This document shows positions 1 to 64,000 of a stretch of DNA of 64,000 bases, piece after piece. A program made the position numbers and the translations under genes. The DNA comes from an uncultured Chthonomonadaceae bacterium (GTDB lineage Bacteria; Armatimonadota; Chthonomonadetes; Chthonomonadales; Chthonomonadaceae), in NCBI GenBank assembly GCA_963835065.1, contig CAWIEK010000019.1, forward strand, positions 34,917 to 98,916, read 5' to 3'. The notes below the pieces were generated by a model. That model saw only the letters and a program-made list of their open reading frames with translations, was not told the origin of the DNA and searched no databases. The stretch's first letter is position 1, and each line of letters opens with the position of its first letter.

Positions 1-1
1 G

Positions 2-787
2 GGGCAAATTCGCGCGTTGGGCGGGGGTGAATAGCTGGTTCGCGCCGTGATCGCGACCCGGCTGGGGCACGATCTGGAAACCCTGCCCGACCAGGAGTTC
101 TGGCAGTCCGTCATCCACTTTTTCGTCAACAATCCCATGCTGGACACGGACTGGATCGGCCCGATGGTGGATTTTATCTATGACCGCAAGTTTGTGCCGC
201 GCGAAGAAATAGGCCCGGACGGACAACTGACAATTTTGGAGCCGGCGGAGCCGACGTTCAGCATGAAGGGCCGCACAGCCGCGGCGTTGCAGTTTCGCGT
301 GGAAGCGTGGCATCGGCAGCTTGCGAAAGACACGCGCAAGGGTTTTCGGCAGTGGGAGCCGTCGGGCATCGGGGCTTATGCGGGGTCGGCTCCCGACCCG
401 AACACGGGCAAAGCGGTGCGCTGGCAGATCGTGGAACTGCTGGACAGCGCGGCCTTGAAAGCGGAGGGCAAAACCATGCACCACTGCGTCGCCTCGTATG
501 ACCGCTCGTGCGCGCGGGGGCAAACATCCATCTGGTCCATGCGGATTGCAGGCGCGACAGAAGAAACCTATCGCAACGTGATGACAATCGCCGTCAACAA
601 CGCTTCGCGCACAATAACGCAGGCAAAGGGACGGTGCAACAAAGGGCCGGGCGACAAACGCGCCGGTGACCGCCTGAACTATGCGCCCCTCCTCCTCAAA
701 CAATGGGCCGCGCAGGACAAACTACCGTGCCGAGTTATGTTTGACGGCGGTTTCTACCCTCATCAAAGAAGGAACCTATCCGCATGA
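2..787 (+). CDS. PcfJ domain-containing protein, 5'-truncated by the window edge
   Basis: Motif L..EG..MHHCVASY followed by SIWSM..TIAV..ITQAKGRCN is typical of PcfJ-like proteins. The frame continues upstream (GQIRALGG) past an in-frame TAG at 32-34. Confidence 0.75.
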
Positions 788-1575
788 AACGACGACGCGG
801 TTTGCTGTTGACGGCAGCGGTTGGGTTGACGCTGTGTACGGCATGTGGCGCATGGCTGACTGTGCAGCGACAGCAGTATGCCCGCAATCGCCAACTCATT
901 GACGCGCTGACGCATGGCGACACCCGAACCGCGCTTGCCCTCGTCAACGCGGGAGCCGACCCGAATACGCAGGCTGAGCCCGTTCCCCCGCCCTCGTTCA
1001 AACTCCTGCTGGATCAACTGCTCCGCCGCAAAAATTCTCCCGTCAATACCAGTCCCACCGCGTTCGTGTGCGCCTGCGGCTTGAATTGGAACCCGGCAAC
1101 CGGCGCGGAAATGGATTGGCTCACTCTAGATGAAGATTTGCCCCTGCTGCAAGCGATGCTGGCGCATGGCGCAAACGTTCACGCCACAACACTCGACAAC
1201 AACGCCCCGCTGCACTATGCCGTTGCCGAGGATCGGCGGCGCACGGTGGAACTGCTGTTAAAGCATGGCGCAAACCCCAATGCCCAAAACAGATGGGGCA
1301 AAACTCCGCTGATGTGGTCCGGCGCGAATATGACAATTGATGTGGCGCATATTCTGCTGGCGAACGGCGCAAACCCGAATATGCCGGATGCGAACGGAGA
1401 CACTGCTCTATATTGTGCCGTCGAATATGACAATGCTAAAATTATGATGCCCGAACTGCTGGCGCATGGAGCCGACCCCAACCGGCGCGACAAATACGGC
1501 TCAACCCCGCTCATCATGGCGCAGACGGCGAATCGCCCTGATCTCGTACGCCTGCTAAAGCGCAGCGCGAGGTAA
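784..1575 (+). CDS. Ankyrin repeat protein with N-terminal signal/membrane anchor
   Basis: Repeated GANPN/GADPN and TPL/TAL motifs; basic plus hydrophobic N-terminus. Confidence 0.9.
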   Translation: MKRRRGLLLTAAVGLTLCTACGAWLTVQRQQYARNRQLIDALTHGDTRTALALVNAGADPNTQAEPVPPPSFKLLLDQLLRRKNSPVNTSPTAFVCACGLNWNPATGAEMDWLTLDEDLPLLQAMLAHGANVHATTLDNNAPLHYAVAEDRRRTVELLLKHGANPNAQNRWGKTPLMWSGANMTIDVAHILLANGANPNMPDANGDTALYCAVEYDNAKIMMPELLAHGADPNRRDKYGSTPLIMAQTANRPDLVRLLKRSAR

Positions 1576-1747
1576 AAAGCAACCCCTTCCCTGCCCCATT
1601 CTGCGCGTGAAAAAGCCGCGAATTCGTTGAAGACAATTTGACACGATAAGCGTAAAACCTTGTTATCGGATTTGTCTCTCCCATACAGCGAATCAGGGCT
1701 GTTCCGCCGTTCCTGCGGCTGAGAACGCGAGTGCAGAGGAGACCCCA

Positions 1748-3775
1748 TTGATTGAACAACGCGGTTTGGATACGGATGCGCAGGACGCGCCGGAAATAGA
1801 AGCGGAGGAGCGGAAGCGGAAGCGGACGCCCTGCCCGAACATTTGCCGCTGCTCCATCGTCTGCGCCAGCGGCTTCTGGGCGAAGCGCTTTCCAGCGAAC
1901 ACATAGAGCATACGCTGCTTTCCAAGCTGATCGCGCTGCCAGTCTTTTCCTCAGACGCCATTTCTTCGGTCGCTTATGCCACGCAGGAGATCGTTCTGGT
2001 CATGGGCGCGGCGGGATTAGCGGCGGCGGCGGGCGGGGCGTATACCCATTACACGCTGCTCGTTTCCAGCCTGATTGTCGCCCTGCTTGTCATTGTCGTC
2101 ACCTCCTACTGGCAGACCATCTTCGCATATCCAAGCGGGGGCGGCAGCTACATCGTTTCCAAAGAAAATCTCGGCACGAACTGGAGCCTGATTGCGGCAG
2201 GGCGCGCTGCTGATTGATTATGTGCTGACCGTTTCCGTTTCCATCGCGTCGGGCGTTCAAAACCTTGCCGGCGTTCCCTTTTTGACGCGCTTTCACCCGG
2301 ACAAGCACCTGGTTCCCATCTGCCTGTTTTTCATCGTGCTGTTGATTATTGCCAACCTGCGCGGATTGAAGGAGTCGGGGTCGCTGTTCGCCGTTCCAAC
2401 GTATGTGTTTGTCGGCATGTGCTATCTGATGATCGGGCTGGGATTGTTCGGCGGGCTGATAAACTATCACAACCATCTGGAAGAAATCAACAACGTTGCC
2501 CGAAATATGCCGGAAGAATGGAAGAACGCGCAGCGCAATGTGGGCGCAGTCGGCGTATTGGTGCTGATGCGCGCGTTTGCCAACGGCTGTTCTGCCATGA
2601 CCGGAACCGAAGCCGTCAGCAACGGTATCCCCGCTTTTCAGGAACCCAAGTCCAAAAACGCCGCGCAAACCCTGCTGGCGATGGGCCTTATTTTGGGAAC
2701 GCTGTTTATGGGCGTTTCCCTGCTCGCCACCCATCTGCATGTCGTGTATTACGACGGCGCTCCGGCTGTGATTGACCAGCTTTCCGGCGCGGTGTTCGGC
2801 AAAACCGGCGGCATGAGCATTTTGTACCTGATTACGCAGTTCTTTACCGCCGCCATTCTGGTGCTTGCCGCCAATACCAGTTTCGCCGACTTTCCGCGCC
2901 TGTCGTCCATTCTGGCGCGCGACAGTTTCCTGCCCAAGCAGTTCCATAAATTAGGAGACCGCCTCGTTTTTAGCAACGGCATTATGATTTTGGGCGTATT
3001 CGCGGGTGTGCTGCTTGTGGTCAAGCGGGGCAATGTGGACGCGCTAATTCCCCTTTACGCAACGGGCGTGTTCACGGCCTTCACGCTGTCGCAGGCGGGC
3101 ATGGTGCATCACTGGCTCAAACTCAAGGCCGACCCGGAAGCGGGCAAGGGCTGGCAATGGCGCATGGCGGTCAATGGCCTGGGCGCGGCTGTCACCTTCA
3201 TCGTCTTGTGTACGATCCTGATTGAGAAGTTCCGGGAGGGCGCGTGGATCAGCGTCCTGCTGACGGGCCTGCTGTTTTTCATGTTCAAGAAAATCCATCA
3301 GCACTATACGGATGTGGTGGAAGAAGACAAACTTGTTGCGCCGGACCCCGACCCGCCCTCCCAAAACACCGTCTTGGTGCTGGTTGGAACGCTGCATCAG
3401 GGTTCGATACGCGCGCTGGAATATGGCAAACTGCTGGCTCCCGATTGCCGCGCCGTGCATGTGGACACGGAACCCGAAGCGAGTAAAAAACTTCAGGAGC
3501 AGTGGCCGACATTGGGGCAGGGCATGCCGCTCGTGATTCTGCCCTCGCCCTACCGTCAGGTGGCGCGGCCCGTGAAGCGCTACGTGACCCAGGTTCACAA
3601 AGAACATGACAACGATTACGTGACCCTCATCATTCCCGAAGCCGTGACCGAAAAAGGCTGGCAGCAGCTTCTGCACGGGCAAATCGGCCTGCGCCTGAAG
3701 CTGGCGTTCCTGAACCGCTCGGACGTAATCATTTCCAACGTGCGTTACCGTCTACAGCCGCCCCGCAAAAGGTGA
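1748..3775 (+). CDS. APC-family permease, KimA/YdaO-like K+ transporter (frameshifts near 1808 and 2200)
   Basis: SSDAISSVAYA, YPSGGGSYIVSKENLG, GCSAMTGTEAVSNG, AANTSFADFPRL and C-terminal SPYR motifs. TTG start after a GAGGAG RBS; pieces lie in three frames. Confidence 0.85.
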
Positions 3776-3797
3776 CAGCCCATGCCTTCATAGAATA

Positions 3798-3865
3798 GAC
3801 CTCTTTCATAAGTCTGTTGGATGCGATAAGGCTTGCCGCGCTTGCAAGGACTTATGAAAGAGGCC
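3798..3865. mobile_element. MITE-like element with 17-bp terminal inverted repeats (copy 1)
   Basis: GACCTCTTTCATAAGTC ... GACTTATGAAAGAGGCC; the same ends and near-identical length recur at 63665-63731. Confidence 0.6.
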
Positions 3866-3957
3866 CAATATAGCAGTTGTCTGTCATGTGCTGCCGCTCA
3901 TCCATCCTTGCTGTCAGGGTATACTACGTTTATTACAGGCAGGTGAGGAGAACGAGA

Positions 3958-4194
3958 ATGGCAGGGACAACGGTTGAAGAACGCTTGGCGACAGTAGAAC
4001 AAGAACTTGCGCGGCTCAAACAGCAGTTGGCGACGGACAAACCACAAACGGCAACACCCTGGTGGAAGAAAATCGTCGGCGTCTATAAGAATGACCCGGA
4101 GTTCGACGCGGCAGAGCGGCTTGGGCGGGAGTACCGCGAGGCGTTGCGCCCACAAGAGGATGAGGAATCGGGTTATGTGGAAGAAATATTGTGA
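3958..4194 (+). CDS. Small coiled-coil protein, probable antitoxin of a VapBC pair
   Basis: VEERLATVEQELARLK..PWWKKIVG..DPEFD..RLGREYR with a GAGGAG RBS, directly upstream of a VapC tail. The 3' end runs into the C-free tract. Confidence 0.65.
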   Translation: MAGTTVEERLATVEQELARLKQQLATDKPQTATPWWKKIVGVYKNDPEFDAAERLGREYREALRPQEDEESGYVEEIL

Positions 4195-4426
4195 ATGTGA
4201 TAATGTAAATTAGTTTATATTGTAAATGAGATTAGAATAAGTTGTGTGTGAAGAATTTGTTATTAATATAGAAAATGTAAGGAGTAAATGAGTGGATGGT
4301 TGGGTGAGAGGGTAAGAGAATAGTAGGAATAGATGTGAGGATATGGTGGTGAAGGAATAGAAAATTTGGGTATTAAATATAAATTAGATGAAAGGGAGGA
4401 TGAAGTAAGGAAGGAAAAAGAAGAAA

Positions 4427-4540
4427 ATGGACTTGAAAATAGCCGCCATTACCCTCGCCAACAACGCCACCCTCCTCACTCGCAATCTCGCTGACTTCAA
4501 TAAAGTTCCCGGCCTCAAGGCCGAAGACTGGTCTGCCTGA
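4427..4540 (+). pseudogene. vapC: C-terminal part of a PIN-domain VapC toxin
   Basis: Hand translation [37 protein letters not shown]. The N-terminal part is obscured by the tract at 4170-4431. Confidence 0.8.
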
Positions 4541-4661
4541 CGCAAACTCGAAACTGCCGGATGTGAGCGAGATATAGATATGTATTGGTCTGGTGATGTA
4601 ATGTGGCAGTTCACCCTTGCGCCATTTGCTGTAACGGCTTCAGAAACATAGAAAGGCTGCC

Positions 4662-5345
4662 ATGACACGGAAGAAACAGACACGCGGGCGCTGCGCGTAC
4701 TGTCAGCGCGAAATGACGCGGGGAGGCATGTCGCGCCATCTGCCGGAATGTGCCGCGCGACAGCAGGCCATTGCCACTGCGGAAAGCGGAAAAGGCCGAA
4801 CGCAACCGCTTTATCATCTTCAGGTGCAGGATGCGTGGGGCGGCGAGTATTGGCTGCACCTGGAAATGAACGGCCTGGCCCGATTGCAGCAGTTGGACAG
4901 TTACCTGCGCGCCATCTGGCTGGAGTGCTGCGGCCATCTCAGTGCATTCTACCAGGATAAGCGCTATGGCGGCGAAGTTGCTATGACGAAAACGGCGGAA
5001 ACCGTTCTGCGCCCCGATATGCAGTTGGTGCACATCTACGATTTCGGCACGTCCTCGGAAACCGTTATCAAGGTCGTGGGCATGCGCAAGGGCAAGCCGA
5101 CAACCCCGCATCCGATTGCGCTGATGGCGCGTAACGACACGCCGGAAGCCGCCTGCATGGAGTGCGGCAAACCCGCAACGCGGCAGTGCATCGAGTGCCT
5201 GTACGAAACGGAGGATTCGGGCGAGTTGTGCGACGAACACGCGGAAGAACACCCACATGACAATTACGGCGAACCCGTTCCCCTGGTAAACTCGCCGCGC
5301 ATGGGCATGTGCGGCTACGATGGCCCTGCCGAGCCGCCCTACTGA
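4662..5345 (+). CDS. Cys-rich hypothetical protein, pRiA4b ORF3-like core with putative zinc-binding motifs
   Basis: Several CxxC pairs, WLECCGHLSAF, YDFGTS and NSPRMGMCGY. Confidence 0.6.
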   Translation: MTRKKQTRGRCAYCQREMTRGGMSRHLPECAARQQAIATAESGKGRTQPLYHLQVQDAWGGEYWLHLEMNGLARLQQLDSYLRAIWLECCGHLSAFYQDKRYGGEVAMTKTAETVLRPDMQLVHIYDFGTSSETVIKVVGMRKGKPTTPHPIALMARNDTPEAACMECGKPATRQCIECLYETEDSGELCDEHAEEHPHDNYGEPVPLVNSPRMGMCGYDGPAEPPY

Positions 5346-5385
5346 CGGCTTTCTTTTTCTGGTTCTGAATGGAGAAACCAAATTG

Positions 5386-7100
5386 ATGTATCGCCCGTTG
5401 CGCGTCCTGCGCTGTGCCTCCTTCCTGCACACCGTAAATCGCGCTGCTGCTTTCCGATTGTGCTTACTGTTGGTTCTGACGGTGTTTACAGCCGCCGCCA
5501 ATGCGCAGCGAAACCGACAGGGAAACGCGCCGCCCGGTTCCGCTCCCGGCGCGAACCCGGCGGCGTCCATAACCCTGACGCCTGCGCCGAATTCTGCGCC
5601 CATCAGAGAAGCCGCGCCGCCGGTTGACACGCGGCATGAAATCACAGTTCACGGGATCGCCGCTCCCTTACATCGTCACGACGGGCATGATGCCGCTGAA
5701 GGGCGCGACGGGCGAAACCGAAGCCAACGTGTTCTTTGTCGCCTATCATCGCACGGACGGCAAGAGCAATGACGCCGATCCTCACCGCCCGCTTGTATTC
5801 GCGTTCAATGGCGGGCCGGGATCGGCGTCCGTTTGGCTGCACCTGGGCGCAATCGGACCGAAACGGGTGCAGATGCTGCCGGATGGCGGCCTGCCGCCCC
5901 CGCCCTATCATCTTGTGGACAACGAGCAGACGTGGCTGGATCAGGCGGATCTGGTCTTTCTCGACCCGGTCGGAACCGGCTACAGCCGCCCGACAAAACC
6001 GGAATACGGCGCGAAGTTCTGGGGCTTGCAGGGGGATATTGCGGCTGCGGGCGATTTTATCCGCCTGTACCTGACCCGCTACAAGCGCTGGTCTTCGCCC
6101 CTGTTTCTGGCCGGGGAAAGCTACGGCACGACGCGGGCGGCGGGACTGTCCAACTACCTTGTGGAACATGGTATCGCCCTCAACGGCATCGCCCTGCTCA
6201 GTTCCGTGCTGAATTTCCAGACGCTGGAGTTCCGTCCGGGCAACGATCTGCCCTACATGCTGTTCCTGCCGACCTATACCGCCACCGCCTGGTATCACCA
6301 CAAACTGCCCGACGCGCTGCAAAAAGACCTGAATTCCACGCTGAAAGAAGCGGAAAATTGGGCGCAAACCGATTACGCGAACGCGCTGGCGCAGGGAGAC
6401 CGCCTGACCGGGGCGCAGCGGCAGGCCGTGATTGACAAAATGGCGCGATACACGGGATTGTCGAAAACCTATCTGGACAACAGCGACCTGCGCGTGGACA
6501 TCGAGAGTTTTTGCAAGGAATTGCTGCGGGACCGCAAACGCTCCGTAGGCCGCCTGGACAGCCGCTTTGTCGGGCTTGACTCGTCCAACGTTTCGCAGAC
6601 GCCCGACTTCGATCCGAGCCAGTCCGCCATACGCCCTCCGTATACCGCGATGATGAATATGTATGCGCGGGAAGAACTGAACTTTGAGTTCGGACGAGGA
6701 GTATTACGTGCTGGGAGGAGGCATCAAAACGCCGTGGGATTGGGGCACACGGGGGCAGGGGTTTGCGAACGTCAGCGAATCTCTGCGCAGCGCGTTTGCC
6801 AAAAACCCGTACATGAAACTGTTCGTGGCGGAAGGGTATTACGACCTGGCAACGCCGTACTTTGCCGCGCAGTACACTGTCGCGCATCTGGGACTCGACC
6901 CTACCCTGCGCGCCAACATCACCACAGGCCAGTATGCGGCAGGCCACATGATGTACATTGATACGGCTTCCCTGGCGAAACTGAAATCGGACGTGTCGCA
7001 ATTCCTGCAAAGCGCGATTCAACCGTCCGGGGCAGCCCGCAATCCGCCGTCGTTGGCAGTGTCAGTAACCGCAAATCGCCGTAAAGCCGAATTGAGTTAG
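5386..7100 (+). CDS. Secreted S10 serine carboxypeptidase (frameshifts near 5655 and 6690)
   Basis: FNGGPGSAS, DPVGTGYS, GESYG nucleophile, GYYDLATP and AGHMMY across three frames; signal-like N-terminus. Confidence 0.9.
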
Positions 7101-7300
7101 CCGCAAATACACGCAAATAGACGCGAATACACACGAACCGCAAAGGGGCAAAGGGAACAAAGAGAAACCGCAAAGACTAGGGAACCGCGAAAAACGCGAA
7201 CCAAAACGAAAAAGGATATAAAGGAAAACAGAAGACAGATTTTGCCTCCGGTTCTTTCAGGTTCTTTTCGTTTGTTTCGCGTTTTTCGCGGTTTAACCGT
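7100..7300. repeat. Purine-rich/pyrimidine-rich imperfect palindrome between convergent genes
   Basis: AACCGCGAAAAACGCGAA ... TTCGCGTTTTTCGCGGTT; related to 43862-44168. Confidence 0.65.
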
Positions 7301-7308
7301 ATACGCGT

Positions 7309-7748
7309 TTATTCTTTCGTGAAGTTCAGGCTTTCGGAGTTGATGCAGTAGCGTAATCCCGTTGGCTTGGGGCCGTCGTTGAAGACGTGGCCGAGATGCC
7401 CGCCGCACCGGCTGCACAGCACTTCGATGCGCCTCATGCCGTGACTGTTATCTTCGCGCGCCGTCACTTTGCCGCTGTCCATCGCTCGTAAAAGCTGGGC
7501 CAGCCACAGCCTGAATCGAACTTGGCGCTGGCCGTAAACAACTCCTGCCCGCACCCGGCGCACACATACGTGCCGTCTTCTTTGGCGTTCCAGTACCGGC
7601 CTGTAAACGCCCGCTCCGTGCCCGCCTGCCGCAAAACGTGGTACTGTTCCGGCGTCAGTTGCTCCCGCCACTCCGCATCCGTTTTCACTACCTTATCCGT
7701 TGCGTTCGCCGCGCTGCCCGTTGTCGCTGTGGTTGTTTCCTCGGTCAT
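7309..7748 (-). CDS. msrB: Peptide-methionine (R)-S-oxide reductase (frameshift near 7490)
   Basis: [40 protein letters not shown]. Confidence 0.95.
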
Positions 7749-8006
7749 GTTGTTGCTTTCCTATCCTTCTGTCCTTATCTGGCAGTCTTTAGGAGTTTGC
7801 AAATCTATAACTTCCCGCCACATGGGGCGCAGCAAGCAACGCCCCTACCTATATTCGGGAACTTGTAGAAGTCTGTGCGCCCTGAAATCATCGTTACGAG
7901 GCGCTTCCTGCTTATTGATACCGCGCTGAGGCCGGCACAGTTCCGCTCAAGGTTGTGTGGCGGATTGACAGAACAAGGAAAACGGGGTACGCTCCACTCC
8001 AATACA

Positions 8007-9693
8007 ATGATGAATACCTTAAAACCTCTTGCCGCTGATGCGGCCAACCAAAAACTGCGCGGCGGCTATTACACGCCCCCTGCCATTGCCCGCTTTCTGG
8101 CGCGGTGGGCGATACGGCAGGCCGGAGAAGAGGCGCTGGAACCCACCTGTGGAGATGGCGGGCTGTTGCTGGCGGCAGCGCAGCGCCTGATGGAGTTGGG
8201 GGCGACTCCTCATGCGGTCAGCCGACAACTTCATGCCGTCGAGTTGTACCGCTCCGAAGCGGCGCAATCGCAGGCTCGCCTTGCCGAATGTGGTATTCCC
8301 TCTGAGGATGTAATTGAGGTTGGTGACTTCTTTTCTTTCGATGATCAGGAGTGGGGCATCATCGGGCGCAAGGTAGACGTTGTTATCGGCAATCCGCCGT
8401 TCCTACGCTATCACAGTTTCCCCGAAGAGCAGCGTCAGCGCGCGTTCCGCATTATGCAGACAGCCGGCCTGAATCCTTCCCGTCTGACAAACTCGTGGGT
8501 TCCGTTTTTAGTCGCTGCCAGTCTGCGCCTGCGGGAAACCGGGCGGCTTGCCATGATCGTCCCGGCGGAATTGCTGCAAGTCAAGTATGCGGAAGAGACG
8601 CGGGCTTTTTTAGCGCGGCATTTCGGCGCAATCACCGTCGTTACCTTTCGCCGCCTCGTGTTCGCAGACATTCAGCAGGAAGTGGTTTTACTGCTCGCCG
8701 AAAAAACAACCGGAGATTGCGCGCGGCATTGACATCGTGGAACTGGAAGACGCGGCGGAACTTGAAAGTTTTGGGGCAGAATTACGGGACAAGCAGCATC
8801 TTAAAACCATAGATCAGGCAAGTGAAAAATGGACGCAGTATTACCTTGATCCTAAAGAAATCGCTCTACTGCGCAAATTGAAGCAGGATGTACGTCTGAC
8901 GCGATTGGGACAACTGGGTTGCGTGGATGTCGGCGTCGTCACCGGCAATAACAGTTTTTTTGTGTTAAGCGAGGAGCAGGTACAGCAGCAGCAGTTGATG
9001 GAGTGGACACTGCCGCTCGTGGGACGAACCGCGCAACTGCCCGGCTTGGCGCTCGGCAAAACGGAATGGCTTGCCAATCGGGACGGAGGAGCGGGCTGTC
9101 ACCTACTCAATCTGCCCGCCATGCCCTTCGAGGCATTGTCGCCGCAGGCGCAGGCGTATGTTCGCAGCGGGGAGAAGGCGGAGGCTCACATCGGCTTCAA
9201 ATGCCGCAACCGCAAACTCTGGTACGTGGCTCCGTCTTTGTGGTCGCCCGACGCCTTTTTGTTTCGCCAGATACACGCTTATCCAAAAATTGTTGTCAAC
9301 GGCGCAGGGGCCACGTCTACGGATACCGTTCACCGGGTTCGCTTGAACCAGCCTCAGCACGGCGCTTTGATCGCTTCTACGTTTTTGAACGCGCTCACCT
9401 TCGCGTTTGCGGAAGTAACCGGGCGCAGTTACGGCGGGGGAGTTCTGGAACTGGAGCCGAACGAGGCCGAACTGCTGCCCGTTCCCTTTTTCGCCGACGC
9501 GGTTCTGGACTTTGAAACGCTTGACCGGCTGGAGCGAGCCGGCGACATAGAAGCCATTCTGAACATTACAGACGATACGCTGCTGCGCGGTAAATTGGGA
9601 TTGCCGGAAGCGGATATACGCGCCCTGCGCGCAATCTGGCGCAAGCTGTCCGGGCGGCGCATCGGACGCAAAACAAAGGCGGCGCGGAAGTAG
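8007..9693 (+). CDS. Type II amino (N6-adenine-type) DNA methyltransferase, gamma order (frameshift near 8710)
   Basis: GGYYTP, motif I EPTCGDG, motif IV GNPPF, C-terminal GRSYGGGVLELEP. Confidence 0.88.
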
Positions 9694-9711
9694 ACCCGCA
9701 GAAGTAAACTC

Positions 9712-10443
9712 ATGCCTAAACTTAATCCTATGCCGCCCATTGTAGTTTCGCAGGCCGAACTCGCGCAGATAGGTCAAATCTGGACAAGCAGCGGGGGCAG
9801 ACTGGACGCCGTTTCCGCAAACAGACTGACGCAATTGTTCGTTGAGGCTGTTGGCAACGCGATGGCAATTATGTTGGGCAATATACCTGTCGTGAGGCCC
9901 AACGCAAACGCCCTAGCCAGCGCGCAGCCCGACTGCGTAGAAGTGGGACCGGTGCGGATCATCGGCGGCGTTCGTCCACAAAACTTTGACGTCGGGTATC
10001 GTCCTGACGGCATACGGTTCGCGCTCGATCACAAGACGCTCAACGACAAGCAAAGCGTGGGCAAGAACTGGCAGAACATGATCAACGACCTTGCGACGGA
10101 AGCGACAACCGTTCACAGCCGCTTTCCTCATGCCATCGTCGCGTTTGTCGTGGCGATCCCTGCTCCCTGCTTTACCGATACGACTGCTTCCACAGCGGCA
10201 AAGGCGGCGGCAAGAAGATCGGCTCTTATTGAGACGCTGGAACGACTTGCCCGCCGCACTAATGTAGAAGCGCCGGACTACATGGCGGAAGAAATTGCGC
10301 TCGTATTATGGAATCCTGCTGACGGCAGCATAGACCCGAATTTTCCCGATCCATCCTCACCTCTCCGCATTGAAAGGTTCTCCGAGCAGGTAGAGGCCGT
10401 GTACCGAAACCGCTACAAGGGCTTGCCTCCCCACGCCGAGTAG
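9712..10443 (+). CDS. Putative type II restriction endonuclease, PD-(D/E)xK fold
   Basis: NFDVGY..ALDHKTLN..GKNWQNMINDL; 18 bp downstream of the MTase. Confidence 0.65.
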   Translation: MPKLNPMPPIVVSQAELAQIGQIWTSSGGRLDAVSANRLTQLFVEAVGNAMAIMLGNIPVVRPNANALASAQPDCVEVGPVRIIGGVRPQNFDVGYRPDGIRFALDHKTLNDKQSVGKNWQNMINDLATEATTVHSRFPHAIVAFVVAIPAPCFTDTTASTAAKAAARRSALIETLERLARRTNVEAPDYMAEEIALVLWNPADGSIDPNFPDPSSPLRIERFSEQVEAVYRNRYKGLPPHAE

Positions 10444-10485
10444 TAAAACGCCGAACACCGAACACCTGAATACCGAATACCGTGT

Positions 10486-10923
10486 TCAGCGTGTGGATTC
10501 TTCCTCGCCGCGCAGCAGCCAGTAGTAATGGTGGTATTTGCGGACGCGCTCCACGTCTTTTTCGGTCAGGCTGCGGATGCGGCGGGTGTCCATGTTGTCC
10601 TGCAAATCCGCCAGTTTGACGTTGCGGGAGATGGGGTTGGATTGGGCACGGGCAATGAAGGCTTCATACGACTCGCCTGCCCGCCCGGTAACGCCATCCA
10701 ATGCGGCAAGAACTGTTTCGGAAAAGCCTTCCGCGCGCAGCATTTCCAGCGTCCACGGTGTATCTTCCACCACGTCATGCAGCACGGCGACGATTTTTTC
10801 CTCGTCCGTGCCCATCTGCTGCATCATGCGCAGGGGATGCAGAATATAGGGCGCTCCCGCCTTATCGAATTGTTCCTGATGCGCGGTTGCGGCTATGGCA
10901 ATGGCGCGGGCAAGGGTGGACAT
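10486..10923 (-). CDS. HD-domain protein, small alarmone hydrolase (Mesh1/SpoT HD)-like
   Basis: AH..Q.DKAGAPYILHP, LHDVVEDT, VKLADLQDN. Confidence 0.85.
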   Translation of the reverse strand: MSTLARAIAIAATAHQEQFDKAGAPYILHPLRMMQQMGTDEEKIVAVLHDVVEDTPWTLEMLRAEGFSETVLAALDGVTGRAGESYEAFIARAQSNPISRNVKLADLQDNMDTRRIRSLTEKDVERVRKYHHYYWLLRGEEESTR

Positions 10924-10932
10924 GGCAAACTC

Positions 10933-11052
10933 CAGGGGTCAGGGGTCAGGATTCAGGGGTCAGGCAATCTACTGTCTCCCTTGCCTTCTACTGGTATCAG
11001 CATCAGGAGAAAGTAAGGTACGCTCCAGCCTGACCCCTGAATCCTGACCCCT
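10933..11052. repeat. Heptamer-armed palindrome (CAGGGGT)n ... (CCTGACC)n
   Basis: Tandem heptamers facing their reverse complement in the intergenic gap. Confidence 0.8.
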
Positions 11053-12391
11053 ATATTAGCGAACGGATAATCAACCCACTGTACAACTTGGGATAAAAGA
11101 AGGTGGACTTTTGCGGCATTTTGTCGCCTTCGGAAGCCACGTCGCGCACCTCGGTCACGGTGGGGTTTTGCAGCAGGCAGGCCAGTTGGAACTCGCCCGA
11201 CTGCACCTTTTGCACGGCTTCTTCCTCGTCGCGGGTGTAGGCTACGTCGGGCGTGTGCGCGAGTTCCTGCCAACTGATGCCCAAACAGCGGTCCAAAACC
11301 AGCGTTTGCAGAATGGTCACGTCGAGATGCTTCCACGCCGCGCAATGCGAATTGTCCATCGCCGCTTCCGCCTGCGCCGGGTCGCGCAGAATAAGGCCGT
11401 ATGCTTTGCCGGGCAGCACAATGCCGAACCGCTTCTCCCCTTCTATTTGCTGCTTGATCCACGTCCGCAGATCGGGAATGGACATAAAATGGATGTGGAA
11501 ATACCGCTCCAATTGCAGCGGCAAATCCTCCATACGCGCCGGGGCGATGTTCTTGACCAGCCGATGCGTCGGCAGCACCACCATGCCGGCGTCTTCAAAC
11601 GCGCTCAAACCAATGAGGATGAAGTCAGAAGGGGCAGTTGATAGTTGATAGTTGATAGTTGATAGGGAATCCTCTGCTGTTCCCTTTTCCCTCTGATAGT
11701 TGAGCGCCGTCTCATACCGATGGTGGCCGTCGGCGATCCAGACGCGCTGCGGGGCGAAAAAGGCTTCCAGTTCGGACAGAAGAGTGGGGTCAGTGTGGCG
11801 GTAAATAAGGTGCTGTTCCACATCGCGGCCGGTTTTGCCGGGCAGGTTGGCTTGCAGCAGGGGCGGCGTGTCGGCGCGGGATTGGCGCAGTTTTTGTACG
11901 ACGGTTTGGCCGGGATCGGCGTACAGGCCGTAAATAGGTTCGGGGTTGGCCTGGGTAGCGCGCATCAGTTCCAGACGGTCGGCTTTGGCTTTGGGGTGCG
12001 TTTCTTCATGGGGCAGGACGACGCCATTGGCATACGGCTCCAGTTTCAGCGCGACAAACAGCGTGGTTCGCTCCACAATTTGCGTGGGGTCAAGCGGATG
12101 CTCGAACCGCTGAATGTACTCGTACAATCCGGGCGCGTCGTCCTGCGCCAACACGCCCCGTTCCAGCGCGTCGCGCAGAAAGGCGTTGGCGCGGGTGTAG
12201 CGGTTGTTGTCCGGCGTGTCAGCGGGCGTTTCCTTGTTGAGCATCAAGCGAACGATATTGTCGGGGTGGCGGGCGTAGAGTTCGTCCTGTTGCGCGGGTG
12301 AAAGCACGTCATACGGCGGCGCGATAACCAGATCGAGCGGCACACGAGCGGGAGCGTAATGAATTGCGGCAAAAGGAGCGATTTGCGCCAT
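11051..12391 (-). CDS. DUF1015 family protein
   Basis: APPYDV, LPHEET, IADGHHRYETA, LPTHR, MPQKSTFFYPK. Confidence 0.92.
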   Translation of the reverse strand: MAQIAPFAAIHYAPARVPLDLVIAPPYDVLSPAQQDELYARHPDNIVRLMLNKETPADTPDNNRYTRANAFLRDALERGVLAQDDAPGLYEYIQRFEHPLDPTQIVERTTLFVALKLEPYANGVVLPHEETHPKAKADRLELMRATQANPEPIYGLYADPGQTVVQKLRQSRADTPPLLQANLPGKTGRDVEQHLIYRHTDPTLLSELEAFFAPQRVWIADGHHRYETALNYQREKGTAEDSLSTINYQLSTAPSDFILIGLSAFEDAGMVVLPTHRLVKNIAPARMEDLPLQLERYFHIHFMSIPDLRTWIKQQIEGEKRFGIVLPGKAYGLILRDPAQAEAAMDNSHCAAWKHLDVTILQTLVLDRCLGISWQELAHTPDVAYTRDEEEAVQKVQSGEFQLACLLQNPTVTEVRDVASEGDKMPQKSTFFYPKLYSGLIIRSLI

Positions 12392-12860
12392 AGTTTGGGT
12401 CTTCTTTCCGTATCGGAGGGTGATTGTTGATAAATTAATGCAGGTCGAATTTGTTGAAAATGCCGCGCAGGAAGCGGGCAAGTGTCTTCATTATACCGCG
12501 AACTGGCGTTCACGCTAAAAATAAGACACCTGGAAGCAAAGAAAAATGCGCTCCGTCGAGCAAAACGGGAACATTATTTTCACCGCTTACGTCATGCTCC
12601 TACCCGATTCCAGTAATAAACGAGATAATTCCCGTTTGCGGCGCAGATAAGCAGGAAAATGCCCGATGATTGAGGAATATACCCCCTGACAACATATCGC
12701 CCTTGACGCAATTGTAAATTAACCCTGTTCCATCGCGCAATAAAGCGGCGCAATCAGGTATTCTTTGCAGAATATCCTGCTTTCTTCCGAAATTCCTTGT
12801 GAAACAAAGCAAGCCCATTTGAAACGCGCATTGAACAGAACCCTGTGGAGGAACGAACCT

Positions 12861-13739
12861 TTGAAAACCAACATGCAACGTAACCTGATGTGTGCCTTTA
12901 CCGGCATCCTTAGCCTGGCCGTCGTCGGAACCCTGACCACGCCCGCCAACGCGCAGGCCAAAATGAAGAAGCAGAAGAGCGCTCCGATGAAAAAAGACAG
13001 CATGATGAAGAGCGACAACATGCAGGGCAACATGATGGACAAGAACACCAGCGCCGAAGAGCGCCGGATGCAGACGCTGGGCGAAAAGTTCGGCGACTAC
13101 AAGTTTGTGGATCCCGCGCCCCTGAACTATCCGATGGCCGCGCCCGCAACTCTGGACGTCTACCATTTCGAGACTTACAGGGGTGACCATATCATGCCCG
13201 GCTCCGCTCATGATGCCCGCATGGACAAGATGATGATGACGGACAAGAACATGATGAAGGGCGATAAGATGATGGGGCATGGCATGACGCGCCAGGCGTA
13301 TCGTGACGATCCCTTCACCGCCGACCCCGCGCCCGTCAACTATCCGCTTGCCGCGCCCGCAACCCTGGATGTCTATACCTTCACCGACTACTCGATGAAC
13401 AAAATCACGCCCGCCAACACCCTCGACACCCGGATGGACAAGCAGATGATGAAGGACACCATGGTTCCCACGAGCCGCGTGTTCAATCGCCAGTCCTACT
13501 ACGATGACCCGTTCACCGCCGATCCCGCGCCGGTCAATTACCCGCTCGCCGCGCCGGCCAGTCTGGACCTGTATCACTTCCGCACCTACCAGATGAATGA
13601 ACTCCGCTCAGGCTCTGTGACGGATACGCGCATGGATAAGCAGATGATGCGCGACAACATGACGCCCGGCAGCGGCAAAATGGACAGCACCATGAAGTCG
13701 GGCGGCACCACAAAGAAGGCCGGCAAGACGAAAAAGTAG
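12861..13739 (+). CDS. Secreted Met-rich protein with three ~60-aa internal repeats
   Basis: Signal peptide ending ANA-Q; MKKDSMMK segments; three copies of DPAP(L/V)NYP(M/L)AAPA(T/S)LD(V/L)Y..RMDK.MM; GGAGG RBS before TTG. Confidence 0.8.
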   Translation: MKTNMQRNLMCAFTGILSLAVVGTLTTPANAQAKMKKQKSAPMKKDSMMKSDNMQGNMMDKNTSAEERRMQTLGEKFGDYKFVDPAPLNYPMAAPATLDVYHFETYRGDHIMPGSAHDARMDKMMMTDKNMMKGDKMMGHGMTRQAYRDDPFTADPAPVNYPLAAPATLDVYTFTDYSMNKITPANTLDTRMDKQMMKDTMVPTSRVFNRQSYYDDPFTADPAPVNYPLAAPASLDLYHFRTYQMNELRSGSVTDTRMDKQMMRDNMTPGSGKMDSTMKSGGTTKKAGKTKK

Positions 13740-13820
13740 GTACTACCGGAAAGTTTGCCGTTTTGCTGAAATTTTGCTTGCAGAAACCGGCTTGCCTGTG
13801 GTAACATAATAACAATCATT

Positions 13821-13931
13821 CTGGTTGACGAACGCGAGGGACTGCAAACGCAGTTCGGCGCTTTTGTAGGCCAGCATCCTTACGGGACTGCCGTTTCGGC
13901 AAGACTCGGCAGCGATGCTGGCCTTTTGTTT
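13821..13931 (+). promoter_or_regulatory. Candidate attenuator/riboswitch leader with overlapping antiterminator and terminator
   Basis: AGGCCAGCATC (13868-13878) pairs with GATGCTGGCCT (13914-13924), followed by a T-run. CTGGTTGACGAA (13821) can alternatively pair with TTTGTAGGCCAG. Confidence 0.55.
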
Positions 13932-13961
13932 GCTTTGGATGCCCGTTTTGGATGACACCCG

Positions 13962-14336
13962 ATGAGCCGACCGACAAAGGGAACGCTGGAAGCCGAAGTC
14001 GCCAATGCCGTCACGCGATTCCATCGGGAACAGCAGGGACGCGGGCCGACAGATGTACGCGCGCACCTTCTTGGCGATTTAATTCTGGTGCGCTGCGCCG
14101 GGATTTTCACGCCGACAGAAGCGCGGCTCGCGGTCACGGACGAGGGCCGCAGGCTCATCAAAAGCGCGCGGCAGGAGTTGCGCAGTATCAACCATCTGGA
14201 AATCGAAGGCGTGGTTGCCACCCTAGCCAATTGCCCGGTATTGCGCAGTTATTGCGACATCAACACCGACGCCGGGGAACAGATGGAAGTGTACGTGCTG
14301 GAAGCCGACGTAGAAAAACGCTTGCTGCGCCAGTAA
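13962..14336 (+). CDS. DUF2294 / MpsC-family protein
   Basis: KGTLEAEVANA..F.REQQGRGP..V..GIFTPTE..L..EGRRLIKSARQEL..DINTDAGE. Confidence 0.85.
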   Translation: MSRPTKGTLEAEVANAVTRFHREQQGRGPTDVRAHLLGDLILVRCAGIFTPTEARLAVTDEGRRLIKSARQELRSINHLEIEGVVATLANCPVLRSYCDINTDAGEQMEVYVLEADVEKRLLRQ

Positions 14337-14607
14337 CAAGGCGCGTTCGTAGGGGCATGATTTATCGCGCCCGCGCCTGCTGCGTTCATCGCGCCCGCGC
14401 CTGCTGCGTCCGTATAACAATTTCATACAAACCATGCGGTTGCCATGCAGAAGGGTAAATTTCACGCTTACCCGTCCAAGCGGAGGCCGAAGTTCGCAGA
14501 CTTAGGAACGTTTTCGCGTTCCGAATGTCTGCGCGACTTCGGCCTCTTTTGCGTTTTACGCCTACTCTTGCCCAATCATGTGAGGCGAAAAGGAGCCATG
14601 AAGTACC

Positions 14608-14691
14608 ATGCAGGACATTCTTTACACAGTCGTGGTTGTCGTTTTCTTTGCGGCCAGCGCCGCTTATGTGCGCGGCTGCGACAAACTTTGA
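14608..14691 (+). CDS. Small hydrophobic peptide preceding kdpF (27 aa)
   Basis: Hand translation MQDILYTVVVVVFFAASAAYVRGCDKL*; resembles peptides commonly seen upstream of kdpF. Confidence 0.75.
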   Translation: MQDILYTVVVVVFFAASAAYVRGCDKL

Positions 14692-14703
14692 GGAGAAACG
14701 ATC

Positions 14704-14790
14704 ATGTTTGATTATCTTTGGACGGGCGGGGTCGCCCTTCTCCTCCTCGTCTATCTGCTTTACGCGCTGCTGAAGCCGGAGCGCTTTTAG
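14704..14790 (+). CDS. kdpF: K+-transporting ATPase subunit F
   Basis: Hand translation MFDYLWTGGVALLLLVYLLYALLKPERF*; GAGGAG RBS. Confidence 0.95.
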   Translation: MFDYLWTGGVALLLLVYLLYALLKPERF

Positions 14791-14792
14791 GG

Positions 14793-14870
14793 AGTTGATA
14801 GTTGATGGTTGATAGTTGATAGTCCGAAACTTCTGTATCTCTATCAACTATCAACTATCAACTATCAACT
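14793..14870. repeat. Heptamer-armed palindrome (GTTGATA)n ... (TATCAAC)n
   Basis: Directly visible between kdpF and kdpA. Confidence 0.9.
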
Positions 14871-14882
14871 AAGGGGACTCTT

Positions 14883-16748
14883 ATGACACCCAATGGCGTC
14901 ATCCAAATTCTGTTGTACTTCGCGCTGATTATGCTGGTCACAAAACCGCTCGGCGCGTACATGGTCAAGGTGTTTGAAGGCGAACGAACGCTGCTCTCGC
15001 CCCTCTTTCGCCCCATCGAGAAGCTGTTTTACGGCATGTTCGGGGTGCGCGAAGAAGAGGATATGAAGTGGACGACGTATGCCTTCGCCATGCTGATGTT
15101 CAGTGTGGTCGGCCTGCTGTTTACCTATGTCCTGCTGCGTTTTCAGGGGCATTTGCCCTTCAACCCTAAAGGTTTCAGCGGCAAGGACATGACGCCTGAC
15201 CTGGCGTTCAACACGGCGGGGTCGTTCACGACCAACACCAACTGGCAAGCGTATGTGCCGGAAACAACCATCAGTTATTTTTCCAACATGGTGTCGCTTG
15301 CCATTCACAACTGGATGTCGGCGGCGACGGGCATGGCGATTGCCATTGCGCTTGTGCGTGGCTTTGCGCGGCGTTCCGCGCAGGGCATCGGCAACTTCTG
15401 GGTGGACATGATGCGCAGTACGCTGTACATCCTGCTGCCCCTGAGTTTTATTGCGGCTTTGCTGTTCGTGTGGCAGGGCGTGCCGCAGAATTTCAGCGCG
15501 TACACCGATGTGAAGACGCTGGAAGGCGCGGCGCAGGCGATTGCGCAGGGACCGGTCGCTTCGCAGGAAGCGATTAAGATGCTTGGCACGAACGGCGGCG
15601 GATTCTTCAACGCCAACAGCGCGCACCCGTTTGAGAACCCGACGCCGCTTGCCAACCTGTTCCAAATGTTCCTGATTTTCTGCATCCCCGCCGGCCTGAC
15701 GTACACATTCGGCAAGATGGTGGGCAACACCAAACAGGGATGGGCGCTGTTCGCAGCCATGTCCGCCATGTTCTTTACGGGCGTGTTCGTATGCTACGGA
15801 GCCGAATCGAAAGGCGTTCCTACAGCCGTAGAGGCTGCGCATATTCTGACGGTGGATACGGGCACACAGCCCGGCGGCAACATGGAGGGCAAGGAAACCC
15901 GCTTCGGAATCGCCAACTCCGCCCTGTTCGCAACCATTACGACGGACGCAAGCTGTGGCGCGGTCAACAGTATGCACGACAGCTACACGCCGCTTGGCGG
16001 CATGGTTCCCCTGTTCAACATTATGACGGGCGAGGTGATTTTTGGCGGCGTGGGCGCGGGGCTATACGGCATGTTGATGTACGCCGTAATCGCGGTCTTC
16101 ATTGCCGGCCTGATGGTCGGGCGGACGCCGGAGTATCTGGGCAAGAAGATCGAGCAGTATGAGGTGAAAATGGCGATGCTGGCCGTTCTCGTTCTGGCTG
16201 CCGACATCCTGTGCTTTACGGCCATTTCCACCAACCTGAATATCGCGCCGGGAGCCACATCGCAGACGTTTACTGACAAGCAGACAGCCGACGAAGACAA
16301 GCTGACGCAGCAATTCCCGTCCGCGCAATGGAACCACGTCAACAACAGCAGTCCGAGCAACTACTACGGCGCGACGTACAACAACCAGAACAACAGCGGG
16401 GCGCACGGCTTCTCGGAAATCCTGTACGCCTACACGTCGGCAACCGGCAACAACGGTTCGGCCTTCGCGGGCATCACAGCCAACACGCCGTACTACAACC
16501 TGACGATTGGCATCGCCCTGCTCATCGGGCGCTTTATGATGATTATTCCGCTCCTGGCGATGGCGGGCAGCCTGGCAAAGAAGAAACTGGTGCCGGCATC
16601 GGCGGGCACGTTCCCGACAGATAGCGCGACGTTTACCGTCCTGCTCGTCGGCGTGATCCTTATCGTGGGCGCCCTGACCTTCTTCCCGGCTCTGGCGCTA
16701 GGTCCAATCGTGGAACACTTCCAGATGCTTGGCGGAAAGACGTTTTGA
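14883..16748 (+). CDS. kdpA: K+-transporting ATPase subunit A
   Basis: [37 protein letters not shown]. Confidence 0.98.
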
Positions 16749-16751
16749 GGA

Positions 16752-16860
16752 GGTAGACGGTAGACGGTAGACGGTAGACAGTAGGAACTCCCTCCACTTA
16801 CTGTTTAGTTTAACATAAACGCGAGGAATGTCCTACCGTCTACCGTCTACCTCCCTACCC
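16752..16860. repeat. Heptamer-armed palindrome (GGTAGAC)n ... (GTCTACC)n
   Basis: Between kdpA and kdpB. Confidence 0.85.
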
Positions 16861-16871
16861 GGAGATTACCA

Positions 16872-18998
16872 ATGGCTACTCAAATGCAGACGCCGACCCC
16901 GATTGTAGGCGGGACGCCCGGCGGTTTCCATAAACCCAAAAATGCCCCGAAGTCTTTGTTTGACCCGGCGATTATGAAGCGCGCGGCGGGGGATGCTTTC
17001 AAAAAACTCGATCCGCGACTGGTGGCGAAGAACCCGGTCATGTTTGTGGTCGAAGTCGGCAGCGTGATTACCACCTACTACTGGATTAAGGGATTGGTCA
17101 CGCACGACGGCACGGCGCTGTTTGTCGGGCAGGTATCGCTGTGGCTGTGGTTCACCGTCCTGTTCGCCAACTTCGCGGAAGCGATGGCGGAAGGCCGGGG
17201 TAAGGCGCAGGCCGACACGCTGCGCAAAGCCAAAACCGACGCGGTAGCGCGGCGATTGGCGGGCGGCAATCTGAAGGGCGAAGAAGAGCGCGTAGCCGGT
17301 ACGCAGTTGCGCAAGGGTGATCTTGTCGTCTGCGAAGTCAACGACGTGATCCCCGGCGACGGCGAAGTGATAGACGGCATTGCCAGCGTGGACGAATCGG
17401 CGATTACGGGAGAATCCGCGCCGGTTATCCGCGAATCGGGCGGCGACCGGAGCGCGGTCACGGGCGGAACCAAAGTGCTTTCGGATCGCATCGTGATTCG
17501 CATCACTTCCAATCCCGGCGAAACGTTTATTGACCGCATGATCGCGCTTGTCGAGGGCGCGCAGCGGCAGAAGACGCCGAATGAAATCGCGCTTTCCATT
17601 CTGCTGTCCGGCCTGACGATTGTGTTTTTGCTGGCAACCGTCACGCTCCAGCCGTATGCCATTTACAGCGTTCGCTCGGCGGGCAGCGGTTCGCCGCCCA
17701 CGATTACGGTTTTGATTTCGCTGCTTGTATGCTTGATACCGACCACGATTGGCGGGCTGCTGTCGGCCATCGGTATCGCGGGCATGGATCGCGTCATGCA
17801 GCACAACGTTCTTGCCATGTCGGGCAAAGCCGTAGAAGCGGCGGGTGACGTGAACACCCTGCTGCTGGACAAAACCGGAACCATTACATTAGGAAACCGG
17901 CAGGCGTCGGAATTCATTCCGCTTCCGGGCGTCAACATCAACGAACTGGCGGACGCGGCGCAGCTCTCTTCCCTTGCGGACGAAACGCCGGAAGGCCGCA
18001 GCATCGTCGTCCTGGCGAAAGACAAATACGGCCTGCGCGAACGGCAACTGAGCGCAAATGAAGCCGAATTCGTGCCCTTCACGGCGCAAACCCGCATGTC
18101 GGGCGTGAACATGAACGGAACGCAGGTGCGCAAGGGCGCAGCGGCAAGCGTGGCATCATGGGTGCAGGAGCAGGGTGGGAGCGTTCCCGCCGAACTCGAC
18201 GAGATCGTGACCCGTATCTCCTCGCTTGGCGGTACGCCGCTGACCGTCGCCGTCAACAACAAGCCGCTTGGCGTTATCTACCTGAAAGACATTGTCAAGG
18301 GCGGGATGCGGGAACGGTTCGATCAGATGCGGGCGATGGGCATCAAAACCGTGATGATTACGGGCGACAACCCGCTGACGGCGAAAGCCATTGCCGAAGA
18401 AGCGGGCGTAGACGATTTTCTCGCGCAGGCTACGCCCGAAAACAAGATGGACTTGATTAAAAAGGAGCAGCAGGGCGGCAAACTGGTCGCCATGACGGGC
18501 GACGGCACGAACGACGCCCCCGCGCTGGCGCAGGCCGATGTCGGCGTCGCCATGAACACGGGTACGCAGGCCGCGAAAGAAGCGGGCAACATGGTGGACT
18601 TGGACTCCAACCCCACCAAACTGATTGAAATTGTGGAAATCGGCAAGCAGTTGCTCATGACGCGGGGCGCGCTGACCACGTTCAGCATCGCAAACGATGT
18701 GGCGAAATACTTTGCCATCATCCCGGCCATGTTCGTTGTCACGTACCCGGCCCTGAACCGGCTCAACATCATGCACCTGAGCAACCCGAATTCGGCAGTG
18801 CTGTCGGCGGTTATTTTCAACGCCCTGATTATCATCGCGCTGATTCCGCTGGCTCTGCGCGGAATCGCGTACAAGCCGATGGGCGCGGCGCAAGTCCTGC
18901 GCCGCAACCTGATGCTCTACGGCGTCGGCGGCCTGATTATCCCGTTCCCCGGTATCTGGATTATTGATCGCTTGCTTGTGCTGCTGCATTTAGCGTAG
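16872..18998 (+). CDS. kdpB: K+-transporting ATPase subunit B (P-type ATPase)
   Basis: [21 protein letters not shown]. Confidence 0.99.
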
Positions 18999-19009
18999 AG
19001 GAGTTCTCC

Positions 19010-19666
19010 ATGTTCCAACAATTACGCGCCGCTGTGGTCAGCGTGCTTGTCATTACGGTATTGACGGGGTTGATTTTCCCCTTTGTGATTACGGGTATTG
19101 CCAGAGTGATTTTTCCCCGGCAGGCGAACGGCAGCCTGATCGAGCAGGATGGGAAAGTGGTCGGTTCGGCTTTAATCGGGCAGAACTTCGCCGCGCCCGG
19201 TTACTTTCATCCGCGCCCTTCGGCGGCAGGCAACGGCTACGATGCGGCCAACTCCAGCGGCACGAACCTGGGGCCGACGAGCGACAAACTGATTAACGGC
19301 ATCCACAAGAAGACGGCGGACGGCAAGGACGATCCGGGCAACTTCGACGGTATCAAAGACCTGGCCGACGCTTACCGCAAGGAAAACAATCTGCCTGCCA
19401 CGCAGGACTTGCCTTCCGACGCCGTGACCCGCTCCGCCAGCGGCCTGGACCCGGAAATCAGCCCCGCCAATGCCGCCCTGCAAATCGGGCGCGTCGCCAA
19501 ACAACGCGGCCTGGGCGAAGATCAGGTGAAGAAACTGGTGGACGACAATACGGCGGGACGGCAACTCGGCATTTTGGGCGAACCCCGCGTCAACGTCCTG
19601 AAACTGAATCTCGCGGTGGATCAGGCCGCGCCCGGCAAAGCCGGCGTAACGCCGCCGAGTCCGTAA
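19010..19666 (+). CDS. kdpC: K+-transporting ATPase subunit C
   Basis: QANGSLI, YFHPRPSA, SASGLDPEIS, EPRVNVL.LN. Confidence 0.98.
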   Translation: MFQQLRAAVVSVLVITVLTGLIFPFVITGIARVIFPRQANGSLIEQDGKVVGSALIGQNFAAPGYFHPRPSAAGNGYDAANSSGTNLGPTSDKLINGIHKKTADGKDDPGNFDGIKDLADAYRKENNLPATQDLPSDAVTRSASGLDPEISPANAALQIGRVAKQRGLGEDQVKKLVDDNTAGRQLGILGEPRVNVLKLNLAVDQAAPGKAGVTPPSP

Positions 19667-19740
19667 CCGTTCAAATGAAGTAAAACCGGCCATCCATACA
19701 ATTATTTTGAGTTTCTACGAAGGAGTAGACGGAGAGAACG

Positions 19741-21156
19741 ATGAAGAAGGTATTGAGGACAAGCGCAAATTTCATTCGGAGCGACAAGGCAGGCGCATTG
19801 CTGACTGCCCTGCTGCTTACCATGACGGCAACAGCAAAGGCGGAGGAGACCGCCGCCAAACAGGACAAAACCGCAGCCGCGTCAACCCAGGCCGCGCCCG
19901 CGCAGACCAACCCGCCGCAGACGAGTACGCCGCCGCAGAAACCCGCCGAAGGCCAGCCTGCCGCGCCCGCTCCGGCCACGCCTGCTTCGCCTGCGCCGGG
20001 AACCGTCACGTACTCCGGGCTGATTGACGTGTACTTCGGCATCAATGCCCGCGCCCCCTACAGCAACGGTCCTTCGCCCTTCGGCGGCCATGCCTTCACC
20101 GGGCTGATCTTCCCCAACGGCGAACGCTTCGGCATTGACAACGTGGGACGCTCCTTCGATGTCAATGACCGCGATCCCAGTTTCAGCCTGGGCGAGTTCA
20201 ACATCAGCCGCACGGAAGGCAAGGGCTTTCCATTTGGCGTGACGGCCACGCTCACGACGGGCGACACGGCTCGCCTCGTGCATGCGACGGAACCCGGCGG
20301 CACGAGCAGTTGGCAGAACTTGCAGCAGTTGTACCTGACCAAGACCATCCATGCGGGAGGGCGCGACATTGCCCTGGACGGCGGCATCTTCGTGACGCCG
20401 CTGGGCTTGGAAGTGATTGAAAGCACCAGCAACGACAACTACTCGCGCAGCTTCGGCTTCCAGTACGGCGTTCCCTTCTACCATGCGGGCTTTCGCGCCA
20501 CTCTGCCCCTGTCGTCCAAATTGACGCTGTTGGGCGCGATTGTCAATGGCTGGAACAACATCGCCGATGATGGGGACGGCAAAACCGGCATTGGACAACT
20601 GACGTGGAAGCCCACAAGCACGTTCACGGGCATTTTGGGTTTCATCGGCGGCACGGAAGGCACAGGCGCGTATGGTCCCATCCTCGCTCCCAAGAACCAG
20701 GCGGGCATCAACACCTACGTGTACGAGGCGCAGGGCATTTATCAGGCCACTCCCGCCCTCAAACTCTCCGGCATCGTGGACTACGGCACGGCTGCGGGGC
20801 ACACGCTGGTGACAACCGCCGCCGGAGCCAGCGGGCAGGCGCATGTGTCGGGCACGTGGCTTGGGTTGGGCGGGTATGCGCGGTATCAGTTCACGCCGCG
20901 CCTTGCTCTTGCCGGACGCATCGAGCAGTTTGATGACAACGCAGGCGCGGGCGGCATCGGACTGCGAACCGGGGGCTTAGGGTACAACCGCCTGCGCGAA
21001 GGAACGGTCACGCTGGAGTACGCTTTCCTGCGCGGCCATCTCATCTCGCGCCTGGAGTACCGCCACGACGCTTCCAATCAGTCCTTCTTCGGCGCGGGAA
21101 CCAACACAGCCCGCGATCAAGATACCATCTACGGCAGCGCCGCGTACAAATTCTAG
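19741..21156 (+). CDS. Outer-membrane beta-barrel porin (DUF1597/BBP2-like)
   Basis: Signal peptide, Pro/Ala linker, G.EVIES..N.NYSRS, PFYHAG, RLEYRHD, terminal YKF. Confidence 0.8.
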   Translation: MKKVLRTSANFIRSDKAGALLTALLLTMTATAKAEETAAKQDKTAAASTQAAPAQTNPPQTSTPPQKPAEGQPAAPAPATPASPAPGTVTYSGLIDVYFGINARAPYSNGPSPFGGHAFTGLIFPNGERFGIDNVGRSFDVNDRDPSFSLGEFNISRTEGKGFPFGVTATLTTGDTARLVHATEPGGTSSWQNLQQLYLTKTIHAGGRDIALDGGIFVTPLGLEVIESTSNDNYSRSFGFQYGVPFYHAGFRATLPLSSKLTLLGAIVNGWNNIADDGDGKTGIGQLTWKPTSTFTGILGFIGGTEGTGAYGPILAPKNQAGINTYVYEAQGIYQATPALKLSGIVDYGTAAGHTLVTTAAGASGQAHVSGTWLGLGGYARYQFTPRLALAGRIEQFDDNAGAGGIGLRTGGLGYNRLREGTVTLEYAFLRGHLISRLEYRHDASNQSFFGAGTNTARDQDTIYGSAAYKF

Positions 21157-21272
21157 TTTGCAGCGTATAAATAGCCGTAGAGAGTCGGTGAGGCAATGCA
21201 GATGCCTATCCGATAACGATGTGTCGTAATGTCGGCGAGGTTTTTACCTGCGCCAGAAAGGGGGTAACGCAG

Positions 21273-21338
21273 ATGTCCAAGAAGAAAGACGATAAGAAGG
21301 GAAAGAAGAAGGGCGACAAGAAAGGTAAGAAGAAATAA
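21273..21338 (+). CDS. Putative 21-aa lysine-rich peptide
   Basis: MSKKKDDKKGKKKGDKKGKKK* after a GAAAGGGGG RBS. Confidence 0.5.
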   Translation: MSKKKDDKKGKKKGDKKGKKK

Positions 21339-21343
21339 CTTCT

Positions 21344-21422
21344 AGGTATCAGGTGTCAGGTGTCAGGTGTCAGGAAATGAATACTCTTATCCTGACACCT
21401 GACACCTGACACCTGACACCTG
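21344..21422. repeat. Heptamer-armed palindrome (AGGTGTC)n ... (CCTGACA)n
   Basis: Directly visible; same family at 24902-25015. Confidence 0.9.
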
Positions 21423-21434
21423 CAAAGGCTGTGC

Positions 21435-22978
21435 ATGAACCTGAACGTTTTGCCGTTTTTCTGGCTGATTTTGATTGCGTTTATTGTCGCGCTGGCGGCG
21501 CGGCGCGTGAAGGTTCCTTACGCCCTCGCCCTGGTGGTAACGGGGCTGGTGTTGGGAGCCGCGCATCTGCTGCCGCATACGCACCTGGAACCGTCTCTGC
21601 TGTTTACCGTGTTTCTGCCGCCCCTCCTGTTCGAGTCGGCCATGCACCTGCGCGCGGAAGATTTGAAGCAAAACTGGAAGCCCATCAGCATCTATACGCT
21701 GGCGGGAACTATCGCTTCCACCTTTATTGTGGGCGGGCTGACGGCCTGGGGATTGCACATTCCGTTTGCAGCCGGGTGCGTGTTCGGCGCGTTGATTTCG
21801 ACAACCGACCCGATTTCGGTAATCGCCATCTTCAAGCGATTGGGCGCGGGCAAGCGGCTGACGCTGATTATGGAAGCGGAAAGCCTGTTTAATAACGATA
21901 CGGCTGTGGTGCTGTTTACGGTGATGCTGGGCGCGATGGCAGGCGGTAAAATTTCGCTGGCGCAGGGTATCGGGCAGTTTGTGCAGCTTGTAGCCGGGGG
22001 CGCGTTGTTGGGAAGCGCCATTGGCCTGCTGGCTTCCCGCGTCCATAACGAATTGAACGATCATCTGGTAGAGATCACGCTGACAACCGTTGTCGCGTTT
22101 GGATCCTATCTGTGCGCCGAAGCGCTGCATGTTTCGGGGGTAATGGCGGTTGTGGTGGCAGGCATTGTGCTTGGAAATGTGGGGATGCAGACGGCTATGA
22201 CGCCGGGTACGCGCCTGGCCGTGACCGCGTTTTGGGAATACGCCGGGTTTGTCGTGAATTCCATTGTGTTCCTGCTGGTCGGTATCGAAGTCGGGTTTGT
22301 GGATTGGCGGCATAAGATCGGGCTGGCATTGGGCGCAGTGGCAATCGTGCTTATTGGACGAGCCGCGATATACCCGATTTCGCTGCTTGTGAACCGCGTC
22401 AAGGGCGATATTCCCTTCGCCTGGCAGCATGTGCTGTTTTGGGGCGGGCTGCGCGGCGCGCTTTCGATGGCATTGGTTTTGGGACTGGACAGACGATTTT
22501 CCGCAACGGGAAACGCTGATTGCGGCGACATTCGGAGTAGTGCTTGTTTTCGCTGCTGGTGCAGGGCTTGACGGTCGGGCCGCTGATGCAGAAACTGGGG
22601 CTGTGTAACGCGCAAAGCAAGGAACCCAAAGACCATCGGCGGCTGGCGAACGAACTGGTGGCGTGTCAGGCGGCGATTGCGGAACTGGAGCATTTGCGCG
22701 CGGCGGAAGCCCATGCGAACTGGTCTATCGAACTGCTGATGCGCGACTACCGTACCCGGCTGACCCTATTGGAACAGGCGCTGGAAGAAGCGCAGCCCGG
22801 CCACAAAGTTCTGCACCGCAAACAGGCCGCTCGCGCCCGTCAACTCGCCCTGCAAGCCGAAAAAAGTTCCTTACAGGAAGCGGAGCGGCAAGGCTGGCTC
22901 GACGAAGACGACTGGCGCGAACTGTCCGCCCGCATTGACTCGGAACTGCTGGCGTTACATGCGGCGGAGAAGGAGTAG
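21435..22978 (+). CDS. CPA1-family Na+(K+)/H+ antiporter (frameshifts near 22500-22545)
   Basis: LPPLLFE, TDPISV, AESLFNN, GGLRGALS, LLVQGLT; helical C-terminal tail. Confidence 0.9.
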
Positions 22979-22986
22979 GGAGGTAT

Positions 22987-23062
22987 AGAGATAAGAGATA
23001 AGAGATAAGAGGCACTCAGGATACAAGTTTGTACTCTCTTATCTCTTATCTCCTTATCTCTC
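22987..23062. repeat. Heptamer-armed palindrome (GAGATAA)n ... (TTATCTC)n
   Basis: Directly visible. Confidence 0.85.
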
Positions 23063-23068
23063 GAAACC

Positions 23069-24903
23069 ATGCACAACCTGAAAACGCAACTATGGGTAAG
23101 TCACCTGCTGCTCATATTGGTGCTGGCAGTGGTGATGGCGAGCGCGATCTTTAATTTTGTCCGCCTGGGGCGCTCTATTGACCGCATCCTGAAAGACAAT
23201 TACAAGAGCGTGATTGCCGCGCAGGATATGAAGGAAGCGCTGGAGCGGCAGGACAGCGCGGCCACGTTTTTTCTCGCGGGGCAGACGCAGAAAGCGCAGG
23301 ACGCAGTATCAGGCGAACTGGACGCGGTTCCGGGACGCTTACCAGACCGAAGCGCACAACATTACGGAGGCGGGCGAACAGGAGATTGCCGACGACATTG
23401 GACGCAACTTTGTGGATTATCGGCAGGAAGTGGAGAAGCTGCTGTACGCTCGCCCGCCTATGCCGCCCGAACAGGCGCGGGCGTTTTATTTTGGAACATT
23501 GGAGCCGGCTTTCGCGCACTTGAAGCAGCGGGCGCAGGACGTTCTTGACCTGAACCAGAAGGCGATTGTCTATGCGGATGAACAGGCCAAAGCGGAAGCG
23601 CGGCGTGTTTCCCTGGTCAGTTTCGGGGTCACGGCAGGCGCGTTCGTTCTGCTTCTTCTGCTTGTGCCCTGGACGATCCGGGCTTCGCTGACTCCGCTGC
23701 GGTCCCTGGCGCGGCAGGCGGAAGAAATCGGCGTCGGGCATCTGAACCAACGTATCGAATTGAACCGGACGGATGAGTTGGGCGCATTGGCGGCTTCGTT
23801 CAACAGCATGGCCGAGAAACTGCGGGCGGCGCGGCAAGTGGAGGAGGAGCGGCTGCACCTGGCCGAGCGCATGTCGGACGCCGCGCTGGAAAGCCTGTAC
23901 GATCCCGTCATTATCACGAACGGCGCGGGGCGCGTCGCGCATTTGAACCCGGCTGCGGAGGGCTTGTTCGGTTCGGCATCACAGGCGAAATCCCGTCCTA
24001 TCGCGCAGGTGGTGGGAGACAAAGCGATTGTGGACGCCGTAACGCGCGCCATTCAGCAGGAGCGGGTTTCCGCGTCGGAAGATGAAGCCGGGTTTGTCAC
24101 GCGGCGCGATGGGAGAAGTGGAGCGCACGTATCGGCTTCGCGCCAGTCCCATGCGGGATGAAGACGGCAGCGTGTTGGGAGCCGTTACGGTTCTGGAAGA
24201 CATCACGCACCTGCGCGAACTGGATCGCTTGAAAACGGAATTTATCGGCGTGGCTTCCCACGAACTGCGGACGCCCGTCACCAGCCTGCTCCTATCGGTG
24301 CAATTGCTTCAGGAGGGCGCAGTGGGGGAACTCACGCCCGATCAGAAGGAAGTGATCGAAGCGCAGCGCGAGGATTTGGAACGTTTAGAACGCATGATGC
24401 GCGACCTGCTCGACATTACGCGGCTGGAAGCGGGCGTGACGCCGCCGCGTTTTGCCCTTGTCGCGCCAAACGAACTGGCCGATTCGGCAGTGCAGGCGGT
24501 AGAAGCGCCGGCCCATGCCAAAGGGGTGTGGTTAGTCCGCGATTGGGCGGATAATTTGCCTGCTGTCCGCGCAGACCGTAATCAGATTTCGCGCGTTCTG
24601 GTCAACCTCCTCAACAACGCGGTTCGCCACACGCCTTCCGGGGGCAACGTCACCGTGAGCGTTCGGCAGGAGGGCGACAAAGTTAGATTTCAGGTGGCGG
24701 ACACGGGAACGGGTATTCCCGCCGAGTACCTGCCGCACATTTTCGAGCGTTTTGTGCAGGTTCCGGGCGCAACACGGGGCGGCGCGGGATTGGGATTGTC
24801 CATTGCGCAAACGATTTTGAAAGCGCACGGCAGCGAAATCAAGGCGGCAAGCCTGCCGGGCAAGGGCGCGACGTTTACGTTCGCGCTGCCGGTAGGGGGA
24901 TAG
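23069..24903 (+). CDS. Membrane sensor histidine kinase (helical sensor-HAMP-PAS-HisKA-HATPase), frameshifted near 23300 and 24100
   Basis: ILKDNYKS sensor start, HAMP DELG.LA.SFN.M, ASHELRTP, NLLNNA, DTGTGI, GAGLGLSI. Confidence 0.9.
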
Positions 24904-25015
24904 GTTTCAGGTTTCAGGTGTCAGGTGTCAGGGAAGAACTATTTGATTGCTTATCCTGCTCTCTAGAACAAAAGCACCTATGCAGGCTCCTCCTGACACC
25001 TGAAACCTAACACCT
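24902..25015. repeat. Heptamer-armed palindrome (AGGT(T/G)TC)n ... (CCTGACA)n
   Basis: Directly visible. Confidence 0.8.
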
Positions 25016-25035
25016 CGGTTGAGGAGATACAAACA

Positions 25036-25782
25036 ATGGCGCGAATTCTGGTAGTAGACGATGAAAATAATATCCGCATGATGGTTCGGCTGGCCTTGCA
25101 GCACGTCGGGCATCAGGTGGAAACGGCGGCGGACGGCACAGAAGGCTTGGAAAAGTTCGGCAACGGCAGCAATTACGATCTGGTATTGCTGGATCAGCGT
25201 ATGCCGGGATTGGAAGGGCTGGATGTTCTCAAGCAGATGCGCTATCACCATCCGCAGGCGAAAATCATCATGGCAACCGCGTTCGGCACGATTGACCTGG
25301 CCGTAGACGCGATGAAGGCGGGCGCGACGGATTTTTTGCGCAAGCCCTTTACGGCGGAAACCCTGCGCGGAGCCGTACAATCCACCCTACAGGAAGTTCC
25401 GAATACCGAACACCGAACACCGAACACCCGGACGGGCGTTACATTCGGCTCGACTACGATCAACGGCTTTCGGATTGAGTTTCAGGCCGGTTCGGGCGAA
25501 CATGTCGGCGGCGGGTTTCGGCAGGTGTTTACGGTGCGCAGTCCGGGCGGCGAAAACAAAATCTGTACCGTTGTTCTGCCCTCGTATATCACGGAATTGG
25601 TAAAAGCGCATGCCGACTGCGAGCAGTTTCCCGGCAATGACCGCTTCTGGCAGGCATTGTGCGAGGAAGCGTTGGCGAATTACTTGTGGCAAAACGCGGA
25701 ACTGCCCGCCGGGGCGCAAATGCGAATTGAGGAATTATCAACAGGGCTGCGCCGTTTCGTGGATACCGTGATGGCGGCGTAG
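25036..25782 (+). CDS. Response regulator: receiver domain plus unrecognised C-terminal domain
   Basis: ILVVDDE, LLDQRMP, KPF; no OmpR winged-helix or AAA+ domain recognisable. Confidence 0.85.
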   Translation: MARILVVDDENNIRMMVRLALQHVGHQVETAADGTEGLEKFGNGSNYDLVLLDQRMPGLEGLDVLKQMRYHHPQAKIIMATAFGTIDLAVDAMKAGATDFLRKPFTAETLRGAVQSTLQEVPNTEHRTPNTRTGVTFGSTTINGFRIEFQAGSGEHVGGGFRQVFTVRSPGGENKICTVVLPSYITELVKAHADCEQFPGNDRFWQALCEEALANYLWQNAELPAGAQMRIEELSTGLRRFVDTVMAA

Positions 25783-25787
25783 GCAGC

Positions 25788-25826
25788 CCTCACCCCCAAC
25801 CCCTCTCCCAAAGTTGGGAGAGGGGA
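25788..25826. repeat. REP-like hairpin CCTCACCCCCAACCCCTCTCCC..GGGAGAGGGG
   Basis: Related copies at 63551-63601 and, degenerate, near 56945-56980. Confidence 0.7.
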
Positions 25827-25856
25827 GCAAATAAAATTCTTCACGAAGGACAACCA

Positions 25857-27809
25857 ATGGCATTTTTAGACCGACTTTTGGGCAGGCGGCTGGCGACCCA
25901 TGAAGAAGATGAGCAAAAAGTCGGCGTGTTCGCGGGCATTCCCATGCTGGGACTGGACGCGCTTTCCTCATCCGCGTATGGCCCCGAAGCCGCGCTGACG
26001 ATCTTGATTCCATTGGGAGCGCTCGGTCTGGCGTATATCGGCCCGATCATCGGCGTGATTCTGGCACTGCTGATTATCCTGTATTTTTCGTACCGGCAGA
26101 CGATTGCCGCGTATCCCAATGGCGGCGGCTCGTACACCGTTGCGAAGGAAAACCTGGGAACGCGGGCAGGACTTTTGGCGGCGGCGGCGCTGCTGCTGGA
26201 TTATGTGATGAATGTGGCGGTGGGCATTTCGGCGGGCATGGGCGCGCTGATTTCCGCCGTGCCCGGATTGCATCGGTATCTGCTGCCCTTGTGTTTGGTC
26301 ACGCTGGTCTTTGTCGCGTTTATTAATCTGCGCGGAGTTCGAGAATCGGGACTGGCGTTCGCCCTTCCCACCTATTTGTTTGTCGGTACGCTTACGGTTG
26401 TGCTTGTACTGGGAGTGGGCAAGATTTTGCTGAGTGGCGGGCATCCCGTACCGGTTGTCGCGCCTCCCGCCCTGCCTGCCGGAACGGGAGCCGTCACGCT
26501 GTGGCTGTTGCTGCGCGCGTTTGCGAGTGGCTGTACGGCGATGACAGGCGTGGAAGCCGTCAGCAACGGCGTCACGGCCTTTGCCAAACCCGCCGTTGTC
26601 AACGCGCAGCGAACCTTAACGGCGATTGTCGTGATTTTGGGCGTTTTGCTTGCGGGTATCGCCATTCTTGCCCGCGCATACCATATCAGCGCGATTGACC
26701 CGGACAGCCCCGCGTATGACAGCATCGTTTCGCAATTGGTGGCGGCGGTTGCGGGGCGGGGCGTGTTTTACTATTTCACCATCGGCAGCGTTCTGGCCGT
26801 GCTTGCGCTTTCCGCCAACACCAGTTTTGCCGACTTTCCGCGCCTGTGCCGGCTGGTCGCGCAGGACGATTTTCTCCCCCACGCCTTCGCCAACCGGGGG
26901 CGGCGGCTTGTATACTCCTACGGCATCGCCATTCTGACCGTTTCCGCCGCCATTCTGATGATCGCATTCGGCGGCATCACGGATCGGCTGATTCCTCTGT
27001 TTGCTATCGGCGCGTTTCTGGCGTTTGCGCTGTCGCAAGCCGGCATGGTGGTGCATTGGAAGCGCGTGGGAGGGCCGCGGGCGCAAACGTCCCTGTTCGT
27101 GAACGGCCTGGGCTGCGTGGTTACGGTGATTGCGCTTGTCATCGTTATCATTGCTAAATTTGTGGAAGGCGCGTGGGTCACGCTGCTGCTGATACCCGCG
27201 TTCCTCATCGTTTTTGACCGCGTGAAGGCGCATTACGTGCATGTGGCGCAGGAAATCCATTGCCCGCGCCCCCTGAATTTGGAACGCTTGCAGCCGCCGG
27301 TTGTCGTGGTTCCCATCAAGGCGTGGAATACGATTGCCGAACGCGCGCTGCAATTCGCGCTGCAACTGTCGCCGGACGTGGTTGCCGTTCACATCAGCGC
27401 GGACGAAGGCGCGGCGTATGGCCTGCGCATGCAATGGGCGCAGTACGTGGAAGAGCCAATTGCGCAGGCGGGATTGCCGCAGCCGCGCCTGCTCCTGCTT
27501 TTGTCGCCTTATCGCCGCCTGTTCACGCCCCTGCTTAACTTCATCAATCAATTAAAAGAGGAATACCCCTCGCGGCTGATCGCCGTCATTATCCCGGAGC
27601 TCGTGGAAAAGCGCTGGTATCAATATCTGCTGCACAATCAGCGCGCGACGGGATTGAAAGCCGCGCTCCTGCTGCGCGGCGACAGCCGGGTCGTGGTGAT
27701 CAACGTGCCCTGGTATTTAGGAGAAAGCGCGGAAAATCCTATTAGCGACGATGACTCAAAACCGCCGTTAAGGTTTGTCGAAGCGGAGAATAGCCTGGGA
27801 GGTGGATAA
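25857..27809 (+). CDS. APC-family permease, KimA/YdaO-like K+ transporter
   Basis: LDALSSSAYGPE, YPNGGGSY, GCTAMTGVEAVSNG, ANTSFADFPRL, SPYR. Confidence 0.9.
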   Translation: MAFLDRLLGRRLATHEEDEQKVGVFAGIPMLGLDALSSSAYGPEAALTILIPLGALGLAYIGPIIGVILALLIILYFSYRQTIAAYPNGGGSYTVAKENLGTRAGLLAAAALLLDYVMNVAVGISAGMGALISAVPGLHRYLLPLCLVTLVFVAFINLRGVRESGLAFALPTYLFVGTLTVVLVLGVGKILLSGGHPVPVVAPPALPAGTGAVTLWLLLRAFASGCTAMTGVEAVSNGVTAFAKPAVVNAQRTLTAIVVILGVLLAGIAILARAYHISAIDPDSPAYDSIVSQLVAAVAGRGVFYYFTIGSVLAVLALSANTSFADFPRLCRLVAQDDFLPHAFANRGRRLVYSYGIAILTVSAAILMIAFGGITDRLIPLFAIGAFLAFALSQAGMVVHWKRVGGPRAQTSLFVNGLGCVVTVIALVIVIIAKFVEGAWVTLLLIPAFLIVFDRVKAHYVHVAQEIHCPRPLNLERLQPPVVVVPIKAWNTIAERALQFALQLSPDVVAVHISADEGAAYGLRMQWAQYVEEPIAQAGLPQPRLLLLLSPYRRLFTPLLNFINQLKEEYPSRLIAVIIPELVEKRWYQYLLHNQRATGLKAALLLRGDSRVVVINVPWYLGESAENPISDDDSKPPLRFVEAENSLGGG

Positions 27810-28960
27810 TGCCAACGGATGCCGACATGCCGCGCCGCCCCACGCCCGAAGAACTGCTGGAGCGGGTGCAGCGCGAGGAAAAACAGCAGAAACGGGGACG
27901 CCTGAAAGTGTTCCTGGGCTTTGCGGCAGGCGTGGGCAAATCCTACGAAATGCTTAACGAGGCCAACCGGCGGCGACAGCGCGGGCAGGATGTGGTTATC
28001 GGGTACATCGAAACCCACAGGCGCAAGGGAACCGAGGAGCAGCTTGGCGACCTGGAAACCGTTCCGCGCAAGCAAATCGAGTACCGGGGAACGGTTCTGG
28101 AAGAAATGGATACGGAAGCCATTCTCGCCCGCCATCCGCAATGGGCGGTTGTGGACGAACTGGCCCATGCCAACGTGCCCGGTTCGGCTCGCGCCAAGCG
28201 CTGGCAGGACGTGGAGCTTCTGCTGGACGCGGGCATCCATGTGCTGACGGCAATGAACGTGCAGCATCTGGAAAGCCTCAACGATACAGTTTACGACATT
28301 ACCGGAATCCGCGTCCGCGAAACCGTTCCCGACCGTATCATCCGGGACGCAGACGAAGTGAAGATGGTGGACATTACGCCCCGTTCGCTGATTCACCGTT
28401 TGGAGCGCGGCGACATTTACGCGCCGGATAAGGTACAGCAGTCGCTGCAAAACTGGTTCCGGGAAGGCAATCTGAACGCCCTGCGCGAAATCGCCCTGCG
28501 GGAAGTGGCGCACGAGGTGGACGAGGACGTGGCCGCGTACCGCAAGGAGCGCAACGTCCGGGAAACGTGGGCCACGCATGACCGCGTGATGGTGTGCATC
28601 AGCCCCGACCAATCTTCGCTGCGCCTGTTGCGGCGGGGCTGGCGCATCGCGGGGCGGCTTCACGCCGAGATCGTCGCCGTGTACGTGGAAAATAAGCCGA
28701 CAACGGAAGAGCAGAAACAGATATTACGGGACGACTTTGCGCTCGCGGACCGCCTGAAAGTGCCGGTTGTCACGCTGCATGGCGATGTGGCGAACGAGAT
28801 CATCCGCTACGTCCGCGAAAACCAGATCACGCAAATCGTCATCGGCCATTCGGATCGAACGCGCTGGCAGGAGTTCGTCAAGGGTTCCATCATCAACCGC
28901 CTCACCTACGCCCTGCGCACCATAGACATTCTGATTGTCGCCTCGGCGGAGGAAGGTTAG
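27809..28960 (+). CDS. kdpD: Stand-alone KdpD N-terminal sensor domain plus USP domain
   Basis: RGRLKVFLGFAAGVGKSY, VDELAHAN, NVQHLESLND, GNLNALRE and a USP tail; no TM segments or kinase domain. Confidence 0.88.
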   Translation: MPTDADMPRRPTPEELLERVQREEKQQKRGRLKVFLGFAAGVGKSYEMLNEANRRRQRGQDVVIGYIETHRRKGTEEQLGDLETVPRKQIEYRGTVLEEMDTEAILARHPQWAVVDELAHANVPGSARAKRWQDVELLLDAGIHVLTAMNVQHLESLNDTVYDITGIRVRETVPDRIIRDADEVKMVDITPRSLIHRLERGDIYAPDKVQQSLQNWFREGNLNALREIALREVAHEVDEDVAAYRKERNVRETWATHDRVMVCISPDQSSLRLLRRGWRIAGRLHAEIVAVYVENKPTTEEQKQILRDDFALADRLKVPVVTLHGDVANEIIRYVRENQITQIVIGHSDRTRWQEFVKGSIINRLTYALRTIDILIVASAEEG

Positions 28961-29442
28961 GAATTGGAATCACCGAACACAAGGCCGATCACCGCATCAT
29001 TGGCTTCTTCGATCTGTTCAAGTTCCACGATATAGTTTTCGAGGTCTTTACAGCGGGCGCGGATAGCGGCGATGTCTTGCTGTTCGCGTCTGTGCGCAAT
29101 CAGTTCTTCGCGGTTAAGCTGGAGGATTCGGATATGGTTTGCGCCGCGTTCGGTCAAGACATGAAGCGTATGATTCTCGTGTTCACGGAAGTGTTCTGCC
29201 ATAAAATCCAGCAAAGGATGCAGGAGTTGTAAGTCGGGTTCTGTGCGCCAGTAATCGCCTTTGAACTCATTGCAGGCGTGACAGGAATAAACAAGATTGT
29301 CGGCGCTGTCACCGCCGTTTTGACTGCGGGGCTGAAAATGGTCAACGGTCATTTTCGCGCCGACATGGGTTTCGCTGACGCCGCAGTAGCCACACCGGAA
29401 TTGATAGCGGATGCGAACCGTTTCGCGCAAAGTGCGTCGCAT
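28957..29442 (-). CDS. HNH endonuclease
   Basis: CGYCG..VDHFQP..GG.D..NLVYSCHACN..K. Confidence 0.9.
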   Translation of the reverse strand: MRRTLRETVRIRYQFRCGYCGVSETHVGAKMTVDHFQPRSQNGGDSADNLVYSCHACNEFKGDYWRTEPDLQLLHPLLDFMAEHFREHENHTLHVLTERGANHIRILQLNREELIAHRREQQDIAAIRARCKDLENYIVELEQIEEANDAVIGLVFGDSNS

Positions 29443-29693
29443 TAGAGGAGTGGATTCATTTCGTTGTGCAAGCGGCGATATTCGTCTTTGAGGGCTTGGC
29501 GCTCGGCCTGAATTTCAGCCAAAAATTCCTGCTGACGGCGAATAGCGGTTTCTTTGCGCCGCGCCAACGCCTCTAATTTTTCGGCGTATGCTTCCAGTTG
29601 GAGTCGCTCGCTACGCATTTGTTCTGTTGAAGCCCGCAACGCGGCTTGTTCGCGCAAGGCTCTGGGCGAGAGTTCAACTTCTTCCATGGGCAT
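29442..29693 (-). CDS. Small coiled-coil protein coupled to the HNH gene
   Basis: TAATG stop/start overlap; helical charged sequence. Confidence 0.6.
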   Translation of the reverse strand: MPMEEVELSPRALREQAALRASTEQMRSERLQLEAYAEKLEALARRKETAIRRQQEFLAEIQAERQALKDEYRRLHNEMNPLL

Positions 29694-29774
29694 GGTTCCT
29701 TTTCGTCTACACGGCCTCATTATACCACACCAGCCACAAGCCTATTCCTCTGCCGCCTCACCGCTTTTGCGAGA

Positions 29775-29868
29775 GCAGGAGTTCGTCAAGGGTTCCCTCA
29801 TCAACTGCCTCACCTACGCCCTGCGCACCATAGACATCTTGATTGTCGCCTCCTCAGAAGAAGCCTGA
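29775..29868 (+). repeat. 94-bp diverged duplicate of the kdpD 3' end (28867-28960)
   Basis: GCAGGAGTTCGTCAAGGGTTCC..GCCCTGCGCACCATAGACAT..GATTGTCGCCTC is present at both sites. Confidence 0.95.
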
Positions 29869-29878
29869 ATCATTTTAT

Positions 29879-29965
29879 AAGTTCCCTCACACGCGGGGTG
29901 AACCCAACCGGAACAACCGTGCTATAATGAACTATTATATTCCCCGCGTATGTGGGAGTGAACCG
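29879..29965 (+). CRISPR. Degenerate two-repeat, one-spacer unit resembling type I-E repeats
   Basis: GTTCCCTCACACGCGGGGTGAACC and ATATTCCCCGCGTATGTGGGAGTGAACCG, separated by ~31 nt; no cas genes in the window. Confidence 0.6.
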
Positions 29966-30212
29966 TTTTGAGGGAACACTATTCAAATTTCAATCCTGAA
30001 AACACCACTGTAGAGACGCGATATGTTGCGTTCCTAAAAATGCTCGTGCGAACTGTATTGATTTTACAGAAGTAATATAAATATGGTAGATATGCCCGGA
30101 ATCGGGCGCAAACTGGCTCGCAAACGCGCCCGTAAGTCCTTTGAAGACGCCGCAAACAAGCCCCGGCTGACCGGCGCGGAAGCGGCGGCGCGGTAAGAGA
30201 CAGTGGCAGACG

Positions 30213-31679
30213 CTAAAGTGTTGAGTTGTAGAAGGTCTCGTACCTAGCCTTACTAGCTGATATCTCGTTGCTACCTGATATCTCCTTTTTAGTATCGCTG
30301 AAAAAACTTGTTTTCAGTTCCTCTATCCACGATGCATGAGGCTCTTTCTTCGGACGCAGATTGGTTGCACAGTGGAGGTTTCCCCCATGAAGTTGGAGAT
30401 AGTTTGTCTCCATAAACGCGACTTTTACCCCCGCTCCCCTCAGCACCTGGTATATGTAAGCATCAAACAGGTCCACTGTGCCCGGACAAGGAATACATAT
30501 TTTGCTCAGGCCAGGTACAGTCTTAGCGTCAGAATTCAGCTTATTGTACGTCTTAATTTCCTGAACCAGGTCGGCGACAAGGGCTTTTGGAACGAAGAGA
30601 GAAGCAATATCTTTAATCTTCATCTCCTCATCCAGTATGAACTCTATTTTCGCTGAACTTTCTAAGAAATCATCCTCGAAATCTATCCAAGGGCTAACAA
30701 CTTTGTTACCTTCTAAAAGCGACTTTGCAAATTCAACTGGAATGCGCAACGTATGCTGCCGGGGAACCACAGCAGCTCCATCAAGTGGCAGCATATTAAT
30801 AGCATTCGGGTGATAAGGATGTCCAAGGAGCATCGGAAACTGAATCACAGTTGTTGCGTCTAAGCCAAGTTCTTGACACAGCCAATTTTTGTTTGCTTCA
30901 GCAATTTTAATTCTTTCATTCATGTAACCTGTAGAACTTTCGATTGACTTCATCTTGCTAAAATTATTAAATCTTTCACATTGATAGAGGCAGCCCGTCG
31001 TTAGCTGCCAATCTTCAAAATCACACTGTTTGAGAGTTTGGATAAGGCTGCAACGATTGTCCCCTTCAACGGATTTTTTTAGAGCTTCAATGTTGTCTTT
31101 TAGTAATTTCATAAGCTCCAGCCCCTTTTGAGGAGAGGTCACAACCATATTCCACTTATTTAGGCTACCGACGAAACAGACCACCTCATCAGAGTGGTGT
31201 ACGTGTTCTTGGCTCGCATCAATGACAATACACGGTTGCTCAAAAGCTTGAAACACTGCCGAATCCTTTTCTGGAAGGCACCTCTCTGTGCCGACGATAA
31301 TAGCGCCGAATGGATGATTCGGTGTCGGAGGCGTGATAACAATATTACCGCCATCTGTAGCAGTCAGACCGCGTTTCAATATTTCCGGGTTGCCGACTAG
31401 TTCTAAATCCGCCGATGGAGTATTCTCTTCACGTACGAGCAACTTGAAATCGTACTGCTGCGATGTCTTGCTTGGGAACGAAAGGCCGATATGAAAGTCG
31501 TCGCGAATAAAAATGCCTGTGCCACCAATTTCCTTAACGGGTATGGTATCCATGCCAACGCATTTGAGAGCGTCCTTCAGAGATTGGATGAGGTTGGATC
31601 GATGAAAAGCTTCTTTGTTATCTTCACAACCTATACTGGTGGATACATAGAGTGCTTCGGCTCCGAACAGTTCGGCCAC
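30213..31679 (-). CDS. Protein-arginine deiminase (PAD)-like pentein enzyme; true start probably further upstream, across a homopolymer frameshift
   Basis: FIRDDFHIG, HVHHSDE, NAINML and GGNLHCATN parallel the PAD motifs WxQDE, GHVDE, NMVNML and GEVHCGTN. Confidence 0.7.
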   Translation of the reverse strand: MAELFGAEALYVSTSIGCEDNKEAFHRSNLIQSLKDALKCVGMDTIPVKEIGGTGIFIRDDFHIGLSFPSKTSQQYDFKLLVREENTPSADLELVGNPEILKRGLTATDGGNIVITPPTPNHPFGAIIVGTERCLPEKDSAVFQAFEQPCIVIDASQEHVHHSDEVVCFVGSLNKWNMVVTSPQKGLELMKLLKDNIEALKKSVEGDNRCSLIQTLKQCDFEDWQLTTGCLYQCERFNNFSKMKSIESSTGYMNERIKIAEANKNWLCQELGLDATTVIQFPMLLGHPYHPNAINMLPLDGAAVVPRQHTLRIPVEFAKSLLEGNKVVSPWIDFEDDFLESSAKIEFILDEEMKIKDIASLFVPKALVADLVQEIKTYNKLNSDAKTVPGLSKICIPCPGTVDLFDAYIYQVLRGAGVKVAFMETNYLQLHGGNLHCATNLRPKKEPHASWIEELKTSFFSDTKKEISGSNEISASKARYETFYNSTL

Positions 31680-31900
31680 AGCAAGCCAGCCCTCCGTCTC
31701 GTTTGTTAGACCGAGAGTATTAGATTCGTTTAATGCTACTGTAGCTGATTTCAGGGTTTTTTTCTTTTTCTTTTTTTTCCGAAGTCATATGAGACTATGT
31801 TTTCCTCACTCTCTTCCGACTTTGAATTAATTTTTTCCATCACCATCAGAAAATCTCCCTGGAGGATCTATTGACACCGGTAATATTTCAATACTACCGG

Positions 31901-32537
31901 TCAGCAGCCATGCGATTCCATTAAATGTCTTCGGGTCTCTTCATCCATATTACCAGCGGCCTCGATCTCTTGGTCGCGCTGGAAGCGTAATACTGCGGAA
32001 CCAACACATTGGTGATCACGCTCTCCTGGCGAGAGATAGCCAAGGTTCTCCAGGCGTTGCATCAAACCCTCGTCGCTTGATGCAGGCACTAGGCGATGCA
32101 GACGCAGAGCGTACTCGTAGATTGTGTTCTCTGTTTCCAATAACAGAGTCGCAGCGGCGGCCTCTGGAGGAACCCACTGCCGAACGAAGCCGTCTCCGTC
32201 CGTCCGCCCCTCAAACTCATCCCCATTGACGAGGAGTTGGTATGGAAGATCGGCAAAAGGCCGACCATCTTCCTGGATCAGTCGCACTTGCAATCGGGCG
32301 GGCACACCCTTGCGTCTGAAACGGTGGCGTTGTCCCGTAGCGCAAGTCTCACTCCTGGGATGCAACGTAGGAATGTGGAGGATATCCCCCGGCGATAATA
32401 CGTACCCGCTCGCACGGTTGCTTCGCAAAACGGAATTAGCGGGATGATTCCAGAGAGTTTCCGGGAAGTAGCCATTGCGAAAGGCGATGTTGGCAATCAG
32501 ATTCGCCTTCTTGGACGATGTGGTCCTCATTCTCCAT
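31901..32537 (-). CDS. LysM-like plus peptidoglycan-binding domain protein (frameshift near the start)
   Basis: HIVQEGE..IA..LWNHPAN..L.PGD.L.IP; C-terminal RLENLGY..FQRD. Confidence 0.75.
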
Positions 32538-32557
32538 TTAGTTACCTCTTTCTGTCT

Positions 32558-32863
32558 TCAAGCCTCCCCACTGCTTTGCTTGCCGCCTTTGTCAGCGTCT
32601 TCCCATGCTTCGCCGTTCAGATTGGGAAAGCAGACCTTGCACATTCCCGCGACAATGCCTTCCACCCGTGCCAGTCCGTCGGCATCCAGAACGCCTTCAT
32701 ACAGGGTTCCATCGGGAGCGAGGACGCGATACTTCTCATTAGGAATGGGCTTGTCGTCCTCACCTACCAGTTCGATCTCAATCCACGTCAGGCGGCGAAG
32801 CGTCAGCACGTTCTTGTGCTGCAAGTCAGGTAGGGTGCGCGCTACGGCATACGGATTGCTCAT
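32558..32863 (-). CDS. Small beta-sandwich protein resembling VgrG/PAAR C-terminal extension domains
   Basis: WIEIELVGEDDKPIPNEKYRV..PDG..EGVLDADGLARVEGI..C.V.FP. Confidence 0.6.
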   Translation of the reverse strand: MSNPYAVARTLPDLQHKNVLTLRRLTWIEIELVGEDDKPIPNEKYRVLAPDGTLYEGVLDADGLARVEGIVAGMCKVCFPNLNGEAWEDADKGGKQSSGEA

Positions 32864-32873
32864 TCCACTCCCC

Positions 32874-33521
32874 TCAGCATCCGTGAGCCGCTACCAGCTT
32901 GCTGCGCGTAGTCGCGTCCACGCCGCCAGTTACAGGCAAGCCGTTCTTCTCCTGAAATGCCCGTAGCGCCGCCTGGCTCGTATCGCTCTCAGCAGTGGCA
33001 TCAGCAGTGGGAAAGCCCAGGTTGTACAGTCGCTGTTGCACCCCGCTCCACACATCGGGTGGATCCAAGCTGCCCAGAGCGAGGGTCAGGCGCAGCATTT
33101 GCGATTGACCATCCTCCTGCACTTCGATGGTCAGGCGGCCTTCCCGCGCAGTGAGAGGGATGCTCGTTTGAAGCAGCCCGGTGGCATCAGTGCAGCCGGC
33201 GTACTTCTGCGTGTCCACCCACAGCACATAGCGCGAATTGGCGTACGGCTGGCCTTCCGCGTCCTGCACGACCAGGCGCAGCAGAACCGTAGGCGACTTG
33301 ATCTGAAAGTTGTGCTTCTGATCGGTTCCGCGTGCTACGGCGTTCTGTCGCTTGTCAGGAATGACAAGCATATCGTTGGGACACAGTACATTGGGATTGG
33401 AACGCTTGCGCCGCAAAGAGGCATTTTCCGGGGCGTTCCAGAGGGTAGTGTAGTCGTGAAAGCCGTACTGGGCGGCAATCGTCGCCAGGCACTCACCCGA
33501 CTGCACACAATGCGTTTTCAT
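32874..33521 (-). CDS. LysM plus peptidoglycan-binding domain protein
   Basis: HCVQSGECLATIAAQYG, NPNVL.P.D, GVQQRLYNLGF, ALRAFQEKNGLPVTG. Confidence 0.85.
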   Translation of the reverse strand: MKTHCVQSGECLATIAAQYGFHDYTTLWNAPENASLRRKRSNPNVLCPNDMLVIPDKRQNAVARGTDQKHNFQIKSPTVLLRLVVQDAEGQPYANSRYVLWVDTQKYAGCTDATGLLQTSIPLTAREGRLTIEVQEDGQSQMLRLTLALGSLDPPDVWSGVQQRLYNLGFPTADATAESDTSQAALRAFQEKNGLPVTGGVDATTRSKLVAAHGC

Positions 33522-33866
33522 TGTCCGCTTTGTTCTCCTGTGTTGTGCTGGGAGTTTAAGGAACCTGGCTGCTTCATTCCAGGAATACTGTATAGTATAA
33601 CAGAAATACTGGTATTATGAACAGTTTTTCGTGACGAATATAACAGTCCACGTTCGCATGGCCTTTTGCGCTGATTTCAAAATATCACGAGAGTATTACG
33701 CAAATATCACGGTCGGCGTGTACATTCCTTTCGGCATCGCCCACTGGCAACGTAACCGCATCGGCATACCCGCCCCGGACGCTGACAGCCTGAACCGCGC
33801 TGCCTGTTGATGCCCGCCAAATCCGCGCAGCCCGGTTTGACGCGCCTTTGATTTGAAAGGAAACCC

Positions 33867-34628
33867 ATGATCATGAACCGTCTAATGCAAAATCTGCTGC
33901 CGCTTTCGCTGCTGGCTGTCGCGCTGATTGGAGGCGCCAAAGCCTCCTCGAAAACTGCCGAAGCCGCGCCCGCAAGCAAGGAGAATTCCGCAGAGGAAGC
34001 GCCGCCCGCGTCCGCCCGCAACAGTCCCGCCGGTGCGAGTGGCCTGGACAGCCTGTGCGCCAATCATTACAATCAACTTCACCTGGCTGTTGGAAAGTTC
34101 GAGCACGTCAAAGCGATTATCGAGCGCGACAGGAAAGCCGGCTTACCGGAACTCAAGGCCAGCCTGAACGCCAAAAATGTCACGCTTTATGAGGCTTCCT
34201 GGGGCTTCTACTACCTGGGCCTGAAGGCTATCCAAAAGGATGATTACCCCAACTATATCAAGTATATGACAATCGCCGCAGACGACTACCTCAATCCCTG
34301 GGCGATGGTGAAGCTGGCGAAAGTCTACTACTACGACAAAGCGCAGTGGAAAAAGGATTTTCCCAAAGCCCAGATCACGACCGACAAAGACCTGGAACGC
34401 TCCTATACCTACTTGACCCTTGCCTTTGTCATCAGCGGCGAGATTGAGAAGGCGCATCAGGACAACTCCCTTCTTACCGGCGTCGCCAGTGGCGGCCTGG
34501 CATTGAAGGACACCTTCGAGGAGAGGGGCGTTGACGGCTTCAACGCGCGCAAAACGCTGCAAAAGAAGCGAGCCGACCTGCTGGCTAAAGCCGAGGCTTA
34601 CCAGAAGATGTACGAGAAAGCCAAATAA
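33867..34628 (+). CDS. Exported helical protein with a Sel1-like segment
   Basis: Signal peptide; AADDYLNPWAMVKLAKVY..KDLERSY.YL..A. Confidence 0.6.
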   Translation: MIMNRLMQNLLPLSLLAVALIGGAKASSKTAEAAPASKENSAEEAPPASARNSPAGASGLDSLCANHYNQLHLAVGKFEHVKAIIERDRKAGLPELKASLNAKNVTLYEASWGFYYLGLKAIQKDDYPNYIKYMTIAADDYLNPWAMVKLAKVYYYDKAQWKKDFPKAQITTDKDLERSYTYLTLAFVISGEIEKAHQDNSLLTGVASGGLALKDTFEERGVDGFNARKTLQKKRADLLAKAEAYQKMYEKAK

Positions 34629-34642
34629 CAAGGAGGTTTGAA

Positions 34643-35431
34643 ATGTCATCTGTTTCGGAGGCTATATCAGCATGGCAGCAAAAGCGGCTGTCCGGGAGCG
34701 CGCTGATGCGCGAAATCGTTTCCTACAAGCAGTGGAATGTGCAGATTTCCGACGCCGCTGTTGACGAAGCGCTGCGCGACAACACGCTGTCCCGGTTGAT
34801 GTTCAATCAGGATGAAGAGGGCTTGTCCCGGCTGTCCCTGTTTTCGGATGGAGCGGCCTATGCCCGGTTCTGCGAGGCGGCGGGGATAGCGGGGCAGGCT
34901 CCCCAAACGTTTGTGACAACCAGCGGCTCCTGGATATTCAAACTGCCGCTGGAAACGATGGACATGATCTGCATAGACCCTGCCACGCCGCCCGACATCA
35001 ACTATCGGAAGGAGCAACTGCCGCGCCTGCGGGAACTGGCGGAAGCCATCGAAGTGGAAGACACGCTTGCGGCGCTGCGCGCGGGAGAGAACACCAAAGA
35101 CGGCATGGTGAAGCAGGTTCGAGATTATGCCGGGTACATCATCGCGATCCACAAAGTGGAGGACAAGTATACGCTGGTAATGGCTCCCGATACGCAGGGG
35201 CGCGCGCTTGCCGCTGTATTTACTTTCGAAGACGCCTTCGAAGCCTTTTATCCTGAGTGCAGGCAGATGTACCCCGAAGGCGAACTGCTGCAAATGCCGA
35301 TGGCCGGGCCGGAACTGTTTGCGCTGCTACGGGAGAAGGACCTGACCGGCATCGTGTTCAACTGTTCAGGACCCGGACGGCCCATCGCGTTTGCGGCCCA
35401 ATTCGCGGAAGTCGTACTCAACGCCGCGTGA
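34643..35431 (+). CDS. Hypothetical protein with tandem SseB-like domains
   Basis: AAVFTFEDAF..GIVFNCSGP and a similar N-terminal unit; GGAGG RBS. Confidence 0.5.
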   Translation: MSSVSEAISAWQQKRLSGSALMREIVSYKQWNVQISDAAVDEALRDNTLSRLMFNQDEEGLSRLSLFSDGAAYARFCEAAGIAGQAPQTFVTTSGSWIFKLPLETMDMICIDPATPPDINYRKEQLPRLRELAEAIEVEDTLAALRAGENTKDGMVKQVRDYAGYIIAIHKVEDKYTLVMAPDTQGRALAAVFTFEDAFEAFYPECRQMYPEGELLQMPMAGPELFALLREKDLTGIVFNCSGPGRPIAFAAQFAEVVLNAA

Positions 35432-35500
35432 CTGCTCCCCAGGCGTAAACGCCGGGGCTTCTCTCCGGTTACAGGTTGTGAAATCCGCTCTGGTGGCAGC
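35428..35500 (-). mobile_element. Isolated IS200/IS605-type right end
   Basis: Reverse strand reads GAAGCCCCGGCGTTTACGCCTGGGGAGCAGTCAC; the same hairpin occurs at 56146-56167. Confidence 0.65.
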
Positions 35501-35509
35501 GCCACACTC

Positions 35510-36577
35510 CTACTCCTTGCGATCCGGCCCGATAAAACCTTGCTCCACCATATCAAGCAGGGCGCTTCCCTCATAAGTCAGGGGCAAATCTATGCGGCCG
35601 CGATAAAGGCTGCTGTAATAGGCCGCATAGATGATTTCGGTGTGCTTCAACGCCTTGTCTGCCGTGAGCAGGGGCTTGTGGCCGGGTTCGTCGAGGGCGC
35701 GGACGAGATCGGCGCAGGCGCGATTGATAGCCACATCGCCGTGTATGCCTTCCTTCGTCTCAATCGCGCGCCAGCCTGCATCGCCATCCGTTCGGACGCG
35801 CAGGCAGGGCATGTCCCAGCCCACTTCCAGTGTTCCTTTTGTGCCGGTCACGCGCAGGGCGCAGTCCCATTTCGCCTCATGCCCCGTAATCAGGAGGCCG
35901 CGCACCCCATTCGCCCACTTGTAGTGAACCAATCCCTGCCCTTCCGCAAACGCGCCGAATACCTGCTTTTCTTCCCGGCTGTCAATCTGCCCGATCACCC
36001 ATTCCACCGCCGCCTCGCCGTTGAAGAACTGCATCATGTCCAGCCAGTGCGTACCCCAGTCGAACAGGTCTCCGCACTGCGCTTCGATGCGCAGCAGGTC
36101 GCCCAACTCACCGTCACGGATAATCTGCGCGGCCTTCTGGAACGGCTCCAAAAACCTTCGCTGATGGTTGAAGGTCAGGATCGTGCCGCTTGCGTCCGCC
36201 GCCGCTTTCATGCGCTTGGCGTCACCCCATGTCGTCGCCATCGGCTTTTCGCAATGCACCGCCCGGACGCCCGCTTCACACGCCGCAACCGTCATTTCGG
36301 CGTGAAGGTGCGGCCATGTCGTAATGCTGACAAGTTCCGGCTTTTCTTCCGCCAGCATTGCATGGTAGTCGTGGTAGATTTTGGCGTTCTCGTCGTAGTC
36401 CTTCAAAAATCGCTGCGCGTGATCGTCGTCCGTGTCGGCAATGGCGACAAGTTTCACGCGATTGGTGGCGGTGAAGCCTTTGTAGTGCGGGTGCGCCATG
36501 CCAAAGCCGGTCGCGCCCTCCGATTTCCACGGACGGCCCGTGCCGATGATTGCATAGCGATAGCGAGTATCGTTCAT
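35510..36577 (-). CDS. Gfo/Idh/MocA oxidoreductase
   Basis: AIIGTG, CEKPMA, NHQRRF, DWGTHWLD. Confidence 0.92.
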   Translation of the reverse strand: MNDTRYRYAIIGTGRPWKSEGATGFGMAHPHYKGFTATNRVKLVAIADTDDDHAQRFLKDYDENAKIYHDYHAMLAEEKPELVSITTWPHLHAEMTVAACEAGVRAVHCEKPMATTWGDAKRMKAAADASGTILTFNHQRRFLEPFQKAAQIIRDGELGDLLRIEAQCGDLFDWGTHWLDMMQFFNGEAAVEWVIGQIDSREEKQVFGAFAEGQGLVHYKWANGVRGLLITGHEAKWDCALRVTGTKGTLEVGWDMPCLRVRTDGDAGWRAIETKEGIHGDVAINRACADLVRALDEPGHKPLLTADKALKHTEIIYAAYYSSLYRGRIDLPLTYEGSALLDMVEQGFIGPDRKE

Positions 36578-36616
36578 TCTTTCCAGTTGTCCTCCATTTT
36601 AGTGTCAAACCTTGTG

Positions 36617-37440
36617 TCAAAACTTGAAATCTACATACGTCTCGCCCTTCTCTTGCGGCAGGCTTTCCACCACTTCGCAGCGCAGCCGTTGTTGGTCTTC
36701 GGCGGGCAGGCTGTCATAATACGCCTGCGGCAGCGTTAAATCCACTTTGGGCGTGTGCAGCCAGTGCATCACATAGCCCATCACGACCATCGGGCGGGGC
36801 GTGTCCGTACGGTTGGGTGTGCCGCGATGCAGGGCTAATGGGGTGCGGATCATTACGTCGCCCATTTGTAGGGGGAATGTTTCCATCGCAATTTCACCCG
36901 ATTCGACTTTTTGCAGGGCGGTGTCGCGCGGCATCAGATGCGTTCCCCGCGCCTGCTGGAACGGCCCGTTGGCTTCCGTCACATCCACGAGGGGGAAGTT
37001 CACGGCAAGGGCGTACAGGGGCGTTGTAATCTCGTCCGTAAACAGGGGGCGGTAATCGCGGTGAATTTCCTGATAGGTGGAGCCTTGCAGGGGCACGTCC
37101 GCGCCCAACTGCACCATCACATATTCCTGCGGGAAAACGCGGTTCAGGACGCCCAAAATGGCGGGATTGGCGAACACGCTCCGGTCAGCAAACGGGGCCG
37201 TCCAGGGCAAGCGTGAGGTAATAGCGGTTCTGCTCGCGGGGCGCAAGCCCGCCCGGACGGTTTTGACGCTCCGCAAACAAACGCGCGAACGCTTCCGCCC
37301 ATTCTTCCATCAGCGAACGCGCAAACACGCCGCGCAGAATACACAGTCCGTCCCGGTTCAAATCTTCGGTCAGCGCGTCCAACTGCGCTTCGCTGAACGC
37401 GGATGGCGTTGCAGTGGATTGAGGTTAAGGTTGAGGTCAT
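36617..37440 (-). CDS. Phytanoyl-CoA dioxygenase-family (PhyH) Fe/2OG enzyme, frameshifted
   Basis: QEIHRD, NGPF..GTH, LHRGTPN..R; the N-terminal part lies in other frames. Confidence 0.85.
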
Positions 37441-38156
37441 GGTGTTGTACTCCTTTGCAGCAGCCATTGCCGCGCGGCCTGTACTTCGTCCTGCGTAAGC
37501 GAATGGCCGCCCCGATGCCAGTACAGCGCGACTTCCGCGCCCGCCTGCCGCAGCAGCGCGGCCAATGCTTCCGTGTTGGAAGGGGGAACGATAGGATCGT
37601 TTTCTCCCGCTCCAATAAAGATTGGTTTGCCGCCTGAGTAGTTGACAGTTGATAGTTCAGAGTTGATAGAAGTGCTGGAACTACCAACTTTCAGCGACTT
37701 GCCGCCTAGTTCGGGCAGGGTTTCCGGCGTAAACGGAACCATCGGGTGCAGCAAAATAGCCCCGGCCAGTATTTCCGGCTGGCGCAGCAGCAGGCTGGCC
37801 GCGATATTGGCCCCGTTGGAGTAGCCCACCGCGATTACCTGTGTCGGATCAAATCCGTATTCTTCCGACGCCCCGGCGAGAAAACCCGCTAACTCACTTG
37901 TGCGCAGCCGCAAATCTTCCTGATCGAACACGCCTTCCGCAAGCCGGCGGAAAAAGCGCGGCATCCCGCGTTCCAAAACCCTGCCGCGTGGACTGAGCAG
38001 GTTCGCGTCCTTCAGCAGCGTTTGTCCAAGCGGCAATAAATCGTTCTCGTTTCCGCCCGTGCCGTGCAGCAAAAGCAGTGTCGGCGCGGTTTGTAATTCC
38101 GGCGCGGGCACGAAACGATGCGTAAAATCGCTGACGCTTGCTGTTTCTCTGAACAT
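37437..38156 (-). CDS. Alpha/beta hydrolase, MhqD-like carboxylesterase, with a 24-aa in-frame insertion
   Basis: LLHGTGG, GYSNGAN, DPIVP, GGH; follows the ring-cleaving dioxygenase. Confidence 0.9.
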   Translation of the reverse strand: MFRETASVSDFTHRFVPAPELQTAPTLLLLHGTGGNENDLLPLGQTLLKDANLLSPRGRVLERGMPRFFRRLAEGVFDQEDLRLRTSELAGFLAGASEEYGFDPTQVIAVGYSNGANIAASLLLRQPEILAGAILLHPMVPFTPETLPELGGKSLKVGSSSTSINSELSTVNYSGGKPIFIGAGENDPIVPPSNTEALAALLRQAGAEVALYWHRGGHSLTQDEVQAARQWLLQRSTTP

Positions 38157-38233
38157 ACTCAAACCTCCTGCGCGTTTTTCACCTCTTCCGGCGTAATTCC
38201 AGCGGTGTCCGGCGCATTTTTCAAGACATTTTC

Positions 38234-39178
38234 CTATTTCGGCAATTGGAGCGGCAGCAACCCCTGCTGAATTTTCTCCCGCTGCGCTTCCAGCCAATCG
38301 GGAAGGCGCAGGCTGGTTCCCAAGGTTGCCAATGGCTCGTCCGCCGTGAAACCGGGCAGATCGGTGGCGATTTCAAACAGAACGCCGCCCGGTTCGCGGA
38401 AATAGATGGAATGGAAATACTGCCTGTCCATCACGGGCGAGACTTGAAACCTCAGCCGGGTTAATTGCTCCTGCCATGCGTTTTGCTGTTCATCGGTGGG
38501 CGTTCGCCACGCGACATGATGGACGCTGCCCACGCCCACCGCGCCCGCGGGGGTATCCGGCAGGGTCAGCAAGTCTACGGTTCGCGCCGTTCCGTGTTCG
38601 CCCGCAAGGTAGCGCGAACGATTACCGTCCTCGCGCAGCAGTGTAAAGCCCATCGTTTCGGTCAGCAGTTTTGCCGTGCGCGTACCGTCTTTCAGGGCGA
38701 GTGTTACGCTGTGAAACCCGCGCGTGGCATATTCCAACGGAACAGGGCCATTCTGCCGGCCTTCGCGTTCTTCGGCTCCCAAATGCGCCACCAATTCAAG
38801 CCGCATCCCATCGGGGTCGTAGAAGGTCATCGCTTCCTCGTCCCACCGCGTTACGGGCGGCTCATAGCGGATGTGGCGCTCATCAAACCGTGTTTGCCAC
38901 CACCCCAAACTGCCTTCGGGAACGGAAAACGATATTACGTTTGCCTGCCCTGTGCCCTGCCGTCCCTTGTGGCCGCCGGGCCACGCGAAAAAGGTCAGAA
39001 TGGAGCCGGGACTGCCCGCTTCATCCCCGTAGTAAAAATGGTAGGAACCCGGATCGTCGTAGTTGATGGTGATTTTCACCAGCCGCAGCCCCAAAACGCC
39101 CGTGTAAAAATCCACATTCCGCTGCGGGTCACTGGCGATTGCCGTAATGTGGTGAATGCCGGAAATTCGATTTTCCAT
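38234..39178 (-). CDS. Ring-cleaving dioxygenase (MhqA/MhqO-like, VOC family)
   Basis: GIHHITAI, LGLRLVK.T.N.DDP, VHHVAW, DRQYFHSIYFREPGGVLFEIATD. Confidence 0.95.
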   Translation of the reverse strand: MENRISGIHHITAIASDPQRNVDFYTGVLGLRLVKITINYDDPGSYHFYYGDEAGSPGSILTFFAWPGGHKGRQGTGQANVISFSVPEGSLGWWQTRFDERHIRYEPPVTRWDEEAMTFYDPDGMRLELVAHLGAEEREGRQNGPVPLEYATRGFHSVTLALKDGTRTAKLLTETMGFTLLREDGNRSRYLAGEHGTARTVDLLTLPDTPAGAVGVGSVHHVAWRTPTDEQQNAWQEQLTRLRFQVSPVMDRQYFHSIYFREPGGVLFEIATDLPGFTADEPLATLGTSLRLPDWLEAQREKIQQGLLPLQLPK

Positions 39179-39381
39179 TGTCGTCTCCTCAATCAGTTTT
39201 GTGGCTCTCGTTGATTGCTTACTGCCTTATTTATGAATACGCTCCCGGTTCGTTGCTGCACTCCCTGCCAACAGGAAAATGCAAATACCAGTATATCGCC
39301 TCTGGTGAAGGAATTACAGCAGTGTAAATCAAAATAGGGGAAGGTTGAATTGACTTTGAACACTATTGGTCTGGACAAACA

Positions 39382-42300
39382 ATGACATTGGAAGCAGCAG
39401 AACAGGCAGGGGCGGTGGAACAGCCGGGTGTTGTATGGCGTATTGAACTCTTTGGAGGACTGCGCCTGCATCATCAAGGGCATACCCTGCACCATTTCAA
39501 AACGCGCCGCATGACGCTGCTGTTGGCGCGTCTGGCCTGTTTCCCCAACCGCGCCCATCCCCGCGACACGCTGGCGGAAGAGTTGTGGCCGGACGAGACG
39601 CCCGACACACTGCGCGAACGTTTCCGGCAAACCCTGTCCATGCTGCGCCGGGAACTGGAGCCGGAGGGCGTTCCTTCCTGCAGCGTTCTCATCGCGGACC
39701 GTTCCACCATCCGCCTGGCTTCCAGTTCCTTTTCAACAGATGTTGCCGACTTTGAAGCCGCCTGCCGCGCCGCTAGAGATGCACAGCCTGCCCGCCAGAT
39801 CGAGCTGCTTCAGCAAGCCTCAGCCCTGTATCGCGGCGAACTTTTGCCGGGTTTCTACGAAGACTGGATACTGACCGAGCGCGAACATCTTGCGGAACTG
39901 CATCGGCAGGCGCTGAACCGTCTTACCACTGCCTATGCCACCCTCGGCCAGTGGGAACCGGCTATCGAAACCGCGCGCAAGGTGGTTACGGCAGACCCGT
40001 TGTGTGAAGATTCCCATTGCGCGTTAATCCGCGTTTTCGCGCAGGCAGGCCGTCCGGCGGACGCGAAGCGGCAGTACGAGGAATTGGAACATCTGCTGTG
40101 CGCCGAAATGGAGGCAGAACCGGGAGCGGCGACCCAAACCCTGATGGTGCAGGTACGCTCCGGCGCGCTGATGGCTCCGGCAGGGGGCGGTGTGCCGGTT
40201 ACGCCCTCCGTTTTAGGCGTCGTTTCCGCGCCGTCCATTTCAGGCGTCATGCCTGCGCCGTCCGTTTCAGGCGCGTTGATTGGAACGGCTTCCTCTGCCA
40301 CGCTTCCCGTCCTTCCCGTTCCGATGACGCGCTTTTTTGGACGCGAGGAAGAGATTGCGCGCCTGGTGTCGCTGCTGCCGCCGGTTGCCGGTTCCGCGTC
40401 TTCACCGCCTCCCCTTGTCACCCTGACCGGGCCGGGCGGCGCGGGCAAAACGCGCCTTGCGCTGGAAGTGGCGCGGCTTTTAGGCGGGGCGTATGGCGGG
40501 GCCGTCTGGTTTGTACCCCTGGCGGATGTAACCCATCCCGGCTTGATTGCCGACGCCATTGTGGAAACGCTTGCCGTATCCCGTTCCGCCCATGCCGCCC
40601 CGATGCAGCAGGCGGTGGAGTTCCTGCAAACTCATCCTGCCGCGCTGCTCATTTTGGACAATTTCGAGCATCTTCAGGAAGAGGGAACGCCCGTTGTGCA
40701 GGCATTGCGCCAACGCCTGCCTCGCTTGTCCTGTTTGGTCACGTCGCGCCATAAGCTAAACGTTGAGGGGGAGCGCGACCTTGCCCTGCCGCCGCTCCAA
40801 ATCCCGGAGGGAGCCGAAACGCCGGAAGCATTGCTGGCTTACCCCGGCATCCAGCTTTTTTTGGACCGGGCGCAGGCCGCGCGCTACTCCTTTCTCCTGA
40901 CCGCCGACAACGCTCACGCCGTTTCCCTGCTCGGACAGCGATTGGAAGGGCTGCCGCTTGCCATCGAACTGGCGGCGGCATGGGCGGCAACCCTTGCGCC
41001 GGAACAGATTCTACAGCGATTGTCGCGCAGGTTCGATCTGCTCGTCAGTCGCCGTAAAGATGTGCCGCAGCGCCATCAAAGCCTGCAGGCGGTTTTGGAA
41101 GGCAGTTACCAACTGCTTCCGCCGAAACTACAGCGTTTGTACGCGCGCCTTTCCGTGTTTCGCGGCGGCTGGACGCTGGAAGCGGCAGAAAAAATCGCAA
41201 GCGTGTCGGCGCAAGTCGCAAGTGTGTTGGTGCAAACAGCAGGCGCGTCAGGACAGATTGCAGGCGAAGTGGGACAGGCAGGAGCGAGCAGTTTTCATTG
41301 CCTGGATGGGCTGGCGGTTTTGCAGGAACGCTCCTTTGTTCAGGCCGAGGAACGAGCGGGAGAAATGCGCTACCGCCTGCTGGAATCCCTGCGCGAGTTT
41401 GGCGCAGAGCAATTGGAAGCCGAGGAGCGATCTGCGCTGTCGCAATCCCATGCCGCGTATTTTCTCGCGCTGACCGAGGAAGCGCAGGCGCGGCAGCGCA
41501 CAAAGGAAGAAAAGCAGTGGTTTGATCGCCTGGAAGCAGAATATGACAATCTGCGGGCAGCTTTGGAGTGGGCCATCGCCAATGCCCCCGAAACCGCTTT
41601 GAAAATGGCCGCGTTCCTCGGCGGTTTTTGGATGACGCGCGGCTTTGCGCGGGAAGGAAACGCCTGGCTGGAAAAAGCGTTGTCTAGCGAGGGTGAGATG
41701 CCGCAGGCGCGGGCGGAGGCGCTGAATTACCTGGCCTTGATGAAGCTGTCCCTGGGAGATTACGAGGAGGGCAAAAATCTGGCGCGCGAAAGTATCGAAA
41801 TGCTGCGCCGATTGGCAGATAAGCAGGGTACGGCAAAGGCGCTGAACACCCTGGGCGCGCTCCTGATGGAACAGGGCGAGTTTCAGGAAGCGCAGAATTG
41901 CTACGCCGAGTGCCTGAGCCTGTATCGCGACATGGGCAATCGCCTGGGCGAGTCCATCGTGCTGGCGAATCTGGGCAATCTGGTTTATGGCCGGGGCGAG
42001 TACGCGCTTGCCTGTACCTATTACAGCGCGTGTTTGGAAACCCGGCGCGCGCTCGGCGACCTGCGCGGTATTGCCGCCGCCCTGGACTATCTGGGCCGCG
42101 CCGTCCGCGAACAGGGCGATTATGCGCGCGCCTGCGACCTGCACGCGGAAAGCCTCACCATGCGGCGCGAACTTAACGATAAACAGAGTATCGCCCTGGC
42201 GCTGAATCACCTGGGAGCGGTCAAAACATATCTTGGCGAGTGCGAAGAAGCGCGAAAACTGCTCGAAGAAAGCCTGGCGTACTCGCGGGAAACAGGGGAT

Positions 42301-42681
42301 AAGGCCGGGCTGGCGGAAGCGCTTTCGCTGTTGGGCGAATTATCCCAAATAGCGCGGGATGTAACCACAGCGCGCGCCTACTGGTCGCAAAGCCTGGCTA
42401 TCGAAAAGGAAGCGGGAGATAAATCCAGCATGGCCGCGCTGCTGGAAGCCTTTGCCGGGTTAGCCCGTTCAGACACACAGTTTTATGAGGCGGCGCAAAT
42501 GCTGGGGGCGGCGGATACCATTCGCCGCGAGATTTCCAATCCGGTTCGACCCTCGCAGCGCTCGCATCACGCGCAGACAGTCGCCACAGTCCGCGCAGCC
42601 CTGGGCATCGAGCGTTTTCAGCAAGCCTGGGCGGAAGGACAAGCCTTGACGCTGGAACAGGCGCTGCGACTTACACAGTGA
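39382..42681 (+). CDS. AfsR/SARP-type regulator: BTAD plus STAND ATPase plus TPR repeats
   Basis: LYRGELL..W..ER, GPGGAGKTRL, LILDNFEH, GLPLAIEL, TPR-like repeats. Confidence 0.9.
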   Translation: MTLEAAEQAGAVEQPGVVWRIELFGGLRLHHQGHTLHHFKTRRMTLLLARLACFPNRAHPRDTLAEELWPDETPDTLRERFRQTLSMLRRELEPEGVPSCSVLIADRSTIRLASSSFSTDVADFEAACRAARDAQPARQIELLQQASALYRGELLPGFYEDWILTEREHLAELHRQALNRLTTAYATLGQWEPAIETARKVVTADPLCEDSHCALIRVFAQAGRPADAKRQYEELEHLLCAEMEAEPGAATQTLMVQVRSGALMAPAGGGVPVTPSVLGVVSAPSISGVMPAPSVSGALIGTASSATLPVLPVPMTRFFGREEEIARLVSLLPPVAGSASSPPPLVTLTGPGGAGKTRLALEVARLLGGAYGGAVWFVPLADVTHPGLIADAIVETLAVSRSAHAAPMQQAVEFLQTHPAALLILDNFEHLQEEGTPVVQALRQRLPRLSCLVTSRHKLNVEGERDLALPPLQIPEGAETPEALLAYPGIQLFLDRAQAARYSFLLTADNAHAVSLLGQRLEGLPLAIELAAAWAATLAPEQILQRLSRRFDLLVSRRKDVPQRHQSLQAVLEGSYQLLPPKLQRLYARLSVFRGGWTLEAAEKIASVSAQVASVLVQTAGASGQIAGEVGQAGASSFHCLDGLAVLQERSFVQAEERAGEMRYRLLESLREFGAEQLEAEERSALSQSHAAYFLALTEEAQARQRTKEEKQWFDRLEAEYDNLRAALEWAIANAPETALKMAAFLGGFWMTRGFAREGNAWLEKALSSEGEMPQARAEALNYLALMKLSLGDYEEGKNLARESIEMLRRLADKQGTAKALNTLGALLMEQGEFQEAQNCYAECLSLYRDMGNRLGESIVLANLGNLVYGRGEYALACTYYSACLETRRALGDLRGIAAALDYLGRAVREQGDYARACDLHAESLTMRRELNDKQSIALALNHLGAVKTYLGECEEARKLLEESLAYSRETGDKAGLAEALSLLGELSQIARDVTTARAYWSQSLAIEKEAGDKSSMAALLEAFAGLARSDTQFYEAAQMLGAADTIRREISNPVRPSQRSHHAQTVATVRAALGIERFQQAWAEGQALTLEQALRLTQ

Positions 42682-42780
42682 CGGCTTCCAAGCGTAAATG
42701 CCTAACCTTCCTGTTCTCAGGTCTAACCCCATATCAATTTGATTTCATTTTTTCTATTCCACTTTTGGAGGAACTGCCGC

Positions 42781-43864
42781 ATGACACCGGAACTGAATTC
42801 AACGGGCAAGATTGGGATTGGCGTCCTCTCGTGGGCGCATGGACACGTCAACGCTTATGCGGGACAAATTAAGAATTTCGACGACGCGCAGTTGATTGCG
42901 TGTTGGGATGATGACGCGGAGACGGGGACGCAAAAACGCGGACACGTTTGGCATGGCGTTTGAACCGGATTTGCAAATCCTGCTGTCGCGCCCCGACATT
43001 GACTGCGTGATTGTGGCGAGCGAAACCAACAAACACGCCGATTTGTGCATCGTCGCTCTGGAGGCCGGTAAAGCGGTTCTGCTGCAAAAACCAATGGCGA
43101 CCACCTTAGCCGACTGTGACCGCATTATCGAAGCCGTTGAGCGTTCCGGGCAGTGGTTCAGCCTCGCGTTTCAAATGCGGTGCGACCCGCAAAACATTAA
43201 AATGCGAGAATTGATTCAGGCAGGCGCGTTGGGCAAATTGGGCATGGTGCGGCGTCGGCACTGCATCCCCGTGCTGTTCAGCCAGGCGTTCGTCGAAGGG
43301 CCGAGCAAGTGGCACATCAGCCGCGAAGCCAACCGGGGCATGTTTTTCGACGACGCCACGCACCCGATGGACTGGCTGATCTGGACATTGGGCCGCAAGC
43401 CGGTTTCGGTCATCGCCGAAATTGACAACGTGCTGACCAATGTAGCCCCGGATGACACGGGAATCGCCGTTTTCCGCTATGAGGATGGCTTATTCGCCGA
43501 AGTGTGCAATACCAGCGTGACCCTTGCGGGCGAAAACACAACGGAAATTTATGGCGACAAAGGCGTCCTGATCCAAAATCACGGCGACAGCCCCTCCTGC
43601 GGCATCAAGCCACCCCATCCCATCGGCGTCAAGCTGTACCAGACCGACAGGGCAGCCGATGGCTGGCAGGATTTGGGCCTGCCGATCCCCGCCAATCACG
43701 GCGAACGGATCGCCGGCGTCGCTCGTCCGTTCGTCAACGCCCTCAAAGCGGGCATCCCGATGTGTACCGCGGAAGAAGGCCGCCTGTCCGTAGAAATGTG
43801 CCTCGCCGCCTACCACAGCGCGCAAACCGGCCGGCGCGTCGCGTTCCCATACGAGGACGATTAA
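42781..43864 (+). CDS. Gfo/Idh/MocA oxidoreductase (frameshift near 42920)
   Basis: LSWAHGH, QKPMATT, GMFFDDATH. Confidence 0.88.
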
Positions 43865-44168
43865 ACCACGGAGAACACGGAGGACACGGAGAGGAGAGGA
43901 GGAGAGTGGAAACCGCGAAAGACACGAAATAAACGAAAAAAGAAGGAAATAAAGCAGAAGACACAAAACAGAAAAACTAACAAATAATCCATGCCAACTG
44001 ACCATACACAAAGTGATTATCTCAGTTGGTAATCCTGTTTAATCCTTAAAATCCTTTTAATCCTGTCTATTTTCCTTTTGTCTTTTTTCGTTTATTTCGC
44101 GTGTTTCGCGGTTCCCTCCCTCTTCTCTTCTCCTCTCTCTCCGTGCCCTCCGTGTCCTCCGTGGTTTA
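43862..44168. repeat. ~300-bp nested imperfect palindrome between convergent genes
   Basis: TAAACCACGGAGAACACGGAGGACACGGAG ... CTCCGTGCCCTCCGTGTCCTCCGTGGTTTA, with an inner AACCGCGAAA/TTTCGCGGTT pair. Confidence 0.85.
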
Positions 44169-45701
44169 ATCGTCCTCAAGGAACCGGGTCACGTCGGCTT
44201 TCATTTTGGCGAGGGAGGGCGCGTGGATGTACATCATGTGGCCGGCTTCGTATTCGGCGGTGACGATGTTGTGGCGCGTTTCGGGGTCGAGCGGGATGTG
44301 GTTGAGCGTGTATTGGGTGGCGAAGTAGGGCGTGGCGAAGTCGTAGTAGCCCGACGCGACGAACAGGCGCATGTAAGGATTTTTGGCGAACGCGCTGCGC
44401 AGGGCGTCGCTGGTGTCCGCATACCCCTGCCGGATGTTCCAGTCCCATTCCTTGTACAATTCGCGCCCTTCACCCAGAATGAAGTAGGGCAGGTCGGTTT
44501 TGTAGCCTAATTCGGTACGCGCGTAATGGTTGAAGGCGGACGTGTAGGGCGGGCGAATGGCGCTCATGCTCGGATCGAATTCCACCTGGCTGCCAACCGC
44601 GCGGGCATCGCGCCCCGTGATGCGGCTGTCCAATCGTCCCACCGTGCGCTTCTGGCTTCGCAGCAACTCCTTGCAAAAATGCGGCAGGTCAATGCGCAGG
44701 TCGCTGTCGTCTACAAACTGTTCCGACAGGCCGGTATAGCGGGCCAGTTTCACAATCGCGGCGCGGCGCTCTTCCTCGCTTAACGCGCTGCCTTTCATCA
44801 GGGCAAGCGCGTATTCCCCTGCCGCCCACGTTTCGGCTTCGCGCAAGGTTTGCTGCAAATCCGCCTGCAAGTCGGGCGCGAGTTGTTTGTGATACCATGC
44901 CGTCGCCGCATACGTGGGCAGAAACAGAATATAGGGCAGGTCGTTGCCGGTTCCCATGAGCGCGGTCTGGAAGTTGAGAATGGACGAGACGAGCAAAATG
45001 CCGTTGAACGCGATGCCCCGGTCAATCAGATACCCGGCCAGTCCCGCCGCCCGCGTCGTGCCGTAGCTTTCGCCCACAAGATACAGGGGCGAGGCCCAAC
45101 GCTCATAGCGCGTCAGGTACAGCCGGATAAACTCGCCCACGCTGGCAATGTCGCCCTCCAGACTCCAGAACTTCTTGCCCAACTCCGGTTTGGCCGCGCG
45201 GCTGTAGCCTGTGCCGACGGGATCAATAAAGACCAGATCGGTTTTGTCCAGCCACGTATGCGGATTGTCCACCAGTCTGTAAGGGGGCGGGGGCAGGCTG
45301 CCATCCTCCAGCATGGGAACCCGCTTCGGCCCCAACGCGCCCAGATGCAGCCATACGGACGACGAACCCGGACCGCCGTTGAAGCTGAACATCAGGGTCC
45401 GGTCCTGCTTTGCCTGCGCGTGTTGCGGGTCGCTGTCGTCAAAGTCTTTGGTGTAGGCCATGAAGAACATGCCGGCTTCGATTTCGCCCTTGTCGTTCTT
45501 GATGGGCAGCATCCCCGTTGTCACCGTGTAGCGCAGTTCCTGCCCGTCAATCGTGACGACATGCCGCGTAATCACGGGCGGCTCTTCGGCCATTTTCACG
45601 GCTTCCGTTTTCGCTTCGTCCGCCTTTTTGTCTTCTGCCTTCTTGCCGTCTTTTGCCTTATCCGCCTGCGGTTCTTCGGCTCCTGATTCGTCTGATGCCA
45701 T
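44166..45701 (-). CDS. S10 serine carboxypeptidase (no signal peptide)
   Basis: FNGGPGSSS, GESYG, GYYDFATP, AGHMMY. Confidence 0.93.
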   Translation of the reverse strand: MASDESGAEEPQADKAKDGKKAEDKKADEAKTEAVKMAEEPPVITRHVVTIDGQELRYTVTTGMLPIKNDKGEIEAGMFFMAYTKDFDDSDPQHAQAKQDRTLMFSFNGGPGSSSVWLHLGALGPKRVPMLEDGSLPPPPYRLVDNPHTWLDKTDLVFIDPVGTGYSRAAKPELGKKFWSLEGDIASVGEFIRLYLTRYERWASPLYLVGESYGTTRAAGLAGYLIDRGIAFNGILLVSSILNFQTALMGTGNDLPYILFLPTYAATAWYHKQLAPDLQADLQQTLREAETWAAGEYALALMKGSALSEEERRAAIVKLARYTGLSEQFVDDSDLRIDLPHFCKELLRSQKRTVGRLDSRITGRDARAVGSQVEFDPSMSAIRPPYTSAFNHYARTELGYKTDLPYFILGEGRELYKEWDWNIRQGYADTSDALRSAFAKNPYMRLFVASGYYDFATPYFATQYTLNHIPLDPETRHNIVTAEYEAGHMMYIHAPSLAKMKADVTRFLEDD

Positions 45702-45714
45702 CTTTTTCTCCTCT

Positions 45715-45790
45715 GCCTGAGCAGTTGATAGTTGATAGTTCGTAGTTGATAGAGATGCGGGAGCTACGAACTTTCAGCGCTCTTCCGCTT
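45715..45790. repeat. ~75-bp dispersed element, intergenic copy of the insert at 37627-37707
   Basis: GCCTGAG(C/T)AGTTGA(T/C)AGTTGATAGTTC..AGTTGATAGA..CTAC.AACTTTCAGCG is shared. Confidence 0.85.
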
Positions 45791-45830
45791 AACGCCTTGC
45801 GCTAACTTAACACAAAGCTCTCATAGTGAA

Positions 45831-47483
45831 TTAATGTTTTCTTTGTACCCATATCAGATGCATGTCTTCCCTGACGGTTTCTTTACAAACATAATCGGGG
45901 TTGGATTTCAGCCGCACATCGGCCCATCGGCTGTGAGTATCGGCAATCACAACGAATTGGTCATGATCGCGCAGGAACGCGCGCCAGTCCCTGATTGCCA
46001 GCGCGGGGTACTGCTCATGCAGCGCCAGCATCAGCTTGTATTGCACCATTTCCCATCCCACCTCGTCAGGCGCGCTTTGCAAAGCCGCGTTTTCATCCAG
46101 CAGGAAGACGTAGGCGGAACTTTTGGGAGAGTAGTGGACGTGCGGGGGAAAGTACGTATAACTTTCGCACACAATCGGCAGGCTGCCGACTTCGGGAAAC
46201 GACGCGACATCCGGGCCATAGCGCAGGGTTTCGTCGCGCCGGAGCATGCCGACGGTTACGATTGTGAGCAGCAGCAGGGCAAGGGCTGCCAGGATATGCC
46301 GAGGCTGGAGTTTGCCGCTCCACGTTCGCCACGCTTCCAGTCGAGATTGCAGTTCCGCAGCCAGAAAGGTCAGCAGGATGACCCAGGCCAGAAGCGAGGG
46401 AATAAAGTACCTGTCTACAAACACGGACGCGCTGACATGCGAAATAATGTAAGCGGCGACAGGCGGCAGAATCAGGAATAGGCCTGCCAGCAATATCAGC
46501 GGTTTCGTGCCGCCTGCTTGTGTTGTATCGGGGCTGAGGCGGGCTGTGGAAATCGGCGCTTGCGGCGTTCGCTTTGCCAGGCGCGAGAGGACAAAGCAGG
46601 CGGATATTCCAATCGCCAGCAGGAGGGACATTCGGCTGGTGTCCATCAGAAGCGCGTCTATCAAGTCGCGCAGATGCGGCAGGGCAACCCAGGAATAGGG
46701 CTTGAACGCGCCCATCTGGTGCAGCGTCGGTTTGAGCCACAGCAGCGCGAACAAAGCCCATGCCGCCAAGATAGATACAATCATCGGTACGCTGCCCGCC
46801 CGCGTCTTCTGCTCTGACGGCGTACTAACGCGCCATTGCCTTCTATCTACAAGGACGACGGCAAGCAGCAGGGAAGCGCTGTACAAAAAGCCGAACAGAT
46901 GCGTGAACAGCATGCCCGCATGAAACAGCATATTGACGATATAGAAAGACCGGGCGCGTTCGGGCTGCGCGTTCCAGGCGGCGAACTGGTAAATGGTCAG
47001 GGCGCAAAAGAACAGATACAGGCTGTATGGACGCGCTTCCGCATTGTGGCCGGCAAGGTGCGAGGTCAGCACGGCGGCAATGCCTACAAATGTGGGCGCG
47101 GTTCCAAAACGGGGCCGGAGCGTGAGCCATAATACCCAAAATGCGCCGATAAAACACAGGCAGGAGGGCAGGCGCAGGGACAGTTCGGACGCGCCGAACA
47201 CGCGCGCCCACCCCCACAACGCCAGGTTATACAGGGGCGGCAGGGTATTGAAGTGGGATTGAACCCCGACAAACATGTGGCGGAACGACGTATCCGAAGC
47301 CAGGTAGTAGGTCAGCATCTCATCGAACCAGAACGGTTTTTTGGCGGAAGTAACGATGCAGCTTACCAGCAATTGCAGGCTGATCAGCGCGGGAAAGGCA
47401 TATTGCAGCCAGCCCGTTTTCGGCGCATTGGATGAAGTAATACTGCTTACTGTTACTTTTTCAGAGGGTTGTTCTGCTTCCAT
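45831..47483 (-). CDS. GT-C membrane glycosyltransferase (ArnT/GT39-like)
   Basis: FWFDE, PPLY, E.SLRLPS, EARPYSL, many TM segments. Confidence 0.85.
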   Translation of the reverse strand: MEAEQPSEKVTVSSITSSNAPKTGWLQYAFPALISLQLLVSCIVTSAKKPFWFDEMLTYYLASDTSFRHMFVGVQSHFNTLPPLYNLALWGWARVFGASELSLRLPSCLCFIGAFWVLWLTLRPRFGTAPTFVGIAAVLTSHLAGHNAEARPYSLYLFFCALTIYQFAAWNAQPERARSFYIVNMLFHAGMLFTHLFGFLYSASLLLAVVLVDRRQWRVSTPSEQKTRAGSVPMIVSILAAWALFALLWLKPTLHQMGAFKPYSWVALPHLRDLIDALLMDTSRMSLLLAIGISACFVLSRLAKRTPQAPISTARLSPDTTQAGGTKPLILLAGLFLILPPVAAYIISHVSASVFVDRYFIPSLLAWVILLTFLAAELQSRLEAWRTWSGKLQPRHILAALALLLLTIVTVGMLRRDETLRYGPDVASFPEVGSLPIVCESYTYFPPHVHYSPKSSAYVFLLDENAALQSAPDEVGWEMVQYKLMLALHEQYPALAIRDWRAFLRDHDQFVVIADTHSRWADVRLKSNPDYVCKETVREDMHLIWVQRKH

Positions 47484-47701
47484 TAACCTTTTTCATCATT
47501 CAGCGCGTTTCTCGGTTCAGCATGTTTCTTTGTTTGGCGCGTTTACCAGTTCTGCGCCTTGTTCGCGTCCGTAAAAGCGTTGGCAGCGTAGCGTTCCTTA
47601 CGCGCCTCATCCAGTTCATCCAGGTCAGACAGGGGCGCGTTGGCGTTCATTGTGGCTGTCACTTCGTTCTTCACGTTTTGTATTCTCCTGCCGATGTCAG
47701 G

Positions 47702-47944
47702 CTACCATAGCCATTCATTGGCTTCCCATTGCGTTAATACCAATGGTTCCATGTCCGGCAGACAGTCATGCCCCGCTTCCGCCATCGCCTCAAACTCTTC
47801 TTCCCATCCCTCCCGAACGGATTGTGCCGAAAGCATGGCAACTTCAGCCCTTCGCAAACTTTCTAAATCTTCTGCTCGGCATGTTGTATCAAGTGTGGTT
47901 GGCTTTTCTGCGGATTGTTCGCCTGTGTCATTAACGTTTCTCAT
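47702..47944 (-). CDS. Small acidic protein with a MazE/AbrB-type antitoxin tail
   Basis: REGWEEEFEAMAEAGHD..TQWEANEWLW; AGGAGG RBS. Confidence 0.55.
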   Translation of the reverse strand: MRNVNDTGEQSAEKPTTLDTTCRAEDLESLRRAEVAMLSAQSVREGWEEEFEAMAEAGHDCLPDMEPLVLTQWEANEWLW

Positions 47945-48025
47945 GCTGTCCTCCTGCTTTTCACTGGCAGTGGTATTTCACTGCATTGTAAACGCATGAG
48001 AAGAAGATTGTCAAGAGGCAGGCGA

Positions 48026-48871
48026 TTATTTTGCGGCGGTTTGCGCGGGTTTGAGCGTGATGGCGGTGACTTCGGGGAGACAGAGGAAGCGCAGATGACG
48101 AGTCGAGCAGACGCCGCGCGTGACGTAGACGCGGCAGCCTTTGCCCCGGCACAATCCTGCCCGGAATTTCTTGCCGTACTTGCTGTTGATCCAGGGCGCG
48201 GGCAGGCCGGGTAAATGTACCTGACCGCCGTGCGTGTGCCCGGACAGCATCAGGTCTATATGCAGCGCGGGGTCAATGCGTTCTGCCAGATCGGGGTTGT
48301 GTGAAACCAGCAGGCGGGGAATGTCGGCGGGAAAGTCGGCAAAGGCTTGTTCCGGTTCCACTTTACCGCGCCATAAATCGCCCACGCCGCCAATCGCGAT
48401 CTGCTGACCGTCGCGTTCCAATAAAAACGCCGTGTTTTCAATCAGGCGAACAGGCGTGTGTTCGGCAAGTTCGCGGCGCAGCTCGTCGGCGGGATAATAG
48501 TGGTCGTGATTGCCCAATACGCCTACAATGCCATCCCGCGCATTGACAGCATCGAACAGGCCGGACAGAGGAGGCACAATGGCGGCCTGCCGTACAGACT
48601 TGTCGCAAAGGTCGCCCGCAAGAACCACCAGATCAGGGTCGAAGCGGTTCGCCAGCATCAGGGCGCGGCGTATGGCGGCGGCATCCGTCCACCGGGGATA
48701 ATGAAAGTCGGACAGCAGGGCAATCCGGTAGCCGTCAAAGGCGGGCGGAAGATTGGCAATCGAAATTGCCACCTGCTGCAGCACAAGCGCGTTCGGCTCA
48801 ATGACAAACGCATCGAGAGCGCAGGCCGCCGCAATTCCAACTATGCCCGTCAGCATATAGGGTACAATCAA
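48026..48871 (-). CDS. Metallophosphoesterase (YkuE/YaeI-like)
   Basis: SDFH, GD, GNHD, SHNPD, GHTHGGQ. Confidence 0.93.
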   Translation of the reverse strand: MIVPYMLTGIVGIAAACALDAFVIEPNALVLQQVAISIANLPPAFDGYRIALLSDFHYPRWTDAAAIRRALMLANRFDPDLVVLAGDLCDKSVRQAAIVPPLSGLFDAVNARDGIVGVLGNHDHYYPADELRRELAEHTPVRLIENTAFLLERDGQQIAIGGVGDLWRGKVEPEQAFADFPADIPRLLVSHNPDLAERIDPALHIDLMLSGHTHGGQVHLPGLPAPWINSKYGKKFRAGLCRGKGCRVYVTRGVCSTRHLRFLCLPEVTAITLKPAQTAAK

Positions 48872-48888
48872 AGAAAAATCCTTTTTCC

Positions 48889-49003
48889 AGGGTTTTAGGG
48901 TTCTATGGTTTTAGGGTTTTAGGTGTTGGGCACAACCCTAAGATTGGACCCTTGAACCCCTAAAACCTTAACACCCTGAAACCATAGAACCCTAAAACCC
49001 TAA
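48889..49003. repeat. Octamer-armed palindrome (AGGGTTTT)n ... (AAAACCCT)n
   Basis: Directly visible between divergent genes. Confidence 0.85.
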
Positions 49004-49013
49004 CCACCTACCC

Positions 49014-49923
49014 ATGACCTGGATCATTCTCGGCACAATCGCAACCATTATTTCTACCGTCGCCTACATCATAACCGCCCTCTACATTCGGGCGGAATTG
49101 AAGGGGCTGGAAAAAGACCGCTATCTTGTGGTTACGAACCAGCTTTTCACGACGTGGCAGAGTACGGAATTTATGCAGGCGCAATTGTGGCTGCTGCACA
49201 AATTGGAGGAAACGACGTGGGACAGTTTTACCGCCGCGCATCGCGCCGACATGGGCGAACTGGCGTTTCATCGCGTCGGCTCATTTTATGACCGGGTCGG
49301 TACGCTGGTAAAAATGGAGTTGGTAAACGAGCAGGAGATTCTCGCCACGATGGGCGGGTACGCGATTGCCGTGTGGCAGAAAATCGGGCCGCTGGTGCAG
49401 GAAGCGCGGCAAATCGAGAATTCCGTGCTGTTCCAAAACTATGAGCAGATGCTGCCCGCCTGCCATGAGTGTTACGTGCCCGCGCTGAAAATCAACGCCG
49501 ACGTAAACGCGCCACAAAAGACGCCGGTGAATATGTTTATGGCGCAGCCGCCCATGCGTATCGGCCTGCTCGAACTGCGGCGCAAACTGGAACGCCGGGA
49601 GCCGGTAACATTGCTGGATGTTCGGCAGGCCAAACAAGTCGCGCCCGAACACCGCCGCCTGCCCGACGCCGTTCTGGATTGCGCCGGATGAGGTTCAAAC
49701 CCGTTACGCGGAACTGCCCAAAGACAGCGAAGTGATCGTTTATTGCGCTTGACCGGACGAGGCCACGAGCGCCCGTGTGGCGCTCTTCCTACAATCCAAT
49801 GGCTATTCCGCCCGCGCCCTGACCGGTGGCTACGATGCGTGGAAAAACGCCGGCCTGCCCCTCACTTCAATTTCCCTGACGCAGGCCATTGCCCTAACTT
49901 TGCCGGAAAGCCCAATCGTATAA
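49014..49923 (+). CDS. Membrane-anchored protein with a C-terminal rhodanese domain; probable selenoprotein (UGA at 49750) with a frameshift near 49675
   Basis: LLDVR ... WIAPDEVQTRYAELPKDSEVIVYCA-UGA-PDEATSARVA..ALTGGYDAWKNAGLP. Confidence 0.8.
49753..49785 (+). promoter_or_regulatory. Candidate bacterial SECIS hairpin
   Basis: GAGCGCC-CGTGT-GGCGCTC; the loop begins 21 nt after the UGA, with G at loop position 2. Confidence 0.65.
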
Positions 49924-49963
49924 TAGGTTCACCGGGCCAGGGCAATGAAGGGGTATTGGCGAT

Positions 49964-50649
49964 TTGAACTTTGATAAGCGAAAATACAGCAGACGGAACA
50001 CAGCACAAAGAACGCCGATTTCGCTGCGCGGAAAGCGCAGGGCGAACGGGTCTGGAACATTACCTGTGTGCAGGATCAGGACGCGCTTCTGGATTTTGCC
50101 GAGGAGTTGGAGCATTTTCCTTACGGGTTTTTGCTGTGGGAAGCGTCCGTAGCATTGGCGCGGAAACTGGCGGCGAATCCCAATCTGGTGGCCGGCAAGC
50201 GGGTACTGGAACTGGGCGCGGGCGTGGGGCTGCCGGGAATTGTGGCGCGTTCGCTGGGCGCGGAAGTGTGGCAGACGGATCATCAGGCGCACACGCTGTG
50301 GCTGGCGCAGGTCAACGCCGCGCAGAACGGCATAGCGGGTATCACGACATTTGCCGCCGACTGGCAATCGTGGTCACATTCCCGCTCGTATGACGTGGTG
50401 CTGGGCGCGGACATTTTGTATGAGCGGGGGATGCACTTTTATTTGAACGATGTGTTCCGGCGGGTTAAGGCTGCCAATGGAGTCTTGCTGTTGTCCGACC
50501 CCGGCAGACCGCAATCTATGGAGTTCATGGCGCAACTGGAAAAATACGGCTGGCAGATGACGCTGGAAACGCAAACAGTAGAATTGGAAGAAGCCGGACA
50601 GGTCAACAAGCCCGTCGAAGTAGCCCTGTATACGCTGACCATGCCATAA
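49964..50649 (+). CDS. Class I SAM-dependent methyltransferase (family 16-like), frameshifted N-terminus
   Basis: PYGFLLWEAS, VLELGAGVGLPG, GADILY. Confidence 0.88.
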
Positions 50650-50660
50650 ACAACAGCCAA

Positions 50661-51411
50661 TCAGATGTAGACTAAAGCTCCTTGCCAGTATCCGTTTGAC
50701 ACAACACACGCTTCATCACAGGCCTTCATGCGCTCCAATGTGGCTTCTACCATTGACAGCGGCACGCCCCCATCGTACAACACGTCTTCCTCCCCATTAT
50801 ACTCGGCCCGAAATGTTTCCACTAACTCCTGATAAATCAAAATACATTCCGCGAGTTGCGCTACGCTGGAATTGATAAAAGAGTAGGCAATGCCGACTGT
50901 CGGCAAGCCAGTAGTTGGTGAAGTGGCGGTAATCGTCCATGCCTGCCGGCCAACTCAGATGTTGGCTTGTCGTCATGTTCCAGACTTGATTCATCTCCTT
51001 TCCATTCCCCCAGCCACGCCACAACAACCATTGGCCGTCCGGCGACAACACTGGGTCGGAGTACCGTTCTTCCAGTTGTTGGCTGAACGGAACGTGCTTG
51101 AGTGTGGCAACCCCTGTGCGTAAATCATGATGCGCGATGCTATAAAGGGTGGGATGATGGTAGCGATTCAGATGGAGTTCGGCGACTTTTTCATTGGACA
51201 CCCACTGTCTCTCCCACGAATAGCTATCGTAGGCGTCGCTCGTGTCCTCTTCCGATTCAGATTTCTTCGGTTTGTCGTTTACATCCTGCCAGCGAAGCGT
51301 GATGGCGCGTTGCAGCAACAGGCGCTCACTGCCGACAACGGCGCGGCCGCCGATTGCAAGCAGGGCGAAACAGCAAACAATAACCAGAAACGTGAACACT
51401 CTGCGCTTCAT
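50661..51411 (-). pseudogene. Truncated exported beta-propeller-like gene abutting an unrelated C-terminal fragment
   Basis: MKRRVF signal peptide, LSPDGQWLLW, WLADSR; then a different frame reads FINSSVAQLAECIL..YW. Confidence 0.45.
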
Positions 51412-51881
51412 AAGCCTGTTCCTTGTGACAGTACACCGCAACGGGTAAAAAGCAATATGTGTAAAGGCGGGGATTTCGATCAGTATAGCATAAACAAGTA
51501 ACAGAGACAAGCCGGACGCGAATATACGCAGGGCCAGCGCATCAAAAAGGCTCAACACATAACCCGTCGAAGGTGACTCGTCCCTGTGCTGCTTCTCCCT
51601 CCTCATTAACCAAGCCAAAAAGAACACAAAGAAGCAGAAAAAAATCTACATAAATGGCTAAAAAACGAAACATTCCCTATTTCCACCTCGTCTAAATGTA
51701 TACACAAGTCTACTCAGTGTCCGTAACAGTATCAGATCCCGCGTAGGAGCAATCCCTCGTGATTGCCCATCTTCTTCCGTTGGGGTAATCCTTCGTAATT
51801 AACCCAACTACGGAGGAATAGCCTTCGGAATGCGATACCTTGACAGACCCTGAGAGAGCCTACCCCACACAGGTGCAGCCT

Positions 51882-51934
51882 CCCGCGTCCGCAGGACGCT
51901 TGCACTTTCCTGCCGGGTGTTTTCAACACCCGGA
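51882..51934. repeat. REP-like element GCGTCCGCAGGACGC..CCTGCCGGG..CCCGG
   Basis: Copies at ~55413-55462 (inverted), ~61185-61233 and ~61279-61330. Confidence 0.85.
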
Positions 51935-52287
51935 ATTCTGCTAACAAGCCAGGTGGCGGGCCGTTGAAAGTTCAAAGTTCCTTTCAACAATCTAACCTGG
52001 AAGGGAGGTGCAAGAAGATGCCTGTACATACTTCTCGTCCGCCGTAACACTTTCGAGGTCACGACGCCTCTCCTGAAAAACCTGAAACAACGAGACACTG
52101 GGCTGGAAGCGCTGCATTGCCAATATTTCGACGCTGTCTCTACATACTCTTTTTCTTTTTCGTTCAGATGCGCCGAACTTGCGAATATACGCGGTTTGCG
52201 CGGGCTTTAGCGCATACCGTGCCATAATACGATACAATAGAGGGAAGTTATAGAGAAAACAGTGTGTCCAACAGTTAGGTGACGCGA

Positions 52288-54339
<2,052 letters not shown>

Positions 54340-55396
54340 TTGGAATTAGAACAAAAGAGAGTTCTGATTTCCTGTGACCCGGAGTTTGAGGCGCAGGCAT
54401 TGCAGGAACTGCGGGAGATGCGGCCCGCCATGCCTGCGCCCGCGTGGGTGGGAGATGGCGTTGCGTTGTGCGAAACGGGGCTGGCGTTCGATGCCTTTGC
54501 CGTTTTGGTAGCGGAACGCGCCCCCATTTTCATTCGGCATATCGCGCCCGTACAACGCGCAGTGGACTTGCGCGGCGAGGAAAGCGATCTGGAAACGTTG
54601 GGCGAGGCCGCGCAGAGCCTTGCGCCGTTGCTGAACCCGACACGAAACATTTGCGGTACAGGCGCGTTTTCTGCACGAGGAAGCGCGTCCGTACCGCAAG
54701 TTTACGCTCAACGAGACGATTTCCACGCGGCTGCAGGAGTGTACGGGCGCGATAATGGAGTGTAAAACGCCCGCGCAGGTGGTTTCCGTTGCGTGTACGC
54801 AGACGCAGGGGTATGTCGGGATTTCCCGCACTGCGCTGAACCGCAGCGCGTGGCCGGGCGGCGAACACCGCTTCAAGCGCGAAGAAGGGCAGATCAGCCG
54901 CGCCGAGTTCAAGCTGCTGGAAGCCCTCGATGTGTTCGGGCTGGAACTTCCGACAGGCGGCAAGGCATTGGATATGGGCGCGGCTCCGGGCGGCTGGACG
55001 CGCGTTCTGCGGCAGCAGGGCTTGCGCGTCGTGGCCGTTGATCCCGCCGATATGGACGCGCGGTTCCGGCGCGACCCACTTGTTACGCATGTCGCCAAAA
55101 CCATTGAGGCGTTTCTGCCGGGCGTGAAAACTCGCTTTGATGTCCTGGTCAACGATATGCGGATGAACGCCGATGCGTCGGCGGAAATGATGCTGCTGGC
55201 AAGCCGCTGCGTCGTACCCGGCGGACTGGCGATTATGACGCTGAAACTGGTTCGCTCGGTAGAAACGCGCCACAACATTCTGGAAGAAGTTCGTCTCGCG
55301 CTGCAGCGTTTGAAGCGCGATTATCAAATCATCGGGGCGCGGCAACTATACCACAACCGCAGCGAAGTAACGGTTGTACTCCAGGCACACGGATAG
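54340..55396 (+). CDS. RlmM/FtsJ-like rRNA methyltransferase (frameshift near 54650)
   Basis: SRAEFKLLEA, DMGAAPGGWT, VAVDP, ND, TLKL, QLYHNRSEVT. Confidence 0.88.
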
Positions 55397-55517
55397 GAAG
55401 CCCCTCCCGTAAACCGGGTACTGAAAGTACCCGGCAGGAAAGTGCAAGCGTCCTGCGGACGCAAATGTTGGACATCAAAATTTCGCGAAAATTTCTGCAA
55501 AAATAGGCTAAATGTTG

Positions 55518-55544
55518 GGAACAAGGGGCGGGAGTGTTCCGTCT
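55518..55544 (+). promoter_or_regulatory. Candidate ECF-sigma promoter
   Basis: GGAAC-N17-CGTCT. Confidence 0.45.
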
Positions 55545-55554
55545 CTATGTATGT

Positions 55555-56133
55555 AATCCACGCAGTTGGAGAAAACTGAATAAAGACAACTGAATAGCGC
55601 GAAAAACCGAATAATCCAAAAAACCGAATAGCGTTGAAAAACAAATAGCGAACAATAAAATGAATACCGTTTCCCACATCGGCAAAGTCTGTTGGTGTGT
55701 GGTTCAGACCTAGAGCGTCTGTGCAATGTCTTTGTGGGCATTACGCAGGCGCTCGTTTCCATATAGCAGTATCCAAGATTCCATACCGGTTTGAAAAACT
55801 TCATAGTGGTCGCACAACTTCATAGTGGCAGAAACAATTAAATAGCGGACGCAAAAACTTTATAACGCGCAAAACTGCATACCGGCACAATCGATTACAG
55901 GCACAACTGAATACACAACTTAATACGCGGCAATCGGAATTTCCGACAAGACAATGACATACGGGTACAACTACATAGCAAGCAAAAGCGTTTACAATCG
56001 AATAGCGCGGCACAACACAATAGAGAGACAACCTAACACGAAATAGCAAATGTTACATAATAGGGTGGTTCGTACAATCGCCCGATGGTTTGAAATAGCG
56101 GGAAGCGGGCAATTATGCCGCTTCCCGCTATTT
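55555..56133 (+). ncRNA. Candidate repeat-rich non-coding RNA
   Basis: About 20 degenerate A(C/A)AAC-N2-3-(A/C)ATA(G/C)CG motifs; no credible ORF; promoter-like and terminator-like bounds. Confidence 0.5.
56093..56133. terminator. Intrinsic terminator-like hairpin
   Basis: AAATAGCGGGAAGCGG ... CCGCTTCCCGCTATTT, a 16-bp perfect stem. Confidence 0.7.
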
Positions 56134-56135
56134 AG

Positions 56136-56579
56136 GTCAGCGTGCCCAGGCGTAAACGCCGGGGCTTGTCCCTAATTTCAAGCCGTAGCCGTTAAGCGGA
56201 ACAATAGGCAGGCTGACAGGGCTGCCCGTGTTCAACTCGCTCTACAAGCCGAGCAGAGCCATGCTTGTCGGAAACTGCAAACGCTTTCCTGAGACGGTTT
56301 ACTTGCCAGTGTGCAGACTGTTGGCATTGTGCCCTCCCTGCTGTACCAGGGTTTTCAGACATTATGCAGACCAGTTCCAGAGAGCCTGTTGACAAGGCAG
56401 GCTCCGAAAACTTGATGCTCGTTCTTACGCTTGCACCTAAACGATAGTTCCCGTTTCGCGGGAGAAAGGATGGAGAACGGAATGTTTTTGATGGGAAAGC
56501 CTTTTGCTGACATAAAAGTTTCCCAACCGGAAATCCATTCCTCCCTACGGCTAAAGCCGAGGGTCTCCTGGATTTTACG
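56136..56579 (-). mobile_element. Non-autonomous IS200/IS605-family remnant with both ends and a decayed tnpB 3' region
   Basis: Left-end hairpin CCCTCGGCTTTAGCCGTAGGG; right end ACAAGCCCCGGCGTTTACGCCTGGG..GCTGAC; residual ENPGT..QCQQSAH..NR..F resembles the TnpB zinc-finger region. Confidence 0.65.
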
Positions 56580-56642
56580 ATGATATGGAAAAACCAAATA
56601 GCGGCGAATGGGTATTCGTTGCGCATTGGGAGGAAGTAAACA

Positions 56643-56915
56643 ATGAGTTGGCTTGTATGGATCGTGATTGGCCTTTTGGCGGGCGTGGTGGCGAAGATGG
56701 TCATGCCCGAAACGCGGGACGAACCCTCCGGCCTGATTGGAACAATGCTGCTCGGTATTTTCGGGGCCGTCGTTGGCGGGTGGGTATCCGGCCTGTTCTT
56801 CGGCTCCGCCGCCGAAAGCGGGATGAACTTCGGCAGTTTGTTTATCGCGTTTGTGGGTTCGTGCGTCGTCATCGGCTTTGTGCGCCTGTTCGACCGCTCG
56901 GCGCAGATGTACTGA
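56643..56915 (+). CDS. GlsB/YeaQ/YmgE transglycosylase-associated membrane protein
   Basis: WIVIGLLAGVVAK.VMP..LGIFGAVVGG..AFVGS. Confidence 0.92.
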   Translation: MSWLVWIVIGLLAGVVAKMVMPETRDEPSGLIGTMLLGIFGAVVGGWVSGLFFGSAAESGMNFGSLFIAFVGSCVVIGFVRLFDRSAQMY

Positions 56916-57024
56916 AAAGGTTCAGGTTTACGCCCTGACCGCCCTGACCCGTGATCCCTTCTCCCAAGTTTGGAAGGAGGAATATTTATTGGGATAAGTC
57001 TTTAATGCCGATGCAGGCGGCAGT

Positions 57025-58518
57025 TTACGTCAGGGCACTCAGTTCCTGCAGCAGTCGGCGGGCGTACTGCGCTTCTACGGTATCTATATGGAGCGCGACA
57101 GCCTGCTCCAGCATCGCTTTTGCTTCCTCCCTTCTGCCAAGCTGATGCAGGCAATGCCCCGCGTAAAAATATCCTCGCGGCAGTAGCACGGGATCGGGCG
57201 CAAGGGCAAGGTATTGTTTCCAACAATCCAGACTGCGCGCGTACTCTGCGAGGACATAAAAGGCGCGTCCTATATTTCCCACGATGATACGCTGCGTGGC
57301 AGGGTCCTGCCGGAAATCTGCGAGACGCGCTTCCATATCCGCCGCTTGCGCGCTCACTTCTTCGCGCCGATTTTGCATTGCCAGCAGCCATATCCCGCCC
57401 GCCTGAAAGCGCGTGGAAACTTTGGTGTCGTTGCGCAGTCCTTCCAGCCCTTCTGCCAACTTTTGCAGTCCCTGCTCCGGCAAATTCCGTTCCCCAAGCA
57501 GCATGGCGGTTTCACAGGCATACACTGCCTGCATCCGCTTTTGTGCTGAAGGCGTGGCAAACTGCTGCGCGCGCTGCGCCTGCTCCAAAACCTGCGCGGC
57601 CTCCCCAAAACGCCCCCAATTGCACAGTATCTCGTACTGGCCGGCATACACGTTACGCCTTTGGCTGATGCTCATGCCCGCCGCCTGTTCACACATCTGC
57701 ATCGCTTCCATCAGCCGGCCCATGCGCCGCCGCGTTTCCGCCATCTGCACCATGAAACGCGCGGCCGCGTCCTGATTGCCCGCGTTTGTGGCGATTTCCA
57801 GTGCAGTTGCGAGATGCGCTTCCGCTTGTTCCAGTTGCCCCAGAGCGTTGCAGCCCAATCCCGCCGCGCTGTGCGCGGTCATCAGGACCGTCAGGCCGGG
57901 TTTCAAGGCAATGGTTTGTTCACCCCAGCGTATAGCCTGCTGCGGCTGCCCGCTGTTGAACGCGGCCAAAGCCAACTGCACCATCGTTCGCGTTCGGGCG
58001 GCGGTATTGCCGGGCGGAATCAGCGCCAGGCTGCGCTCATAAGCGGCATACGCTTCCAGGAAACGCTGCTGCTTGTTCAGCATGCCCGCTTCAACCAGCA
58101 ATTTATCCGCATCCGGGGCGGCCCCGGCAAGCAGTTCCTCGGCCTGCGTCCGCTCCGCAGTGGCTTGCAGCGCCTGCCCTGCGCCTTCCAATGCTTCCGC
58201 GAGGCGCTGACGCATCCGCGCTTCCACCGCAGGCGCAAGCCGCGCTTTGAGATTGGCTTGCAATAGTTCTGCGGCTTCCACATACTGCCCCTGCTCCATC
58301 AGTAGCCACGAGAGCCGGTACCGGGCATCACGTCGGGCGACATCGCTCAATAGCGTGGGCGTGGCAATCACGCGCCGGTAGAGGCGGCAGGCCGCGTCCT
58401 TACGCCCCCGCGCCTGCGCGTTTGTGGCAACGGAAAACGGCAGCCACAGTTTCCAGAACTCCCGCAGCAGCAGCCCGGCAACAGCCACAACTGCCAAAAG
58501 CAACAGTATCCACATCAA
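57025..58518 (-). CDS. Membrane-anchored tetratricopeptide repeat protein
   Basis: N-terminal TM segment and repeated TPR-like helices; exact start uncertain. Confidence 0.8.
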   Translation of the reverse strand: MMWILLLLAVVAVAGLLLREFWKLWLPFSVATNAQARGRKDAACRLYRRVIATPTLLSDVARRDARYRLSWLLMEQGQYVEAAELLQANLKARLAPAVEARMRQRLAEALEGAGQALQATAERTQAEELLAGAAPDADKLLVEAGMLNKQQRFLEAYAAYERSLALIPPGNTAARTRTMVQLALAAFNSGQPQQAIRWGEQTIALKPGLTVLMTAHSAAGLGCNALGQLEQAEAHLATALEIATNAGNQDAAARFMVQMAETRRRMGRLMEAMQMCEQAAGMSISQRRNVYAGQYEILCNWGRFGEAAQVLEQAQRAQQFATPSAQKRMQAVYACETAMLLGERNLPEQGLQKLAEGLEGLRNDTKVSTRFQAGGIWLLAMQNRREEVSAQAADMEARLADFRQDPATQRIIVGNIGRAFYVLAEYARSLDCWKQYLALAPDPVLLPRGYFYAGHCLHQLGRREEAKAMLEQAVALHIDTVEAQYARRLLQELSALT

Positions 58519-58697
58519 ATCTATCCTTTTCCGTCTTGTCTTCTTGTGGTTTCCTTCAGCGTTCCACTGGCCGCAGCTTTGGCGCTAGCTCGCGCAATTT
58601 TCTTATTTCAGGCGCGAACGCCGTTTCCACATTCAGACGAGGAAATCCTTGTTTGTTACGCGCAGGAAGCGCGGCATACGGTATAATCAACTCAACT

Positions 58698-61175
58698 ATG
58701 AAACCAAAATTTTCCAACCTCCATTCCTTACGCTCTTTTCCTCAGCCGCGCGTTGCCCTGCTTGCCGGAATCTTGCTTGGCGGCGTGACCGGCAGGGCAG
58801 GCGCGCAGTCGCCAACATCGAAACCAACGCCGCCTTTGAAAACGGATGCAAAGCAAACAAGCGCAAAGCAGATAACAACAAAGCAGACTGCAAAGGCGTG
58901 GTGGCCTGCCGCCGTCGAAAACGCGCTGGCGCAGGCGGGAAGCAATCGCGCCCAACTGGAAATCGCGCTGCAAACTGTACCCTCTGCGCAGCGCGAAGGG
59001 ATGCAGTTCCTCATCGCAAACATGCCGCTTGCCGATCTGCAAACGCTGCAAGCCTCGTACCTGCTGAATAGTACCGCCATTGCCTACGAAGCGCGGGACA
59101 ACTCGCCGTGGAAAACGCGCGTTCCCAACGACATTTTTCTCAACGATGTTTTGCCCTACGCCTGCCTGAATGAAGCGCGGGACAACTCGCGCCAATTGCT
59201 GCGCGACAAATCTCTGCCCCTGATTGCCGACTGCCAGACCCCGGCGGAAGCCGCGCACCGCTTGAACGAAAAACTGTTCCCCCTGCTCAAGGCCAAGTAT
59301 TCTACCGAACGCAAGCGCCCCGATCAAAGCCCGCTGGAAACCATCGCCAGCGGCAAAGCGACGTGTTCCGGCCTGTCTATACTGCTGGTGGACGCCTGCC
59401 GCGCTGTGGGAATCCCGGCTCGCGTGGTCGGTACGCCGCTCTGGACGAACATGCGCGGCAACCATACGTGGGTGGAAATCTGGGACGGCGACTGGCACTT
59501 TCTAGGCGCGGCGGAACCGGACGCGCAGGGATTGGATCGGGGCTGGTTCACGCATGACGCTTCCCTTGCGAAGAAGGACGTGCCGCAGCATGCCATCTAC
59601 GCCAGCAGTTTCAAGAAGACGGGCCTGCCCTTCCCGCTCGTGTGGGCGGAAGACATTGAATGGGTTCCCGCCGTCAACGTCACGGATCGCTATACGCGCC
59701 TGGCATCCGCCGAAGCCGGGAAAACGCGCCTGCTCATCAGGGTGCTGAACGGCGCGGGCAAGCGCGTGGTTGCCCATGTTACTGTGCGTGAAGCGGGTAC
59801 GCCTGCGCCCCTGCTGATCGGCGACAGCAAGGGCGAAACGGCGGATTTGAACGACATGCTGAGTGTAGATGTGTTCCGCGCCTGCCCCCCGCGCCAATAC
59901 GAAGTGCTGGCGGACTGCGCGGGGCAAGTCGTCCAGAACACGATAAAAGCAGGCATGGAAGCGCAGGAAGTCGTCACTATCAACCTCGTCAATCCCGCGC
60001 CGAAAAAAGTCGCAGGCGATAAGAGCGGGCGGCTTGCCGACCTTTTCGCGGCCCGGTTTGGCGCGGACGCGGACAAGAAAGCAGCCGCGCAAAAGCAACT
60101 GGCGGGCATGAAAGTGGACGCTCCGAGCCGTGAGTTGGCATGGCAAGCCTATAAAGCCTCGCCCGCGTGGACAAAACTGCGGCAGGAATGGGAACAGAAA
60201 ACCGTTGCCACTCCTGACCGTACCAGTCCGTACCTGTGGCGGCATGTGGGCGAAAAGCCTGCGGACGGGTGGGCCTTGGTGATTGCCATGCACGGCGGCG
60301 GCGGAGCGCCCAAGCCTGTTAATGACCGCGAATGGCAGTACATGTTCGACAAGTATTACAAGGAGCATCCCGAAGCGGGCGGGTATGTGTATCTTGCCCT
60401 GCGCGCGCCCAATGACGAATGGAACGGCTTTTATGACGACGCCATTTGCCCGCTTGTGGAGCGATTGATTGCGCAGTTCGTGTTGTTTGATGGCGTCAAC
60501 CCGGACAAGGTGTACACGCTCGGCGCGTCGCACGGCGGGTATGGCGCGTTTGTCATCGGTCCCAAAATCCCCTATCGCTTTGCGGCTGTTCACGCCGCCG
60601 CGTCCGCGCCAACGGATGGCGAAACGATGGGCGAGAACCTGCGCAACGTGCCGTTTACCATTATGACGGGCGCACTGGACAACGGCTACGGGCGCATAGA
60701 CCGTGACCGCAAATTCATGGCGCGGGTGGAAGAGTGGCGCAAGCAGTACGGCGGCTACAACATCGCCCTGACCGCGCCCGAAGGCGTCGGGCATCTGGTT
60801 CCCGACCACGACTTTCTGGCCGAAATGCTCAAAGCGAAACGAGACGCCTGGCCCAAGCAAGTTGTCTGGACACAGTCGGATGCCGTATTGAAACGCTTCT
60901 ACTGGCTGGAAGCGCCTTCGCCCGTCAATCAGGGCCACATCGAAGCGAAAGTGGATGGCAACACCATCACGCTGAAAGCCGAAAAGCAGGCAAAACTCGC
61001 GCTGTGGCTGGACACGTCCCTTGTGGATTTGAGCAAGCCCGTAACCGTCATCGTGGAAGGCGGCAAAACGCAGGTCTTCAAGCCCAAATCTTCGCTGGAA
61101 ACCTTCTGTACGGGCCTCGACCAAACATCCGACCCGCGCTTATCCGCGCCGGTTCGCATTGAGGTGACGTTGTAA
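58698..61175 (+). CDS. Exported transglutaminase-like domain plus alpha/beta-hydrolase fusion
   Basis: CSGLSILLV.ACRAVGIPAR..NHTWVEIWDG.W; MHGGG, GASHGG, GVGH. Confidence 0.85.
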   Translation: MKPKFSNLHSLRSFPQPRVALLAGILLGGVTGRAGAQSPTSKPTPPLKTDAKQTSAKQITTKQTAKAWWPAAVENALAQAGSNRAQLEIALQTVPSAQREGMQFLIANMPLADLQTLQASYLLNSTAIAYEARDNSPWKTRVPNDIFLNDVLPYACLNEARDNSRQLLRDKSLPLIADCQTPAEAAHRLNEKLFPLLKAKYSTERKRPDQSPLETIASGKATCSGLSILLVDACRAVGIPARVVGTPLWTNMRGNHTWVEIWDGDWHFLGAAEPDAQGLDRGWFTHDASLAKKDVPQHAIYASSFKKTGLPFPLVWAEDIEWVPAVNVTDRYTRLASAEAGKTRLLIRVLNGAGKRVVAHVTVREAGTPAPLLIGDSKGETADLNDMLSVDVFRACPPRQYEVLADCAGQVVQNTIKAGMEAQEVVTINLVNPAPKKVAGDKSGRLADLFAARFGADADKKAAAQKQLAGMKVDAPSRELAWQAYKASPAWTKLRQEWEQKTVATPDRTSPYLWRHVGEKPADGWALVIAMHGGGGAPKPVNDREWQYMFDKYYKEHPEAGGYVYLALRAPNDEWNGFYDDAICPLVERLIAQFVLFDGVNPDKVYTLGASHGGYGAFVIGPKIPYRFAAVHAAASAPTDGETMGENLRNVPFTIMTGALDNGYGRIDRDRKFMARVEEWRKQYGGYNIALTAPEGVGHLVPDHDFLAEMLKAKRDAWPKQVVWTQSDAVLKRFYWLEAPSPVNQGHIEAKVDGNTITLKAEKQAKLALWLDTSLVDLSKPVTVIVEGGKTQVFKPKSSLETFCTGLDQTSDPRLSAPVRIEVTL

Positions 61176-61370
61176 AGCCCTGCGCCGGGGATTGAAAATC
61201 CCCGGCAGCACAAAACAATCGTCCTTCGGACGCAACTCTTTAGGAAGGTTCCCGCGGACGCAGTTCTGTATCAAGATTCCCGCGTCCGCAGGACGCTTGA
61301 CCTTTCCTGCCGGGGATTTTCAATCCCCGGTTCTTGCAAACCCCTGAGAAATAGAAAAGCGAACAACCCA

Positions 61371-62345
61371 ATGGATCGAAAAACATTTCTGAAAACAGCG
61401 GCGGGAACAGCCCTGACATTGAGCGCGGCAAACGCGCAGGCGGGGGAAGAAAAGGAGACAAGGAGACAAGGAGACAAGGAGAACGCAAACCCAATGCCTG
61501 AACACCTGAATACCCCAACACCTGAATACCAAACACCCAACACCGATGGTCCGAAGAAAGCCGTCCTGTACGGGATGCTGCCGTCCGGCCTGAGTTTGGA
61601 GGATCGGTTCAAGTTGGCGCGGGATGTGGGCTTTGCGGGCGTGGAAGCGCCGCCGCTGACCGAGCAGGCTGAGTGCGAGCGGATGCGGGCGGGCGCGGAG
61701 AAGGCAGGGATTCGCGTTCATTCCGTGATTTATGGCGGCTGGGACCCGCCGCTTTCCCATCCCGACCCGATGCAGCGCAAGCGCAGCGTGCAAAACGCGC
61801 AGGCGGCTTTGCAGGGCGCGAAGTGGATGGGCGCAGACGATATATTGCTGGTTCCCGCCGTTGTAGACGCCCATACGTCCTACAGCGAAGCGTGGAACCG
61901 GGCGCAGGACGGAATCAAGCAATTGATTCCAACGGCGGAAAAACTGGGCGTATTGATTTGTGTGGAAGAAGTCTGGAACAACTTTCTGCTCAGTCCGCTC
62001 GAATATGTTCGCTTTGTGGACGGCTTCAAAAGCCGGTGGGTGCAGGCGTATTTCGATGTGGGCAACGTGGTCACGTTCGGCTGGCCGCAGGACTGGATAC
62101 GGACACTTGGCAAGCGCATCCACAAAGTGCATCTAAAGGATTACAAGGGCGGGCCGGGACTGTTCGGCGGCAACAAAGGCAGTTTCGTCAACCTGCGCGA
62201 AGGCAGCATTGACTGGCCCGAAGTGCGCCGCGCCTTTGCCGACATCGGCTACACCGGCTGGATGACAACGGAATTGGGCGGGGGCGATGAGGCGTACCTG
62301 CGCGACATCAGCGTCCGCGTAGACAAAATCCTTGCGGGAACTTAA
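61371..62345 (+). CDS. Sugar phosphate isomerase/epimerase (TIM barrel) with a Tat-like signal
   Basis: MDRKTFLK; EEVWNNFLLSP, YFDVGN, VHLKD. Confidence 0.9.
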   Translation: MDRKTFLKTAAGTALTLSAANAQAGEEKETRRQGDKENANPMPEHLNTPTPEYQTPNTDGPKKAVLYGMLPSGLSLEDRFKLARDVGFAGVEAPPLTEQAECERMRAGAEKAGIRVHSVIYGGWDPPLSHPDPMQRKRSVQNAQAALQGAKWMGADDILLVPAVVDAHTSYSEAWNRAQDGIKQLIPTAEKLGVLICVEEVWNNFLLSPLEYVRFVDGFKSRWVQAYFDVGNVVTFGWPQDWIRTLGKRIHKVHLKDYKGGPGLFGGNKGSFVNLREGSIDWPEVRRAFADIGYTGWMTTELGGGDEAYLRDISVRVDKILAGT

Positions 62346-62479
62346 AACCACGGAAAACACGTTTTCTTCTCCTGGGTTGCCTTAAATCGTGCAGGGATTG
62401 CGGCAGTTGTTGCCTAAACACAATTCCGGGATAAACTCTCGATGCGCCCTACGTCGGGCGCAAGTAAAACGAAGGAGAA

Positions 62480-63550
62480 TTGGCAGTGGCACATAATGTA
62501 ACCTTGATTCGGGGCGATGGAACGGGGCCGGAACTGGTGGAAGCGGCAAAGAAAGTGCTGGACGCGACGGGGGTCGGCTTCAACTGGGATGTGGTTGAGG
62601 CGGGCGTGGACATCATGGAAACGGCGGGAACGCCCCTGCCCGAAAACGTGCTGGATTCCATCCGCAAAAACAAAGTGGCGCTGAAAGGCCCGATTACCAC
62701 GCCGATTGGCACGGGCTTCCGGTCGGTCAACGTCGCTCTGCGCAAGGAACTGGATTTGTACGCTTGCATCCGCCCATGCAAATACTACCCCGGTATCCGC
62801 TCCAAATATCAGGACGTGGACTTGGTTGTGGTGCGCGAAAACACGGAAAACCTGTACGCGGGCGTGGAATACGACGTACATTCGGACGAGGCCAAGCAGA
62901 TCATTGGCATGGCGGGCGGCAAAATCCGCGAGGACGCGGCCATTTCCATCAAGCCGATTTCGGAAACGGGGTCGCGCCGGATCGCCAAAACCGCGTTCGA
63001 GTACGCCCGGCAGTATGGCCGCAAGAAAGTAAGCGCAGTCGCCAAAGCCAACATCATGAAGTTCACGGACGGCCTGTTCTTCCGCATGACGGCGGAAGTA
63101 GCGAAGGACTACCCGGAAATCGAATATCAGGAAGTCCTCGTAGACAACATGTGCATGCAGTTGGTGCAGAAGCCGGAATTGTACGACGTGCTGGTGATGG
63201 AAAACCTGTATGGCGACATTCTCAGCGACCTGTGCGCGGGGCTTGTGGGCGGGTTGGGCGTTGCGCCCGGAGCCAACATCGGCGACACGATGGCGCTCTT
63301 TGAGCCGACGCACGGCAGCGCCCCCAAGTACAAGGGCCAGAACAAAGTCAATCCCGTCGCGCTGATCCTGTCCGGCATGTTGATGCTGCGCTACCTGAAA
63401 GAAGAAGACGCGGCAGACCGGCTGGAAAAAGCCATTGCCGCCGTGATTCTGGAAGGCAAGGATGTCACCTACGACATGAAGCCCGACCGCAACGACCCCA
63501 CCGCTGTCGGCACGTCCGAAATGGCGGACGCGATTATCGCTAAACTGTGA
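62480..63550 (+). CDS. Isocitrate/isopropylmalate dehydrogenase family protein, probably isocitrate dehydrogenase
   Basis: [45 protein letters not shown]. Confidence 0.92.
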
Positions 63551-63664
63551 CCTCACCCCCAGCCCCTCTCCTGGCCGCTCGTTCCTCGCTAGGAGAGGGG
63601 AGACTGTTGATTAGTGGACGCTCCAATTTGTACAATTCTGAAAGTGGAGTGAACGCGCTGTATT

Positions 63665-63731
63665 GACCTCTTTCATAAGTCTACTCAATGAGATGATTTC
63701 GCGCTGTCTACGAGGACTTGTGAAAGAGGTC
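63665..63731. mobile_element. MITE-like element with 17-bp terminal inverted repeats (copy 2)
   Basis: GACCTCTTTCATAAGTC ... GACTTGTGAAAGAGGTC. Confidence 0.6.
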
Positions 63732-63799
63732 TAATGAGTTGAAGGAGGCGTTTTTAGTTGGGGCGGGGAATACTGTTTTTGCAATCTGCTCTGTGAGGT

Positions 63800-64000
63800 A
63801 TGCGCGTGACGGAATGGGACTATAAAACTGCGTTTGCTCTTGCATATCCGCCGGAACCCATTACGTGGGAGCAGTACATGGCGGAGGATTATTTACGGCG
63901 GCGTTTTGATATTCTGGACGGTATACGCTACTTTCATCTTTCCGCAAGTCTGGCGGAGTCGGAAATCAAAACCAACCTCAGCCTTGCGTTTATCAATCTA
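63800..64000 (+). CDS. Probable Uma2-family endonuclease, 3'-truncated by the window edge
   Basis: Hand translation ..ITWEQYM..RRFDILDG..EIKTNL; GAGG RBS. Confidence 0.5.
   Translation, partial: MRVTEWDYKTAFALAYPPEPITWEQYMAEDYLRRRFDILDGIRYFHLSASLAESEIKTNLSLAFINL

Follow-up and report, generated by a model that had tools for sequence, protein, structure and literature searches.

The hairpin and overlapping predicted terminator flagged at positions 13821-13931 of the window (the whole stretch of DNA that was analyzed, 64,000 nucleotides from an uncultured Chthonomonadaceae bacterium) are real and, judging by the alignments, the hairpin represents a real, uncatalogued family of putative regulatory RNA. 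The layout in the window is promoter-switch-mpsC-switch-kdp. The reading that we find probable is that MpsC, the DUF2294 protein encoded between the two switches, acts on the twin hairpins by protein-dependent antitermination, in place of KdpE. Among 2990 species with a Kdp pump, both KdpD and KdpE are reported in only 46%, and a kdp c-di-AMP riboswitch in 12 (PMC6488665). For kdp control beyond these two systems, the 55-nt RNA and the 124-aa protein provide a concrete candidate.

Leader I: Hairpin, Terminator, and Candidate Promoter before mpsC

Leader I opens with CTGG at 13821. Its antiterminator hairpin (A-U core type; 13821-13874, forward strand) is supported by folding, by covariation in 23 sequences and by the covariance model R2 (56.8 bits). 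It rises from a basal helix that contains tandem U-G pairs and a G.A mismatch, through a 9-nt middle helix and a 2x2 AG/GG loop, to a variable top stem-loop. The predicted intrinsic terminator I (13868-13931, forward strand) has arms at 13868-13878 and 13914-13924 and the U tract TTTTGTTT (13924-13931), and the ATG of mpsC lies 30 nt on, at 13962. The preliminary description had claimed two mutually exclusive pairings with a common GGCCAG, an inner hairpin inside the antiterminator, and a terminator with a U tract about 30 nt before the start codon. The shared motif was confirmed at 13869-13874, the inner hairpin was located at 13840-13855, and the end of the U tract at 13931 agrees with the third point.

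Folding energies are -28.3 kcal/mol (z -3.3) for the 5' hairpin and -35.5 kcal/mol (z -5.0) for terminator I (13868-13924), with 0/200 shuffles as good in both cases. The terminator state is 8.8 kcal/mol more stable than the state with the basal antiterminator pairs forced, so the computed default for leader I is termination, which would make it an ON switch requiring a stabilizing factor. A simple terminator scan, restricted to loops of 3-8 nt, returned one partial hairpin here against 2.0 expected by chance.

A candidate sigma70-type promoter was read by eye at 13778-13807 (forward strand), with a -35 element TTGCAG at 13778-13783, an 18-nt spacer and an extended -10 element TG-n-TAACAT at 13799-13807, which predicts a transcription start at about 13813-13815. 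This by-eye copy (TTGCAG, 18 nt, TAACAT with TG) fails a strict sigma70 pattern. The strict pattern is matched upstream of the hairpin in 11 of the 18 type I leaders of relatives, with a spacing of 17-18 nt; the distance from the promoter end to the conserved core is 12-20 nt in 10/18 leaders and 43 nt in one. The position of these promoters ahead of the hairpin is in keeping with the leader reading of the preliminary description. Directly upstream (12765-13739) lies the gene of a Met/Asp-rich, secreted-looking protein with three repeats of ~50 aa and no Pfam match.

Leader II: A Second Copy between mpsC and kdpF

The switch occurs a second time at 14437-14557, again with a terminator of its own; this copy is absent from the preliminary description. 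The antiterminator hairpin of leader II (C-G core type; 14437-14489, forward strand) has the geometry of leader I and scores 50.1 bits with model R2. It is overlapped by the predicted intrinsic terminator II (14483-14557, forward strand; outer arms 14483-14492 and 14537-14546, U tract 14547-14557), which adjoins the kdp genes directly on their 5' side and reaches -48.4 kcal/mol (z -7.8). Here, the terminator is favored over the antiterminator state by 15.3 kcal/mol, and the hairpin folded in isolation did no better than shuffles (z -0.26), so leader II would need a stabilizer even more than leader I does.

Terminators favored by 8.8 and 15.3 kcal/mol, together with a leader II that folds alone at shuffle level, are also what would be seen if the terminators were constitutive dampers, or if the sense were the opposite one, with MpsC promoting termination or limiting its own level, and kdp induction were set elsewhere. 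We regard this as very improbable, since a constitutive terminator would not keep a competing 5' hairpin with compensatory changes, and the conserved hairpin can only antagonize the terminator. A 22-nt direct repeat was also observed behind mpsC (14362-14410), probably a dispersed genome repeat.

Genes of the kdp Island

A 27-codon hydrophobic ORF (14608-14691, forward strand) was identified before kdpF from its translation, with similar ORFs seen by eye in relatives; it has no match in Pfam and NCBIfam, ends in CDKL and looks conserved, and a third small ORF is present there in some relatives. Next come kdpF (14704-14790, forward strand; TIGR02115, 35.9 bits, above its cut-off) and kdpA, kdpB and kdpC (14883-19666, forward strand; Pfam KdpA, E1-E2 ATPase and KdpC), which likely encode the regulated high-affinity K+ pump. 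Ahead of kdpA (14791-14880), 7-nt units form an inverted array, probably of dispersed genome repeats. Past kdpC, the gene order is porin, Na+/H+ exchanger, kinase, response regulator, permease, and KdpD-N/Usp protein.

The HAMP-PAS histidine kinase (23069-24903, forward strand) occupies three overlapping frames here, with a frame change against the relative L111, where it is intact as a single 559-aa ORF. The Na+/H+ exchanger (21435-22978) is likewise split over overlapping frames, as assembly indels or decay would produce. The response regulator (25036-25782, forward strand) matches only the receiver in Pfam and lacks an OmpR-type DNA-binding domain. This regulator, whose C-terminal domain of ~115 aa is uncharacterized, has 184 listed homologues, was modeled with a pLDDT of 92, and is duplicated in some islands; a fold search with the C-terminal domain gave no clear match, the best being a DUF1488 protein at Z 5.7. 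The island continues with an APC-family permease (PF13520), which we take to be KimA-like, and a stand-alone KdpD N-terminal/Usp protein (PF02702 and PF00582), together spanning 25857-28960 (forward strand), where a match to NF038185 stayed below its cut-off.

The Hairpin Forms a Covarying Family

The type I leader lies ahead of mpsC in 18 of the 23 loci of relatives, ~110-170 nt from the start (one of the 23 offered only 11 nt of upstream sequence), and a type II leader lies behind mpsC in 33/38 loci, each overlapped by a terminator-like stem. Two-sided changes were seen in 15/22 pairs of the type I leaders (23 copies) and in 15/19 pairs of the type II leaders (31 copies). For type I, the covariation score was 0.372 versus 0.232 for the shuffled alignments (0/500 as high), slid partners reached at most 0.122, and RNAalifold independently gave the same fold. 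Covariation among homologous leaders, on which the leader reading hinged, is thus present. Left out of A2 were L028, which duplicates L002, and L034, whose match is doubtful; left out of A4 were L028 and L036.

Types I and II align in register as one unbranched hairpin, and 18/21 pairs show two-sided change in the joint set of 53 copies. At one core position, 28 copies have a C-G pair and 23 an A-U pair; the G.A mismatch is kept in 51/53, the 2x2 loop with initial AG in 46/53, and a spacing of 9/9 nt between mismatch and loop in 45/53; the top stem-loop is 14-37 nt long and carries almost no sequence information. The joint model R2 found leader II of the window and three copies on another contig, C60, all of which were missed by model R1, built from type I only. 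A hand-written descriptor recovered one of the five copies of this genome and nhmmer four, with nothing additional.

With R2, at least five leader copies were detected in this genome (150 of 1488 candidates scored), where mpsC is single. The three on C60 of this genome, G000 (L069-L071; 18857-18921, 30263-30330, and 55303-55370), each overlap a terminator, and they precede the gene of a DUF1003 membrane protein, one gene cluster in which we recognize by eye putative kinase, phosphatase and vWA genes, and a frameshifted, orphan second kdpA. Leaders are also found apart from mpsC in relatives: in G011 and G025 the leader heads kdpA although mpsC sits on a separate contig, and in G094 it heads a permease gene, 2 kb behind mpsC, the kdp island of that genome (L145) having KdpE and no leader. 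Two loci look like remnants. L052 (G034, contig C72) holds a leader and the first 25 mpsC codons fused to the end of the permease gene, the island being deleted, and in L045 (G023, contig C4) the leader is duplicated and comes with a few codons of mpsC. In Acetoanaerobium noterae, a species from outside the phylum, mpsC is followed by a look-alike hairpin and terminator that precede an MFS gene; R2 gives this hairpin only 10 bits, so the homology there is by eye. Finally, a pattern search of metagenomes returned 13 stretches, of which four lie between mpsC and kdpA; in two, a terminator precedes a start that resembles a permease (read in one). The other seven, having no terminator U tract, were taken as chance matches.

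No Rfam family reached its gathering score anywhere in the window. At relaxed thresholds, only two irrelevant matches were obtained in 13700-14700 (E up to 10) and two in 20 related loci (E up to 1), so that the flagged hairpin is matched by no family even at E up to 10. The mismatch to the c-di-AMP riboswitch, noted in the preliminary description, was upheld: RF00379 (ydaO) has no match in the window or in the genome (150 of 191 candidates scored), and two control genomes were positive. The literature searched, outside of which lay subscription papers and RNA-screen motif tables, held no description of the leader RNA or of MpsC as a regulator.

The earlier choice between an undescribed riboswitch and a protein-dependent attenuator can be narrowed. 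The leader does covary and is unmatched in Rfam, and the evidence favors the protein option over the riboswitch. The hairpin could be an aptamer whose ligand, be it Na+, some other ion or a nucleotide, would switch on the genes directly, mpsC being a mere regulated passenger, and if it binds an ion it would represent a new riboswitch class. Such a role would suit the strictly conserved non-canonical core, the presence in one genome (G008) of a type I leader and terminator without an MpsC match, the diadenylate cyclase domain encoded in the present genome, and, for Na+, the ON polarity. The GGUUG start is also common to Na+ (DUF1646) riboswitch constructs, which are likewise ON switches on ion-transport genes (PMC9337991). 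However, we consider this unlikely: the fold is simple and matches nothing in Rfam, the leader is tied to MpsC, there is no second conserved stem, UCAAG occurs in only 2/53 copies, and the ON polarity is wrong for sensing K+ or c-di-AMP ahead of a K+ pump (PMC6488665).

MpsC as a Candidate Antiterminator

The gene mpsC (13962-14336, forward strand) encodes a DUF2294/YbcI-like protein of 124 aa that matches PF10057 at E 1.3e-30 (106.1 bits, gathering cut-off 23), and this family alone covers the protein, which we propose to be an RNA-binding antiterminator. Both the DUF2294 identity of the ORF and its position before kdp, as first described, hold. A search of 41 related genomes gave MpsC in 23, and mpsC is followed by kdpA in 30/38 loci, by the kinase of the island in three, by a permease gene in one, by other genes in two, and by no sequence in two (some genomes are counted twice).

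An AlphaFold model of MpsC reached a pLDDT of 94.6. The basic residues K6, R19, R22, R27, R33, R44, K67 and R70 are kept in at least 70% of 84 homologues. Speaking against RNA binding, seven acidic positions are conserved as well, and the net charge of the query is -1. Foldseek with the model returned nothing at E <= 0.001, and a PDB search with the sequence nothing below E 0.004, its best matches being designed proteins. By VIA-align, the best match had a Z of 7.0 (rmsd 3.4, 86 aligned), and a row for RbfA, at Z 5.5, stood among unrelated rows. An Atlas search returned MpsC clusters only.

In four kdp islands that have no leader, MpsC is of full length but has only 6-7 of the 18 conserved residues left, and all four copies have R27, R44, K67 and R70 replaced. 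This loss is expected if these residues serve an RNA that is now gone, and a ligand-only switch would not predict it. Three of the four islands are readable far enough, and all three hold KdpE. The degenerate genes (L104-L107, in G142, G134, G150, and G100) lie directly before kdpF without a leader and have on their 5' side TTTAT/TTTAC-rich repeats, which, we assume, resemble the KdpE box. Weighing against this view, three aligned copies of a distant subfamily keep 14-18 of the 18 residues and no leader was found by R2; this subfamily may act on a diverged target or do something else.

A receiver-MpsC fusion (P0201) was found once among 23 longer homologues scanned, and it suits MpsC as an output domain. 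An MpsC-KdpD fusion (P0131) was also noted and may be a frameshift artifact. A search for longer fusions, with 7998 candidates scored, gave one match, under a fungal-assembly name, which was rejected as a probable gene-calling artifact.

As to the orphan relatives of mpsC, deletion of mpsC in S. aureus is reported to give no phenotype (PMC6689103). In a 2026 preprint on the MpsAB-like system of B. subtilis, a term search gave no occurrence of mpsC, ybcI, leader, or riboswitch (10.64898/2026.09.08.750065). A 158-nt RNA of B. subtilis, ncr181, has been placed between adaB and ndhF (PMC2965217).

Distribution of the Leader and of KdpE

The close homologues with named records are mostly from Armatimonadota, probably also the phylum of the window. 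Across 141 genomes of this phylum (37 RNA candidates scored per genome), the leader was detected in at least 23, MpsC in 34, and KdpA in 48. MpsC and KdpA are both present in 21 of the 23 leader-positive genomes, the exceptions being G008 and G113 (weak match, E 0.006). Thirteen of the 34 MpsC-positive genomes have no leader match: eight hold the distinct subfamily, four the degenerate copies before kdpA, and the remaining one a weak match with a stop. In the eight genomes of the distinct subfamily, where mpsC mostly lies beside metabolic genes, no leader was found nearby, nor genome-wide in the four tested. True copies score 29-61 bits; in an unfiltered scan of 24 regions upstream of kdpA, taken from genomes without an MpsC match (22) or with the distant subfamily only (2), no score exceeded 12.7 bits.

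The DNA-binding winged helix of KdpE is found in 0/20 kdp islands with a leader and an intact MpsC, and in 20/22 leaderless islands. Because MpsC or leader status served to select the islands, the variable under test is KdpE. This mutual exclusion fits the early suggestion that the leader stands in for KdpE. On a KdpB tree of 41 rows (L149 was left out, its KdpB not being recovered whole), the leader/KdpE label needs only two changes, so that co-inheritance of one island accounts for much of the co-occurrence. The contrast would essentially reflect one island lineage with one or two reversals rather than 42 independent cases. One OmpR-type domain, with 42% to the KdpE query, is encoded elsewhere in this genome and is a possible remote regulator. 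According to one description, the short KdpD/Usp form is a serine kinase that acts post-translationally and is typical of species lacking KdpE (PMC11018627); a role as transcriptional sensor is therefore not required of it.

The C-terminal domain of the island's response regulator has a distribution of the same kind, being found in 19/20 leader islands, 0/22 leaderless islands, and 29 genomes overall, including 20 of the 23 leader-positive ones. The regulator occupies the place of KdpE beside the kinase, and its phosphorylated form might read the RNA via this domain in an ANTAR-like manner, with MpsC as an accessory or inhibitor. We see little chance of this. Nine genomes with the domain have no leader match, seven of these also lacking MpsC, the conserved charges of the domain are mostly acidic, and in A. 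noterae, whose look-alike hairpin and terminator lie behind mpsC, the query used here did not find the domain.

Proposed Mechanism and Significance

In the antitermination mechanism that we favor, binding of MpsC to the hairpin would let transcription continue into mpsC and the kdp genes, replacing KdpE. MpsC, perhaps as a dimer, would grip both small internal loops, which are spaced by 9 nt, and this grip would keep GGCC out of the terminator. Read-through at leader I would raise MpsC itself, giving positive feedback, and leader II and the three remote copies would open K+-uptake and stress genes. The trigger may be low K+ or osmotic stress, which is the least certain step. The signal is probably relayed by the HAMP-PAS kinase and the regulator, or by a small molecule binding MpsC, and here the scheme is weakest.

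A broader proposal, to which we give slightly less than even weight, is that DUF2294/MpsC may be an unrecognized family of RNA-binding antiterminators and, in this phylum, the end point of a pathway in which a kinase, a regulator without a DNA-binding domain and an RNA switch replace KdpE. If true, antitermination by MpsC would be a third way of controlling kdp transcription, after KdpDE and the riboswitch for c-di-AMP, and it would assign a function to the orphan genes mpsC/ybcI in Staphylococcus and Bacillus. A small ON switch built from protein and RNA would, in addition, be a compact part for synthetic biology.

Comparison with Known Leader Systems

KdpDE control has the same target operon, and the island here also holds a histidine kinase and a receiver protein (PMC11018627), but the OmpR-type DNA-binding domain is present in 0/20 leader islands and the KdpD/Usp protein is of the short form. 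In Bacillus thuringiensis, kdpFABC is preceded by a c-di-AMP riboswitch, in which c-di-AMP promotes termination (PMC6488665). As described there, this terminator-based kdpFABC leader occurs, like ours, in genomes that lack KdpE and have only the N-terminal form of KdpD, and is exclusive with KdpDE. In contrast, the present RNA is a single hairpin of ~55 nt against a model of 134 positions, and is predicted to be a default-off ON switch rather than one turned off by its ligand.

The Na+ (DUF1646) riboswitch, to judge from the constructs described (PMC9337991), resembles the leader in having GGUUG at the base of a long stem, in being an ON switch with a competing terminator, and in the ion-transport genes downstream. 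It differs in that UCAAG is rare in the leader copies (2/53), there is no separate P2 with a conserved G-rich loop, the terminator here disrupts the basal helix and not P2, and cmscan gives no match.

Signal-controlled RNA-binding proteins that act on leader terminators include ANTAR proteins, PyrR and HutP. ANTAR domains are receiver-fused outputs, and pyrR is also flanked by attenuators. No such Pfam domain is found in MpsC or in the regulator, and we know of no twin-hairpin layout in these systems.

The layout found here is that of the BglG/SacY/LicT/GlcT-RAT systems. In the bgl operon of E. coli, the bglG gene has an intrinsic terminator on either side, and a binding hairpin overlaps each of them (PMC9678765); leader II with its own terminator behind mpsC means that mpsC is flanked in the same way. 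RAT hairpins, whose two internal loops are read by protein dimers, are mutually exclusive with an intrinsic terminator (PMC1635312), as is the leader hairpin, which also has two internal loops. The leader hairpin differs from RAT in being longer, with its internal loops 9 nt apart, and MpsC differs from the BglG family in its predicted targets, which are K+-uptake genes and not the sugar PTS, and in that binding here is predicted. Having neither a protein with a CAT/PRD match in Pfam nor a match in Rfam, the system falls outside the BglG/RAT family but, by analogy, would work as that family does.
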